From: Epithemia pelagica
Taxonomy: Eukaryota; Protista; Bacillariophyta
Length of the DNA: 64,000 nt
Direction of reading: 5' to 3'
Assembly: GCA_946965045.2 (NCBI GenBank)
Contig: OX337230.1
Location: 2,728,001 to 2,792,000, forward strand
In this document: positions 1-64,000 of the stretch, one piece after another
Numbering within the stretch: position 1 is the stretch's first letter
Layout of the letters: each line of letters opens with the position of its first letter
The notes under the pieces: model-generated
Databases searched by the model: none
Seen by the model: only the letters and a program-made list of their open reading frames with translations
What the model was told of the DNA's origin: nothing
Program-made: the position numbers and the translations under genes

Positions 1-511
1 AAATAGTTGATGATAAAATATTGTGATTACATGAAGTGATTATCTAGATTGGATCCTTTCGTTCCCAAGTTCCCATTGAGGTGATCCTGGATCTTGGATC
101 CAGATGTAAAAGGCTTCTAGACGGAAAAGATTGCCGTCTAGGGTCATCGGCATAGGCCTATATCACCTAGAGGTGCATGTGTAAGTTAGATGTAATAGTT
201 CGCCGTAGACTATCCGTTGCAACTCTTTACGCGCGATTGATATGCCTCAATCCGTGATTAGCGCGATACGGTTAAGTCCAGCGAATCTTGGAGGATAGAA
301 ATATAACATAGCCTATGAGACATAGGACTAGTTTGATCGTGGAGTATACATAAATTAGGAGTGAATAGATCTTCGTGACTCAATCGTGCCTAATCTAGAT
401 TTGTACAAAAATCTAGGCTATATGCGATTGATCTGCCGCGTACTTTCCGCGACTCTTCATTACTATAGAACTACCTATTGGAGAATATAGCCAATATAGG
501 TGTTCTAGGTA

Positions 512-2394
512 TTAGAAACAACCGGTCTGCGCAAGAACCAAATCACTCTTTCGAGCACGAAGACTCTTCTTTTTAGTGTCTCGGCCACTGATAACAGTCT
601 TCCCAAAATGCGCACAAAGATGGGAAGCAACTATCTCTGCTTGTTGCCAGTTGATTCCAGATTGTGTGATCATGGCTTGGGTCTCTATGGCGTTCATTTT
701 ATGAGCCACAAACACACCAGGACACTTGGGTACAGCCGACTGGAAAGCCTTCGGGTACCGGGAAGCAATGAGACGAAGGAGATGCGTTGCTGCTACTTCT
801 TTGTTAGGCAGCTTTGCATATAGTTCTGGCTCACTGGTGTCGAAGACTTGCTCTTTGTCTAGCTCTTCGTCTGCTCCTTTCGTGCTTTCTACTGGCTCAA
901 ACTGTGACAGCAAATCATCAAGGAATGGGAATTCAAATTCATTGCATTGGAGACGGTGGTAATCTTTGGAGCGAGGGATGCGGATCAAACAAGCAGTGCT
1001 TCCATTTGTCAATGGAACTTGAAAGATCTTGTATTTGCCTTTCGTCTTCTTCTCAAAATTTGTGATATCTCGGAGAACACCTTGCATTGCCATCTTGTTG
1101 ATAGGATCTATTCCAAGTTTGTTCATTGTTGGCACAGAAATTTGTGGCTGCGGTGTAATGATAAGACTAGAACTGTCCACTTTGTTAGCGAGTCGTTCAT
1201 CGGCACGCCGTTGGAGCTCTTGACCAAGAGCAATCAATGTCGGCACAACCCCCTGCTCAAACTTTTTTGGATTACGCCAAAATGCTTTTCTGAGATGATT
1301 TGGCTTCATCCACCGTGGAAGGATTGATTTCTCCCATACTACTTGCTGAATCATCTCATGGTCTTCTAGTCGTTCATGGTATTCCAAAGTCTCTTTTTTG
1401 TTTCGGGGAATTTGGTCATCACAGAAGGTTATGGCACGTTTTGGCAGCTGATCCTTTTGTTGATTGCCATTGCTGACCAACTTTGATCTCTGCATGTTCA
1501 AAGCAGACAATAAGTGGTCTTGGAAAGCCTTAATTCCATTGATACGAAGAGGACGGGGACAATGATCAGGTTCGACATAAGGAGGCATTATGCTTTGATC
1601 TTCTATGCCCAATGCCAACCAAATAAACCATTTATTCTCTGTCTAAGAAATAGGGTCGTTGGGGCTTTTGCGATCCTTGAATTTCCTCTGGAAAAACCTG
1701 ATTTCAGTGTCCAAGAAGAGAGATTCCCAGGATCTGGCTTTCATCAGCTGTCCAGATTGTGCTTTCGTCATCAAACCAAGCTGAATGAACATTTCAATGC
1801 GCTGTTCTTCATCTAGACCACACAGATTGCCAATGCTCCAGCTATGAGAGGCAGGGAGATACAATCCATAGTGTTGTTGGTGAGTTTTTGACACATGATA
1901 CAACAGGAAGAGAAATTCTTGTTTCACAGCATCCGTCATGACAGACACCAATATCTCAACGGGAATGTCAGAAAGTCTGCATGACATTGGCCGGCACATT
2001 CTTCTACTGTTTGTACCACAGTGTCTCCATTGTGTAACCACGGTGGGGGCCTCGGAATGTGAGTGGGTATTGGCTGTTTCAATCCGTGGTCCGAAATTGT
2101 GCTCCTGAAGGTATCGCACAGCAACAGCAAAGCAATAGGATCCTTTGCTGTAAATTCTCGGCTAGAGTTTTTTTCTGAAAAGCGCTAGAGCATTGAAGTC
2201 AAGTATCATTCCTCTGTGGTCGCCACTTTCTTGCAATTTGAAAGGTTGCTTTGCAAACTTGTCCACAGTGATATATAAAAACCATACCAATTCAACCGGT
2301 TCAGAACAAGTTTTACACCAGGAAGTTTTCTTGGGAATGTAGGTGGTACATTCAGAAACCTACTCTTTACATAGTGTACAAGACTCTTTGACAT
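512..2394 (-). pseudogene. Decayed large ORF of unknown function, probably transposon-derived
   Basis: ORFs 2206-2394, 1936-2130, 1643-2119 and 512-1618 are collinear. 1643-2119 and 512-1618 are in frame across a single TAG (DPIS*TENKWFIWLALG). No motif identified with confidence. Confidence 0.45.
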
Positions 2395-2429
2395 CCTCGG
2401 AGTTAGGCAAATGTAGTTCTCCGCTCCAG

Positions 2430-2800
2430 TAGATATCGAGCAGGGGAATGTTGCCTATTGGGCTGCTCCGCCTCTGCCCAACATCTTCCATTCGCACAAT
2501 ATGTCACAGTTCTTGCAAATGGGGAGCGGCCAGACTCCATTTTGTGGGTTTTTTCTTGTTCCAAACACCACAAAACAAAACTATTCAACAAATTACAAGA
2601 CACCATATTTTTTCTCACCCAAGAACTCATCCCACGTGCCGAATGGACCCGCGTCCACTGTGATGTCCACCTCAAACCTACCAACCTCCTTCCCCACCAT
2701 CCGCACAACATCCGGCCAGCCGATATGGGCATTGCCGTTCAACCACCCCTCCCCGACAACAGGTTCCATTATGTCGCTATCCCTTGTCATCTGATAGGTC
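2430..2800 (+). mobile_element. C-terminal restriction-like endonuclease fragment of a CRE/Ambal-like non-LTR retrotransposon (degenerate)
   Basis: FSCSKHHKTKLFNKLQDT (decayed zinc-knuckle region) followed by PTNLLPHHPHNIRPADMG...HYVAI, matching the RPAD..xAxD RLE pattern. Confidence 0.6.
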
Positions 2801-3019
2801 GTCAGGGAAAGAATATTCTGCTACATCTGAGCTCTGTAGAAATGCAATTTTTGTTGTTGTCTTCTTTCCCAACAGTCCTTGTAGTTGGGTCATGTGAAAA
2901 GTGGCAAGAAACTTGTATGGGAGTACCACGATTTCAAGTCCCGCCGCAAATGTGGGAAGTGTCCATTGAGACTATTACCTCCACCACATTCCAATGAAAC
3001 ACAAACATTCTCAGATTTG

Positions 3020-3310
3020 CCATTGATTATTTAACGCACCATTTCTTGTGAATCGGCACTGCAAGCAGCACTCGTCGACCTTTCTGACGACATCCGTCCC
3101 CTCTTGCTCAATGGAGGACAATTCAGAATGCAGGTACCCGGCAGAGTCGACTTTGTTGCGCAAACAACCACAACACACAAGAAAACAACAAAAAAGAACA
3201 AACAGAAACTCAACCTCCAAGTTGAGCTTTGGTCATGTTAGACTTAACAAACATGTTCAACAACATGAGTCGGACCGAAGTACGAAACAAAGTAAATCTC
3301 GGAGAAACCC
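3020..3310 (+). mobile_element. Reverse transcriptase fragment (domains 2-3) of the CRE/Ambal-like family
   Basis: Homologous to 14760-15060: AALVDLSDDIRPLLLNGGQF..QVP and ALVMLDLTNMFNNMSRTEVR. Confidence 0.72.
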
Positions 3311-3320
3311 AAGCTCGGAC

Positions 3321-3388
3321 ATGCTTTGGTATCGGATATGCTTTGGTACTGGGTATGCTTTGGTATCGGATATGCTTTGGTATCGGAT
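3321..3388. repeat. 17-bp tandem repeat x4 (ATGCTTTGGTATCGGAT)
   Basis: Units start at 3321, 3338 (variant), 3355 and 3372. Confidence 0.95.
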
Positions 3389-3429
3389 GATCGTTGTAGG
3401 ATATTGCATTCTTACCTTCTTATGAGTGA

Positions 3430-4240
3430 AATCAGGTTCTATATTCAATGTAGAAGGCACTTCCCTTCGTGGTATGAGCCTTGATGTTTTTTATCGAGAC
3501 AGATGGACTACATATGCCCATGTCTCATTGGGAACTAAGCCTTTTTGGACAGCAACAACTTCCTGTTTTTCTGCTTGGCCACTGCTTTTGTTGAGGATCT
3601 TAGTAATGATCCTCCTAATCACAAAAAGACCAACAAATGCTGATTGGTGGAAGCATCTGGGTGGTCGAACAGCTTCATTGGACACTACTCGCTTGAGATG
3701 TTTGTTTGGAAGCACAGCTTCTGATAATATGCCTTCAGGGGGACCAGATGGGAGTGTACAGAATCTCCAGGGAATAACAACACAACAGGCAGACGGATCC
3801 GGCGAACATTCTCAAGCCCAAAGTAACACCAAAAACTCAGGTTCACCTATAAGCTCAGATTCACCCACCACCATACTTGCTGACTGCTCACACATCTTCT
3901 CTTATGCTCAACATGATAGTATTCCTCACAAATGAATTCTTCTGGACAACCGAGCCACAATACATTTATTCTCCACTTCATCACTTGTAACCAACATCCA
4001 TCCTAGTCCAAACCGAAGCATCTGAAAACTGCTGCGAGGGGATGTTGATTGGGGAGGATCCAGATGTGGAGGTAAGAATGTTGGTTTCATGCGGTTGAGG
4101 AACCGTTGCAGGAACCAGGGGGGGTCTGTCTGTGGGAGGCAGATGGAGGTGTCATCCATAATGGAAATTGTGTGGACTAATCCTCCCATTTCATCATGGT
4201 AGAGGTTGCCTTGTCATTTTCGTTGTCGGTTCCGACAAAC
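3430..4240 (-). mobile_element. Inverted RT C-terminal/thumb fragment of the CRE/Ambal-like family
   Basis: GGLVHTISIMDDTSICL (ORF 3926-4189) matches GHTASIMDDTSVV at ~15320-15360. Downstream frames are broken. Confidence 0.6.
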
Positions 4241-4269
4241 TGAGAACATGTCCAACTCTGCCTATCTTG

Positions 4270-4560
4270 AACAATGCCGAAGATAAGTAGAGATCTACGA
4301 ACATCTTGGTGGTGAACCAGGAGTCCAGACATTCCGTTACAAATCATACCTGGACACTCCCTCTGCTGCCTCAGAGGCTGATATCGAGGTCGCCAAGATT
4401 GCAGCCCAACAAATGGGCAAGAACAAGAAGTTCGAGGACGTGGAGCCAGTCAAGGTCGTGGCAGTAATCAAGGCCGTGGCAGTAATCAAGGCCGTGGAAG
4501 AGGAAATACTGGCCATGGGCGGGGCCTAGGCCGAGGAAACAATGCGGGCTCTGAATTGGA
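4270..4560 (+). pseudogene. Possible Copia gag remnant with an 18-bp repeat x3 (4451-4500) encoding SQGRGSNQGRGSNQGRG
   Basis: VEIYEHLGGEPG...DIEVAKIAAQ followed by an RG-rich repeat (CAAGGYCGTGGCAGTAAT). The repeat is certain; the gag call is tentative. Confidence 0.35.
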
Positions 4561-4967
4561 ATAGGCCCATACACAAGAGGCAGACCTAGATCAGACCAAT
4601 GATAATCATCTAGAAACCTCTGAGCACTATTTGTTTCCTTTGCAAGTGTCCTGAGTCATTTTCTCCCTTGGTTGAGGGTGTCACGGGTTGCTGAAATGAA
4701 AGGGGGGAGGAGGAATTACGATGCTGTCTGCAAAGTTGAGGGAGGTCAGCAAGGTACCGGGATAAATGGACACGCAGTTGACACGGGAGCAGGGCTAATA
4801 AGAAAATGATCCAGCAATTCCAATGTCTAGTGGAAGCTTGTGTAATACTCCTATTCCCAGTAGGAGTAGTAGGTTGTCCTACGACCCACGATGTCAGAGA
4901 AAAATCTTGGATTGGTGTTAGCTGTGGTAAGTGCTGTGTGGTGGTTACGGGTAGATCAGTCGTGGGC

Positions 4968-5205
4968 AGTCACTCAGTCCGTCTGACGACGTTCACCTCC
5001 TTTATGTATCTTGTGTCTGTATCGAGTGAAGAGGTGCCAACAGTTCCAGCTTGAAAAGACCATAGTTGGCAAAGGGACTGTCCAATTCGATCTAGGTGGT
5101 CACTCGGTCCGTCTGACAGATTGCTTTCATGTTCCTCAATTGGACGTTCACCTCCTTTATGTATGTTGTGTCTGCATCAAGCTGAGATGTGTCAACAGTT
5201 CCAAA
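4968..5205. repeat. Imperfect direct duplication of ~130 bp
   Basis: GTCACTCRGTCCGTCTGAC...GACGTTCACCTCCTTTATGTAT.TTGTGTCTG...CAACAGTTCCA occurs at ~4968 and ~5098. Confidence 0.8.
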
Positions 5206-5421
5206 ACTGTAATACTTCTCCTGTATATTCTCAAATGCTTTCTGCTTGGATGCTGAGCCACTGAAACCAACAACAGCATATGAAAGAAGTGCCCAGGGTT
5301 GATGAATTTGTGAACATGTATGTTTGCTGCCAGAGTTGTGTTCCGTTAATCTCTTAACAATGTTATTAGTCTCTCCAATATACATCACTGATGTGTCTTT
5401 TAGTGACACAATCATGTATAC
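5092..5421 (-). pseudogene. GIY-YIG (SLX1-like) endonuclease exon/fragment
   Basis: VYMIVSLKD...YIGETNNIVKRLTEHNSG...PWALLSYAVVGF...KAFE carries the Y..YIG, R, HN and E motifs. It is preceded by an AG acceptor and the 3' end is degenerate. Confidence 0.7.
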
Positions 5422-5444
5422 CTATTGAAATCAAGCAAAAATGT

Positions 5445-5850
5445 TCTCTAAAACTGTTTTGTGTAATTGGGTGTAGCTTAGGATGATACAAAAATGTTCT
5501 CTTAAATATTGTGGAAAAATAAAACATCAATGCTGCTGTTCATTCCTTTCTTCAATTTCTGCCAACTTAACTCTGATTGGAACTTGGGGCTTACTTAAAT
5601 GTTACTTTAGCAATATTTGATGCTTTATTGGACTAGTCTTTAATTCATGACGGGGTGTAGCTTAGGGGCTAACCAAATGATACAAAAGTGTTCATTAAGT
5701 GTTCATCAAAATGTTGTGGATAAACAGAACATGATGAACAGGCTAATTATGAGTCATTGTTGAATGCAATTGGATGTGGCTTGCTATCCAAATGATACAA
5801 AAAATGTTCTCTGAAGTGTTGTGCAAAAACACAACATCATGAAAACGCTT
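5445..5850. repeat. Degenerate AT-rich repeats, about 3 copies
   Basis: Core GTGTAGCTT...ATGATACAAAAATGTTCTCT.AA.TGTTGTG.AAAA..AACAT at ~5470, ~5655 and ~5775. Confidence 0.65.
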
Positions 5851-6843
5851 GTTTTGTACAATTGGGGCTCAATACACCAAAGGCTTCAGAAAAAAAGGCA
5901 TGAATCATACAAAACCTTTCTTGGATATTAGCTACTGACACATTATTCATGTCGGAGTTTGGGGAAATTGACGCTATGCACAATCAGGGTTTTAGGCAAT
6001 AGATTAGGGACGGCACAACAAGAAGTTAGATAGGTTTTGTAACGGGGAGGACTCCGTCCGCCATGAACAAGTAACACTAATGAAATTGTAGTTACACACT
6101 ATGAGTAATCACTAGGTAGATTAAAGATGCTACTTCTAGAGCTCCACTGCTGCCAAATCTGGCCCATACTCAATTCGAGCAATGTAGTCGTCGTCCCAAT
6201 TGGGATCGACGTAGTCAATATCAAAGAGAGGCTCCCCATGTTGGATAGAGAGCTGTGTAACAGTGGCAGCCACCCGGAATGCCTTCCCATGGTTCATCAA
6301 TCGTTGGCGCCACACTTGCTTCAAGGCCCCAAACTGCTTAAAACGCTTGTTGATTGTTTCGTGGCGGCGTCTGGAAATTGATTCCATTCGCTCGAATTCC
6401 TCAATGGCTGTCATACAGACAGCCGGGCAACGGACGTACTTTGGTGCTTCACCCCGATAACCGTCGTCAGCTTCGACTCTTTCACCATCCGTGAGAAGGT
6501 CCATGATCCCACTATTGCGGAAGACTGCAATGTCATTGTAGATTCCTGGTTCCCATGGGCCAGAGATCCAGACTACCGTAAATGTTACAGTGGTTGCACC
6601 ATCCGTTGAATCTTCCCCCAGTTTTTACTATATACCTTAACAGTAGCCCCCAGCGCATCGGTGGTTAATTTTTCAAATCTGTTAAAGAATTGTTTTGAAA
6701 TCTATTTGAAAGCACAATTCAATAAGTATTTCGAATTGAACAGTCTTGGGATTACCATTCAAAAGAGAATGTCCGGCGCTTTCCAAATCAGCGAGTACGA
6801 CGCTGCGTGAAAAGCAGTCTTTTGGTCCACCGCGCTGTGACTC

Positions 6844-7548
6844 ATGTCGGACTGGGTCAACTACATCAACGAGCAGATACGCATATACAACATTCCGGCA
6901 ACTCATGTGGCGAATTTTGACGAAACAAACCTCGACTTTGGTTTAGAGCCCAAGAAAACCCTGGACTATGTCGGTGTCCAAACGGTAAAGGCGACCTCTT
7001 CCGGATCGTCTCAGAGGTGCACTGCCATGTTGGGATGCACCTTGTCGGGGGAAAAGATCACGCCGTTTCTTATCTTTAAGGGGAAAAGGGGCGGCCGCAT
7101 TCACAAGAAAGAGTTACAAGAACCCACTGGATACGCAACAAACCTCGAGTATTCTGTCCAAATCAACGCGTGGATGGACGAGGAGAACATGCATGACTGG
7201 ATCACCACCGTTTGGGAGCCTTTCGTGAAGTTTTGCCGTGGGCCTACACTTTTGATTATGGATGCTTTCAAGGCCCATCTCGTGGCATCGGTTGAAAAAA
7301 GGTTGGCAGAAATGGGGACTCTGGTTGAAATTATCCCTGGAGGCTATACCAGCAAGTTGCAAGTGATGGACGTGGGACTGAATCGTCTATTCAAGAAACT
7401 CTTCAATGAATCAGGTGACGAACATATTCAGAGATCTGTTGAGTATCAGATTCCGGGAGCGAAAGTATCAATTCGTCGCCAGGACATTTCTGGCTGGGTG
7501 AAGCACGCTTGGTACGAACTTCGTAAGGACACGATCGAAAAGACTTGA
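6844..7548 (+). CDS. pogo DDE_1 transposase catalytic domain (DD35D), N-terminal HTH missing
   Basis: ANFDETN, TAMLGCTLSGEK..PFLIFKG, NAWMD, LLIMDAFKAH and LQVMDVGLNRLFK; 35 residues between the 2nd and 3rd Asp. Confidence 0.88.
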   Translation: MSDWVNYINEQIRIYNIPATHVANFDETNLDFGLEPKKTLDYVGVQTVKATSSGSSQRCTAMLGCTLSGEKITPFLIFKGKRGGRIHKKELQEPTGYATNLEYSVQINAWMDEENMHDWITTVWEPFVKFCRGPTLLIMDAFKAHLVASVEKRLAEMGTLVEIIPGGYTSKLQVMDVGLNRLFKKLFNESGDEHIQRSVEYQIPGAKVSIRRQDISGWVKHAWYELRKDTIEKT

Positions 7549-7712
7549 CATGTCGGAATCCGTGACGAATCGGAGAAAGGTAAGGAAATGAGGGCTGCTC
7601 TAATGGGAGATTAACACGGGAATCTACAATATGACAGTGAAGAATGGACGAGTTTGAAAGTGGTAAATGCATTCACTTTAGGAAGATCTTTGTTAATTAC
7701 AATCATCTTTAT

Positions 7713-8258
7713 CTACTCTAGACGAGGAACTTCGCGGATAAAGATACAGCCGCAAACTCCGAGTTTCTTTTCGTCTTTGAGCTTTTTTGCTGTGTTGTCC
7801 GACTCTGCATACAAGTCAGTGACCTGCAGATGCTCCTCCACGTTCCGGAGGACCATTGGCTCATTGAAGAGGAACCATGGAACGAAACCGACTGTACAAC
7901 GTTCGACGCCATCTTTGACAAGAACACATGAGAGGGCCTCTTCGGTGCGGTCTTCAGAAATGTCGACGACGACTCGTTTAATCCGGAGAATATCACCAGC
8001 CTTCACTTGAGAGCCACAGACAGCATGGAATGGGCATGATCGACCATTCAAACACGACCGCAAGCCATAGATCTCGATGTCGCACCTGGGCTCGTCTGGT
8101 TCTTCTTCGTCTTCAAACACTACAACGGCATCGCTAGTGTTCCGAGAGGGTGAGTCAAGCGCTCCATCTGGGTCATTGGGGTTTGTTGTTGAATCTTCGT
8201 CTCCAACATCGACGAGGAGGAGGGACTCTGAACGGTTGTCATCATCTGAGTCATTCAT
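7713..8258 (-). CDS. Convergent second ORF of the pogo element, HIRAN-like domain
   Basis: Acidic N-terminus, then IEIYGL...GRSCPFHAVCGSQVKAGDILRIKR...EEALSCVLVKDGVERCTVGFVP. Intact 181-aa ORF inside the TIRs. The fold call is by pattern only. Confidence 0.6.
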   Translation of the reverse strand: MNDSDDDNRSESLLLVDVGDEDSTTNPNDPDGALDSPSRNTSDAVVVFEDEEEPDEPRCDIEIYGLRSCLNGRSCPFHAVCGSQVKAGDILRIKRVVVDISEDRTEEALSCVLVKDGVERCTVGFVPWFLFNEPMVLRNVEEHLQVTDLYAESDNTAKKLKDEKKLGVCGCIFIREVPRLE

Positions 8259-9023
8259 GGTTCTTACTTTAATGGGTAAGGAATGGGAACGAAAAAACTA
8301 CGATCAGCATTGGAGGGAGTGGGGCGCTGTTGGAGGGAGAGGCCGGCTTATTTTAGGGTGGGCTGGCTCATTCTACGGGTAAATCATGCATTTTTGCACC
8401 AATACGATGGTGCAACCACTGTAACATTTACGGTAGGTCACCTGTGCGAATGCACGTTGCAACCTCATATCGTAGACCGGAATGATTGTACTTGTAGGAG
8501 TAGAATTTCCGTCCACTATGACGAATGAGAAAGTCTGTCCCATCCACATTCGTAAGGCAATCATTGCCAACATCGTCACGAAACCTATTATCAAAATCAA
8601 TCTGCCACAGAGAGAATACAAAGGGTAAGATCAATAGAAAATACATACGACGTGAATGCATTCGACTTACCACTATATCTGTTAAATAGGAGACAGCTGT
8701 CATGAACAGCCGAATCCATTTTCGAACTGTTTTGCGGTCTGATGTACCGAGAGACAGAAGATGTTGGCAGTGTCTGCAAAATCGTGGGTGGTGAGAAAGA
8801 ATCATGATTGGAGGTAGAAACATTCTCACGGAAGAAGCAAGCCGATGCTCCCACATGGCTGATTGATGCATTTTTCTGTGGGAAATGGAGACCGTTGGTG
8901 GTTCCATCGGAGTTCGGAATTCGGAAGACAAGCGACAAAATGTGAGACCGACGAAGAAATTTTCGAAGTAGGCTTTCAATAGCCCCGGCACGCGGGGCTG
9001 TTTAAGAATGTTCTGGAAAAGTT

Positions 9024-9207
9024 AAGCCCAATCTAATCGGGTTGAGCCTGATTAGATCGGGTTCAACCCGATTAGATCGGGTTGACACCGTGTAAAATCC
9101 CATAGTAATCATCATTAGATCGGGTTCAACCCGATTAGATCGGGTTCAACCTGATTAGATCGGGTCCATCCCGATTAGATCGGGTTCAACCCGATTAGAT
9201 CGGGTTA
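9024..9207. repeat. Array of 20-bp self-complementary units (CAACCCGATTAGATCGGGTT) x~8
   Basis: 3 units, a ~25-bp gap, then 5 units. Each unit contains AACCCGAT-TAG-ATCGGGTT, and the first unit is inverted (CTA loop). Confidence 0.92.
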
Positions 9208-9511
9208 ATCGAGATAAACCCACTACAATGGCCCTGAGTCGCATTTCAGAAATGATGAAACAAAGTACCACACACAGATGACTGGTTCGCTTCCTCGTTC
9301 CCTTGTCGTCAAAAAATAACGTCTTACGGAAATCGTTTTGATAATTAAAAGCGGGTTATTGCTGTCTTAGCGGCACTCATTTCGGTCACAGGCGCGCCAA
9401 CTCCTTGAAGATTTGAAACCTATCATGTGCAAAAGAGAACATCTTTTTTCTCGCAGATCGTCCGTCTAATAATTTCTTCATGGTTCGGCAAAACCGTAAG
9501 TAGTGCCAACA

Positions 9512-10126
9512 ATGGAGAATTCTGCTCCTGTCGGAAAGCGTCGTCGATGGGGCCTCGATGATGAACTCGAAGCTTCTGCGCCTCTTACGGATGAAGAGTG
9601 GAGGCGTCAATCCTCTTTTTCGAGACGCACCTGACATTGAGGCTGTTCGGGTGGCTCGTTGGCCTGACATACAAGTCAAGACCTTTGCGAATCGTTTTCG
9701 AGAAAAGGCACACGATTTCTGTGTCAGCCGATCTCAAGATGGGCATCGTGTGCGTAAGTGATTGATTGTTATGTTACCACAGACTTCTCATTCTCTCTTC
9801 TCATCGTTGTTTCTTGACAGGTTCTAAAGAAAACTTCGTTGGCAACATTACGCGACATTACCAAAGCCATGGAAGACAAGAAGCGCATTTGGTCGGATCC
9901 CATGCATATTCCTCTTCCGTTTGAGTGCAAAGAGCAGGTGGTGCAGTGGGATGTCATTTTCTTTACTCCTGTTAACATTGACGAGCTCACGGACGAGGTT
10001 GGAGGGCAACAATTCGATGCCATTGTACACGTAGAACTGCGCAGCACCTACGTGAATGTAGACAACGAACAAGTCGCCACCAATTGCGTTGTCATGTTGG
10101 ATGAAGACAACGACATGGATGTCTGA
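9512..10126 (+). pseudogene. Harbinger accessory (putative Myb/SANT-like DNA-binding) gene with one frameshift
   Basis: ATG at 9512, KRRRWGLDD(+1 shift)SKLLRLL...WPDI..KTFANRFREKA, intron 9750-9820 (GTGCGT..GACAG), exon 2 ending MLDEDNDMDV*. Divergent from the transposase. Confidence 0.5.
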
Positions 10127-12654
10127 CAAAATATTAATAGACTTGTCAGATCAAACTGGCCTGGTCTTTGGGACAGCTGATACAACTAGTCATACTCATA
10201 CATATTAAAAACTACTAGTAGCAACAGAACACAACATATTAACTACTCTAGTGGCACTACCGTATCTAGAAGATCGGGCTCCTGTCACATGCTCAGGGTG
10301 GACGGGTCGATTTCCCCAAACTCCGTCAGCTTTTTGCCATAAAAAAAGCATTAAAGAGACTTCCTATGATGACAAGCACACAGGTAAATTGAGCATCATG
10401 ATTGACTTCACTTCATGGTTTTATCAGCAGAATAATAAGTGATCCATTTTAACAGCAGCTGTGTTTGATTTTTGAGGCGTGAGACTCTGTCTGTTGGTGA
10501 ACCAAAGTCAACTTCTATCATCTGAAAGAACTCTTCAAGAAAAATCAGTTTCACCATATTTCTTCTTCCAGTCGTCCTCCAAATCAGAGCATATAAACTG
10601 GTAAATATCTAGCATCCTTTGATCTATGCAAGAAACATTTGTGCACTCCTTGAACCCCCCATGTCAAGAAGCAAGGACACTGTAACAAATATCATTGACC
10701 ATGGCCATCTGGTTGCCCAGTGGGAGCTTTTTACTAACTATATACGGATTGCAATCTTCCACAGGGATGCAATGAATGAGCATGAGGAACCAGCATTGGT
10801 TGTTCCAGTTAGGTTCATGGTGTCCTTACAATGTAAACGGACCAACGGGTATAGACCCAGTGACGTAACAAACAACAACTCTGAAGTGATATATGCCCTT
10901 AGAAGAAAACAACCACCTACTATGGCAGTTGCTAGAGTCCTTGCAATGTGAAATACAATAACCAGAACATTCACAGCTATTATGAGGTTTTCAGTTGTTC
11001 CAGATGCCCTAACTGAGGCATTGTCAGGTGATATGTCCACTCGTCCCAATTCGTCCGCCCATCAAAGAATACCAATGATCTCTTGAGATCGTTGTACTCC
11101 TTCTGCTTCAGCTCTGGTGTAGTATCTATTTCTGGATCTTTATCCTTCATCAAAAGGCCCCGAAGAAAATGCTGTATGTTAGCACCTTTCAGCTACCAAT
11201 TTGAGACAATGGTCCCAAACAGACTGCAGGAGCATTTGTTCTCCTCATTTCTCTCCTGTATGCACATTCAAGCTATCTCATGTTTGCTTCAGCAAGATTC
11301 TGATTTGGTGTCCATGCCTAAATGGACCTTATCCAAGAACCAAACTTTTGTGCCATTTTTTCTTGAATTATTCATTTGTCCACTCTGGTACATTATCTGG
11401 CACAATACTATTGAAAAAGTCTTAGGCCCCCCGCCAACAACCAACAAGAAAACCAACCATAACGACGCTGCCAACAACAACAACAACGAACCAGGAACCA
11501 ACAACAACGAACCAGGCACGCCAATGGCCAACCCATACCTCAAAACCAAAGTCGGAACGAAACCCTCTCCGTCTCCCGAACCAAAAACGCTGATCCATCT
11601 CCACGTGGCGGTCAACCATCACCAGAACCCCCAGAAAAGAGAAGAAGAGCCCATGTGACTGCAGGTCCATTCCGTCAACTTTCTCAAAACCAAACAATCC
11701 GGAACACGCCAATTCAGGTCCGACAACCAGAACCGATCCAACAAGGGAAGTGGACACACCTCCACCTTCGACGTTGCCCTTTCACCGGCGCCGGCAAACG
11801 ACGCCTTCGACACAGAAATCTTCACGGAACAAGGCCTCCGTTGCGTACTTCAAATGTGGCACAAACACCACAACGACGACTTTGTCTTCGACGAATTTGA
11901 TTCGCAAACTGTGCTCCGTCCAGGCACCAAACAATCAAATCCAATGATAAACCCACGCTCTGATCAAATCAACGTGTACCAGCCAGCCTGTAACAACAGG
12001 ACGAGCGACACCTTCGGCATCGTCGTCGGTGTACCAGCTCAAACAATCAAACATCGGCGGGCTGCTCTGGATCTCACTTCGGACATCCAGAACACCCTCA
12101 CCCCCATCTACCCCGCAAATTGCACTACATGGAGTTCTTCAATCACATCGGATGCAGATCGGGAACATTCAGAGGCGAGCTGAAAAACAAACAACGTTGC
12201 CAAGTCCTGGCAATCTACATCATGGCCTCGTCGAGGAACAACTTCGAAGCTACAACGCCTACCATGCGGCCACCAGGAACACCGGACTCAAGTGGAACAA
12301 AAGCAACATTCAAATTATCCCCATGCCGACAAGCCAAGCCAATCGAACTACAACATTGGAGGCAATCAAGGATATTGATCAATTTTTCGGAGCCTGCGTC
12401 CGAATCAAACTCAAACCCATCAACCAGGAAGCCACCGACCACGGCGACTGGCAACGACTACGACACCTACGGGAATTCCAGAATTCAACAGTGAAGACCC
12501 CGACGCTCAATATTATACTCTATATCTGAGAAAAACGCCGGACACTCATTTGCTGACAACCAACACGATCAGACAACACCCAGACTTCCCAGAAATATTC
12601 TTCTTCCCACCCTTGCAGCGGTAGCGGCGCCACCGCCAAGACAACCAACCAACA

Positions 12655-12923
12655 ACCAAGATCCAGCAACACCTTCCTCATCGAGCCACACCAACAGGCT
12701 CCTAGCCTTTACCAACCGTCTCCTGCGGAGAAAACACAACAACCTCGACAAAAACACTGACGAGACTGAAGCCGACAACCCACCAACACCAAGATCCAGC
12801 AACACCTTCCTCATCGAGCCACACCAACAGGCTCCTAGCCTTTACCAACCGTCTCCGCGGAGAAAACACAACAACCTCGACAAAAACACTGACGAGACTG
12901 AAGCCGACAACCCACCAACACCA
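12655..12923. repeat. 133-bp tandem duplication inside ORF1 of the non-LTR element
   Basis: ACCAAGATCCAGCAACACC...GCCGACAACCCACCAACACC at 12655 and 12788; the copies differ by a 1-bp indel (CTCCTGCGG/CTCCGCGG). Confidence 0.93.
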
Positions 12924-13389
12924 ACAACCAGGCCCAACAATCCAAACAGCCCACCACCCAACAAACGAAGCGCAGCCGCCATGTAACCAACGGACGACGA
13001 AGAGCATGATCCCTACGACGACAGCACGGATTGGACAACAGTGGCAGCACAAACAAACCACAGCCATTTCGTTGCAAACGACGGCAACGAAGACTCCAAA
13101 CCTTCAGCCAAAAGGAACCAATTCGCCCCACTGGCAGAACAAAACAAAGACGAAGCAACCAATGAAGACGTGATGGAAACCGAATATTCGGACGACAATT
13201 CGCGAGCACTCATTGGAAGCGACGACAACAGCGAGCCAGGGGACTGTGGCCACGAATACGCAGCAACAACCATTCAGGAAATAGAGCTCATCTTCAAATA
13301 CGTGGCACACAACAACCCCTTACGAATAGAAGAAATGAAACAATTCCTCGAAAAAACCAAGTCGTTCACGAACGACACCGACGCGCAAG

Positions 13390-14703
13390 ATGCTTGGAGA
13401 TTTGCACAGTCCTTGGTACAGGCAGGCAACTCCAACATCGCCGATTCCCGCACCGGCCATGTGGACCCGCATTCAAAATGGGCCAAAGGGCCGAATGAGT
13501 AAGAAAACAACAACAACACCCAGACACAGTCCAGTGCCAGACTGCCCCTGGAAAGTGCCTGTCCTATCAACCAACCCACACGCTTCACTCAAACAACACC
13601 TAAAAACAGAACACAATGAAACCCATCCGTCAGACTACCTGACACCACAATACTGCAACAAGCACAGATTTCACTCATGCCAAACATGTGACACGCCCAC
13701 AGCAATCTTCACAACGGAAGGACACCTTAGACAACACGTAACAAAAAAGCATAGTAGGACAAAAACAAACATCCAGTTAGTCCTAAACACCTATCGCCAT
13801 GCGCAACAGGAAACAGAAACAAATTGGAAAGAAAGTTTAGCTTGCATCCACAAGCTACAACCATCGCCACCACCATTCAGACGAAGCATCTGGCACAAAC
13901 TTAAACCGCCCCTCAGGGCAGAATTCTACACCACCTACAACAATGTGGCATCCTGGATCCTTGATGCCTCCCCTCCCCTCTCACCGACAACCCTGAGAGA
14001 TGACAGGCCACAACCATACGACATTGACGCCAGCCCATTTCTGGAAACTACTAATACTGCTAGAGTCACTGCTCCTAGCACCAATCAAAGGAACCGTCCA
14101 CCTCACACATGCAAATGCCTTCCGTGCCAGATTATCCATGTTAAAATCAGGCAGAAATCAGGCAGACTCAAAGAATTACATAAAATGATCTGGAACCCAA
14201 CACAACTTCCAAAAGTGAAATCGAGACTTGGAAACAACAACAAAAAGCGACAACAAAGACATCATCAACAACAACCAACGTCAGACAAGTCCTTACCACC
14301 ATGGTGGATTGCGTCTGCTCGAAAATTGGCCGACCTGGGAAACTATCGGGCAGCAGTAAAACGACTGACAACCAGCATACCACCAGCAACTCTAACCACT
14401 CCAAGAATCAAGGGATGTCAAAAGGAACTGTTCCCAGACCAAAGACAACCACCACCATCAACAAGATCGCATGGCCAGACAGCCATGCCCCCCCCCCCCC
14501 CCCCCCAAATACTTAAAACTATAGACAACCTGTTCGAAACTGCCCTCCGACAAATGAAACCGGGGACGGCGTCGGGTCCCTTCGCAACATGCACGGACAT
14601 TCTCGTGCCCATGGCACTTCACAAAACGACAAGATCACCGGACGCTACCAGACCTATTTTCAACAACATCAAGGCCCTGACCCAGTTGGTTGTTACATCA
14701 TAA
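13390..14703 (+). pseudogene. ORF2 N-terminal part with C2H2 zinc fingers and start of the RT
   Basis: CPVPDCPW...LKQHLKTEH and CQTCDTP..FTTEGHLRQHVTKKH, ADLGNYRAAVKRL, MKPGTASGPF. Confidence 0.75.
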
Positions 14704-15727
14704 GTTCCTCCCTCAGTGCAAATGATACTCGCGAGCAACTACTTTCTCGCGTTGCGCAAAGACCTTACCAACCTCGAGCCATAAGACGAGTTGCAGCCGA
14801 AGCAGCTCTTGTCCATCTCACAGAAAAAATATGCCCACTCCTGCTCCAAGGAGGACAATACGGGATTCAAGTGCCTTCGTCGCCCAAACCACTGCAATGG
14901 TGGTCCGCCAGTACATAGACCGAAACAAAACCAACGAGAACTCCAACAACAACAACGACACAGAACAAAGCAAACCACAGAGTCGAGCTCTGGTCATGCT
15001 CGATTTAACCAACATGTTTAACAACGTGAGTAGAACAGAGGCAAGGAAAATATTGTTAGAAAATGAAGCGACAACACAACTGGTCCCACTGTTTGACCTT
15101 TTGACAACACACACATGCAACCAATGGTACTTTGACAAACACAAGACGGCGAAATACCTCAAACAAGACGAAGGGTTCCCACAAGGCTGTCCCTTGAGTC
15201 CCCTCTTTTCGTGCCTCGTACTCCTGGCACTCACTAACAAACTGAACAAAGAACAAGCAAACCGAGCACAGCAACGAAAGCGAAACAACAACCCCCACGA
15301 CAACGAAAAGGGTGAGATAGGACACACAGCATCAATAATGGACGACACGTCGGTAGTCTATGTCTCCCACATTGCGACCTCGAAACACTCGACAAACCAC
15401 TCGGAATTGTGTTAAACAAAACAAAAACCACCATTCTCACCTCAACAAACGGAAAATCCCCAACCAACCTAGACAACGGCCGACAAAAATGCCTGCAGAA
15501 AGCTCTGTCCTTCCTGTCCCCAGAAGCCCGGCAAAAGCAGAAATCACGAACAAGGTGAGATTCCTCGGCCAACCAATCGGCTCCAGCAGGTTTGCAAAGC
15601 AATACCATCCAAGAGCAAATCAAGAAAATGCACCGCAAGATGGACTGTCTCTTGCAACTCGACGACCTCCAAACAAAACACAACCTTTTTAAAATTCACC
15701 ATGGTGGCTTCCATCCTTCACCTTCTA
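14704..15727 (+). pseudogene. ORF2 reverse transcriptase core (frameshifted)
   Basis: PRAIRRVAAEAAL, GGQYGIQVP, LDLTNMFNNVSR, EGFPQGCPLSPLF, SIMDDT and VRFLGQPIG. Confidence 0.85.
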
Positions 15728-16067
15728 CCGTAAGATATCAATCTACCAAACAAACAACAAGATGGTGAAGATGTCTAATGAGAGTAGTTCATTAGGAACT
15801 GGTTTTTCATCTCTCTTGGCTTTCTTCTTCGCAGGAGCCTCCTTCATAGGTGGGAGAGGTGCATCTGCCATCGTGCTACTGTTTGGAAAAAGGATGTGTG
15901 GAGGGAAGAGGTAGAGAAGGTATTTTCGATGCGATAAAGTGCGATGATACGACAACTTTTTTCTAAAAAAATTGCGCTATTGCGATAATTGGAATTTTGG
16001 GGCTCCACGTCAGACCACGTACGAAAATTGCAATGCGATGCGATAAATCCTGAAGATAAGACCAACC

Positions 16068-16560
16068 CTGAGTGCTGTCAGACTCCAAATGTTGGAGGGA
16101 TCAGCCGCAGGAGCCACTACTCTGTGTGCTTTGAGTGCTATTAGTGCTGTCAGCCTCCAAATTTTGGAGGGAGCAGCCGCAGCCACTACTCTGAGCACTT
16201 CGAGTGCTCTGAGTGCCGTCAGCCTCCAAATTATGGAGGGAGCAGCCGCAGGAGCCACTACTCTGAGTGCTTTGAGTGCTCTGAGTGTTGTCAGACTCCA
16301 AATGTTGGAGGGAGCAGCCGCAGGAGCCACTACTCTGTGTGCTTTGAGTGCTATTAGTGCTGTCAGCCTCCAAATTTTGGAGGGAGCAGCCGCAGCCACT
16401 ACTCTGAGCACTTCGAGTGCTCTGAGTGCCATCAGCCTCCAAATTATGGAGAAGCAGCCGCAGGAGCCACTACTCTGAGTGCTTTGAGTGCTCTGAGTGC
16501 TGTCAGACTCCAAATGTTGGAGGGAGCAGCCGTAGGAGCCACTACTCTGTGTGCTTTGAG
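16068..16560. repeat. Higher-order minisatellite: 72/69/72-bp monomers in a 213-bp trimer, ~7 monomers
   Basis: Monomer starts at 16077, 16149, 16218, 16290, 16362, 16431 and 16502. Diagnostic variants TGTT/TTTT/TTAT recur in order. Confidence 0.95.
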
Positions 16561-17083
16561 CTGCCAATCACACCAAGGCTTTCACATTGTTCTGGTAGAT
16601 TGAGTCTGCGTGAAGCCATTCGGCAGCAGATTTGTGGTCCTTTTTCCATATATAAATCACTTTCACGGACATGGCTTGCATATTTCCCGTCCCAACGTAG
16701 ATCACATCAAGGATTCTTTGTTTCAAGCAATTTACCAGCTCACTGACAATTCGGAAGGGACCATTCTTATGAGGTAGTTTTTTCATTTCCGCTTGCTGTG
16801 TTTTTCCACCTGTTGTCGTTACCTCGCCCACGTCAGCCACTAGCTTCTCATTGCCATCTTTTTTTGCAAACATAGCAAAGCATGGATCCTCAACATTTCA
16901 ACCTCCTGACTGGTGAAAATTCCTTCCAACACAACACTCCTGAATTCACAATCTCGTCTTGCCAGTCACCACCAAAACGCGTTATCGGTAACTTCTTGTG
17001 CTTCTCCCCTTCCTCCAGAGCCTTCTTCAACTCTCTCTTGGCATCTCGAATCAACCTCATTCGCAGCTGATACTTCTGAGAGG

Positions 17084-17841
17084 TGATAAACTTCTCTCGA
17101 TTCAACAGGGGTTAGACAGATAGTTAGGATAGGTAAAAGGCTCGTTGAGCCGACAATCGAATCACCAACCGATACAACAATCCTCCACGGGTCAGAGAAG
17201 AGTTGCAAGTCAAAGTCCGCCGTGGGTGGGGGCAGTCGGTCCACTGATAAGAGGTAAGTCTTAAGATGAGTGTTAAAATGGTGATATTAATGATTGTGAG
17301 ACGATTACTAACTAAGGTGGTTGACGGTGCCGAAGTCCTGGCTCTTGCATACGGCCATGGATCTGGTGTGATAGGTCCTCACTGATTGGAGTAGACCGGC
17401 ATTGGTGTATATTGAATGTATAGGGTGATGGATAACATGTATGGGATGCAACAGCTCTTGCTTTGTCGTGGTATAAGTCTTGTCCTGGGCGCGTTGCTGT
17501 TTGCATTCTTGGATTTGTGGGAACAGAGATATGGTCTCGCGTGATCGTGATTCGTGCTTTGATTACATAGACCGTTAGGTCGAATCGTGGATGCGCGTAC
17601 TCGGATAGTAGAGGCGTGCACTTGATAGTTTTGGGCGCGCACGTGTTGGGCCATAGTTAATATCCGAGCGGTCGCCGATAACGCGTGCACTGCGAGCATG
17701 CCGTGGCCAAATTTATAGTTTCGCGAGCATGCCGACATTCTTTTCTCACTTTTAGGAAAATGTCATCGGATGCCATAAAATACTAGCATCATTCGATGAG
17801 TTGTAGGTTTCGCCACCTAGTTTTCGGTGAGAATCCTAACA
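17084..17841 (-). repeat. Copia-1 3' LTR
   Basis: TGTTAGGATTCTCACC...GAAGTTTATCA on the minus strand. Confidence 0.97.
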
Positions 17842-20800
17842 CTCCCCACAATTCGTCGAATGAGGATTGTCAATTCCCTCATCACTTTCCTGGATTTTTC
17901 CTCTCCAGAATAACAAAGATCTGAGCATGGGCCAAACTGCGGCGAATTCCCAATGTTTACTGAGGATATCAGCTGGGTTTGTCTTTCCATCTTTCCAGTA
18001 GAATGCGACGTACTTTGCAGCGATAGCTTCACGGACTCGGTGATAGGATAGGAGATGGTGTCTCTTGGAGATGATTGAGTGTGGTGTGGTGCTATTGATA
18101 ACGACAGAGCGGTTATCTCCAAACACGTAACTCTTTTCTCGCAGAGGGACTCCCAAGTATCGGAGTGTAAGGCGTAGCTCCGTGATCTGATCAACTGCAG
18201 TCCTTGCGGCAACAAATTCAGATCCATACGTGGCTGTTTCCACTGTGGCTTGTCGCTTACTGTACCAGTCCACGGGTGTACCATTTACAAAATGCAGGAT
18301 GGCTGTAACTGCTTTCCCAGTAACAATATCATGCATGAGATTTGCGTCGACATAATGTATAGTTGTCACAAAACGCCCAAGTGGGGTTGGACAGTCCTCG
18401 GGGATACGTTCCTTGGCGTCCATGTATACAGTACGACTCCAATCGTATTCTTGGATAGGTAAAGCTGATAAATCTGGCTCCCCAGTGCGGAATCTGATAG
18501 ACCCATCAGGAAATGACATGAGGTATCCATAGATACGCTTAGCTCGCTTCAAATGACCAATCCTTGGAGCAGCTCTGAACCTTGATAGAGTCATGGTAGC
18601 AGGAAAGACATCAAAACGGCCAATGGTAATTAGCCATTGCAGTTGTCCAATAAGAGTCTGGAAATGCTGGGTCCCTTCTTCATCTAAGAGCTCAGAGTCA
18701 TCGAGTTCAGGATGATCGTTAGCAATGACTGGCGGCTTTGCTTTCTTGGGTTTCTCATTGAACAATCGTTCATAGGTATCCATCATCTTCTCGATGTACC
18801 TTCGTGGGTCAGACACAAGTGTACCGTCTGGATCTTTGGTATAACGACACCCCAAATGATACTCGATAGGTCCGACTCCTTTGAGTTTGAAGTTGTATTT
18901 TTCTGTAAAGATCTTGCAGACAGCTTCAGGGTCCATGGCAACGATAGCTAAGTCATCAACATATACAGCGATATATTCATAACAGTCTTCTCCAGGAGCC
19001 TTCTTCATCCAAATATCAGGGTCAGCCTTGCTTGGAGAAAATCCCATATCAATGAGAACATCAAACAGTTTGTCATGCCAGCGAGCACCTGAGGATTTGA
19101 GACCATATAATGCCTTGTAGATGATCAAGATATGTCCTTCTAACTCCTTGAACTCTGGTCCTGCAATGATGAAAATCTTCTCTCCTGTCAATGCTTCTAG
19201 GTATGCGTTCCCAATATCTGCTCCCCATATTTCCATGTCGTTCATGGTTCCAAGAAATATGGCAATGCGAAGGTTGCGAATGGAGACAACCCCTGAATAG
19301 ATGGTCTCAACGGGTTCCTTGGTGAGATGTCCATCTGCGACAAGTCGTGCCTTGTGCCCTCCGTCATGCTTGACATCAAAGACCAGATGTACTCTTATCT
19401 TATGATATCCTTCTGGTGCATTGGCCAATTTCCCATTAATGAACTTGGCTTTTCCATGGTTCTTGAAAGTGTTATACGATTGGATCTGTGAGAGTTCCAA
19501 TTCTGTTGCGTCTTGCCATTTCGTGTTCCCAAACTGCTTGTCTAGTTCCACTGCTTCTTCATAGGTGCGAGGTACTTGGAAACCAAACTTGTACTTGATA
19601 GAGCGACGAACTTGTTTGATCCTGGATTGTTTAGCTGCTCGAATGAGTCTTTTGCTTGTCTTGACGTATCGCTTGAGATGTTTCCATCCAGGTAGATCCA
19701 GCAAACCATTTTTCTTGGCATAGATGGCGACTGTGATGGGGTCATCATTTGCAATAAGAGATAGAGGTTCGTATGTCGTCTCCCCAGTCTCCCAATCAAC
19801 AAGGACATTATATTTACTCCCTTTATAGTCTGGGTCGCTTGAGTTCAAAGGTCCTTGGTGTGCAATAACGTCTCTGAATCGGAAGAGACTATCCCCTGTC
19901 GTTTGGGCTTGATTATCCCTTTCAATGTATTCCATGAGCTGGTTGTAGGAGATCATCTCATCAACATTGGAGTTAGACTTGCGAAAGATGTATTTGAGTC
20001 GATCTTCTTGTTTGGTTGCATCTTGTTCCAGGTCGACAACTCGTTTGATTACTCGTGCTCGGTGGCGCTCCCCATTCTCTTCAGTGTCACAAAGGAATGT
20101 GCGTCCAACTAAATCGTCATAGTCAATTGTTGGCATAGGTGTGGATGGGTCTTCACTTCTGCTGCGAATAAAGACAGTGTCACCTTGCTTGTCAGTGGGT
20201 TTATGCGGCGACTCCTCCCCTGAAGAGATATCCACACGAAGGTTGGGGGTAGTGGAGGCAACGCGACGGACAGCGGAACGGTAGAGGATGACGTTGTCGG
20301 CAGTGAGGATCTTCCAAGTAAAGGCATCACCAACATTGTGGGCAAAACCAACCCAGTGGCCAAGCTTCTCGGCGGGAGACGAAGGGTAAGAACCGGAGGT
20401 AGGTTCAGAAGGGTCGACACGATAGTAGACCTCATCCCAGAAAGGAAAGAAAAGGAGATGGGTAATGTCGGGTGGGGTACCGGTAAGAGCCTCAAGAGGG
20501 GTGCGGCCAGAGTGGGTGGGAGAGGAGGTGTGATTGAGGAGGTCACACACATATTCTAAACAAAGTAACCATGCAGAAGCAGGGCAACCAGAGGCATTCA
20601 TGATAGCGTTGGTCATACGCTTAACGGTCTGGTAGCGGTTCTCAGCTTTGTTCTGGTGTTGATGATAGGGCTCGGAACGGTATTCACCAATCAGAAGGGT
20701 GCGAAGAATATCCTTGACCTTGTGGGAAATAAGTGACGAACCACCATCACTGATCAAAGTCTCCATGACACCACGTGTACGAATGTTATCCTGGAGGGTA

Positions 20801-23517
20801 TTGACGAATTGCTTGGTAGACTTGATACCATAAATGTCAGTAACCAAAGTATCACGACCAACAAAAATCTGAGCAATCTTGCCACCATGGTTAACAGCCG
20901 GGGTGTCGGAGAAGATGGAGTCAGTGGCAACGGGTTCATGCCGTCGTGGTAGGTTAAGGATAGGATTCCGGGCCTTAAAATGTTTCTTCAAGGTATCCTG
21001 GTCAAAGGAAATGTGTCCATGACGAGTTGTATGCTTGAACGTATCTGCGATTACATCTTCCGATTGCCACCCAAAGAAAGGGCGAAATTTCTTCCAGTCG
21101 TATTGTTCCTTGTAGAGCTTGTGGACAGACGCATGAAGTGTGGGGTCGTTGCCATCTTGATCAGCATAGATGGAAAAGAAGGAAGGTGTATCGGGGCCAT
21201 GATCATATGGGAGATCAAGGAGGAGATTCAAAGTGCATACAACGCGATCGGTATACTCCCCATATTGGTCATAGGGGTACGTTTCCATACTACCATCAGT
21301 CTCCACAGATGTCCAGTTCGGTGCAGGGTCTTGATGGGGGTCTGGATGGGTATGGTCAAGTACAGAAGGATCCCAGATATGGGGTGAAGTGAACACAATA
21401 TGCGGATATTTATCCATATCGTCATCAGAAGGGATTCCCAGAGATTGAATGTATGCAAGGCCATCCTTGATTCGTAAGGGCAATGCACGTCCATCAAGGG
21501 TAGTAATGCGTTGTTTGCCATCAACCTTGACGGATCGTTCGTCGACAGATAGGCCGAAATGTTCAAATTGCGCTGGGGCATGGATAGATAAACCCTTTCC
21601 ATAGTGGGCATACTCATTGAAGATACCAATAATGGGTCCATCACTTGTATCAAACTTGGCAGCACACGTAACAACTGGAAGGCCAGTCAATTCATGATTG
21701 TCAATACCTACGATGGTAATATGACGTCCGGTTTTGGCAAGGATGCGCATGTCAGATCCTGCAAGGCCTCCATTGGCACCTCGATCGATGAGTTGATTAC
21801 CAGAAAAGGTGGATTTGCGGGAGAATAGATACCGTGACATATGAACCTTTTGCTTGTGATCGGCAGAAGACTTGAACTTGACTTTAGGACTTGACTTTGT
21901 CGTAGAAGTTGACAAGATGTTGCTGAGGTCAGATGCTGGATGATTGATATCTGTCGATGCAATAGCCTGGTGTACGAACTGGGTAACCGGATCAGAGGAT
22001 GTATCGAATGGATCTTGTTCTGGTGCATCTTGATGGGTATCACCAATGTTGTTGGCATCAGGATCAGGGTCCGGTTCAGGATCAATGTCAAGAGAATGTG
22101 TTTGGACCTTGCGTGGAGTTGTCGGGGAATCTTGGACGGATTTATTGAAGTCGACAATGATTTGCCGATCCTCTTCAGAGAGTTTAAACCATACATCTCT
22201 TGGAAGGCTGATTTTCGACGAAGTTGGGGACTTTTCGGATTGGATATTCGTGTTGTTGATCTGGTAGTCAGGGGGCTCCACTGGTTCAAAAGGTTCATCC
22301 AATTGAAATTCATGTTGCTTTACATGACGACGACGGTTAGACGCAGAAGTTCGGGTAGCTTGGTCATGGTCAAAAGCAGCATCAAGAAGCAGGCGGAAAT
22401 ATGATTGATAACAGAGAGATTTGGCTCCAGATTTTGTGTTGACAACGTTATCCAAGATCTTGACTCGTCTTAAATCAGGTACTTTTTCAACAGCTTGCAT
22501 AAGGAAGGTCATCCTTGTATGGTCATGGATACAATCCGACAGTGGTACAAGGTTATCCAGAAGTCGTAGCTGTTCTTGGAAATGTAGGAGAAACTGACGA
22601 GTTGTACCACGCCAAGAGTCATCCAGTCGAAGATTCGAAATGTAGCTTGTTAGGCGTAACACTTCTCGCTTAGCTAGATCAGATTCAGTGTGTAAAACAT
22701 GGAGTTTCTTCAAGACGGCTCTTGCATCTTCATCATGTTCATGTTCTCGAACGTATGCTCTTCCTTGGTCGGTTTGGATAATACGTACAAGTACAGAATA
22801 GACAAAGACTTGTTGTTCTCGGAAAAGTAACTCTGCGCATTCGTCATCCTTGGGTACCTTGTAATTGAAATCAAGAACATTCGACAATCCTTGTGCTTTC
22901 GCAGTTGATTTGAATACACGCCAAAACGAATCAAAGTATCGTTCGTCTTTGAATGATTCAAATGCTGTTGCATCTCTTTTGGTTCCTTTCTTGAAAGCAG
23001 AGAGATCTAACATGGATTGAGATGTTGTAGAGGATGTAGTGGGAGATCGGGATGATACGGAGTGTGCAGGTGATTTCAGAGGAGAAACTGGGTCTTGGTT
23101 CATACCAGACTTGGTAAAGTCGGTGTTGATCCTCCAATCGTCATATTGGTCCCTCGTGAGGTTCATCCATGTAGCACGGGGTAGTTTTCCATGTTGGAGT
23201 TGCCGTTGTTGTAGTAACCAATATGCCATTAGTTTGAGTTGTAATCTTGTACTTGTCTGTAGGTCGTTGACTTGCTTTCCAACCTTGTATTGCATGAGAT
23301 CCTTGAGTGTCTCCTCGGGATCAGTTGCAACATGGTCGAGGACATGAAGGATATGTTCAAAACCATGATGTCGCATCCACTTTTGAAGTGATTGGGCTCG
23401 TTCATCATTACAACCAAAGATGCCTTTAGTTATATGGTCGAAGAGATCTTGGTCGGTTATATGACTTGACTTGTCCTCAGGAGGAGTAAACGGTGTCTTG
23501 GGAGGTGTCGCTTCCAT
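17836..23517 (-). CDS. Copia-1 gag-pol polyprotein, 1893 aa
   Basis: Gag, protease LIDRGANG, integrase (VATDSIF, ISDGG, AENRYQTVK), RT (KARLVADG, ADIGNAYLEA, KALYGLKSSG, YVDD), RNase H (YVDAN, VFGDN, ADILSK) in Copia domain order. Confidence 0.97.
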   Translation of the reverse strand: MEATPPKTPFTPPEDKSSHITDQDLFDHITKGIFGCNDERAQSLQKWMRHHGFEHILHVLDHVATDPEETLKDLMQYKVGKQVNDLQTSTRLQLKLMAYWLLQQRQLQHGKLPRATWMNLTRDQYDDWRINTDFTKSGMNQDPVSPLKSPAHSVSSRSPTTSSTTSQSMLDLSAFKKGTKRDATAFESFKDERYFDSFWRVFKSTAKAQGLSNVLDFNYKVPKDDECAELLFREQQVFVYSVLVRIIQTDQGRAYVREHEHDEDARAVLKKLHVLHTESDLAKREVLRLTSYISNLRLDDSWRGTTRQFLLHFQEQLRLLDNLVPLSDCIHDHTRMTFLMQAVEKVPDLRRVKILDNVVNTKSGAKSLCYQSYFRLLLDAAFDHDQATRTSASNRRRHVKQHEFQLDEPFEPVEPPDYQINNTNIQSEKSPTSSKISLPRDVWFKLSEEDRQIIVDFNKSVQDSPTTPRKVQTHSLDIDPEPDPDPDANNIGDTHQDAPEQDPFDTSSDPVTQFVHQAIASTDINHPASDLSNILSTSTTKSSPKVKFKSSADHKQKVHMSRYLFSRKSTFSGNQLIDRGANGGLAGSDMRILAKTGRHITIVGIDNHELTGLPVVTCAAKFDTSDGPIIGIFNEYAHYGKGLSIHAPAQFEHFGLSVDERSVKVDGKQRITTLDGRALPLRIKDGLAYIQSLGIPSDDDMDKYPHIVFTSPHIWDPSVLDHTHPDPHQDPAPNWTSVETDGSMETYPYDQYGEYTDRVVCTLNLLLDLPYDHGPDTPSFFSIYADQDGNDPTLHASVHKLYKEQYDWKKFRPFFGWQSEDVIADTFKHTTRHGHISFDQDTLKKHFKARNPILNLPRRHEPVATDSIFSDTPAVNHGGKIAQIFVGRDTLVTDIYGIKSTKQFVNTLQDNIRTRGVMETLISDGGSSLISHKVKDILRTLLIGEYRSEPYHQHQNKAENRYQTVKRMTNAIMNASGCPASAWLLCLEYVCDLLNHTSSPTHSGRTPLEALTGTPPDITHLLFFPFWDEVYYRVDPSEPTSGSYPSSPAEKLGHWVGFAHNVGDAFTWKILTADNVILYRSAVRRVASTTPNLRVDISSGEESPHKPTDKQGDTVFIRSRSEDPSTPMPTIDYDDLVGRTFLCDTEENGERHRARVIKRVVDLEQDATKQEDRLKYIFRKSNSNVDEMISYNQLMEYIERDNQAQTTGDSLFRFRDVIAHQGPLNSSDPDYKGSKYNVLVDWETGETTYEPLSLIANDDPITVAIYAKKNGLLDLPGWKHLKRYVKTSKRLIRAAKQSRIKQVRRSIKYKFGFQVPRTYEEAVELDKQFGNTKWQDATELELSQIQSYNTFKNHGKAKFINGKLANAPEGYHKIRVHLVFDVKHDGGHKARLVADGHLTKEPVETIYSGVVSIRNLRIAIFLGTMNDMEIWGADIGNAYLEALTGEKIFIIAGPEFKELEGHILIIYKALYGLKSSGARWHDKLFDVLIDMGFSPSKADPDIWMKKAPGEDCYEYIAVYVDDLAIVAMDPEAVCKIFTEKYNFKLKGVGPIEYHLGCRYTKDPDGTLVSDPRRYIEKMMDTYERLFNEKPKKAKPPVIANDHPELDDSELLDEEGTQHFQTLIGQLQWLITIGRFDVFPATMTLSRFRAAPRIGHLKRAKRIYGYLMSFPDGSIRFRTGEPDLSALPIQEYDWSRTVYMDAKERIPEDCPTPLGRFVTTIHYVDANLMHDIVTGKAVTAILHFVNGTPVDWYSKRQATVETATYGSEFVAARTAVDQITELRLTLRYLGVPLREKSYVFGDNRSVVINSTTPHSIISKRHHLLSYHRVREAIAAKYVAFYWKDGKTNPADILSKHWEFAAVWPMLRSLLFWRGKIQESDEGIDNPHSTNCGEC

Positions 23518-23851
23518 GATGTTATTTGGTTGGTTCGATGTTTATTTAATGTGCGGTGTGATGTGGTTTATTTAATGTGTGATGTGATGTGAACCCGGAT
23601 GTACCACGTGTGCCACGTATGTACCACGTATGTGATACCCGGATGTGTGTTGTGATGTGCGACTCCTGGAAATTTCCGTTGATTCCGACAAATTTTCGCC
23701 GACTTTCAACAAATTTTCGCCGAATTTTCGCGATTTGACGGGAATGTGTGGCGTGTTGTGCGACCAAGGGTACCCGGATGTGCGTTGAGTTTAAGTCTTG
23801 GACGGAACTCGGTCTTGTGTCTGGTTTGGTGTAGAAGCTACGTAAAGTTAC

Positions 23852-24607
23852 TTATTCTTGGTCACTTTCGGCTCGGTACTGAAGACGAGATGCGGAATCG
23901 GTCACTGTAGTGGCTAGTTCTTCAACGTCGTCGTCTTCCAACAAGTGGTTCACGTGTTGAGTGAAGAGAGGGTAGATAGTCGCACGGAAATCCTGGCAGA
24001 GATGGATCTCGTGAACAAAGGAGACGTACTCGTCGAGACGAGTAGTCGGGGTAGGTAGCGGATTCGTCGTCGAGTTGACGATCCAGATGGTGTGGAAGTA
24101 GTTGGTTGGACGTTCAAAGGAGATGAATCGAATACGGATGGGTTCCACAGGGTTGCCCAACAGGGCTTGGACAATGAAACGGCGTCTCGAGCACTGATTC
24201 AAGAGGTCGAGAAGTCGTTGGATGTCCTCAAGGTCAGTCACGGGTTGGACGGACTGGAAATCGATCTCGCGTTCGGTTGTGGAACGGATCACGTCGGGGT
24301 CGGTAGTCGACTCAGTCGGCTCGCGGAAGTGTCGGATATGCGCAGTAAGAAGACGGCTCGTACGTCGGGTGCGAGTAGGGTTCAAACGGCGAGGCGGAGT
24401 CGAAGGTTGAGTCGGGATCGAAGGAGGCTGGACCACTTGGTCCGGGGTCTGGAAGGGATTCGGAGCACTGGCCTGAGTCGGGGTCGGTTTCGGAGTTTCA
24501 ATCAAGGGCTCGCCCGGATGGGCCACGGGTGGATGGAGTTCCTCCCCGCTTTGTTGGAAGGAATGAAAGATGTGTCGAATAGAGAGGTTGGAATCGTCGT
24601 GAGACAT
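23852..24607 (-). CDS. Copia-1 extra upstream ORF, 251 aa, Pro/Thr-rich, unknown function
   Basis: Uninterrupted ORF from ATG 24607, between the PBS and gag on the same strand. Confidence 0.65.
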   Translation of the reverse strand: MSHDDSNLSIRHIFHSFQQSGEELHPPVAHPGEPLIETPKPTPTQASAPNPFQTPDQVVQPPSIPTQPSTPPRRLNPTRTRRTSRLLTAHIRHFREPTESTTDPDVIRSTTEREIDFQSVQPVTDLEDIQRLLDLLNQCSRRRFIVQALLGNPVEPIRIRFISFERPTNYFHTIWIVNSTTNPLPTPTTRLDEYVSFVHEIHLCQDFRATIYPLFTQHVNHLLEDDDVEELATTVTDSASRLQYRAESDQE

Positions 24608-24628
24608 CGAAAGCTTCTCGGAAATAAA

Positions 24629-24645
24629 CGATGAGACTGTTAATC
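24629..24645 (-). other. Copia-1 primer-binding site (GATTAACAGTCTCATCG)
   Basis: Abuts the 5' LTR. An identical 17-mer abuts the Copia-2 5' LTR (30208-30224). Confidence 0.8.
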
Positions 24646-25403
24646 TGATAAACTTCTCTCGATTCAACAGGGGTTAGACAGATAGTTAGGATAGGTAAAA
24701 GGCTCGCTGAGCCGACAATCGAATCACCAACCGATACAACAATCCTCCACGGGTCAGAGAAGAGTTGCAAGTCGAAGTCCGCCGTGGGTGGGGGCAGTCG
24801 GTCCACTGATAAGAGGTAAGTCTTAAGATGAGTGTTAAAATGGTGATATTAATGATTGTGAGACGATTACTAACTAAGGTGGTTGACGGTGCCGAAGTCC
24901 TGGCTCTTGCATACGGCCATGGATCTGGTGTGATAGGTCCTCACTGATTGGAGTAGACCGGCATTGGTGTATATTGAATGTATAGGGTGATGGATAACAT
25001 GTATGGGATGCAACAGCTCTTGCTTTGTCGTGGTATAAGTCTTGTCCTGGGCGCGTTGCTGTTTGCATTCTTGGATTTGTGGGAACAGAGATATGGTCTC
25101 GCGTGATCGTGATTCGTGCTTTGATTACATAGACCGTTAGGTCGAATCGTGGATGCGCGTACTCGGATAGTAGAGGCGCGCACTTGATAGTTTTGGGCGC
25201 GCACGTGTTGGGCCATAGTTAATATCCGAGCGGTCGCCGATAACGCGTGCACTGCGAGCATGCCGTGGCCAAATTTATAGTTTCGCGAGCATGCCGACAT
25301 TCTTTTCTCACTTTTAGGAAAATGTCATCGGATGCCATAAAATACTAGCATCATTCGATGAGTTGTAGGTTTCGCCACCTAGTTTTCGGTGAGAATCCTA
25401 ACA
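24646..25403 (-). repeat. Copia-1 5' LTR
   Basis: Near-identical to 17084-17841. Confidence 0.97.
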
Positions 25404-25587
25404 AGAGGAAGCTGGAGAAATTTCCTGTTTCTCTTCGTCCGATCTTGGAGCTGTCATGCCAGCCTGTATTTTAAACACCCGACTACGAAACGGATCATCT
25501 TTTGTTTGATTCCTCACATTATGCTTTCTATTCCTGGTCTAATGAGCTGCTTGTTTCTTGACCGGCTTTGGACGACTCATCTCCTCT

Positions 25588-28500
25588 TGGCAGAACTCTC
25601 ATTGAGAATTCAGAAGGGTAATAGGCAGATAGGTAGGATAGGTAAAAGGCTCGCTGAGCCGACAATCGAATCACCAACCGATACAACAATCCTCCACGGG
25701 TCAGAGAAGAGTTGCAAGTCGAAGTCTGCCGTGGGTGGGGGCAGTCGGTCCACTGATAAGAGGTTAGTCTTAAGATGAGTGTTAAAATGGTGATATTAAT
25801 GATTGTGAGATGATTACTAACTAAGGTGTTTGATGAAGGTCGAGGTCCTGGCTCCTGTATACGGCCATGGATCTGGTGTGATAGGTCCTCAAATGGTTGG
25901 AGTAGACCTGCATTGTTGTATTGAAAGTATATGCAGTTGTATATCATATACCAATGCCAACAGCTCTTGCTTTGTTGTGATATAGGTAGTTTTCTTGGCG
26001 CGTTGTTGATTGCATTCTTGGAATTGTGGGAATGGAAATATGGTCTCGCGTGATCGTGATTCGTGCTTTGATTACTTAGGTCGTTGAGGTAAGTCGTGGA
26101 GGTGCTCACTCGGATCGTGATTGCGCGCGCTTGAGAATACTGGGCGCGCACGTGATGGGCCATAGTCAATATCCGAGCGGTCGCCGATAGCGCGTGCATT
26201 GCGAGCATGCCTTGGCCAAAATTATAGGTCCGCGAGCATGCCGTCATTCTTTTCTCACTTTTACACAAATGTCATCGGATGCCATAAAATACTAGCATCA
26301 GTCGATGTGTTGTAGATTCCACCATCACCTAGTTAAAGGTGAGAATCCTAACACTCCCCACAATTCGTCGAGTGAGGATTGTTATTTTCCTTGTCATGCT
26401 TCTGAACGTTTCCTCCCCAGAAGAATATGATCTTGAACATGGTCCATACTTTCAAGAATTTCCAATGTTTGTTGAGAATGTCTCCTGGATGTTCTCATAG
26501 TCATCATTCTTGAGTTGGTAGGTCTTGTCGATGCCCTTTGAGCTATGCTCCCCAGGTGCCTTCTTCATCCAAACATTGGGATCTGCTTTAGTTGGTGACA
26601 AATCCATATCAATTGGGATGTCAAAGAAACAGTCACGCCGACATGCTCCTGAAGATTTCAATCCCTTTGAGGCCTTGTGCGTAATCAAGATGTGACCTGA
26701 TTCCTTGAGTTCTTGTCTTGCAACTATCAAGATCTTCTCTCCAGATAAAGCTTCCGGGTCGTGTGCAATTCCAACTTTTGTTCCCATATATCCATATCAT
26801 TGAGAATCCCAAGACAGGTGGTTGTATGGAAGTTGTGAACGGAAGTAGTACACAAAAGGATTGCCTCAACCGGTTCTTTGGTAAAAGCCTCGTCTGTGAT
26901 GAGAAGTGCTGGGCGACTATCATCATGTTTTACAAGATGGATTCGAATCTTGTTCTTGTGATACTCTTCTGGTGATGCATTTATCATTTCCCTTCTCTTG
27001 AACTGAGCTTGAACGCAATCCTTGACTTTTGTGAGGGATTGGATCTGTGAAGCCTGAAAGAGCTCAACTTCAGTAGTGTTGTGCCACTTTCTTTTACCAT
27101 GTTGCTTGTCTAACAAAACAACTAATTCTTCATTTGTCATTGAAACTTGATAACCAAACTTGTACTTGATGGAACAACAGACTTGCTTGATTCTTGACTG
27201 CTGTTTGGCAGCTTGAACAAGGTATTTACTGGTCTTGACAAAACGCTTGAGATGTTTCCATCCAAGTTCATTTAATAGATCATGTTTCTTGGCATAGGCA
27301 TCATTTACCATGAGTGACGGAGGCTCATAGATCATCTCCCCAGTCTCCCAATCAACAAGTATATTACAGTGACTTCTTTTGTAGTCAGGATTGTTGCTAA
27401 TACTTGACGGTTCTTGATCTGCAACAACGTCTCTGAACTGGAAAACGTCATCCTCAGTTTCCTGTGCTTGGTTGTCCTGTTTGATGTATTCCATATGTTG
27501 ACGGTATGAAATTGTCTTGTCAATGTCGGAAATGGATTTGCAGAAAGTGTACTTGATACAGTCTTCTTGCTTGAGAGCATCTTGTTCTAAATCAATGACG
27601 CATCTTATAAGACACGGTTGTGGTTGTGGTTGCTCCCCATTATACGGTTGTGGTTGCTCCCCATTTTCCTCTGGATCATAAACAAGGAAAGGTTGTCCAA
27701 TAGTGTCATCATGTTTAATCGTTGGAATTTGCGTGGATGGATCTTCACCTTTGCTACAAATGAAAACAATGTCAGCTTGCTTGCCGTTGGGTTCACTTGG
27801 AAGCGATTCCTCCCCTGAAGAGGTATCCACACAAAGGTTGCTGGGTGGCGTGGGTGCATCATGAAGAATGGCAGAGTAACAAAGGGTTTGAGTGTCCAGA
27901 GACAAAGTATCACCAATAGGAGGGGCAAAAACAAGCCAGTAGCCAAGTGTCGTGACAAAAGAGGGAGGGTAGGGACGGTAGGGACGGTGGGAGAGGGCAT
28001 ATGATTCGGTAAAGTAGGGGGCCTTGTCCGAGATAAGGAAGAAAAGAGGGTGGGTAATTCCGGGTGGGCGACCATTGAGGATCTCAAGAGGGATATGGCC
28101 CAAAACGGTCACGACGTATGTTGCCCTCTTAACGGTCTGATAACGGTTCTCAGCCATATTCTGATCTTGGAGGTTTGGTTTGGAAAAGTGTTCTCCAAGG
28201 AGGGGTGTGTAGAAGGAAGGTGTATCCGGTCCATGATCGTAAGGTAAATCCAAGAGAAGGTTGAGGTTACAGACAACACAATTGGTATATTTCCCAAACG
28301 CATCATTTGGATTACCATCATTTTCAACAGTCCTCAAAGAAGGTACCGTATCTTGCATGGGATCAAGATGCCAATGATTAAAGCCAGTCATGTGATTGTC
28401 GCCGGAGAAAGTAGACATGCGAGAGAGCAGATGTTGTGATGTCTGAACTTTCTGTTTACAATTGTTGTTCTTGGGACAATCATTAGGGATGGATGTTGTC

Positions 28501-30990
28501 TTGGTATTGGATTCCAAATTAGCAAGATTAGATGTTGGATGATTGACAACAAGATTGGTCACAACTTGAGGAACAAACCGGGGAATCAGATCAGAGAAAT
28601 TGTCTTGACGGTCTTTGGAAGCATCTTGAATTATGTCGTCAATCCGTGTACTACTACCAGGGTCAGGATCAGGTTCTGGATCAATGTCAAGAGTATGCGT
28701 CTGTTCCTTGCATGCAATTGTTGATGCATTCTGGGTAGACTTGTTGTACGCAATGATTACTTGACGACTGTTGTCAGTGAGTTTACTCCACAGATTTCTT
28801 GGAAGACTAATCTTTGGAAGCGAAGATGAATCCTTGGTCTTCATGTTAGTTCTCTTAATCCTGTCGTGCATTTCTTTGGGTGATGGATTGCTGGTATCAA
28901 AATCTTGATCATATTGAAAGTCATGTTGCTTGGTATGCTTACGTTAGTTAGACTTTGGTGATCGAGTTGCTTGGTCATGATCATATGTGGCATCAAGGAG
29001 AAGACAGAAATATGATTGATAACAAAGTGTCTTTGCACCAGACAAGATGTTGACTTGTCGTAAATCAGGTACCTTTTCAACGGCTTTCATCAGGAAGGTC
29101 ATCCTAGTGGAGTGGCCAGGAATGTGATCAAACATTGATCCCAGATTGTCGAGAAGATGGAATTGGTGTTGAAAGTGGAGAAGAAACTGATAGGTTGTGC
29201 CGTGCCATGAATCATCGAGACAAAGATTGGAGATGTAGTTGTTAAGACGTAACACCTCTCTTTTTGCTAAACGAAATGACGAAATCCAACCTTGGTTCAG
29301 GCAAAGCTTGGTGAAGTCTGCATTGATTCTCCAATGATCGTAATCCGCCTTGGTGAGGTTCAACCAGGTTGAACGGGATATATCACACTGCTGCAGGGTT
29401 GAGGTTTGTTCTCGTGACCAATATGCTAGGATCTTCAGTTGATGCCTTGTATACGTCTTCAGGTTCATCGTCTTGTTCCCATACTTGTATTGTCCAAGGT
29501 CCTTGATATTCTTTTCTGGATTGACTGCAAGATAGTCGATGACATTCAGAATGTGTTCGAAACCACTATGTTTTATCCATTGATGAAGGGCTTGAGCTTG
29601 TTCCTCATCACATTCAAATAGATGCTGGGTGATATGATTGAACACTTGTGTATCTGATATGTCAGGCGGTACTGAGTCGTCAGAAGGAAGAGAAGGTGTC
29701 TTGGGGTATGTTGGATCCATGGTAGTATATGGTTGGTTCGTTGTTTATTTAATGTGTGGTGTGATCTGAACCCGGATGTACCACGTGTGTGCCACGTATG
29801 TAAGTACCCGGATGTGTGTTGTGCTGGGAACCCGGATGTGCGGAACTCGGTTTTGTCTCTGGTTTGTTGTGGAAACTACTTAAAGATACTTATCCTTGGT
29901 CACTTCCGGACTCGTTGCGGTGATCGAGTTGAACCGGGGAGTCAGGAATAATGGTAGCTTCCTCGTCTTGCTCGTAGTCCTAAGCAAAGTACTGGTCAGG
30001 TGAGTATTGGGAAGGTAGTTGCACGAAGTCCTGGTCCAGCTTGAGGTCCTGGAATAGGAGAGGGTTGATGACCCTAGCCTTAGCCAGGCTGGCCCTGTTG
30101 TTGGGTTGGGTAGCTTTGTCCTCTAACTCTTGTTTGTTGGTGTAGCTCAATCTGTACTCAATGTAGATGGGTAAGTATGATCTCCAATGCGACTGCAGGG
30201 CAATGAGCGATGAGACTGTTAATCTGGCAGAACTCTCATTGAGAATTCAGAAGGGTAATAGGCAGATAGGTAGGATAGGTAAAAGGCTCGCTGAGCCGAC
30301 AATCGAATCACCAACCGATACAACAATCCTCCACGGGTCAGAGAAGAGTTGCAAGTCGAAGTCTGCCGTGGGTGGGGGCAGTCGGTCCACTGATAAGAGG
30401 TTAGTCTTAAGATGAGTGTTAAAATGGTGATATTAATGATTGTGAGATGATTACTAACTAAGGTGTTTGATGAAGGTCGAGGTCCTGGCTCCTGTATACG
30501 GCCATGGATCTGGTGTGATAGGTCCTCAAATGGTTGGAGTAGACCTGCATTGTTGTATCGAAAGTATATGCAGTTGTATATCATATACCAATGCCAACAG
30601 CTCTTGCTTTGTTGTGATATAGGTAGTTTTCTTGGCGCGTTGTTGATTGCATTCTTGGAATTGTGGGAATGGAAATATGGTCTCGCGTGATCGTGATTCG
30701 TGCTTTGATTACTTAGGTCGTTGAGGTAAGTCGTGGAGGTGCTCACTCGGATCGTGATTGCGCGCGCTTGAGAATACTGGGCGCGCACGTGATGGGCCAT
30801 AGTCAATATCCGAGCGGTCGCCGATAGCGCGTGCATTGCGAGCATGCCTTGGCCAAAATTATAGGTCCGCGAGCATGCCGTCATTCTTTTCTCACTTTTA
30901 CACAAATGTCATCGGATGCCATAAAATACTAGCATCAGTCGATGTGTTGTAGATTCCACCATCACCTAGTTAAAGGTGAGAATCCTAACA
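25588..30990 (-). mobile_element. Copia-2: non-autonomous, internally deleted relative of Copia-1
   Basis: 766-bp LTRs (25588-26353, 30225-30990) with 1 substitution seen; TSD CCTCT (25583-25587, 30991-30995). Internal gag/IN/RT remnants are homologous to Copia-1, with deletions, stops and frameshifts. Confidence 0.95.
26354..29720 (-). pseudogene. Copia-2 degenerate gag-pol
   Basis: ORFs 28944-29720 (gag), 26727-28871 (IN remnants, YNVLVDWE-like motif) and 26452-26787 (RT remnant KADPNVWMKKAPG). Confidence 0.9.
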
Positions 30991-31294
30991 CCTCTGTTTG
31001 TGGTATTAACGTGACGTCCTCTCCTTTCCCATACGATCCCCAATCCTCTTTCAAGTTTTGATGTAATCTGCAGGTGTACTAACATCCATAATTAAGAAAT
31101 CGAGGATCTATCACTTATTGTAGTTTGTATTACTACTACCATGCAATCTGTTCACATATAATTAAGACGCACGGCTGTGCGCGCGAAAGACGGTGATGGT
31201 TCTTGGGGAAGCACGTCAGTGGGATGGCTGGCGACAACGGTTATTGCTGTATTAGATTCTGCCGCTCTCGCCCGCAGAAGTAACTTTGGGTGCA

Positions 31295-32350
31295 ATGATG
31301 GAGACCATGGAGCCACGCGGTGAAAGGATGGCATCGACTGCCGATACCACAACTCATAGATCAGTGAATGGGAAAAGTAGCGCTAGCGTTGGTGTGCGGA
31401 CGTCTTCCTCATCTCGCCCTAACATCTTTGTCCGATTCCGACGACGTGAGAACAACCCAAAGTCGTCCGAGACCGGTTCCCGTCCTCGTCGTGCCTTTTC
31501 CGCTCCGGCTGCGACCGGTCGGAGACGTCGCAGACGTCGACTTTTGGAAGACCACTACAGAGTTGATCCAGAACGACGCGTCGTTTTACCCGGTGTCCCC
31601 CAGTATGACCCTAATTTGGCTCGAGATCTTCATGATTTTTTCAACTTGATTGTGCTTATTCCGGTGGTGGCGTTAAATGTCATGAACTGGAATTGGGATC
31701 TTATCCTGCGCATGTATTTCTTTTCTGGCAATGTCTCCACTCACCACGTGAAAGCTGTCAGTGATGGAACCACTCTATCCGATGCTTGGACAGGGGAATG
31801 GTTCGATGTATTCTTCCTTGTCACTGCACTATATTTTTTAATTGATTTGGCCTGGATCGTCATCATTCCGAACTGCGTGAAGAGTCCGTCCACGATCATT
31901 CAGCATCACGTGGCAACTCTTTTGTACATAATGATTCCCTATACCGTCGAGGATCTCCGGTGGGCTATGGGAGCTTGTATGATTGTGGAGATCAACACGT
32001 GGTTCCTTATTGCCCGACGAGTGTTCAACAAACAGGGTTTTCCACCATGGATCATTGATTTGAGCTTTGTGTCAATTCGAGTCAAACTCATCTCAGTCTT
32101 CTTTTATCTCACCTGGATTGTTACAAGGTGCATTATATATCCCTACTTGTTACCGCTGTTCTATCAAAGTTGGACGGAGCAGTCCAAAAAAGTGGGAACA
32201 ATGTGGAACGTGGTCGCGTTCGCGGTTCCCCTTCATTCCCTTTTCTGCCTGCTCAACTTGAAGTGGACTTATGATCTGATCATGTCAAAAATTCGATTTT
32301 GGACAAGAAAAACAAAAAATCAAGTGGAGAAGCTGGAAAAAGGTCTTTGA
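31295..32350 (+). CDS. TLC (TRAM/LAG1/CLN8) domain membrane protein
   Basis: Multiple TM segments with IIQHHVATLL, MIVEINTWFL and FFYLTWIVTRCI. Confidence 0.75.
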   Translation: MMETMEPRGERMASTADTTTHRSVNGKSSASVGVRTSSSSRPNIFVRFRRRENNPKSSETGSRPRRAFSAPAATGRRRRRRRLLEDHYRVDPERRVVLPGVPQYDPNLARDLHDFFNLIVLIPVVALNVMNWNWDLILRMYFFSGNVSTHHVKAVSDGTTLSDAWTGEWFDVFFLVTALYFLIDLAWIVIIPNCVKSPSTIIQHHVATLLYIMIPYTVEDLRWAMGACMIVEINTWFLIARRVFNKQGFPPWIIDLSFVSIRVKLISVFFYLTWIVTRCIIYPYLLPLFYQSWTEQSKKVGTMWNVVAFAVPLHSLFCLLNLKWTYDLIMSKIRFWTRKTKNQVEKLEKGL

Positions 32351-32530
32351 TTGTGAGACAAAAGACAGTTCAGCACGATCGACGGAGACAAGTTCTACAT
32401 CCTCGATGCAGAGGAAACAAAAGCTTTTGAACGGAAAAAAGTTGATCAGGACATCTCGATCGTTGGATGTACAAGCTCTATCCTACTGGGACGTGTATTG
32501 TGTAGATATAACGATGTCGCAAAACTGTTA

Positions 32531-34384
32531 CTAGTCTGAACCATGTTGTTGCGGCTGCTGTAAACGAGCAATCAGCTTATTATTGACAGTACGCCATCTT
32601 TGGATTGTATCCCGGGCCTCGGCGAGTTCCTTTTCCAATTCTCGTATTCTTGCCTTGTCGCCGTCAACACTTGCACTTTGTTGATCGTCCATTGACGTTT
32701 GTGCCTCTTTTGTCGTATCTCCAAATCCACTAGTTTTTCCAGTTTTGGTGGTTTCCTTCTCCATGGCATCCTCTGCATATGAATGGACACGAGACTGCTT
32801 CTTGTTTTGGCGCTCGGTATCGTCGCCGTCGTCGCTTGGACTTTTACGGCGCCGCCGGTTGTGCACCAATCGGTCACGGACAGGATCAGTGGCCACATCC
32901 CAAAACGATGGCGGGAGGCACTGGGGTGGGGAAAGAAATGGAACATGCACCAACCGACGATTCGACTCTGATTCCACAAATTTTTGCAAGGGTGATACCA
33001 AACTGTGGATGGTTGTGGCTGCTGCTTTCTTTCGACTTGCACGCTTGTGATTGGAACTAAAGTGTTCTTGGTTGCCACTTCCTTCACCGATTTTCATTCC
33101 CACCATTCCATTCCGCTCCTCTTTCGCTGTGAGTTCCAGGACACGGATGCTCGAAACAGGATGATCACCAGCGGTGGACGAGTCACTTGTTGCAACACCA
33201 ACAACCCAAGGGTTTATTGTTTTGACGCATGACCTTGCTTCCAAGTCCCACAGACGAATCGTTCCTGATTCGTCTCCCGAACACAACATCAATGGTTGTT
33301 CTGTTCCAGATCCATAAATAGAAAGTGCTGTTACAGCGCGTTCGTGGCCAATTAGTTCGGTTCGATAAATATCATTTTCAATGGATTCATTGCGTTCGGT
33401 ATCTTTGTTAGGTATCAATTGAGGCTCAGAAAAGGTAGTTGACACTGCCACAGCGCCCTCTTGCTGCAATTTATGGATTGTATACTCGTCCAAGCTCACT
33501 CGGTAGATAGTGCCATCGACACTTCCGGCAAAAAGGGTACTACCCAGTGACACCAAGCTTGACGTTGCCAGTGATTGAATGCCACAGGGAAACTGTAGAG
33601 TGGCCAGGACTGCCTCAGAGCAGACTTCGAGAATCAAGACTTGACCATCTTTTCCTGCAGTGGCGAGTCGACCTCCCGGTAGGGAGATAATGTCGTGAAC
33701 AGGAAGCTGGTGGTTGGACCATGATCGGATCGGTTGGACAGACCCTCCACCAACACCTGTACTCAACGACCCGTCCTTCAATTCGACCAGCCCATGTAAG
33801 CTGAAAACGTGCACCATACCATCGGCACCTCCCGTCACCAAGAACTCTCCACACAACGTCCATGTCATTACACAAATGGCCCTGTAATGTGCCTTGGTTG
33901 TCCGTATCAACTGTCCCCCAACACTTGTCCACACATAGAGTGTTCCAGAATGCCCACCTCCAACAATATAGTAGCCACATGGTGAAATCGACAAACCACT
34001 AGTCAGATTTCCTTCAGGAAGTCGAGTCTTCCAATGCAAGACGGGTGGTACCATGGTCGACGACGTCCCTGGCAACGAGACGAGCATGGCGTAAGAATCA
34101 TCTTTGTTTTTCCCAATCGTCTGACCAAACGCCAAAGAAAGAACGGTGGAATTTGTGTTGCTGCTGAACGGTGGAGGGAAAATTGACAGGGAATTTACCC
34201 CGATGGGAACTTTTCCAGCCATGTCCGAGCAACAACGCAACGACGAAAAGGTTGCACCCGTCGACGGATCGACAAGAGTAATGGAACCTCCACCCGTTGC
34301 TCCCGACGAACCTCCCGCTGCAGACAGTACTCCATCAGAAGGTCTTTTGGTCGAGATGCACAGAATAGACTTGGAGTAAGTCAT
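32531..34384 (-). CDS. IPI3: WD40 protein, WDR18/Ipi3-like pre-rRNA processing factor
   Basis: SPCGYYIVGGGHSGTLYVW, KAHYRAI..MTWTLCGEFLVTGGADG, LIGHERAVTAL..SGDESGTIRLWD and a C-terminal coiled coil. First ATG at 34384. Confidence 0.78.
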   Translation of the reverse strand: MTYSKSILCISTKRPSDGVLSAAGGSSGATGGGSITLVDPSTGATFSSLRCCSDMAGKVPIGVNSLSIFPPPFSSNTNSTVLSLAFGQTIGKNKDDSYAMLVSLPGTSSTMVPPVLHWKTRLPEGNLTSGLSISPCGYYIVGGGHSGTLYVWTSVGGQLIRTTKAHYRAICVMTWTLCGEFLVTGGADGMVHVFSLHGLVELKDGSLSTGVGGGSVQPIRSWSNHQLPVHDIISLPGGRLATAGKDGQVLILEVCSEAVLATLQFPCGIQSLATSSLVSLGSTLFAGSVDGTIYRVSLDEYTIHKLQQEGAVAVSTTFSEPQLIPNKDTERNESIENDIYRTELIGHERAVTALSIYGSGTEQPLMLCSGDESGTIRLWDLEARSCVKTINPWVVGVATSDSSTAGDHPVSSIRVLELTAKEERNGMVGMKIGEGSGNQEHFSSNHKRASRKKAAATTIHSLVSPLQKFVESESNRRLVHVPFLSPPQCLPPSFWDVATDPVRDRLVHNRRRRKSPSDDGDDTERQNKKQSRVHSYAEDAMEKETTKTGKTSGFGDTTKEAQTSMDDQQSASVDGDKARIRELEKELAEARDTIQRWRTVNNKLIARLQQPQQHGSD

Positions 34385-34729
34385 GTTGTGAGTGGATGAC
34401 AAAACGAGGATCTTTCGTCATGGCGAAGGAAGATCGATCAGTCGTCAAATTGGGGGCGAGGAAACTGTTGAGGATATGTGACCAGGCGACGAGCAGCAGC
34501 GAGCAGACGACGAGTAGCAGCGAGCAAGCAGCGACTCAAGAATGTGATTCGGAAGCAAAGGATCCAAACTTGAATGAGGAAGATGCCGAAGCATGGACTT
34601 TAGTCCGTCGACGTGGCAAAAGCAACATTAGGCAAGATGAACAAGCAAGTGTTCATTCTAAGGAGATTACGTAGTTCGATAAGCCTATAAAGAGTTGCTT
34701 TTACGGCACGGCTTGAGTGAGTTTCAACA

Positions 34730-34743
34730 TAATCTCCTTAGAA
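34730..34743 (+). other. Copia-3 PBS complementary to its own LTR (candidate self-priming site)
   Basis: TAATCTCCTTAGAA is the exact reverse complement of TTCTAAGGAGATTA at 34656-34669. Confidence 0.8.
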
Positions 34744-34790
34744 ATCGAAGCCTTATCTCATATCACAGACTGTGACGGGAACTACGGTAT

Positions 34791-35462
34791 ATGAGCGAGA
34801 GACTTGAAGCGCGTTGGCAAGATATATTGGCTCAATTGGCTCGGCTGACTCTCGAGGAACAAGAAGAGGTACACGCAATTGAAGAGCGCTTTCAACAAGA
34901 ATACCGAAGAAGAGAAGCTCAACACCGTCAAACGGTGGCGGCACTTGAGCGTCAACGAGAAACGGATCGTGACAACGCATACGACGAGTGTGAGATTCGG
35001 AAGCAACTTGTGTTTGAAAAAGCTCAAGCAAAACGTGACAGCTTGTTGAGAGAAATCCAATACTTCGACGAGGACAAGACACCTGCCCCAGAACCCCGGT
35101 CAACTACACCGGATCCACCGCAACCATCAAGACAGGCAACGCCAGAACCAGAGGTAAAACAGATAGCTGGGCCAAGATCCCAAAACAGTACGCCTCAATC
35201 TCAAACAAGTCATCCAGTGCAAGTCGCACAGCCTCCTTCAATCGCATCGCAAAGAAACAGCCCCATCAGGTGGATCCCAATTGGAACTAGAGTGTGGGTA
35301 CTCAATTCCCTCAAGTTGAAGAATCAAACCTCCACCACCTATCTTGAAGGAGTCATATCGAGACACGGTAGTTTCTACCACTTCATACGCATTTGGAATC
35401 CCTCTACGGGGAAACACGAAGAACATCGTCGACACCGAGACAGCCTAGCTGTAATCGAATAA
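34791..35462 (+). CDS. Copia-3 extra upstream ORF, 223 aa (coiled coil, Pro-rich linker, SH3/KOW-like C-terminus)
   Basis: Intact ATG-TAA ORF whose stop lies 1 nt before the gag ATG. Confidence 0.72.
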   Translation: MSERLEARWQDILAQLARLTLEEQEEVHAIEERFQQEYRRREAQHRQTVAALERQRETDRDNAYDECEIRKQLVFEKAQAKRDSLLREIQYFDEDKTPAPEPRSTTPDPPQPSRQATPEPEVKQIAGPRSQNSTPQSQTSHPVQVAQPPSIASQRNSPIRWIPIGTRVWVLNSLKLKNQTSTTYLEGVISRHGSFYHFIRIWNPSTGKHEEHRRHRDSLAVIE

Positions 35463-35463
35463 G

Positions 35464-38400
35464 ATGTCGACTGGTGGAAACGGCCCTCGGCCGGATGGAG
35501 CAGAATCAAGTGGGGGACGAGGTAATCAAACGGGCGGTCGATCCAATGGAGGCAGAGGACGAGGAGGTCGTGGCAAAAACCAAGGCCAACAATCAAACAC
35601 TCGCTTTCAGGGCCAAGAACCATCGCTGAAAGATTGCGTGTTTGATTATAGTGAAGATCCCCAGTCCAAGCGGTACCTACGCAACGTTGAGTTGTTAGTG
35701 GGCTACGTGGGGACATCATTCGACTACTACAACCTAGAGTATCAAAAGGCACTGGAGAAATTGGAACTTAAAGATCCAGAGAAAGCAAAGGTTCCAGATG
35801 ATCCCACAGACCCCATTCAGATGGAAGAATGGAAAATGGAGTACAAGGCGAGAAAGGATCAAGTGAAGGCCTATCGCAACTTTCGCGCTTCCTTGTTCAG
35901 TGTCATTCTCGGGCAATGCACGCCCCTCATGAAGGATAAGTTGCAAGCCAAACCAGAATATGAAGCGATCAACGATGAAAGGGACGGTGTAGCTCTACTC
36001 AAGTTGATCAAACAAACAACCTTCACGTTTGACTCCGGCCGAATCTACAAGCTGGTCGGTCGTGACAAGTTGAAGGAAGAGTTTTATGGCTTGAAACGCA
36101 GAAACAATCAAACCCTACACAGCTATTATGAAGTGTTTAGGGCAAAAGTGAAAGTTCTCAATGAGGTCGGTGTGGTGTTGTATGACAAAGATCTCGTGGA
36201 GATGATTGCTAAGAAAAACGGAAGGGACCCTCCATCATCTATCGATCGTGACGAAGCACAAGAGAGATGTGTGGCAATCCGATTCATCCGAACATGTGGC
36301 CATCGCGAGTACGAGGCCCATTTGCAAAACATGTTTTTGGACGGCCACAAAGATGTGTACCCTGCCACTCTGGCGGATACAAGGGCAATTCTTGATAACC
36401 GCATGACAGGTAAACAGAAGCAACCGAACCAAAACCAACAGACTCCGACTGAGAATGCCACTGGCATGGCATACCATACACAAGAGTTGGATGACAGCAA
36501 TGAAAGCCAAGCAGCGTCCACATTGACTGGTAACAGCCACATGACAACAAACTCACGACAAACCCAGGGTCGCAATGGGAGTGGCAACAATAGCCGAGGA
36601 AGAGAACAAGCGAGTACAGGCAGCGGTCAATCACGAGGTCATGAATCAAATCAAACACAAACCAACAATAATGGTGAATTGAATGAGACCAATGAATCAA
36701 CCCGCATTCAGGATACGCACCGTGACTCACTTCAATATTCTTTTTCTGCTTCTTCTTCACAGGCTAGCATATCCCCAGAATGGCTACTCCTCGACAACCA
36801 ATCAACTGTAGACATCATCCGAGATTCCACCCTCCTCAAGAACATTCACACAGCCGAGCGCCCAATCATGATCCAAAGTCACGCTGGGCGACGTCAAATT
36901 TCCAAACAAGGCCTACTCCCCGGATATGGCATCGTCTGGCATGACCCGGAAGGGCCGGCCAACATCATATCACTCAATAATGCACGCACAAGGTTCTCAA
37001 TCAAGTATGACAGCGAGAACGGGAACACCTTCAATCTCTTCGACCGATCTTCAGGGCGACTCAAACACCAATTCCTGCCAAGTCAAGACGGTTTGTTCTA
37101 TATGGATACGTCAAGAATGCAGAGTAGTTTCATCACTACGGTTAATGATAATGAATCTGCTTATTCTCAAGACGAAGTCTATAGAGCTAAACTGGCACGA
37201 TCATTAATGGCCAAGATAGGTCGTCCATCCACACGTGATTTCGTACACATCATACGAAACAATCTGTTGCCGAACACAACTATCACTGTGGACGACGTCA
37301 AGAGGGCCGAGAAAACATACGGACCAGACCTTGGGAGTCTCAAGGGCAAGACGACGCGTCGTAAATCTCCTGTGGTTGACTCGTCACAGACCGTGCCACC
37401 ACGGATCAAAGAAGAACACAAGGATGTGACACTCACTGTTGATATTCTCCACGTCAACAACATTCCTTTCCTCGCAACGACGTCAAGGAAGTTGCATTTT
37501 GGGACTATGGAAGCAATGGCCAATACCACCGACGATGATGTCATGAACTCGTTGCGCAGAGTGGTTGCGATCTATCGCAGAGGTGGCTTGCGCCCGCGGA
37601 TGTTGCTCGCGGACGGAGCCTTCTGTTCCGAAAAGATGAAGACAGAGTTGCAATTGATCGGTGTGTTGTTAAACCCTACCGCAAGAGATGAACATGTGGG
37701 AGACATTGAAAGGTACATACGTACAGTAAAAGAAAGAATGAGATGTGTTTATAACACCCTACCATTCAAAGAAATCCCGAAGGTCATGATCATTGAGATG
37801 GCCAAATTCGCTACCTTCTGGCTAAATAGTTTTCCTCATCGGTTGGGGATTTCACAATCAGAAAGCCCACGACTGCTCGTCACGGGAGAACAGGTCGACT
37901 TCAACAAGCACTGTCGCTTCGAATTTGGACAGTACGTCCAATGCCATGAAGAGCATGACAACTCGATGGCGCCCAGGACCATAGGTGCTCTAGCATTGAG
38001 GCCTACTGGGAATCGTCAGGGTAGTTATTATTTTTTGAGTCTTGTCAGCGGACGAGTCATAACACGGAATCACGCCACAGCCCTACCGATGCCCCAAGAA
38101 GTGATCCAACGTGTGCACCAATTGGCTAGAGCCCAAAATATGCAACCAGGGTTAGCTTTCGGTAATAGAGACAATCGGATTTTGTGGATGGATCAAGACA
38201 ACGACCTTTACAACGAAGAAGACGATGAATCCTACATCAATGAAGAACAGGATGACATCGAGCTACGCTATGATGATGATATGATCGAAAATGAACTGGT
38301 GGATGCCGTCAACAATCCCGACTATGTTGACCATGAAGAAGATGTCAACGGCGAACCTGCAATCAACCCGATGTTTGGTCCCGATGATCAACACATGGAA

Positions 38401-38689
38401 ATTCAAGGAGTGGGTGACCCACTAGCCGGAGAACTTGACGATCTGAACGGTCCGGAAATTGAAGGAGTGGAGGCAGATGGAGAACTGCCAATCCATCCTA
38501 TGGCAGAAGATGATGGTAGTGTAGTCCCGGAGGAGGCAGTGATGGATGTGGAGGAGGATGTGGGGGATAATAGGGGGGAGCTAGCCGGTGGAGAGGATAT
38601 GGAAGAGGGACAAGACATACAAGACATTGACGCTAATGACGCTAATGAAGGTACCGAAGATAACAGTGAGGCTGATCCGGTACGTCAGC

Positions 38690-38720
<31 letters not shown>

Positions 38721-40725
38721 CAGGTACAATCTACGACCAAATCGCGAAAGGAGCTACGCGCACCGATACGGGCACTCGTTTGCCTGCATCGATACTCTAA
38801 AAGGAGGGCGTTATGATGGAATCCTGCGAGATGGAGTGTTGTTTCTCGTAGCGAGTGAGGTGAATCATGCCACACCGCAGATGCCTATGAAGAAGGGTAT
38901 CAAACTGTTTGGAAACAAGGGAGTGGCCGCCGTGAAGGTGGAAATCCAACAATTACATGATAGAGGAGTCTTGAGGGCAGTACACAAAACTGACCTCAGC
39001 TGGAATGAGGTGCAACAAGCACTAGGTTACCTAATGTTTTTGAAACGAAAACGGTGTGGCAAGATTAAAGGAAGAGGCTGTGCCGACGGACGCAAACAAC
39101 GTGCGTACATAGAGAAGGAAGATTCGGCTTCTCCTACCGTGGCCACCGATTCTGTATTCATCACTGCCGTCATTGACGCCCTAGAACGACGTGTGGTTGC
39201 TGTGGCAGACATCCCAGGTGCGTTTATGCACTCGGATATGGATCCTGGCGTGTATATGCGGCTTACTGGACTAATGGCTGAGCTACTCCTAGAAGTCGAC
39301 CATGAAGCATATGCCCCATATCTAACATATGAGAAGGGCGAGCCGGTTATATACGTGGAAATGTTGAAGGCTCTCTACGGGACGTTGCGTGCAGCTCGTC
39401 TCTTCTGGGAAAAATTGACCGTGGTGCTCAAAAGTTGGGGATTTCAAATCAACCCCTATGATTCATGCGTTGCCAACAAAACAATCAACAACAAACAATG
39501 CACGGTAACTTGGCACATTGACGATCTGAAAATATCGCATGTGGACGGTGCCGTTGTAAACAAATTTATTGAGGACCTCAAAGCAGAGTTCGGCCAGTTG
39601 GGAGAAATCTCTGTGTCGGAAGGGACAAGGCACGACTATTTGGGCATGTTCTTAGACTATGGAGAGGATGGGGTTGTGCAGGTGGACATGCGATCCTACC
39701 TAGACACCATTTTGATCTCGCTACCAAAAGAATGGATCGGTAAAGCACGGTCACCGGCTGCTAAGCATTTATATCATACGGACCCGAACTCTCGAAAACT
39801 CAATGAGGAGGAGGCGGATCGATTCCACAGTGTAACAATGCAGTTAGCGTACATGGCGCAAAGAGGACGCCCAGATATACGCACTGCTGTGGCCTTTTTG
39901 AGCACTCGTGTCATGAATCCAGACGTTGACGATCAGAGAAAACTCGGTCGGGTTCTCAAGTACCTACAATCAACCAAGGATCTGATCCTACGACTAGAGG
40001 GTGATGGATCTGGACCACTATGTTGGTGGGTGGATGCCTCCTTCGCTACTCACCCAGACATGAAAGGACAGACCGGCGGAGTAATGACTATGGGCAAGGG
40101 TGCCGTCATGACTGCCTCATCAAAACAAAAACTTGTGGCGCGAAGTTCAACCGAATGTGAATTGATAGGCGTGCACGACGTGTTGCCGTCAATGTTATGG
40201 AGCCAGAACTTTCTGAGAGCCCAAGGACATGAAGTAAAGAACGTTGTCCTGCACCAGGACAATCAGAGCAGTATCCTACTGGAACGAAACGGTCGGTTGT
40301 CGAGCTCGAAAAGAACCAAACACATCAATCTACGATATTTCTATATCACAGATTGTATTCGCCGAAAGGACGTGAATGTGCGTTTCTGTCCGACGGATGA
40401 GATGATCGCTGACTTCTTTACTAAACCATTGCAGGGTCAAGCTTTTTATCGCCTGCGGGATATCATCATGAATGTGGTCCCGAGTAGTAAGTACCACTCC
40501 TCGGCCCAAAGGAGTGTGTTGAGGATATGTGACCAGGCGACGAGCAGCAGCGAGCAGACGACGAGTAGCAGCGAGCAAGCAGCGACTCAAGAATGTGATT
40601 CGGAAGCAAAGGATCCAAACTTGAATGAGGAAGATGCCGAAGCATGGACTTTAGTCCGTCGACGTGGCAAAAGCAACATTAGGCAAGATGAACAAGCAAG
40701 TGTTCATTCTAAGGAGATTACGTAG
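35464..40725 (+). CDS. Copia-3 gag-pol polyprotein, 1753 aa
   Basis: RG-rich Gag, protease WLLLDNQST, integrase (TVDILHV, LADGAF, IERYIRTVKER), RT (KGRGCADG, ADIPGAF, KALYG, WHIDD), RNase H (WVDASFA, QDNQS, ADFFTKPL). The ORF runs into the 3' LTR. Confidence 0.97.
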
Positions 40726-40936
40726 TTCGATAAGCCTATAAAGAGTTGCTTTTACGGCACGGCTTGAGTGAGTTTCAACAGAAACTGTGGTCTAAGGTTA
40801 GTCCCGTCAAAGTTTATCGTTCTGATGAAAATGGATGGCTTGGAAAATGAGTCGCACAAAATGCCTCGATGCCCGAAATGATATCTACGGTATGTGGACT
40901 TCTCCCCCTTTTCAAGATTTTTCATATTTTCGACGT

Positions 40937-42157
40937 ATGGGCATGATGGGATCACATGTCGACGATTCAAGTGCAAGAACCAGCAGTGGACCGGGTGCGT
41001 CTGGCTTCTTGTTAACCTGTGAGCGTGGAAGGGAAGTGAAATGCGAAAGAGAAGGCCTTGAAATACTCAGGCATTACCTCCGACGATCAGGCGCTGTCCC
41101 AGAGACAAACAATGACATCCAAGTCCCAACTGGTGGTGATTCCGAACCAAAAGCGTTGTCTCAAAATGGTGCAGTTGGCTTGGGAAATGGTGGTACTTCC
41201 GAGTCCGGAGGTCTGAGTTCGTCTGGTAAATCGGTTAGTTTGGAGGAAGAATTAACAGCTCTTCGTCGGAAAAACAAGCAATCTCGAATCAAGTCGTCCA
41301 CGCAGTCAATCTCGGATGGAATGAATTTAGTAGTATGTGAAACTGGTTGTAAGGGTCTTGTTATGGTGCTGCACAAGCGCCCAAACACAAATTCCTCTGA
41401 TTACAGCGAAAACGTCAAGGGATGTGACGAGTCGAATGCCACCAAACGAAAAAATGTGCGGAAAAGAAAACATGACAAAGATGTTACTCCCTCACCGACG
41501 ATGTCGAACTCCCAAAATGCAGTCACTACTACGGACAGTAGTGGTGAACCTCACAGTAAGCGCGTGAAGGAATCTCCTTCAGCTGAAGATCTACCTTGTC
41601 CGGAGAAACGAATTTCCAACGTCCCAGACGACGATGAAACTACTTCTTCATTTCTCGAGTCGTTTGATCCTGTGGATATTGTCGAGTCGATCATTCGGGA
41701 AGCCTCCCCTGATTTCTCCAAATCGATGGGCAAACTTGTGTCACTCCCTCCATCTTCTCGATTCGTCACTCGTATCATTCCACTGCAAGCCACATGTGTT
41801 GCGTCGATCGAAGAGATAGAATCGACTACAAGAATATTATTGCGTCGTTTCTTTAGACGAGATACGGCATCGGCGGAAAAGAAAGAGACGAAAACGACAT
41901 TTGGCATTTTTGTCAAACGTCGGAACTGCAGCCACTTGTCCAGCCAGAAAATTATCGAAGCCCTGGCATCCAATGTGATTGCACAACTGGCCCCGTCTTG
42001 GAAAGTGAATCTGAAAGACCCTGAGGTGAAACTATGGATTGAGGTTTGTCGTACTAAAGTGGGAATATCAGTGTTCCGAATATTTTCAACATCATTGTTA
42101 CGCACAACGGGTTCGAATTTCAATCTTGCAGAAGTACGAGCACCTACGAATAATTGA
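40937..42157 (+). CDS. THUMP-domain protein (THUMPD1/Tan1-like)
   Basis: SGFLLTCERGRE, ETGCKGLV, SRFVTRIIPLQATC, TFGIFVKRRN and WKVNLKDPEVKLWIEV. Confidence 0.8.
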   Translation: MGMMGSHVDDSSARTSSGPGASGFLLTCERGREVKCEREGLEILRHYLRRSGAVPETNNDIQVPTGGDSEPKALSQNGAVGLGNGGTSESGGLSSSGKSVSLEEELTALRRKNKQSRIKSSTQSISDGMNLVVCETGCKGLVMVLHKRPNTNSSDYSENVKGCDESNATKRKNVRKRKHDKDVTPSPTMSNSQNAVTTTDSSGEPHSKRVKESPSAEDLPCPEKRISNVPDDDETTSSFLESFDPVDIVESIIREASPDFSKSMGKLVSLPPSSRFVTRIIPLQATCVASIEEIESTTRILLRRFFRRDTASAEKKETKTTFGIFVKRRNCSHLSSQKIIEALASNVIAQLAPSWKVNLKDPEVKLWIEVCRTKVGISVFRIFSTSLLRTTGSNFNLAEVRAPTNN

Positions 42158-42836
42158 TGAACCTGGGACACGACTATCAATCAGACCAACGCCGTTTCGA
42201 TTTTGCTGAAACACTTATGCCACCCAGAAGTCATCGAAAAGCGATACACTAGACGATGGATATCCAAGAGGGAAACCTACCGTCGATTTTGGTTTTTCGA
42301 GAGTTCGCACTATCGCACAGCACTTGAAATCATCATATCCTTGCCTCCATCCTGGGTGTATCGCATAATTTGGATCGAATATTCATTGACTCGCCCAGGT
42401 ACACGTCCTTTCTCGCGATCTGAGGCCATTTCTTAACACAGTACGAAACTCTCCATCCGTGAATTGTTATTGTCACGAACGAAGATTGAAAATCCAAAGG
42501 AATGTGGCCAATAGAAAGAGGGATTGCAGTTTTAGCATCTAGCTTGCTTCAGGCACACTGGGAATAGAAGAAGGAAACAAATAGATCCACCCATCTGGTC
42601 GATAATCCCATCAGTGGAACTTGTTGTCCCGAAGCAAGAACCCCAAATCAGTGTCCACTCAGCATGAAAACGCGGCTTATCGATCACTTCTCTCGGGCCC
42701 ACTTCATCATGATTCGCATGATATCCTTTTATGTAGACTTAAAAGCACGGTGGATTTTCATTTTTGCCATTGATTGACTTACAAGCTTGCCTTCATGGAG
42801 GGCGTGACACATTCGAGGACTACCCCATGAACAACC

Positions 42837-42995
42837 CACCCCATGAACTCTTTCAGACCAAGTCTTTGTAAGGACCATCCTCTAGGTCTACAAGCAAGCA
42901 GCCACCTCCACCACGAAACCACCCCATGAACTCTTTCAGACCAAATCTTTGTAAGAACCATCCTCTAGGTCAAGCAAGCTACCTCCACCACGATA
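42837..42995. repeat. 83-bp imperfect tandem duplication (intergenic)
   Basis: CACCCCATGAACTCTTTCAGACCAA..CTTTGTAAG.ACCATCCTCTAGGTC at 42837 and 42920. Confidence 0.88.
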
Positions 42996-43081
42996 CAGGA
43001 TGCTTTACACCCTCACGTCTGGTGTTCGAGAGTTTTTAACGTGTACACTCTCGAAATCGACATGAACCGCTAAAAATTTGG

Positions 43082-45888
43082 ATGATAGCACTTGTCGCCT
43101 CATTAATCACCTTCATGACAAGCTCAACGGCATTAAGGGGCACTCTCCTTTCTTCGAACGATGTCGTTTCCTCTTTAGATACACCGCATTGTGGTCAAGA
43201 AGAGGCGCCATCTCTACCATCACTGCGACAGCACGAAGAATCCTTGCTACAAAACCATGCAAAAGAAGAAGAGGGACGTCAACGATCCGAACAAGAAGAC
43301 GATGGCGGTGGTTCTCGCATGCCCTCGTCAATAAACCGAATTTCGGATGTTGGATCACTTCAACGAATCAACATGATGTTTGTGGATCCTGAGCAACATG
43401 GTTGGAGCGTGATCGGAGACGTCGTGGATGTAACGACCCCGCATGAGGTACGGAGTACGGACCGTTGAATGTCCCAGGACGTAATTCTCTTTGTGCATGG
43501 AATCCGTGTAACTTGAAGCTCAAATTGTTTGCTCGGCCTTCTTTTCTACAGCATGCAAGGAGACCCAGTGCCAAGAAAGCGTTTTTACGAAGTGCTAAGC
43601 GAAAACGCAATTTACTTGAAAAGTCGTCCTTTTTGTCCTCTTTGGCTGAACCCGAAGGGCAAGATGAGCGCCTGAAACAATCAAAACACGGGAGTGCCTC
43701 TAGACCTCCACAAGATTTGTCAAGTCTCCAGCCAAAGACGACCATGCCCTTTGCTGGTACGTGCCATCGAACGAAATATATTGTGAATCCTTCTGCCTAT
43801 TATGATTCCTCCAAATCACGATCCACATATTCACATCCGCCTCGCCGTCATATGCTATCTTCCCCAGAATACCACCCATTCGCACCCTGGAGACGGACGG
43901 ATCTGGCACAGCCCCAACTCGAGAGCACTGAAAGCAATGACCCAGCAGCCGTTGCAAAAGGAAATCATGAGGAGCTCGGTACTGCATCAGTTTCTGCTGA
44001 CAAAGATCAACATTCTAAAGAGACAGGGGCAGCAGCATTGGCCGAACAAGAAAATGAAAAGACACAAGGGCCAAAATCGCAAGCAGAAAATGTACCTGTA
44101 GATCCACTCTCGACTTCTAGGCCTATTGATACGGTGGAAGCTTCCGTGTCCGATGAACACGCAGCTGAGACAATCGCAAAACCCGAGAAGACGAAACCAG
44201 GGAAGAATCGTCATGAAGAAGCGGAGTTTCAACATCATCCTATCGGTCAACCAAGCCTTCAAACCCCTCACAGATTCACCGCCTTGGTGAAGGGACCTGG
44301 AACTGGAACGTCCTGTCCATCCTCAAAGGATGACAATTGCCCGTCATTGGACGTTTATACGTATCACCTCGGACGCGAAGGATCCGAACTGCGAACCAAG
44401 GACACGGGGAAGCTACGTTTTGATTTGCCCGTACCGACCGACACAAATCACAAGAGTAAGGACCGTGACACTGTTGTCCCTGTTGTGATTGAATTTTATG
44501 TCTCTGAAGGAGAAAAATTCATGGAGACAATCAAGTATGACTTGACAGACATACATAATGGGACAACAACGACTCAGTTGGCTTCCGCAATTGCTGAGGA
44601 GTTTATTCTTCCCCTCGAAGTGGAAAATGAGTTACAAGAATCGATCGAGAGGCAGATCAAGGATCATCTTGAGCGTAACCCATACATACCACCCGTATCT
44701 GCCGTGGAGCCCAATTCGGGGGCGATGCGAGGGTCGGAACACGGGCCTATCTCAATCGCGTGGCACGGAGATGCGATCCGACTGACAGAACCGGGATACG
44801 AGGTGCCATGCACTGTCTCGACAGATAACTTAGAACTCAAAGATCGGCGGTCCTCGAGCCAAGCACCGGCGAACCGGACCTTGCTAAGAGCGCAGAAGGA
44901 CGCATCGGTTGAGAAGACGGTGAGCGTCCCTGGCTCAAAGGCAACCTCAGGTTCCGCCCGCCCACAGCAAGTACGACAACGTGCAGTAGGACCGAATTCC
45001 GAGGTAAAAGCAAGCGACTTTGTACCAGAAGTTTCCAAAGCTAGAGTCTTTGTCGAAGGCGGCTCTCGGGAAGAAGTCAAATCTGTTGTGTGTACAAATG
45101 TGACAGAGTCTTTCGTCAAGACATCGTTGGGAACAGCGGTCTCTCCCCCTCGCACGGTCGCTGAAGATGGTAGCACAGATTACTGCATTGTCTGCGAGAA
45201 ACCAGGACGTCTGCAGTGTTGCGATTTCTGCCCGCGAGCGTATCACAGAGAATGCCTTCCGTCTACAGGATCGGCTGACAAGTCTCCATGGATGTGTCCT
45301 GCATGCTGTCAAGAGCAGATTGGGCTCCCTGAAGATATGGTCGATGGAGAATCTGTCATCACGCGCCTTCAAAAAACATATGGACATGTTACCGATGAGA
45401 AGGTTCTCAGACTCATATCAATGGTTTATGAGATGATTGAAAGGCTTATCGCTTACGACTTTGGAAGGGTGTTTGCTAATCCTGTCACCGGAGTCGAAGG
45501 CTATGAGACTATCGTAAGAAAGCCAATGGATCTGGGGTCGGTGTTGAAGAGAGTTTCTGATGGTCGATATAACGGCGACGGTGCTTTATGTAAAGTTGTC
45601 GTCCGAGCATTAAATGATGTCGAATTAGTGTGGCAAAACTGTTTTCTGTTCAACCATGAAGGAAGTGCAGTGTTTCGAATGGCCGAGGTCCAGCAACGAC
45701 GTGCGGATGCGATTCGGATGAAAAGCTTTGACCACTTTCTGAGTGAGGAAATGAAGGAAGAAATCAAGATGTACAGGGCATCATGGGAGAGCAGAAACAA
45801 GGAAGAGAGAATAAGAATGGCGGAATCTTGCCCCCCAGCGTTGCCTTTGACCACAGGTGTCAGAGCATCTAAACTTGAAGAATCTTGA
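43082..45888 (+). CDS. Chromatin reader with SNF5-like segment, PHD finger and bromodomain
   Basis: Exons 43082-43447 and 43552-45888 (GT-AG, in frame). PHD CIVCEKPGRLQCCDFCPRAYHRECL..WMCPAC; bromodomain VFANPV..YETIVRKPMDL..WQNCFLFN. Confidence 0.82.
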
Positions 45889-46626
45889 GCTTTTGTTATT
45901 CACGACGGACTGAGGTCAAGGATCTCTATATGAATACGAGTACGAATAGGAGCGTGTCGAAACAGAAAAACTGCTGTTCGGAATCAACGGCGAAGCCTAA
46001 ATTGCTTCATCGTTTCAAAGGTCATTTCAACCTCAGCTCATGGTTGAATCTCTATTCAGGAAGTTTGCCCAGAATATTTCCCGCACATATCGATAGACGC
46101 ACTGAATCTTCGTTTATTGAGTTGTCGCTCGTAAAATGACATAATCTGTGAAAGTTTTGCCATTCTTCTGAATTATGAGTCATTTTCAGAGAACTACTTG
46201 TGGCGTCGAGGAATTCTGTACACATGTGCCATGTCTTGTCGAAGTGTCAGAGATTCATAATTTCTGGAAGTAGGAGCCATGATCGCCCAAAAGTCAAAAA
46301 CCAACGATGAACAAGAGCACTCAGAAAGACAACAGGACCCAGGAAAGAACAGTAATCGTACCAAAAAGGCTTAGATTCCGCAGAATCTTGGTCATGGGGA
46401 ATTCTATTTCATCGAATGTTCTCAAAATTTTCATCCTAATAGGTGTTGTAGAAGCACATTCACTCTCGTTGAAAATGGAAACGGCGACGTGAGTCCAACA
46501 TGCTGCTACCCAAGTTCTTCATATGTTGGTTCGTTGTTCGGACGTTTTCGCACATGGTTCGAGGTAGATCAAATAAACAAAACGGAAACTAAAAGTGTGT
46601 TCAGAAAGAATGAATATTTGTTTACT

Positions 46627-47997
46627 TCAGAGATAAAGACCTTCGGGTACATTTCCTTTCTTTCGATAAAGTGCCTTTTCCTTTGCCTTGACGAAATCTT
46701 CCTGGCGGACTTTCATACGGCGTTCTCTCAGGGCTAACATACCCGCTTCGGTACATACTGCCTTTATGTCAGCACCACTCAATTCGTCTTTTGCCATAAC
46801 AAACTTTTCCAGATCGACGTCGTCCGCAAGAGTCATTTTTGACGTGTGGATGTGGAAAATATGCCGCTTCGTTTTTGTATCGGGCAAGGGAAATTCAATC
46901 TTCCGATCAATACGCCCTGGACGAATCAACGCGGGATCAAGACTTTCAATTCGATTTGTGGCCATGATAACTTTCACATCCCCACGCTCATCAAATCCGT
47001 CGAGCTGGTTCAGTAGTTCAAGCATGGTACGCTGGATTTCTCGAGTTCCACCCGAACTCGAGTCGTATCGCTTTGATCCCACCGCATCAATCTCATCAAT
47101 GAAAACAATGGTTGGAGACAAATCATCGGCAACACGGAAAAGTTCTCTCACCAACTTGGGACCATCTCCCAGGTACTTTTGAATAAGCTCGGACCCCACT
47201 ACTCGCAAAAACGTTGCAGATGTCTGATTGGCGACAGCTTTGGCCAACAACGTTTTCCCAGTACCCGGTTCACCATACAGAATGACCCCTTTTGGTGGTT
47301 TGATTCCTATATCTTCATATAACTCCGGGTGTGCCAGTGGGAGTTCTACGGCTTCTTTAATTTCTTGGATTTGATCTTCCAATCCTCCAATATCCGCATA
47401 AGTTTCAAGAGGCGCCTTCTCTACCTTCATCACAGACACCATAGGGTCAGTGTCATCCGCTAGGATTCCAACAACACTCATGGTTTTATTGTGAAGCAAT
47501 ACCGAGCATCCAGGTTCCAACAAGTCTTGATTAACGCTGGACAAGATATTCACATAGTATTCGGGTCCTACTGAGGACGAGACAATAGCATGGTTGTCAT
47601 CAATCAATTCCTCCAGACTTCCAACACCAAGAGGACTTCCACGAAGTTCTTCTAACTTCTCACGTTCCTCCTTGTCACGCTGTTCGGACGGTTTGAATAC
47701 TTCATGATTACGGATGAACTCTTCCTCCAAAAGGAGAAAATCTTTCACTCGATCTAGTTTCAAAAGACGCAATTTGCATTTCGTTGCTGGTGTCGTTACA
47801 ACAGGGGTCTTGTGGATCCCTCCAGCATTTTTCCGCTGACGACGTCGGCGACCTCGGTTTACGGGACGCGGCTCGAAGCGCTTCTTCTTCTTCTTTTGAT
47901 CGGCATCGTCTTTGCCACCGTTGTTATTGCCGGCTCCGGAAGGGTCTCCAGAACCTCCTGGAGGACCTTCCCCCATTCCTGGAGGTATGTTACCCAT
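46627..47997 (-). CDS. RPT2: 26S proteasome AAA-ATPase subunit 4 (Rpt2/PSMC1)
   Basis: [39 protein letters not shown] and C-terminal PEGLYL. Confidence 0.97.
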
Positions 47998-48339
47998 CGT
48001 TTGTTAAAGTAGAATCCTGCCGTAGAACAAGACAATGCACTTGAGTACACACCGCAAAATACAGTGAAAATGATGGGACAAGGATCTCGTCCGCAAAACC
48101 GATGAGCGAGGAAGCTGGTCGAAAGTCGAAAATCCTCGCACTAACATCTCGCCCCCCATTTCTCCCCACCCCCCCCATTTCCAAACAGACATTTCTGTGC
48201 TCGAGTTGGCAGGCATTGCTCCACCATCACTTCACCGATTTGTTGCGAGAAAGGAAGTCTCTCTAGCGACTTGAGACTGATGGACTAGAAACAACAAGAC
48301 GCAGCTATCTTCACTTCGTTCCCTTGACTCATCAAACAA

Positions 48340-49700
48340 ATGTCTCTTCGAAAGCAAATGCAGTCCTCCCAGGGAGTGGCATCCATAGGAAGTCAACAGC
48401 AGCATATGCCCTCCAAGGATGCCGAACTGGCATCATCATCCGACCACAACCCCCAGCAAGCACCTCCATTCTTAACTCTTGAAGAAACTACCACTGCCGA
48501 CACTACCAATCTCATGCAGCATGCAGATTTGATAGTTCAGGAAGATCGTACAAGAAAGCGATCCTCGCAACAATCTGCGTTGATGGCAAATAATGGCTCA
48601 GAGCATTCTTATGAGGTCGACGATGAAGAGGATAAACACAGAAAAAGCGCGTCAGCAACGACTCTCAAGAAACGAGGTTCATCATCACGGTGCTCGTTAA
48701 AGACGGTTCTTTCATATGCAATGTTCACTGTCATCTTTTTGATCATATGGGACGCCATATTTACGCCTCCAGAAAAACGATGGATTCAACCTTCCCACAC
48801 TGATGGGTTCTTGAAATGGGTGCAACAACATCCTATTCAAGGACTGTTTGCCATCATAGTTGTTATTGCCGGAGCTGTTGTAGTCCTTGTTCCCATTGGG
48901 ACCCCATTAACTTTGGGTTGTGGGTACATATACAAAGGTGCTTATGGGTGGAAGCTTGGTCTTACCTTGGCAACTCTTGTGAGCATGGGAGGATCGGCAT
49001 TGGGTGCGGTCATTTGCTTCTTGTTGGGACGATACTTGTTTCGTGACCAGGTTCGGCAATGGGCAAGAAACAAGTATCCACTTTTTGACGCGATTGACAC
49101 CGGTACGTTTGAACACCACCTTGACTTCGACGAACGCACATTGTTCTCATTGATTCTGATTTCTACACAGCGGCGTCGGAGCACGGATTACGTATCATGG
49201 CCATGCTTTATCTTACGCCTATTTTGCCTTTGGGTCCTGTTTCGTACATGTGTGGCACAACGTCAATGGCTCTCAGCTCATTTGTCATTGCGAAAATTGC
49301 CTCTCTTCCACTCATGTTGCTGTACTGTTTCATTGGAGCGTCAGCTCGAACATTGATATCATCGGGTCCCCAGAAACAAGACGAAAGTTCTTCTGCTGAA
49401 AACTCGAGCGAAATGAAGTCAATCGAGGAAAACGAGCTCCTCATTGCATCTGGAATACTATTGAGTTTCGTGATGATTGCAGGGATAACGACCTATATTC
49501 GAAAAGAGCTGAACAGAATATTGGAACGGCAAGAAAAACACAAACCTGGAGAAAGAGCCAGCTCCTTGAACAACAATTCTCACCCTCATTCGGGAAATCA
49601 ACATAGCCATGGCATGATGAGCACTACGGATGACAACAATGATGATGGCCTTGAAATGGGGCATTCGATACGATCAGCGACTAGACGACGAGCTGCTTAA
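48340..49700 (+). CDS. VTT/SNARE-associated (TVP38/TMEM64-like) membrane protein
   Basis: Exons 48340-49102 and 49171-49700; PIGTPLTLGCGYIY, SALGAVICFLLGRYLFR and LYLTPILPLGPVSY. Confidence 0.85.
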
Positions 49701-49838
49701 AGATATCTGATTCTACCTTCTCCTCTGAACAAAGCAAGCGGCATTGTCTCTATAAAGCTGGAAAAGAGTGGATGGCTACTTTTGCATTTGATTCATAATT
49801 TCTCCTCCCAGCGACATGGAATGTAGAAAGTAATGACA

Positions 49839-51311
49839 TTATTCGAACACGCTTGTCTCATTCATACCACATGTAGCCATTTCAAGGACATCGAGAATCG
49901 GATTACTTGATGAGAGAGGGACAAATGCAGGCACAAGATCGCGGTCTTTTTCTTGGTCTTGTGGAGGTGGTTCTTCTTTCAGCGCTTGTTCGAACGAAAG
50001 TCCTCCACTTCCCATTCCTTCCATGAGCTGTTCAAACTGTAAGCGACGAATCCCGACGTGCTCGTCGGGAACTAGCTCCGCTAGCGTTTTCCATTCCAGA
50101 GCAACGCTTTTCCGTTTCTCGAGGATGAGTTCCGCAAGTCTTGTGGGGTCGACCAAGGATCTTGTACCTCCGATACGGCGCAATGTTGGTGGAGATTTCA
50201 AAAGCTCCTTCACAAACAAGTCCGCCACCCCATATTCTTGACAGCCATCAAAATATGAGAGAAGCCTTGCTTCATAAAAGTCATTCAAATACTTATTGGA
50301 GATCGCATCCTTTCCCTTTTGGCGTTTGGGATCGTTCAGGATTCGATGAACTGCTTCTTGGGTTGCGAGAAGCTTGAGCAAGTCAAAGTTGCCCTTACGA
50401 AGGGGTGAAGGAGCGCGATTTGAGTCCACACTCAAATCCAAGAACATGAGGTTACTCGGTTCGATCTTGATTTCCCTTCCGTCCTTTTCATCAGGGTCAC
50501 TATACGAGTCGCTCACATCGTTTTGCCGAAGCTTCTTGAGCGATTGCCAGTAAGAGTGCAAGGTTTCTTCGCCCATTTTCGACAGGACGACAAGGTCGTT
50601 TGCAAACTCTCGGGCTATATGTTCCCGCACTGAAATGAGACGGTTACACAGTCTTGGTGGATTTATCTCCATCTCGTAGTCGGGAACTCGTGGAAGGGTT
50701 GACTCCACTGTATATGTCTCAATAGGATTTTCCATCAGTTTGATGAAATAGGAATCCCAAGAGGGAAACAAGGTCATGTTCATAGCATTCAAACCATGAT
50801 ACCTGAGCAACAGACTGTTTTGGTCCATATCGCCCATGGGGTAAGTAACGTCATTGTCCCAGTCACCTGATGACTCAATGAAGGGATTACTGCAACTATC
50901 ATCAACTGATGGATCTGTAAAGTTTTCTATCCAGAGCAATGTCTGTTCGTCCCGCATTGACTTGAGGAGAAATGCAAATGATTGGACAGAGCATTGGTTG
51001 AGAAATGTATAGAAATCGTTTCGAAGCTTCCAAGACCCATCCTGGTGAAGAGGACGCTTTGAAGAGCTATCTTTCTCTCCGTTACCCCAAGAACCACTGG
51101 GAGATGGCGATGGACTGTCGCTTCGCTTCCGTGCGTTGAGCAAAACCAATGACTCGGTCAATGATAATGGAACTGGGGCTTTCCAATATGGTCGTTTCGG
51201 TCGAAATGAACTTGTGAAGCATTCACCTCCAGGTGCTTTGAGAGATATCAGAGCAAGAAGGGAGCATATCAGTATGCCGTTGGAGCCCGAAACCATTTGT
51301 TGCAGTGTCAT
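49839..51311 (-). CDS. Hypothetical protein, probably plastid-targeted
   Basis: Long ORF with a signal-peptide-like N-terminus ending GECF, followed by an S/R/P-rich transit-like stretch. Confidence 0.7.
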   Translation of the reverse strand: MTLQQMVSGSNGILICSLLALISLKAPGGECFTSSFRPKRPYWKAPVPLSLTESLVLLNARKRSDSPSPSPSGSWGNGEKDSSSKRPLHQDGSWKLRNDFYTFLNQCSVQSFAFLLKSMRDEQTLLWIENFTDPSVDDSCSNPFIESSGDWDNDVTYPMGDMDQNSLLLRYHGLNAMNMTLFPSWDSYFIKLMENPIETYTVESTLPRVPDYEMEINPPRLCNRLISVREHIAREFANDLVVLSKMGEETLHSYWQSLKKLRQNDVSDSYSDPDEKDGREIKIEPSNLMFLDLSVDSNRAPSPLRKGNFDLLKLLATQEAVHRILNDPKRQKGKDAISNKYLNDFYEARLLSYFDGCQEYGVADLFVKELLKSPPTLRRIGGTRSLVDPTRLAELILEKRKSVALEWKTLAELVPDEHVGIRRLQFEQLMEGMGSGGLSFEQALKEEPPPQDQEKDRDLVPAFVPLSSSNPILDVLEMATCGMNETSVFE

Positions 51312-51582
51312 TGCGCCACTTGATTGCGTTACTTCTTCTTTCAAAAAGACTATGACAGCACACGAATGGAACATCGGGCCACAGTTGAACGGAAGAATCG
51401 GAATATCGGCATAGGAATATCTTTAGGCGACCATATGGAAGAGAGAATTCGCCTCGGTGGGGGAAGAACTTTGCTTCCGAGTTGGGGCAATACTACCGTA
51501 CAAGTACCTTGACACCTCTTCGCGCCTGTCATACCTCGTGCTGGCCCCTCGGACTCGGGCGAATGACAGGCGGCTCTACACT

Positions 51583-52127
51583 CTACAAGCTGAGTTCAGG
51601 GAGTATGTTCCTGACGTAGACTCCTGTAGAATTTGTACCAGAGGAGTAATCCTGGAAAGCGTTCTGCGTTATTAGCGTCCGACTAGCGACTTCCTAGTGG
51701 CTGAAATAAATATTTTATTAACTTTAGTGTTATGTGGGATTTCTTCCGAACGCTAGAATTTCATCAAAAATTACGAAAAAACAGTCGACTGTGTTGACCA
51801 TGGTGGAGGGCCACCCCATCCGTTCGAGATGTTGCCGAGCTGCATCCAGGTGCCTTAGGGTGTTATTCGACCATCACCAATGGGGCAACAGCTCAAACGG
51901 TTGGCATCATCCACAACAACATGATCATCGGATGCACCCCACGCACGATAGTCTCGTACAAAACGAAGTTTTTCTGGGGGAACGCGAGATTGTAGAGTTT
52001 CGGAAGCACTTTGCACAACAGAGGCATAATTATAAGGGCTATATTAACAAAGATGGCTGGCGTGTATTACGTAGATTTCCTACTGGAGCGCTACGACAGG
52101 AACATTCTGTCTGAACTCAGCTTGTAG
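51583..52127. mobile_element. MITE-like element with ~47-bp TIRs and CACTA-like end
   Basis: CTACAAGCTGAGTTCAG (17 nt identical) ...CTCCTGTAG at 51583-51629 versus the inverted copy at 52080-52127. The right end reads TAGTG. No clear TSD. Confidence 0.7.
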
Positions 52128-53730
52128 TGCCTTCTCTCCGGGTGTGCCCATGACGGGCGAAAACGTACCGTTGGGCACATGTTTTCAACAAGGAATAACT
52201 CGATCAATATTAGCCCTACGACAGTGATCTGATGCATCTTACCAATCTTTTAGGCATTCTCTGTCACCATTTGATGCTCCATTTGGCCTACATAGGACAT
52301 ATGGGGGTCATAGGAGTGCCTCTAACAGAAGCTTGTGGTGCGTGCAACGTGTGTGGGCACATTATGGGCACATTATAGAAACTCATGTAAAGCTCGGCGT
52401 TTAGACTTACTGCGTCCTAGTATTTGAACTTGTAGGCAACACTTGGCTCCTGAGTCTCAGAGAACTCAAGGGACAGGTTGCTATTTGGTTGTTGAGGTCG
52501 CTGGCGTTGACGACGAGCACCAACAACAACGTCGATTCCTGTCAAGTTTTCATTCTCGTTGGCTCCAGACGGCGTGGTGACGAGGAGGACCTGTTGTGCA
52601 TTTGATGAGGCCGCCATTTCTTGTTCATGTTGATCTTGCTCTCATTGTTGTGGTTGTTGTTTTTGGGTGGCCACGTGAGTAATTGCAGTGGTCTGAGGGA
52701 GCTGCTGTCCCTGCTGCTGTTGCACTTGTCGTGCTCCTGCTGCTGGACGGTGCAGCGCACGATAGACATCTCCAGGGAATCTGTCATCTTGATTTATCTT
52801 TCGAAGCTGGTAAGATGTCTTGTGTAAGAGCTCACGTGTCCTGCTTCCATCCCTCATGTTGAGTAGCTCAACTTCCCAAGCCTTGCTGCCCCGGGCTTGC
52901 ACAATGATCACAGTTTCATTGCTGGCCCTGATGAAAGCCCTGGACCCAGGACCAAGCCGACTTCCTCCAGCCATTCCTTCTTCTTTGTCGTCGTCTGTTT
53001 TGTCTTGCTGTTATCACTACCCTCGACACTGTCGTTCTCTCGTTGTCTTGTTGTCGTGCTCAAGATATTGACACTTTTTGTGATGATTCCCATTACAAAA
53101 AGGTTCAAATACTTGAACGCAAAAAGCTTCCATAGAGCATTCCTCATCCTGATGAACAATCCCGATGGGGACTGTTCAAATAGCACAAGAACATGTGTTG
53201 CCATTGTATGATTGTTGGATTGGTGTGTGCGTTCAAAATTTTGGGGTACACATTTTTGTCAAAGAATCTTCTGGGTGTCCCCCGTGGGGTTCGCACTTCC
53301 GAATCAGCGCCGACCTGAACACGCCAGGCCGGACATGGCCGGGACGTGGCTGGGAAAGTCGACCATGGGACAAAAAATGGCGCAAAAGTGTTACAATGCA
53401 TCTGCCAAAAACGTCTCGACGTCTTATCATGGTCATAGGACTGTCATGCGACCTCCCATAATGGTGGGCCCACATGTGCCCAAGTGTCCCCAACTGTGCC
53501 CACATGCACCGTCACGGTGCACAAGCCCCCAATGGAGGCGCTCATATGACCTAGATATGTCATATATGGGTGTCATGGCATATCAAATGGTGACAGAGGA
53601 TGTCTTGAAGAAAAAGTTTGAGCATCCACATGTTGCCGTAGGCCTAATATTGGTCATGTTATATCTAGTTGAAAACATGTGCCCAAAGGGTCGTTTTGAC
53701 CTGTAATGGGCACACGGCTAGAGGAGGCAC
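52127..53730. mobile_element. Non-autonomous DNA transposon with long (~250 bp) degenerate TIRs and TA flanks
   Basis: 52127-~52375 aligns inverted with ~53480-53730 (shared blocks GTGTGCCCAT, TTGGGCACATGTTTTCAAC, CTCTGTCACCATTTGAT). GTGCCC motifs are repeated. A truncated minus-strand ORF lies at 52417-52974. Confidence 0.7.
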
Positions 53731-54166
53731 TAGGACATCTACCTAGGTAGTAGGAGTAGGAGGAGTTGCATCCACTCCAACCTACTCCTACGATGGTCAA
53801 CTCAGCGATCTCCGCCGACGACCGAAAGCAAAGGAGTATATATGAATGTGTGGGTGGAATGCTTGGAATAGCGGTGCGCTCAGTCCTCACCACTCTCCGG
53901 CTACTGGATCAGAGCGAACCAGTTTGACTTTCGTCTTGGTCGTCGAGAAATGGGACTCCGTCCACGTTCTTTGAGCGAAGACAGCTTCCATGGGTCGACG
54001 TCCATCGCTCGGAATACGTTCAAAGCATGATACTCTCATGCAGCGTGGAAGATTCCAACTGACGTGATGCGGATATGAATACGAGTACTCCTACAACAAG
54101 CATTAAAACGTGGTTGCTAGCAACGTGCACACAAACACTGAGCAGACCAAAACTCTTCATAATTCG

Positions 54167-55777
54167 ATGGCTGATTTCATTGTTTGCCAATCCTGCGAAA
54201 TGACAACAACGATGGAGAATACAAATGAGGCAGATATTGTTGTCCCCCCTACCTTGTCTGTTGGGCAACTTCGAGCATGGCTTGCGCAATTTGCCGAAGA
54301 CAATCGAGAGCATTACGAGAGTAACATGGTGCAGAAAAAGGAGTACCAGCGCTCTGCTCGTCCACCTGGTGGAAGCTTGCAACAGCATCTCGATCGAACC
54401 GCAAGTAGTACCAGCAGTACTGTCTCTTCATCTCATGATAGTCTTGTAGGTTTGCATGGGCGCAGCATGGACGAACTCTCCATCCAACAGGAACAAGAAA
54501 TCACAATGAAACCAAGGCCCGCAGATGCGTCCTCCTATTTTGACGTCGAAAGGCGAAGGTCGAGTGAAGACGATTCCATTTTTCAGCATCTCGAAGACGC
54601 GAGAGAACACAACGCGGAAGGCACAATCGAGGGATATTCGCATCAGGTTCTCGACGTGTTCAAGGAAGATGAAGAAGAGTATCGCATTGTATCAATTCGA
54701 AAGCTATTGGAAGCGCCGAAACCTACACGGCGTCATGATCTTGGAATGGCTTGGGATGAATATCTTGACGACGACTTCTCTGATCCATTTGCTGCCTTGA
54801 GACGAACGCCGGCACAGGTCAGTAAATCAAAAGAAACTGCTCTAACCATGTCGCCTAGTCCGAATAGGCCGCGCTTTACGAACAATGTCGGCTCGACCAG
54901 CTTACGTAAGGATACTATGGTTCACTCGCCATTTCGAAATAAGAATTTGAGCTCGGACGATGAAGTAGATTCCCTCTCAACGAAATCCCGTTCCAGTAGC
55001 CGCAGCCTACGAAGCCGGCTCCCTATGCTCTTGTGCAAATCTGGAAAAGAAGAGAACATCAAACATATCCAAAGAACATACCACAATGGGCCACTTCCTA
55101 GAACTCATCCCTTCCCCGCAAAGGGCCCACTTCGACCTCTTTCTCCGTACTCATTCCATGATACTTCAGACTTCACGTCAAATCGTGCAGCTGACGACTC
55201 TGAGTTATGCCCTTTGACAGAAAAAGAGAGTTTTCATGGTTATGGTGATGAATTCGCTCAGAGCACTGTTTCATGCCCCGATTTTGCAGCAGCTACCACA
55301 TACCTTCAGAAATTCAACGTGTCAGAGGCGACACAGCAGCAGGAGCAAAATCAGACCAATCGCCGGGAGATGCGCTCGCATCGCTTCTCTAGGAAGGAAA
55401 GTGAGCATCATGGTACATCGGCCATCCTTCCTGGAGCCGTGGATCCTGCTCTTAGCGAGATGTTTTCACTCGACGACAAGGACGACGGAAAACCTGGAAA
55501 AGTCAGATTAAACGACGACTATGGAGTTCGTACCAAGTCACGAAATGAAAGCAGAAACTCGGCCTTTGAGCGTGTTTCTCGTGTTAGTGAGACGGTGTCA
55601 CGGTTTGGGGGCAATGGTCGACGCTACTCCACGGTGCAGCTTCGGCAGAAAGAGCTGGAGCGGCAGTGGGCAACGTCTCGGGCTGTCCAACATGTGAAGA
55701 AAGTTCGGTGGCAGGTTTGCACTAGCACGGGCAATTATAAAAAGAGAATCGTGGTGGATCCAGAACCATCCACCTAA
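54167..55777 (+). CDS. Hypothetical low-complexity protein
   Basis: Long intact ORF ending KKVRWQVCTSTGNYKKRIVVD; no domain recognised. Confidence 0.72.
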   Translation: MADFIVCQSCEMTTTMENTNEADIVVPPTLSVGQLRAWLAQFAEDNREHYESNMVQKKEYQRSARPPGGSLQQHLDRTASSTSSTVSSSHDSLVGLHGRSMDELSIQQEQEITMKPRPADASSYFDVERRRSSEDDSIFQHLEDAREHNAEGTIEGYSHQVLDVFKEDEEEYRIVSIRKLLEAPKPTRRHDLGMAWDEYLDDDFSDPFAALRRTPAQVSKSKETALTMSPSPNRPRFTNNVGSTSLRKDTMVHSPFRNKNLSSDDEVDSLSTKSRSSSRSLRSRLPMLLCKSGKEENIKHIQRTYHNGPLPRTHPFPAKGPLRPLSPYSFHDTSDFTSNRAADDSELCPLTEKESFHGYGDEFAQSTVSCPDFAAATTYLQKFNVSEATQQQEQNQTNRREMRSHRFSRKESEHHGTSAILPGAVDPALSEMFSLDDKDDGKPGKVRLNDDYGVRTKSRNESRNSAFERVSRVSETVSRFGGNGRRYSTVQLRQKELERQWATSRAVQHVKKVRWQVCTSTGNYKKRIVVDPEPST

Positions 55778-55951
55778 TCACTCGAGTCTTCGGATCCAAA
55801 CCTCTCGTGCATGTATTGGGGCAAACTGAAGAAGAAAGACGTTCATGATGTTGATTCACCAAACAAAACAGGATATAGCTTGTGTTGTGGCCAGCGGTAA
55901 ATTAAGTTTGAAAAATTGTCAGAGTTCAGCTAGATATCATTTGGATCAAAC

Positions 55952-56473
55952 TTAAAGATTGAAGGATCGACCGTATCCGAGATCCCGGAAAACGCTACAG
56001 GAAGAAACTTTCCCCGATGCTACGTCCACCGTGGCCTTAACTTGACCAACCATTGTTCCTCTTCCCTCACTTTCGTTAGTTTGACCCAGCCCAAACGGCA
56101 TGGGGACGGCGGAGAGTCCGCGTCCACTTTTACGAAAAGCAGCATTGAATCGCACAGCAACGGATCCCGCCACTGGTGAACCGTATCCTACGACCACCGT
56201 CACTCGGTCCAAACGTCCCAGTTCATCATTGGCCTTGGAATCCTTTCGTAATGCTGCTACAACCTTGTCGATTGCTGTTTGGGCTTCCCGTTCTGAGATC
56301 TGAGCACGAAGAAGTGTCTTCGCTGGTCGGTGCAACCGATGGATCTGATTCGCATACTGACGACGGTGTGCGACTTGATGAAGGAAGCTACAACATGGAG
56401 AACATTGAAGAAAACATAGCACAATCAGAACGAAAGTCCATGTTCGACTTTGCGACAGATTGCATCCACTCAT
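55952..56473 (-). CDS. Hypothetical protein with signal peptide (probably plastid-targeted)
   Basis: Hydrophobic N-terminus ending CCSF, then a basic transit-like region; 173 aa. Confidence 0.7.
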   Translation of the reverse strand: MSGCNLSQSRTWTFVLIVLCFLQCSPCCSFLHQVAHRRQYANQIHRLHRPAKTLLRAQISEREAQTAIDKVVAALRKDSKANDELGRLDRVTVVVGYGSPVAGSVAVRFNAAFRKSGRGLSAVPMPFGLGQTNESEGRGTMVGQVKATVDVASGKVSSCSVFRDLGYGRSFNL

Positions 56474-56773
56474 ATCGATATTCGTTAAGAGAGCAAACGG
56501 AGCGATGTTTTTGGAGGTACAGAGTTCAGTGTTGATGTTTTATGTTTGATGATCTTCCGAGTTCAACTCCATCCCGGTCGCCCATCTACCGTTAAAGGGG
56601 CCCCCCTGCTCCATGCCCCGTATTGGAGTTTTGGATTTGGTTGTTTTGAGCCCCGATGCCGATGACGGACGTTGCATCATTACTATGATGCTTACTGTAG
56701 GAGGTCGGCGTTTCGCGTTTCGCGATGCTGTTTTTGGTGCTTGTTACAGCGATTCATTCAACGACGACTAACG

Positions 56774-57867
56774 ATGTTGCGTGCGTCCAGATCAATTCTA
56801 TCGTTCAGGCGAAGGTGAGTGACTGAGTAAAGAAAACCCTTCTCTCGTTCTGACTAGCAACAGAGAAGGATGGTGCAGGGAGAAGCGACTACGAGATTGT
56901 ACGATATCGGTAACATCTTATCTTACGATGTCCCGTTTTTCCCCTTGCACCAGCGCCAAGTTTCTGGGACCCTCTTGCCAAAACTTCCATGTTTCGGCTC
57001 GTCGTGAGGAGGAAGCAAAATCAGTAGAAGCTTCTAAGGAAGCTGACGACGGTTGGTACACACCGGCCTACGGAATTGCGGCCGGTCTTACCGTTGCCGT
57101 TCCTGCCATCCATTACCAATGGTACTTGATCAATGAAGAAACCCAGGTACATGGAACAAGCTCAAGAGTAAAATTTGGTTGTCTGTATCACCGTGTGTCT
57201 CAAATGTTTTTTGTTTATTTTACAGCTGGCGGCTTGTTTCATTGCATTCTGCGGTGTTTTCTACAAACAATTTGGTAATTCGATTTACGAGTCTTTGGAA
57301 GAAGAGGGTAAACGTATGCTTGTCGAGACAAACAAGGCGGAAGATGCTGTCATCAGCAATTTGGAGGAAACAATCGAGGACCTTAAGTCTGGACAAGGTC
57401 TTCTTGAGCAATTGGAGGCGATGAAGGAGCTGACAGAGGAGACTTATGCGAAACAAAACGCCACGGGAAAAATCAAGCCCCTTTACGCGTACAAGACACA
57501 AGTGGAGAAGCTCTTGTCGGTAATTGCTTCGGAAGAAGCTGCAGGCGAGGAGAAGGCGAAAATGGCGTTGATGGAGGAAGCAACTGCTGTTGTCCAGGCT
57601 AACTTCGCTTCTGATAAGAGTCTGAAGAAGAAGGCTTTGTCCAACGCAGTTGCTGTACTTAAAGGCGCTAAATCTGACTCTGATCCTGTTAAGGATGCCT
57701 ACATGGCCTTCTTTGCGCTCAAGAAAGCTGAAGCTGCAAAGATTGATGAGGCTGCTGAAATCCAGGAGGCGCGTGCTTCTTTGATCACGAAGCTCAACAC
57801 AGTTGCAATGACCGAAAAATTCTACTTCAACTTTGATGCCTCTGGAACACCCAAAATGATTGCTTAA
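56774..57867 (+). CDS. ATP4: Mitochondrial ATP synthase F0 subunit b-like protein
   Basis: Exons 56774-56814, 56954-57146 and 57226-57867 splice in frame. Basic presequence MLRASRSIL, two TM helices around WYLINEETQ, then a long helical stalk. Confidence 0.7.
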
Positions 57868-57922
57868 TCACAGGATTAGTACATCGGATTTTTTATTTAT
57901 CTCTCCAGACTTAAAATCATGA

Positions 57923-58804
57923 TTAGCTGAGGGCGGACATAAATGATGGTTTGACAGCCAATGCCTCCGTGGTAATAACTTTGTCAATCAGACCGTATTC
58001 CACAGCTTCGTCGGGTTGCAGATACTTGACTCGACTACAATCATCGATCACAGTTGCCAAAGGCTTTCCACTTGCTGAGGCAATAAGCTCGCATAGCTTG
58101 CGTCGGTTTTGTTGCACTTCTTTCGCCTTGATCGCAATGTCCGAGGCCTGCCCTCTTGCCTGTGATTTCGGTTGATTGAGCAAGATTGTCGCATTCGGGA
58201 GAGCATATCGTTGTCCACGCTTCCCCTGTGCCAACAACATTGCAGCCGCTCCAAAGGCCTGACCCAAAGCGACCGTGTGTACGGGTGGGCGAACGTACTT
58301 CATAACATCGGCAATCGCAAAGGCTTCTGTCTCGAATCCTACCGGTTGTCCATTGGCAGTGGTGGTACCTGATGAATTGATGTACATGGTAATTGGGTCC
58401 GAAGTCGATTCGTAGTTTAAATAAAGAAGTTCCGCAATGATGAGCTCTGTCACCGCCGGAACAAGAGGCATACCGATGTAGATGATCCGGTTGTGCAAAA
58501 GCAGCGATGGAAGATCTGGCGGCGGTCCAATACGTACACCTTCAGGACAAGTAGAACAAAAGAGTCAGATGGCAAGCGGGTCATTTTCAAGTCACTGACA
58601 GCGAATCTTACCATCATAGTACTCATCCTGATACGCTCTTTCAGCACCACCAGCCACCATCTGTACGAAAGATGGACGACGAACAGGAGTGGCTCCCACG
58701 TTCGACTCGGTTGAAATACTTGAGCGAAGGGGACGTGCCGGCGAGAAGGCTGCTGCCCCTTGGACGTTCAAGAGAAGAGTCATAATCAACGCACAAAATT
58801 TCAT
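57923..58804 (-). CDS. clpR: Plastid Clp protease non-catalytic subunit (ClpR-type)
   Basis: Exons 58804-58612 and 58539-57923. Signal peptide plus AAAFSP; PPDLPSLLLHNRIIYIG. Catalytic Ser and His positions are replaced (GQAFGAAA, LLNQP). Confidence 0.85.
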
Positions 58805-59413
58805 TGTTGTTTCCACTAAGCTTCTTTACAAGGAAGATTTCGCACACTGACTATAGAAAAGGTGGTGCAGAGAGATCTTTGATCTTTGTTAAAACCGAGA
58901 GAGAGAAGAGTTGTCATCTTTCTTGCCTCGAGGATGCTGCTGGCGTGGTACTGTTTACGGCTATAGTAAATAAGTCAGCAGATTTCGTCAATCTCGAGAA
59001 AGCTCCACGTGTCTTTTGGGTCAGAGGTCAGATGAGACGGGACCCCTCCGCGTAGGAGATGATGGCCGGTGGCGTCCTCTGTATCATGGTTTGTTTGTAA
59101 TTTCCGTCTAGAACTGCTTCATCTATCTATTGTGACGGCGAGAAATATAAACCTCCCACTGTCTGCTGCGACCGCGAGAGCGAGAGAGGCATCATCAAGG
59201 GTATAGCTCAACCATTCCCGCGGTTTCAGTTCTATATCTGGATCCTTCCAGTAACGAATAATGCCGTCGAACAACGGATATTAACAGAGAGGTGTCGTCG
59301 TTTCTGATTTTCAGTGAGCTGGTTTTGCTCTTCGTCAGCAATCTACTCAAGAGGGAAAATATCTCCGCAGACCGCTGTCGGCCGGAACAATCACTTTGAC
59401 GTCTATATAGGCG

Positions 59414-59476
59414 GAATTGATGGAGTAACGGTCACTAGCTAGTGCTTAGGTTCGACTCCTAAGTGCTCCTCCTTTT
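59414..59476 (+). ncRNA. tRNA-like sequence with A/B boxes and T4 terminator, too short for a canonical tRNA
   Basis: TGGAGTAACGGT (A-box-like), perfect T-arm TTAGG-TTCGACT-CCTAA, GGAGTAA/GTGCTCC acceptor-like pairing, then TTTT. Confidence 0.4.
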
Positions 59477-59689
59477 CCAGCCACGACAACACTGTCCTTC
59501 GTGCTTTTAAGTGTCAACTATCATTTTGACATGCCTCTTTGGTCTTTCGTTCTTATAAGCTATTGAAGAATAAAAAAAGACTCTTTGACAACCTTCGACG
59601 CAACGGATCCATGTCAAACAATGAGACATCAGACAAACGACAGATAGTCCTTAGTAAGTCATCAATTACTGATTCTACGTTGAAAATGC

Positions 59690-60928
59690 TTATTCCTTCT
59701 TGGATTCATCTTCTTTTTCTTTGGCTTTTCGGAGTGCCTCCTGGATCTCGGGATCATTTGTGTCCACGCCTTCTGCAGAACCAAGTAGTTCATTCACGAA
59801 GGACGGATCTTGGAACTGTTGCTGTCCAGCAGCATTGGATTCATCTTGTGTGTCGTGCTGCATAGACATTTGCAAAGCCATTTGCATGGCAGCGTCGTCA
59901 TCCTCATCCAACTCCATTCCTTCGGCCGTGCCACCGGATTTCTCTTCTTTTGCTTCCGCAGGTGCGGCAGTGGACGCAGTAGGTTCGTTCTCGTTCATCG
60001 ACATGGCTAGTGCCTGTTGCAGTAGGGCCTCTTCTTCCGAAAGGCCCATGTCATCTGCCTCCGCCATGGTTGTATCCGTGGAAGCAGCAGCAGCAGCCGC
60101 AGGTTCTGATGTAGCACCTTCGTCACTACCACCATCCGTTGAAGCTTGCGCTGCGGCCGCTCGCTCTTGCCGTACACGTTCCTCTTCCATACTAACACGT
60201 AGTGCCATGGCAAGTTCGGGGTCCATGTTTGGATCAACACCTCCATATTCGGCAAAGTTATTGGCATTGCCACCAGGTGAGGATCCCATAGCTGCTGCTG
60301 CAGCGGACGCGACAAAGGCTCCACCTGCGCCCAGAATCGGGCTACTACTCAAGACATCCGAAGGGAGTACACCAGCAGGAATAGTTACCAAATGACACGT
60401 CCTTTCATTTTCATCGTCACTGCGTCCATTGGCGGCATCCACCAATTCCTTGAGTTTCGGTTCGTTTTCTTCAAGTTCTCCCATCGCAACAACATCAATT
60501 GCGATATTATTCTTTTTCAACTGACGGCCTGCTTTCTGGAGAGCCTTGACTTCACTTTCCAATGGTGTTCCAACAAAAGCCACAATTCGTTGGCCACCAT
60601 TTTTCTCTGGTCTATGCTTAAGTGCAAGACTCGCAACTTGTACAGCAGCTGTCAGATCCGAGTTGGATGTTTGCATCGTCTGAGACCCTCCACCCATGGT
60701 CTTTGTAGCATCGTGCAGAGCCCCAAGTATTTTTCCGATCTCCTGAGTCGGGCTTACCAAAACTTGTGTTCCGGCCGCAACACCAACAGTGGATTGTGCA
60801 TGAGATTGCGTTTTGGCACCCACCAACAGGTTGGCGGCGTCTTGCTGCGCTTCCAATCGTGTGGGAACATAGTCACCATTGCGCATATACTCAGAGCAAT
60901 CCAAAAGGACGATGCAAGACTCTAACAT
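59690..60928 (-). CDS. RPN10: 26S proteasome ubiquitin receptor Rpn10/PSMD4
   Basis: vWA start MLESCIVLLDCSEYMRNGDYVPTRL, RIVAFVGTP and three UIMs (LAMALRVSM, LQQALAMSM, MQMALQMSM). Confidence 0.95.
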   Translation of the reverse strand: MLESCIVLLDCSEYMRNGDYVPTRLEAQQDAANLLVGAKTQSHAQSTVGVAAGTQVLVSPTQEIGKILGALHDATKTMGGGSQTMQTSNSDLTAAVQVASLALKHRPEKNGGQRIVAFVGTPLESEVKALQKAGRQLKKNNIAIDVVAMGELEENEPKLKELVDAANGRSDDENERTCHLVTIPAGVLPSDVLSSSPILGAGGAFVASAAAAAMGSSPGGNANNFAEYGGVDPNMDPELAMALRVSMEEERVRQERAAAAQASTDGGSDEGATSEPAAAAAASTDTTMAEADDMGLSEEEALLQQALAMSMNENEPTASTAAPAEAKEEKSGGTAEGMELDEDDDAAMQMALQMSMQHDTQDESNAAGQQQFQDPSFVNELLGSAEGVDTNDPEIQEALRKAKEKEDESKKE

Positions 60929-61378
60929 TGTTTCCAAAGACTCTCGAAGGTTAAATGACGACACAAATGGATGTATTCCTGGCAACAACGACAATCAAAG
61001 GAGATGTGTGTGAGAAATGAGAAGAAGCGATAAGATCTCTTTGCGCTGCACACGCGTCACAAACGCGACTGGAGATCTATGTACATGTATCGGGGCAGGT
61101 AAGGTTACTCCTACAATTCCTTTGTTCTCGTCAACGAGAAGGAATAATTGTAAGAGGAAATGATCTCTCTAGCCAACAATTAATCGACTGTAGGATTAGG
61201 AGCTTGCAGTTACACTGAGAAAGACCGCTAGAGAGGACTCAATAGCGTTCATTGCTGCAGGAATTAACAACAGCGGTAGCCCAAAAGCGCAGTATTGTGG
61301 GCTATTTCCGTGATGTTGTTTTCCGTGTTATGGTTGCTTTCATTAATGCAGGACATGTTCTCCCGTTGACATGGCCCA

Positions 61379-61917
61379 TTATTGCTGAGCAGAGCCTGTC
61401 GGCAATTCGTATATCTTGATCAAGTTTCCGCCTTTACCAAACCTAAACGAGCCATAGGCAAGGGAAATGGCCATCAAGACTACAATGGCAACCCAATTGA
61501 CAAGGGAATGGCGATCCGTAAATTGTGCTCTCGTGACAGCAGCAGCTTGTAGGACGTAACACACAAACAGAGCTTCACACACGTGTCTTCGGAACTTGCC
61601 ATCATCGACCTTGCGAATATGCCAAAGTATCCATCCACACGCTAAGCGAAGGCAGCCATACAACCTAAAGGGTCGAAGTGAAGTTGTTGTTAGTATAATC
61701 CGATGAATATTAACGAGAGAATGTGACACAAAAATTGGAAGTCTCGTCATGTATCTTACCGTAGGGTTTCGTGTACAGAATGGTTGTATGAGCCACCTCC
61801 CAGAGTAGCCAAGATTCCATGAGGAGCGGCAAGGGACATGATACCGAATGCTATTGAGACCACTGCATCCACAGCAAAAAGTTGGTCTAACTGCTTACGA
61901 GCGTTCTGATTCATCAT
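61379..61917 (-). CDS. Small multi-pass membrane protein
   Basis: Exons 61917-61760 and 61664-61379 join in frame (intron 61665-61759); about 4 TM segments. Confidence 0.75.
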
Positions 61918-62597
61918 TGCATGGTTGTTTACATGACGACGATGGGAAATGGTTGTGAGAAAAATGAGCCCCAAAATGTAGGTCGGTAGTGTCAGTAATC
62001 GTCAACTACTGACTGTCTGTTTGAGGAATTAGTCGCGCTTTTCTGCAGCGGTTTGCGCGCCGGCTGAAATGCAATTTGAACAGAAGTAACACAGCACGGT
62101 ATTTTAGTGTAATTAGGGGGTATCTGGTTGAATTTATCAGTCGCAACTCGTTGGGGGTTCAGGCAGGCGTGAAAGGCATATATAGATGTGAGAAACCGAA
62201 AGATGCGGGCAATAGAGCCACCGTATCGTTAGCGCGGTCCCTTTTAAAATGTAGGAATGATAGTGCGGTCGACGGGCGTGATAGGGCAACGAGAATCTAT
62301 ATGTTCATCTTCAAAACCGTACAACAAGTATTCCGACATCATTCAAACCCCCACAAAACGCATTCCCAGCCACATCTTGAAAGTTGCCCACATTACTGGA
62401 AAGGATCTCATCAAAGAGCCTTTTCTGGAAGTCAGCAATCGTCTATCGTCTACGAACAAACAAATCTTCCCTCGCACATTTCATTTTGATCTTGTCTTGC
62501 AATCAGGCTTCCATAACACCAACAGCAGGGCTAAAGGCTTTCGGATCGACGGATATCTTGCTCGAAATTGAGGGGATCCGTTTCAGATTCGACAACC

Positions 62598-64000
62598 ATG
62601 GCGACGACGACCCTGGGTGTGATAAACGATACGAAGAGACCTTCGTCAATCCATGCTGGTGGTGGGAAAGACATGATTGCACCAGATTATCCGTCACATC
62701 GGCCGAAAAGTACAACATCTTTGGGGAATGGAAGTGTTTCTCGAACTGACGGTTCGACCGAATTCTCTGTAGGAGGAGCTTGCTACCGATACACCAGTAC
62801 CGACAACTCTGAAAACGTCAACAATAAGCATATAACCTCGATCCCTGGAATGTCATCCTCATCGCGACATAACGTGATGGAGTCGAGAGATCCTTTGTCG
62901 ACAGTGGTTGGGACGTGTCTTGCAGGGAGCTCGAATAGTTTTGCACCACCGAAACCTGGGAGTGACCGAAAACCGTCATCATCATCGACCGCTAGCCAGT
63001 CCAACCCTAAGGCAGATGGATCTGAGTCCATACTTATTGAAGAACGCCGGCGGAAGTCTGGAGGTGAAGGATATACCACTCACCAATATATGAGAGGGAG
63101 ATTGCTTGGAAAAGGTGGCTTTGCAAAAGTGTACCTGTGTACCGCCATGGAAACAGGAAAACATTATGCAATGAAGATTGTTCCTAAAGCTAATCTTGTT
63201 AAGGAGCGAGCACGACAAAAGGTAAGATGAGGATCTCGTTCAGATTATGCAAATGCTACATGCTTACATGGATAATTGTTTGTAGCTTCAAACCGAAATC
63301 AAGATTCACCGAACGCTCAAGCATAAGAATGTGTGTGAGTACAAGCATTTCTTTGAAGATCGCGAAAACTGCTACATTCTGCTTGAGCTTTGCCACAACC
63401 AGAGTATGAACGAGATGATTAAGAGGAGAAAACGGCTTTCCGAACCAGAGGCCGCCTTTTTTATGGACCAGATGGTTGCTGGTGTCAAGTACATCCATTC
63501 CAACAGTGTCATTCACAGAGACTTGAAACTTGGTAATCTTTTTCTCGACAAAGATTTAAACATTAAGGTGGGAGACCTTGGATTGGCCACAAGGCTGGAA
63601 GATCCGGATGAGAAACGAAAGACCATTTGTGGAACTCCAAACTACATTGCACCGGAAGTGATTCAAAACGACAAGAGCAAACGTGGTCACTCGTTCGAGG
63701 TGGATATCTGGTCAATGGGTGTGGTGCTTTACACGATTCTTGTCGGAAAGCCCCCTTACGAAGCCAAGGACGTCAAGGCGACGTATCAACGTATTTTGGC
63801 CAACGAATACAGATTTCCGGATCACGTAACTCTATCCGAAACTGCGATGGACCTTATTGAATCAATGCTACAAAGCAACCCGTATGAACGGTGAGTACGC
63901 TGATGATAATTTATTGACTCATCTTATAAGATTGTGCCTCACTTCAACTCTTGTGATACTCGTTCAGACCCTCTCTTGAGTACATATCGTGTCACCCCTT
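62598..64000 (+). CDS. PLK1: Polo-like kinase, 5' part (runs off the window)
   Basis: Exons 62598-63221, 63286-63890 and 63968-end; LGKGGFAKVY, LELCHNQSM, HRDLKLGNLFL and KTICGTPNYIAPE. An additional upstream exon cannot be excluded. Confidence 0.92.

Follow-up and report, generated by a model that had tools for sequence, protein, structure and literature searches.

An intact Ty1/copia-type LTR retrotransposon in the genome of Epithemia pelagica, similar to the CoDi elements of diatoms, carries immediately behind its 5′ LTR fourteen nucleotides that are perfectly complementary to a segment inside that LTR. The best reading of this arrangement, to which we give a probability of about 0.8, is that minus-strand DNA synthesis is primed by the 5′ end of the element's own transcript, as in Tf1. 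The element lies within the window analyzed here, a stretch of 64,000 nt covering positions 2,728,001–2,792,000 of contig OX337230.1 (assembly GCA_946965045.2). A first-pass annotation had proposed such Tf1-like self-priming in place of a tRNA primer-binding site (PBS), and this core proposal is supported by covariation between LTR and PBS in 13 elements from four sources.

The predicted PBS, TAATCTCCTTAGAA, occupies positions 34730–34743 on the plus strand and starts at the first base past the 5′ LTR (offset 0), the LTR end that defines this offset being set by a 5-bp target-site duplication. It is the exact reverse complement (14/14) of TTCTAAGGAGATTA at 34656–34669 on the same strand, the predicted self-primer; an anchored 14-nt match in a 264-nt LTR is expected by chance with a frequency of about 9e-7. 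The polarity is suited to priming, as the LTR segment ends in a 3′ A that pairs with T34730 and faces U5, and the primer arm is immediately preceded by the trinucleotide TCA with its A at 34655. Coordinates and sequence of this complement, as given in the first-pass annotation, were re-verified; that TGG is missing from the start of the PBS, that TCATTC with A at 34655 stands ahead of the LTR 14-mer, and that the two LTRs are identical was likewise found to be so. Additional pairings between LTR and leader had been listed as well, and their motifs are located as described: CGTAGTTC (34670–34677) with GAACTACG (34779–34786), GATAAG (34678–34683) with CTTATC (34752–34757), and GGCTT (34710–34714) with AAGCC (34748–34752). 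These pairings are, however, changed without compensation in sister copies and unused in the minimum-energy fold, and a hairpin TCACAG-A-CTGTGA, which does exist at 34763–34775, is neither maintained in sister copies nor used in the fold. With the leader conserved to only 41–55% and none of these structures present in the 146-nt fold, the three pairings and the hairpin were rejected. An internal stem between AAGCC (34681–34685) and GGCTT (34710–34714) is seen in the fold of R-U5.

The boundaries of the element are marked by two copies of the target-site duplication GAAAC, at 34461–34465 on the left and at 40781–40785 on the right. Between them, all features are encoded on the plus strand. The 5′ LTR (34466–34729) and the 3′ LTR (40517–40780), 264 nt each, run from TGTTGA to TCAACA and differ at 0 positions. 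Judged from the drop in conservation between sister families upstream of 34653, U3 would extend from 34466 to 34652; it is followed by the initiator-like TCATTCT (34653–34659), which conforms to YCAYTYY, by the predicted self-primer overlapping it, and by the remaining 60 nt of R-U5 (34670–34729), a conserved block that includes GATAAG/TATAAAG at 34678–34692. Beyond the PBS lies a poorly conserved leader (34744–34790), whose short LTR complements are uncompensated. The polypurine tract, AAAGGAGTG (40508–40516), abuts the 3′ LTR and is shared by the relatives L092–L102, where (A)AAGGAGTG or CAGGAGTG precedes the 3′ LTR and 5-bp duplications also flank the insertion. The LTR ends (TG...CA), the 5-bp duplication of the target site and the polypurine tract all agree with the features of Ty1/copia elements.

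Two open reading frames fill the internal region. The first, ORF1 (34791–35462, 223 aa), matches no Pfam family, contains no CCHC motif and probably represents an additional frame ahead of gag-pol. Its beginning is rich in glutamate and arginine. A single base separates its stop from the ATG of ORF2 (TAAGATG), the gag-pol frame of 1753 aa at 35464–40725. The reverse transcriptase (RT) encoded by ORF2 is of the Copia type (Pfam RVT_2, aa 1197–1416, E 1.5e-13), a family also found in its homologues, and a weak match to Retrotran_gag_2 covers aa 202–248. For integrase and protease, neither a Pfam match, even at E 1, nor a PDB sequence match was obtained in this element; the spacing, about 900 aa ahead of the RT and about 340 aa behind it, would suit an integrase placed before the RT. 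Mayamaea pseudoterrestris and Nitzschia, both diatoms, are the sources of the named homologues. ORF2 enters the 3′ LTR by 209 nt and stops at TAG 40723–40725, so that its last 69 residues are encoded by the LTR, namely by U3 plus some 20 nt at the start of the presumed R. At 40707–40720, where the primer sequence occurs for the second time, it therefore doubles as coding sequence for the ORF2 tail (...SKEIT). In L092 and L093, Pol likewise ends within or just past the primer segment of the element's own 3′ LTR. Coding constraint on the 3′ copy could account for part of the conservation of the primer but cannot explain the covariation of the PBS.

Under the proposed mechanism, transcription would begin at the initiator-like TCA, at 34655 or 34656. 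The RNA would then bend back on itself, with 60 nt of R-U5 forming the loop, so that its first 14–15 nt pair with the PBS (34730–34743). A cut by the element's RNase H after A34669 would free the 3′-hydroxyl of the primer, which, facing the last base of U5, could be extended by the RT through U5 and R. The resulting strong-stop DNA, reaching from 34729 to 34670, would subsequently be transferred to the 3′ R. In the established retroviral scheme, plus-strand strong-stop DNA copies the primer. If the same holds here, synthesis of the plus-strand strong-stop DNA would copy the attached RNA primer and rewrite the PBS as its exact complement in every cycle. Two properties of the pairing would follow: since the PBS is rewritten from the primer each time, it should contain no wobble pairs, and since the complement cannot pass the first base of the RNA, it should stop at the initiator motif in every element. 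Both the site of the cut and the choice of the 5′ copy of the primer over the 3′ copy are inferred here.

Copies of the element within the same genome (60.5 Mb scanned, 23 contigs) show both the persistence of the pairing and, in one case, a departure from it. In a DNA search, no fewer than 13 members of the family were recovered with a full 5′ end, along with diverged sister families. Every exact genome-wide match to the 14-mer lies within an element copy, and the exact pairs comprise 13 plus/minus pairs of a variant ending in GATTA and 14 of a variant ending in GAATA, with the arms 69–76 nt apart. At least 27 copies in this genome hence have an exact pair, and each adjoins an ORF1 homologue. 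A third family has TTCAATGGAGAATA in its LTR and a matching PBS of its own, TATTCTCCATTGAA. The exact pair is retained even where ORF1 is only 26–34% identical; over the sister families and related copies, ORF1 homologues are 26–49% identical, compared with 85–96% for R-U5-PBS. Along the 5′ region, identity between sister families rises from 49–53% over 34555–34652 to 85–96% from 34653 to the LTR end, amounts to 79–100% in the PBS and falls to 41–55% in the leader. The step at 34653, together with the high identity of the PBS, delimits a conserved block that opens with the initiator-like motif and closes with the PBS. The departure is found in a 99% identical copy on contig C7 (LTRs at C7:3718695 and 3724743, PBS at 3718769; loci L002 and L007), where the last primer base has changed from A to C in both LTRs. 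The LTRs of this copy read ..GATTC and the PBS still reads TAATC.., the old complement. This state looks like a change that was fixed in the LTRs at the last transposition and that the PBS has yet to follow. The mismatch would then stem from a change in the 3′ LTR that reached both progeny LTRs before it reached the PBS, an intermediate predicted by self-priming.

More distant relatives were obtained by tracing Pol homologues to their contigs, which yielded ten further elements, their sources being two assemblies in ENA and a JGI metagenome. When host-gene flanks from the two assemblies were compared with this genome, no DNA match was obtained, indicating that both represent other organisms. 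Pol RT-RNase H of the ten elements is 51–72% identical to that of the window's element, and their LTR ends are fixed by 5-bp duplications. Each of the ten has its own distinct LTR segment of 14–17 nt, located 46–104 nt before the LTR end and complementary to the first post-LTR bases. Examples of these primer segments are TTCTATTGGAAATA, ATTCGATGAGTAAAA, TTCTATCAACAATA, TAATTTCGTAGAGATTA and AGACTTTTAAAATTA, as well as CTCTATAGCGAAAA, GACTTTTAGTTTTA, GTTTTAACTTTAGA and TTCGACGGATAAAA. The complement is exact in all but L101, whose pair now stands at 13/14; its 3′ LTR and PBS show that it was 14/14 at insertion. Taken together, 13 elements from four data sets (Pol RT-RNase H 51–100% identical) present 12 different primer sequences, each matching the PBS of its own element over 14–17 nt and always from the first base past the LTR.

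For a formal count of pairs, ten elements were aligned in register (alignment A3); L096 and L100 were omitted because their arms are out of register, their exact pairs being 17 and 14 nt long, respectively. In the 14-bp helix of the aligned elements, 12 of the 14 pairs are changed on both sides, 99.3% of the 140 cells are paired, and G-U pairs are absent. Helices slid by 1–3 columns pair in only 35–51% of cells, and none of 500 shuffles (0/500) reaches the observed values. The compensatory covariation between LTR 14-mer and PBS that the first-pass annotation had singled out as a test among homologues is thus present. The primer-PBS duplex, moreover, closes the minimum-energy fold in 10/10 elements, with z-scores of −3.2 to −6.5. 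The two invariant pairs in A3 (columns 11/106 and 22/95) are a C-G at primer position +4 and an A-U at the primer 3′ end; L096 and L100, outside A3, also have an A at the primer 3′ end. These invariant pairs may reflect a preference of the element's RNase H for its cut site. Two additional loci were uninformative as tests of the pairing. L094 of Mayamaea pseudoterrestris (BROI01000014.1) has identical LTRs of 211 nt, 410 nt between LTR and Pol, and a match of just 7 nt (TTTTCTC); a deletion seems to have removed its 5′ internal region and with it most of the PBS. L103, a metagenome scaffold (ENA ERZ28573525), contains a Pol homologue and no recognizable LTR. This scaffold has a direct repeat of 2997 nt (~3 kb) with copies 5355 nt apart and may be an assembly of a tandem or circular-form element.

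The sequence in front of the primer arm bears on where the RNA starts and on which copy of the primer is used. In 13/13 elements an initiator-like YCA stands 0–1 nt ahead of the arm; in most cases it is part of GCTCA or TCATTC. The oomycete initiator has the consensus YCAYTYY, in which the A is usually the first transcribed base (PMC3599244), and an Inr-like motif TCAH+1W has been described for diatoms (PMC4686930); TCATTCT of the window's element fits both of these stramenopile motifs. We infer from this fit that transcription starts at A34655 or T34656. A search of public runs returned three that hold the element, all as DNA contigs. GATAAG/TATAAAG (34678–34692) is a possible poly(A) signal, and AATAAG or GATAAG just past the primer in many elements may serve the same function. 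Since the primer sequence is present in both LTRs, self-priming might also be carried out by a copy other than the 5′ end of the same RNA, namely by the 3′ R/U3 copy at 40707–40720, by a co-packaged second RNA, or by a longer transcript that is cut twice. The current data fit action in cis or in trans and use of the 5′ or 3′ copy alike. Yet the complement ends at most 1 nt from the initiator-like YCA in all 13 elements, as would be expected for an RNA 5′ end, and the conserved block also starts at the initiator-like motif. We accordingly regard priming by a different copy as improbable.

The obvious competitor of self-priming by the transcript 5′ end is a tRNA primer. Of 1840 tRNA candidates, 63 were scored. 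The best of 49 distinct tRNAs recovered pairs with the PBS at 10/14 positions, with no run anchored at the primer 3′ end; the absence of a matching host tRNA, which the first-pass annotation had anticipated, was thereby borne out within this set. In a genome-wide pattern search for a partner of the PBS, element copies and actin genes alone were found among the matches listed. Four single-mismatch matches on contig C10, GTCTAAGGAGATTA, were considered as tRNAs and proved to lie in tandem actin genes. Four actin copies are arranged there in tandem within ~9 kb (C10:2051923–2061070, L061), and GTCTAAGGAGATTA, which encodes ..MSKEIT.., is common to them and the primer by chance. With no TGG at the start of the PBS and no anchored match in the sampled set, a tRNA primer was rejected.

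Two other elements in the window, Copia-1 and Copia-2, behave differently in the same scan. Both lie on the minus strand, with LTRs at 24646–25403 and 30225–30991. The PBS of Copia-1, GATTAACAGTCTCA (24629–24645), recurs in Copia-2 beside the LTR at 30225–30991. It has a 14-nt anchored match to positions 27–40 of a nuclear tRNA-Asn(GUU) gene (C1:1271783–1271855), and no complement of it was found in the LTRs of either element. This indicates that Copia-1 and Copia-2 would be primed by half-tRNA-Asn, which would place two priming strategies side by side in the window. The recovery of the tRNA-Asn match demonstrates that the scan is able to detect tRNA priming where it is present.

A further alternative holds that the stem between LTR and PBS was selected for packaging, dimerization or translational control by the leader, and that the primer is some other RNA, for example, an unsampled tRNA fragment. 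A stable stem closing R-U5 is indeed predicted in every element folded, and the tRNA sampling comprised 63/1840 candidates. However, a purely structural stem gives no reason for the pairing to start at the first post-LTR base in 13/13 elements, nor for the complete lack of G-U among 140 cells. Moreover, with 12 different PBS sequences in one clade, a single host RNA cannot serve all of them; TGG is missing, and half-tRNA sites are found by the scan where they exist. We consider this alternative somewhat more doubtful still than priming by a different copy. Lastly, transcription could start downstream, driven by the TATA-like heptamer TATAAAG at 34686, 30–40 nt before the LTR end, which would leave the 14-mer in U3 only and make its match a by-product of LTR history; this is very unlikely, and the heptamer was rejected as promoter, as sister families do not conserve it, it is missing at the equivalent place in L092, L093, L095 and others, R-U5 would shrink to ~12 nt, too short for strand transfer, and the covariation of LTR and PBS would go unexplained.

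Self-priming by the transcript 5′ end thus remains the preferred reading, and it has several implications. Self-priming releases a retrotransposon from its dependence on host tRNA. The diatom clade adds a second Copia clade with predicted self-priming, one that is widespread in diatoms and apparently young, and the comparative signal is unusually clean, with 12 primer sequences each fitting its own PBS. Annotation pipelines that seek a tRNA-complementary PBS would label such elements as lacking a PBS. The pairing of LTR and PBS provides a simple in silico marker of the clade that also predicts the transcription start: if the reading is true, the far edge of the PBS match marks this start in the elements of the clade. 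Half-tRNA-Asn-primed Copia elements next to a Copia element with predicted self-priming in one window would, in addition, offer a natural experimental contrast.

To our knowledge, experimental proof of self-priming is confined to Gypsy elements of the Tf1 type, and for Copia the case consists of sequence-based predictions for a single plant lineage. The Tf1 mRNA folds back at its 5′ end, bringing its first 11 nt onto the PBS, and RNase H then cleaves it between nucleotides 11 and 12 to yield the primer (PMC7175516); Tj1 of S. japonicus has likewise been read as self-priming (PMC4600332). Within Ty1/copia, Neumann et al. (2019) predicted self-priming for the plant TAR lineage and cited a previous suggestion to this effect for Houba and Osr-1 (PMC6317226). 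The novelty of self-priming in Ty1/copia that the first-pass annotation implied was therefore overstated. Our literature search found nothing that ties diatom Copia elements to self-priming, and the paper describing the CoDi elements does not discuss the primer-binding site (PMC2806351).

Several known systems share individual features with the diatom elements. Like the diatom element, Copia elements of the Osser/Bryco and Bianca lineages have a PBS lacking an initial TGG, with half-tRNA-Met assigned to the former and half-tRNA-Ile to the latter (PMC6317226). Their PBS matches an internal tRNA segment, whereas that of the diatom element matches its own LTR and no sampled tRNA. The fungal GalEa elements are also Copia elements without a tRNA PBS and have a conserved inverted repeat, a hairpin, in the place of the PBS; no LTR complement was found by the authors (PMC5445492). 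The repeat of GalEa is a local palindrome by the LTR end, in contrast to the diatom partner sequence, which is situated within the LTR, 46–104 nt further upstream, where the RNA is predicted to start. The TAR elements Houba and Osr-1 resemble the diatom clade in being Ty1/copia elements with a predicted self-complementary PBS. However, TAR is a lineage of land plants, and the named relatives of the diatom clade are from Mayamaea and Nitzschia. In Tf1 and Tf2 of Schizosaccharomyces pombe and in Tj1, as is predicted for the diatom element, the PBS adjoins the 5′ LTR and complements the start of the element's own mRNA, and no tRNA is involved. Members of Tf1/sushi (Ty3/gypsy) are defined by RVT_1 and a chromodomain integrase that follows the RT; the diatom element has an RVT_2 RT and 5-bp duplications and is not a chromovirus. 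Its RVT_2 RT makes it Tf1-like in its predicted working, yet places it outside the Tf1/sushi lineage. The length of the pairing differs as well, with 14–17 nt predicted from sequence in the diatom clade versus 11 nt in Tf1. It is conceivable, at odds that we would put a little below even, that a clade of diatom Ty1/copia elements gave up tRNA priming and primes itself with the capped first 14–17 nt of its RNA, having come to do so separately from Tf1/sushi and from the TAR lineage of plants.
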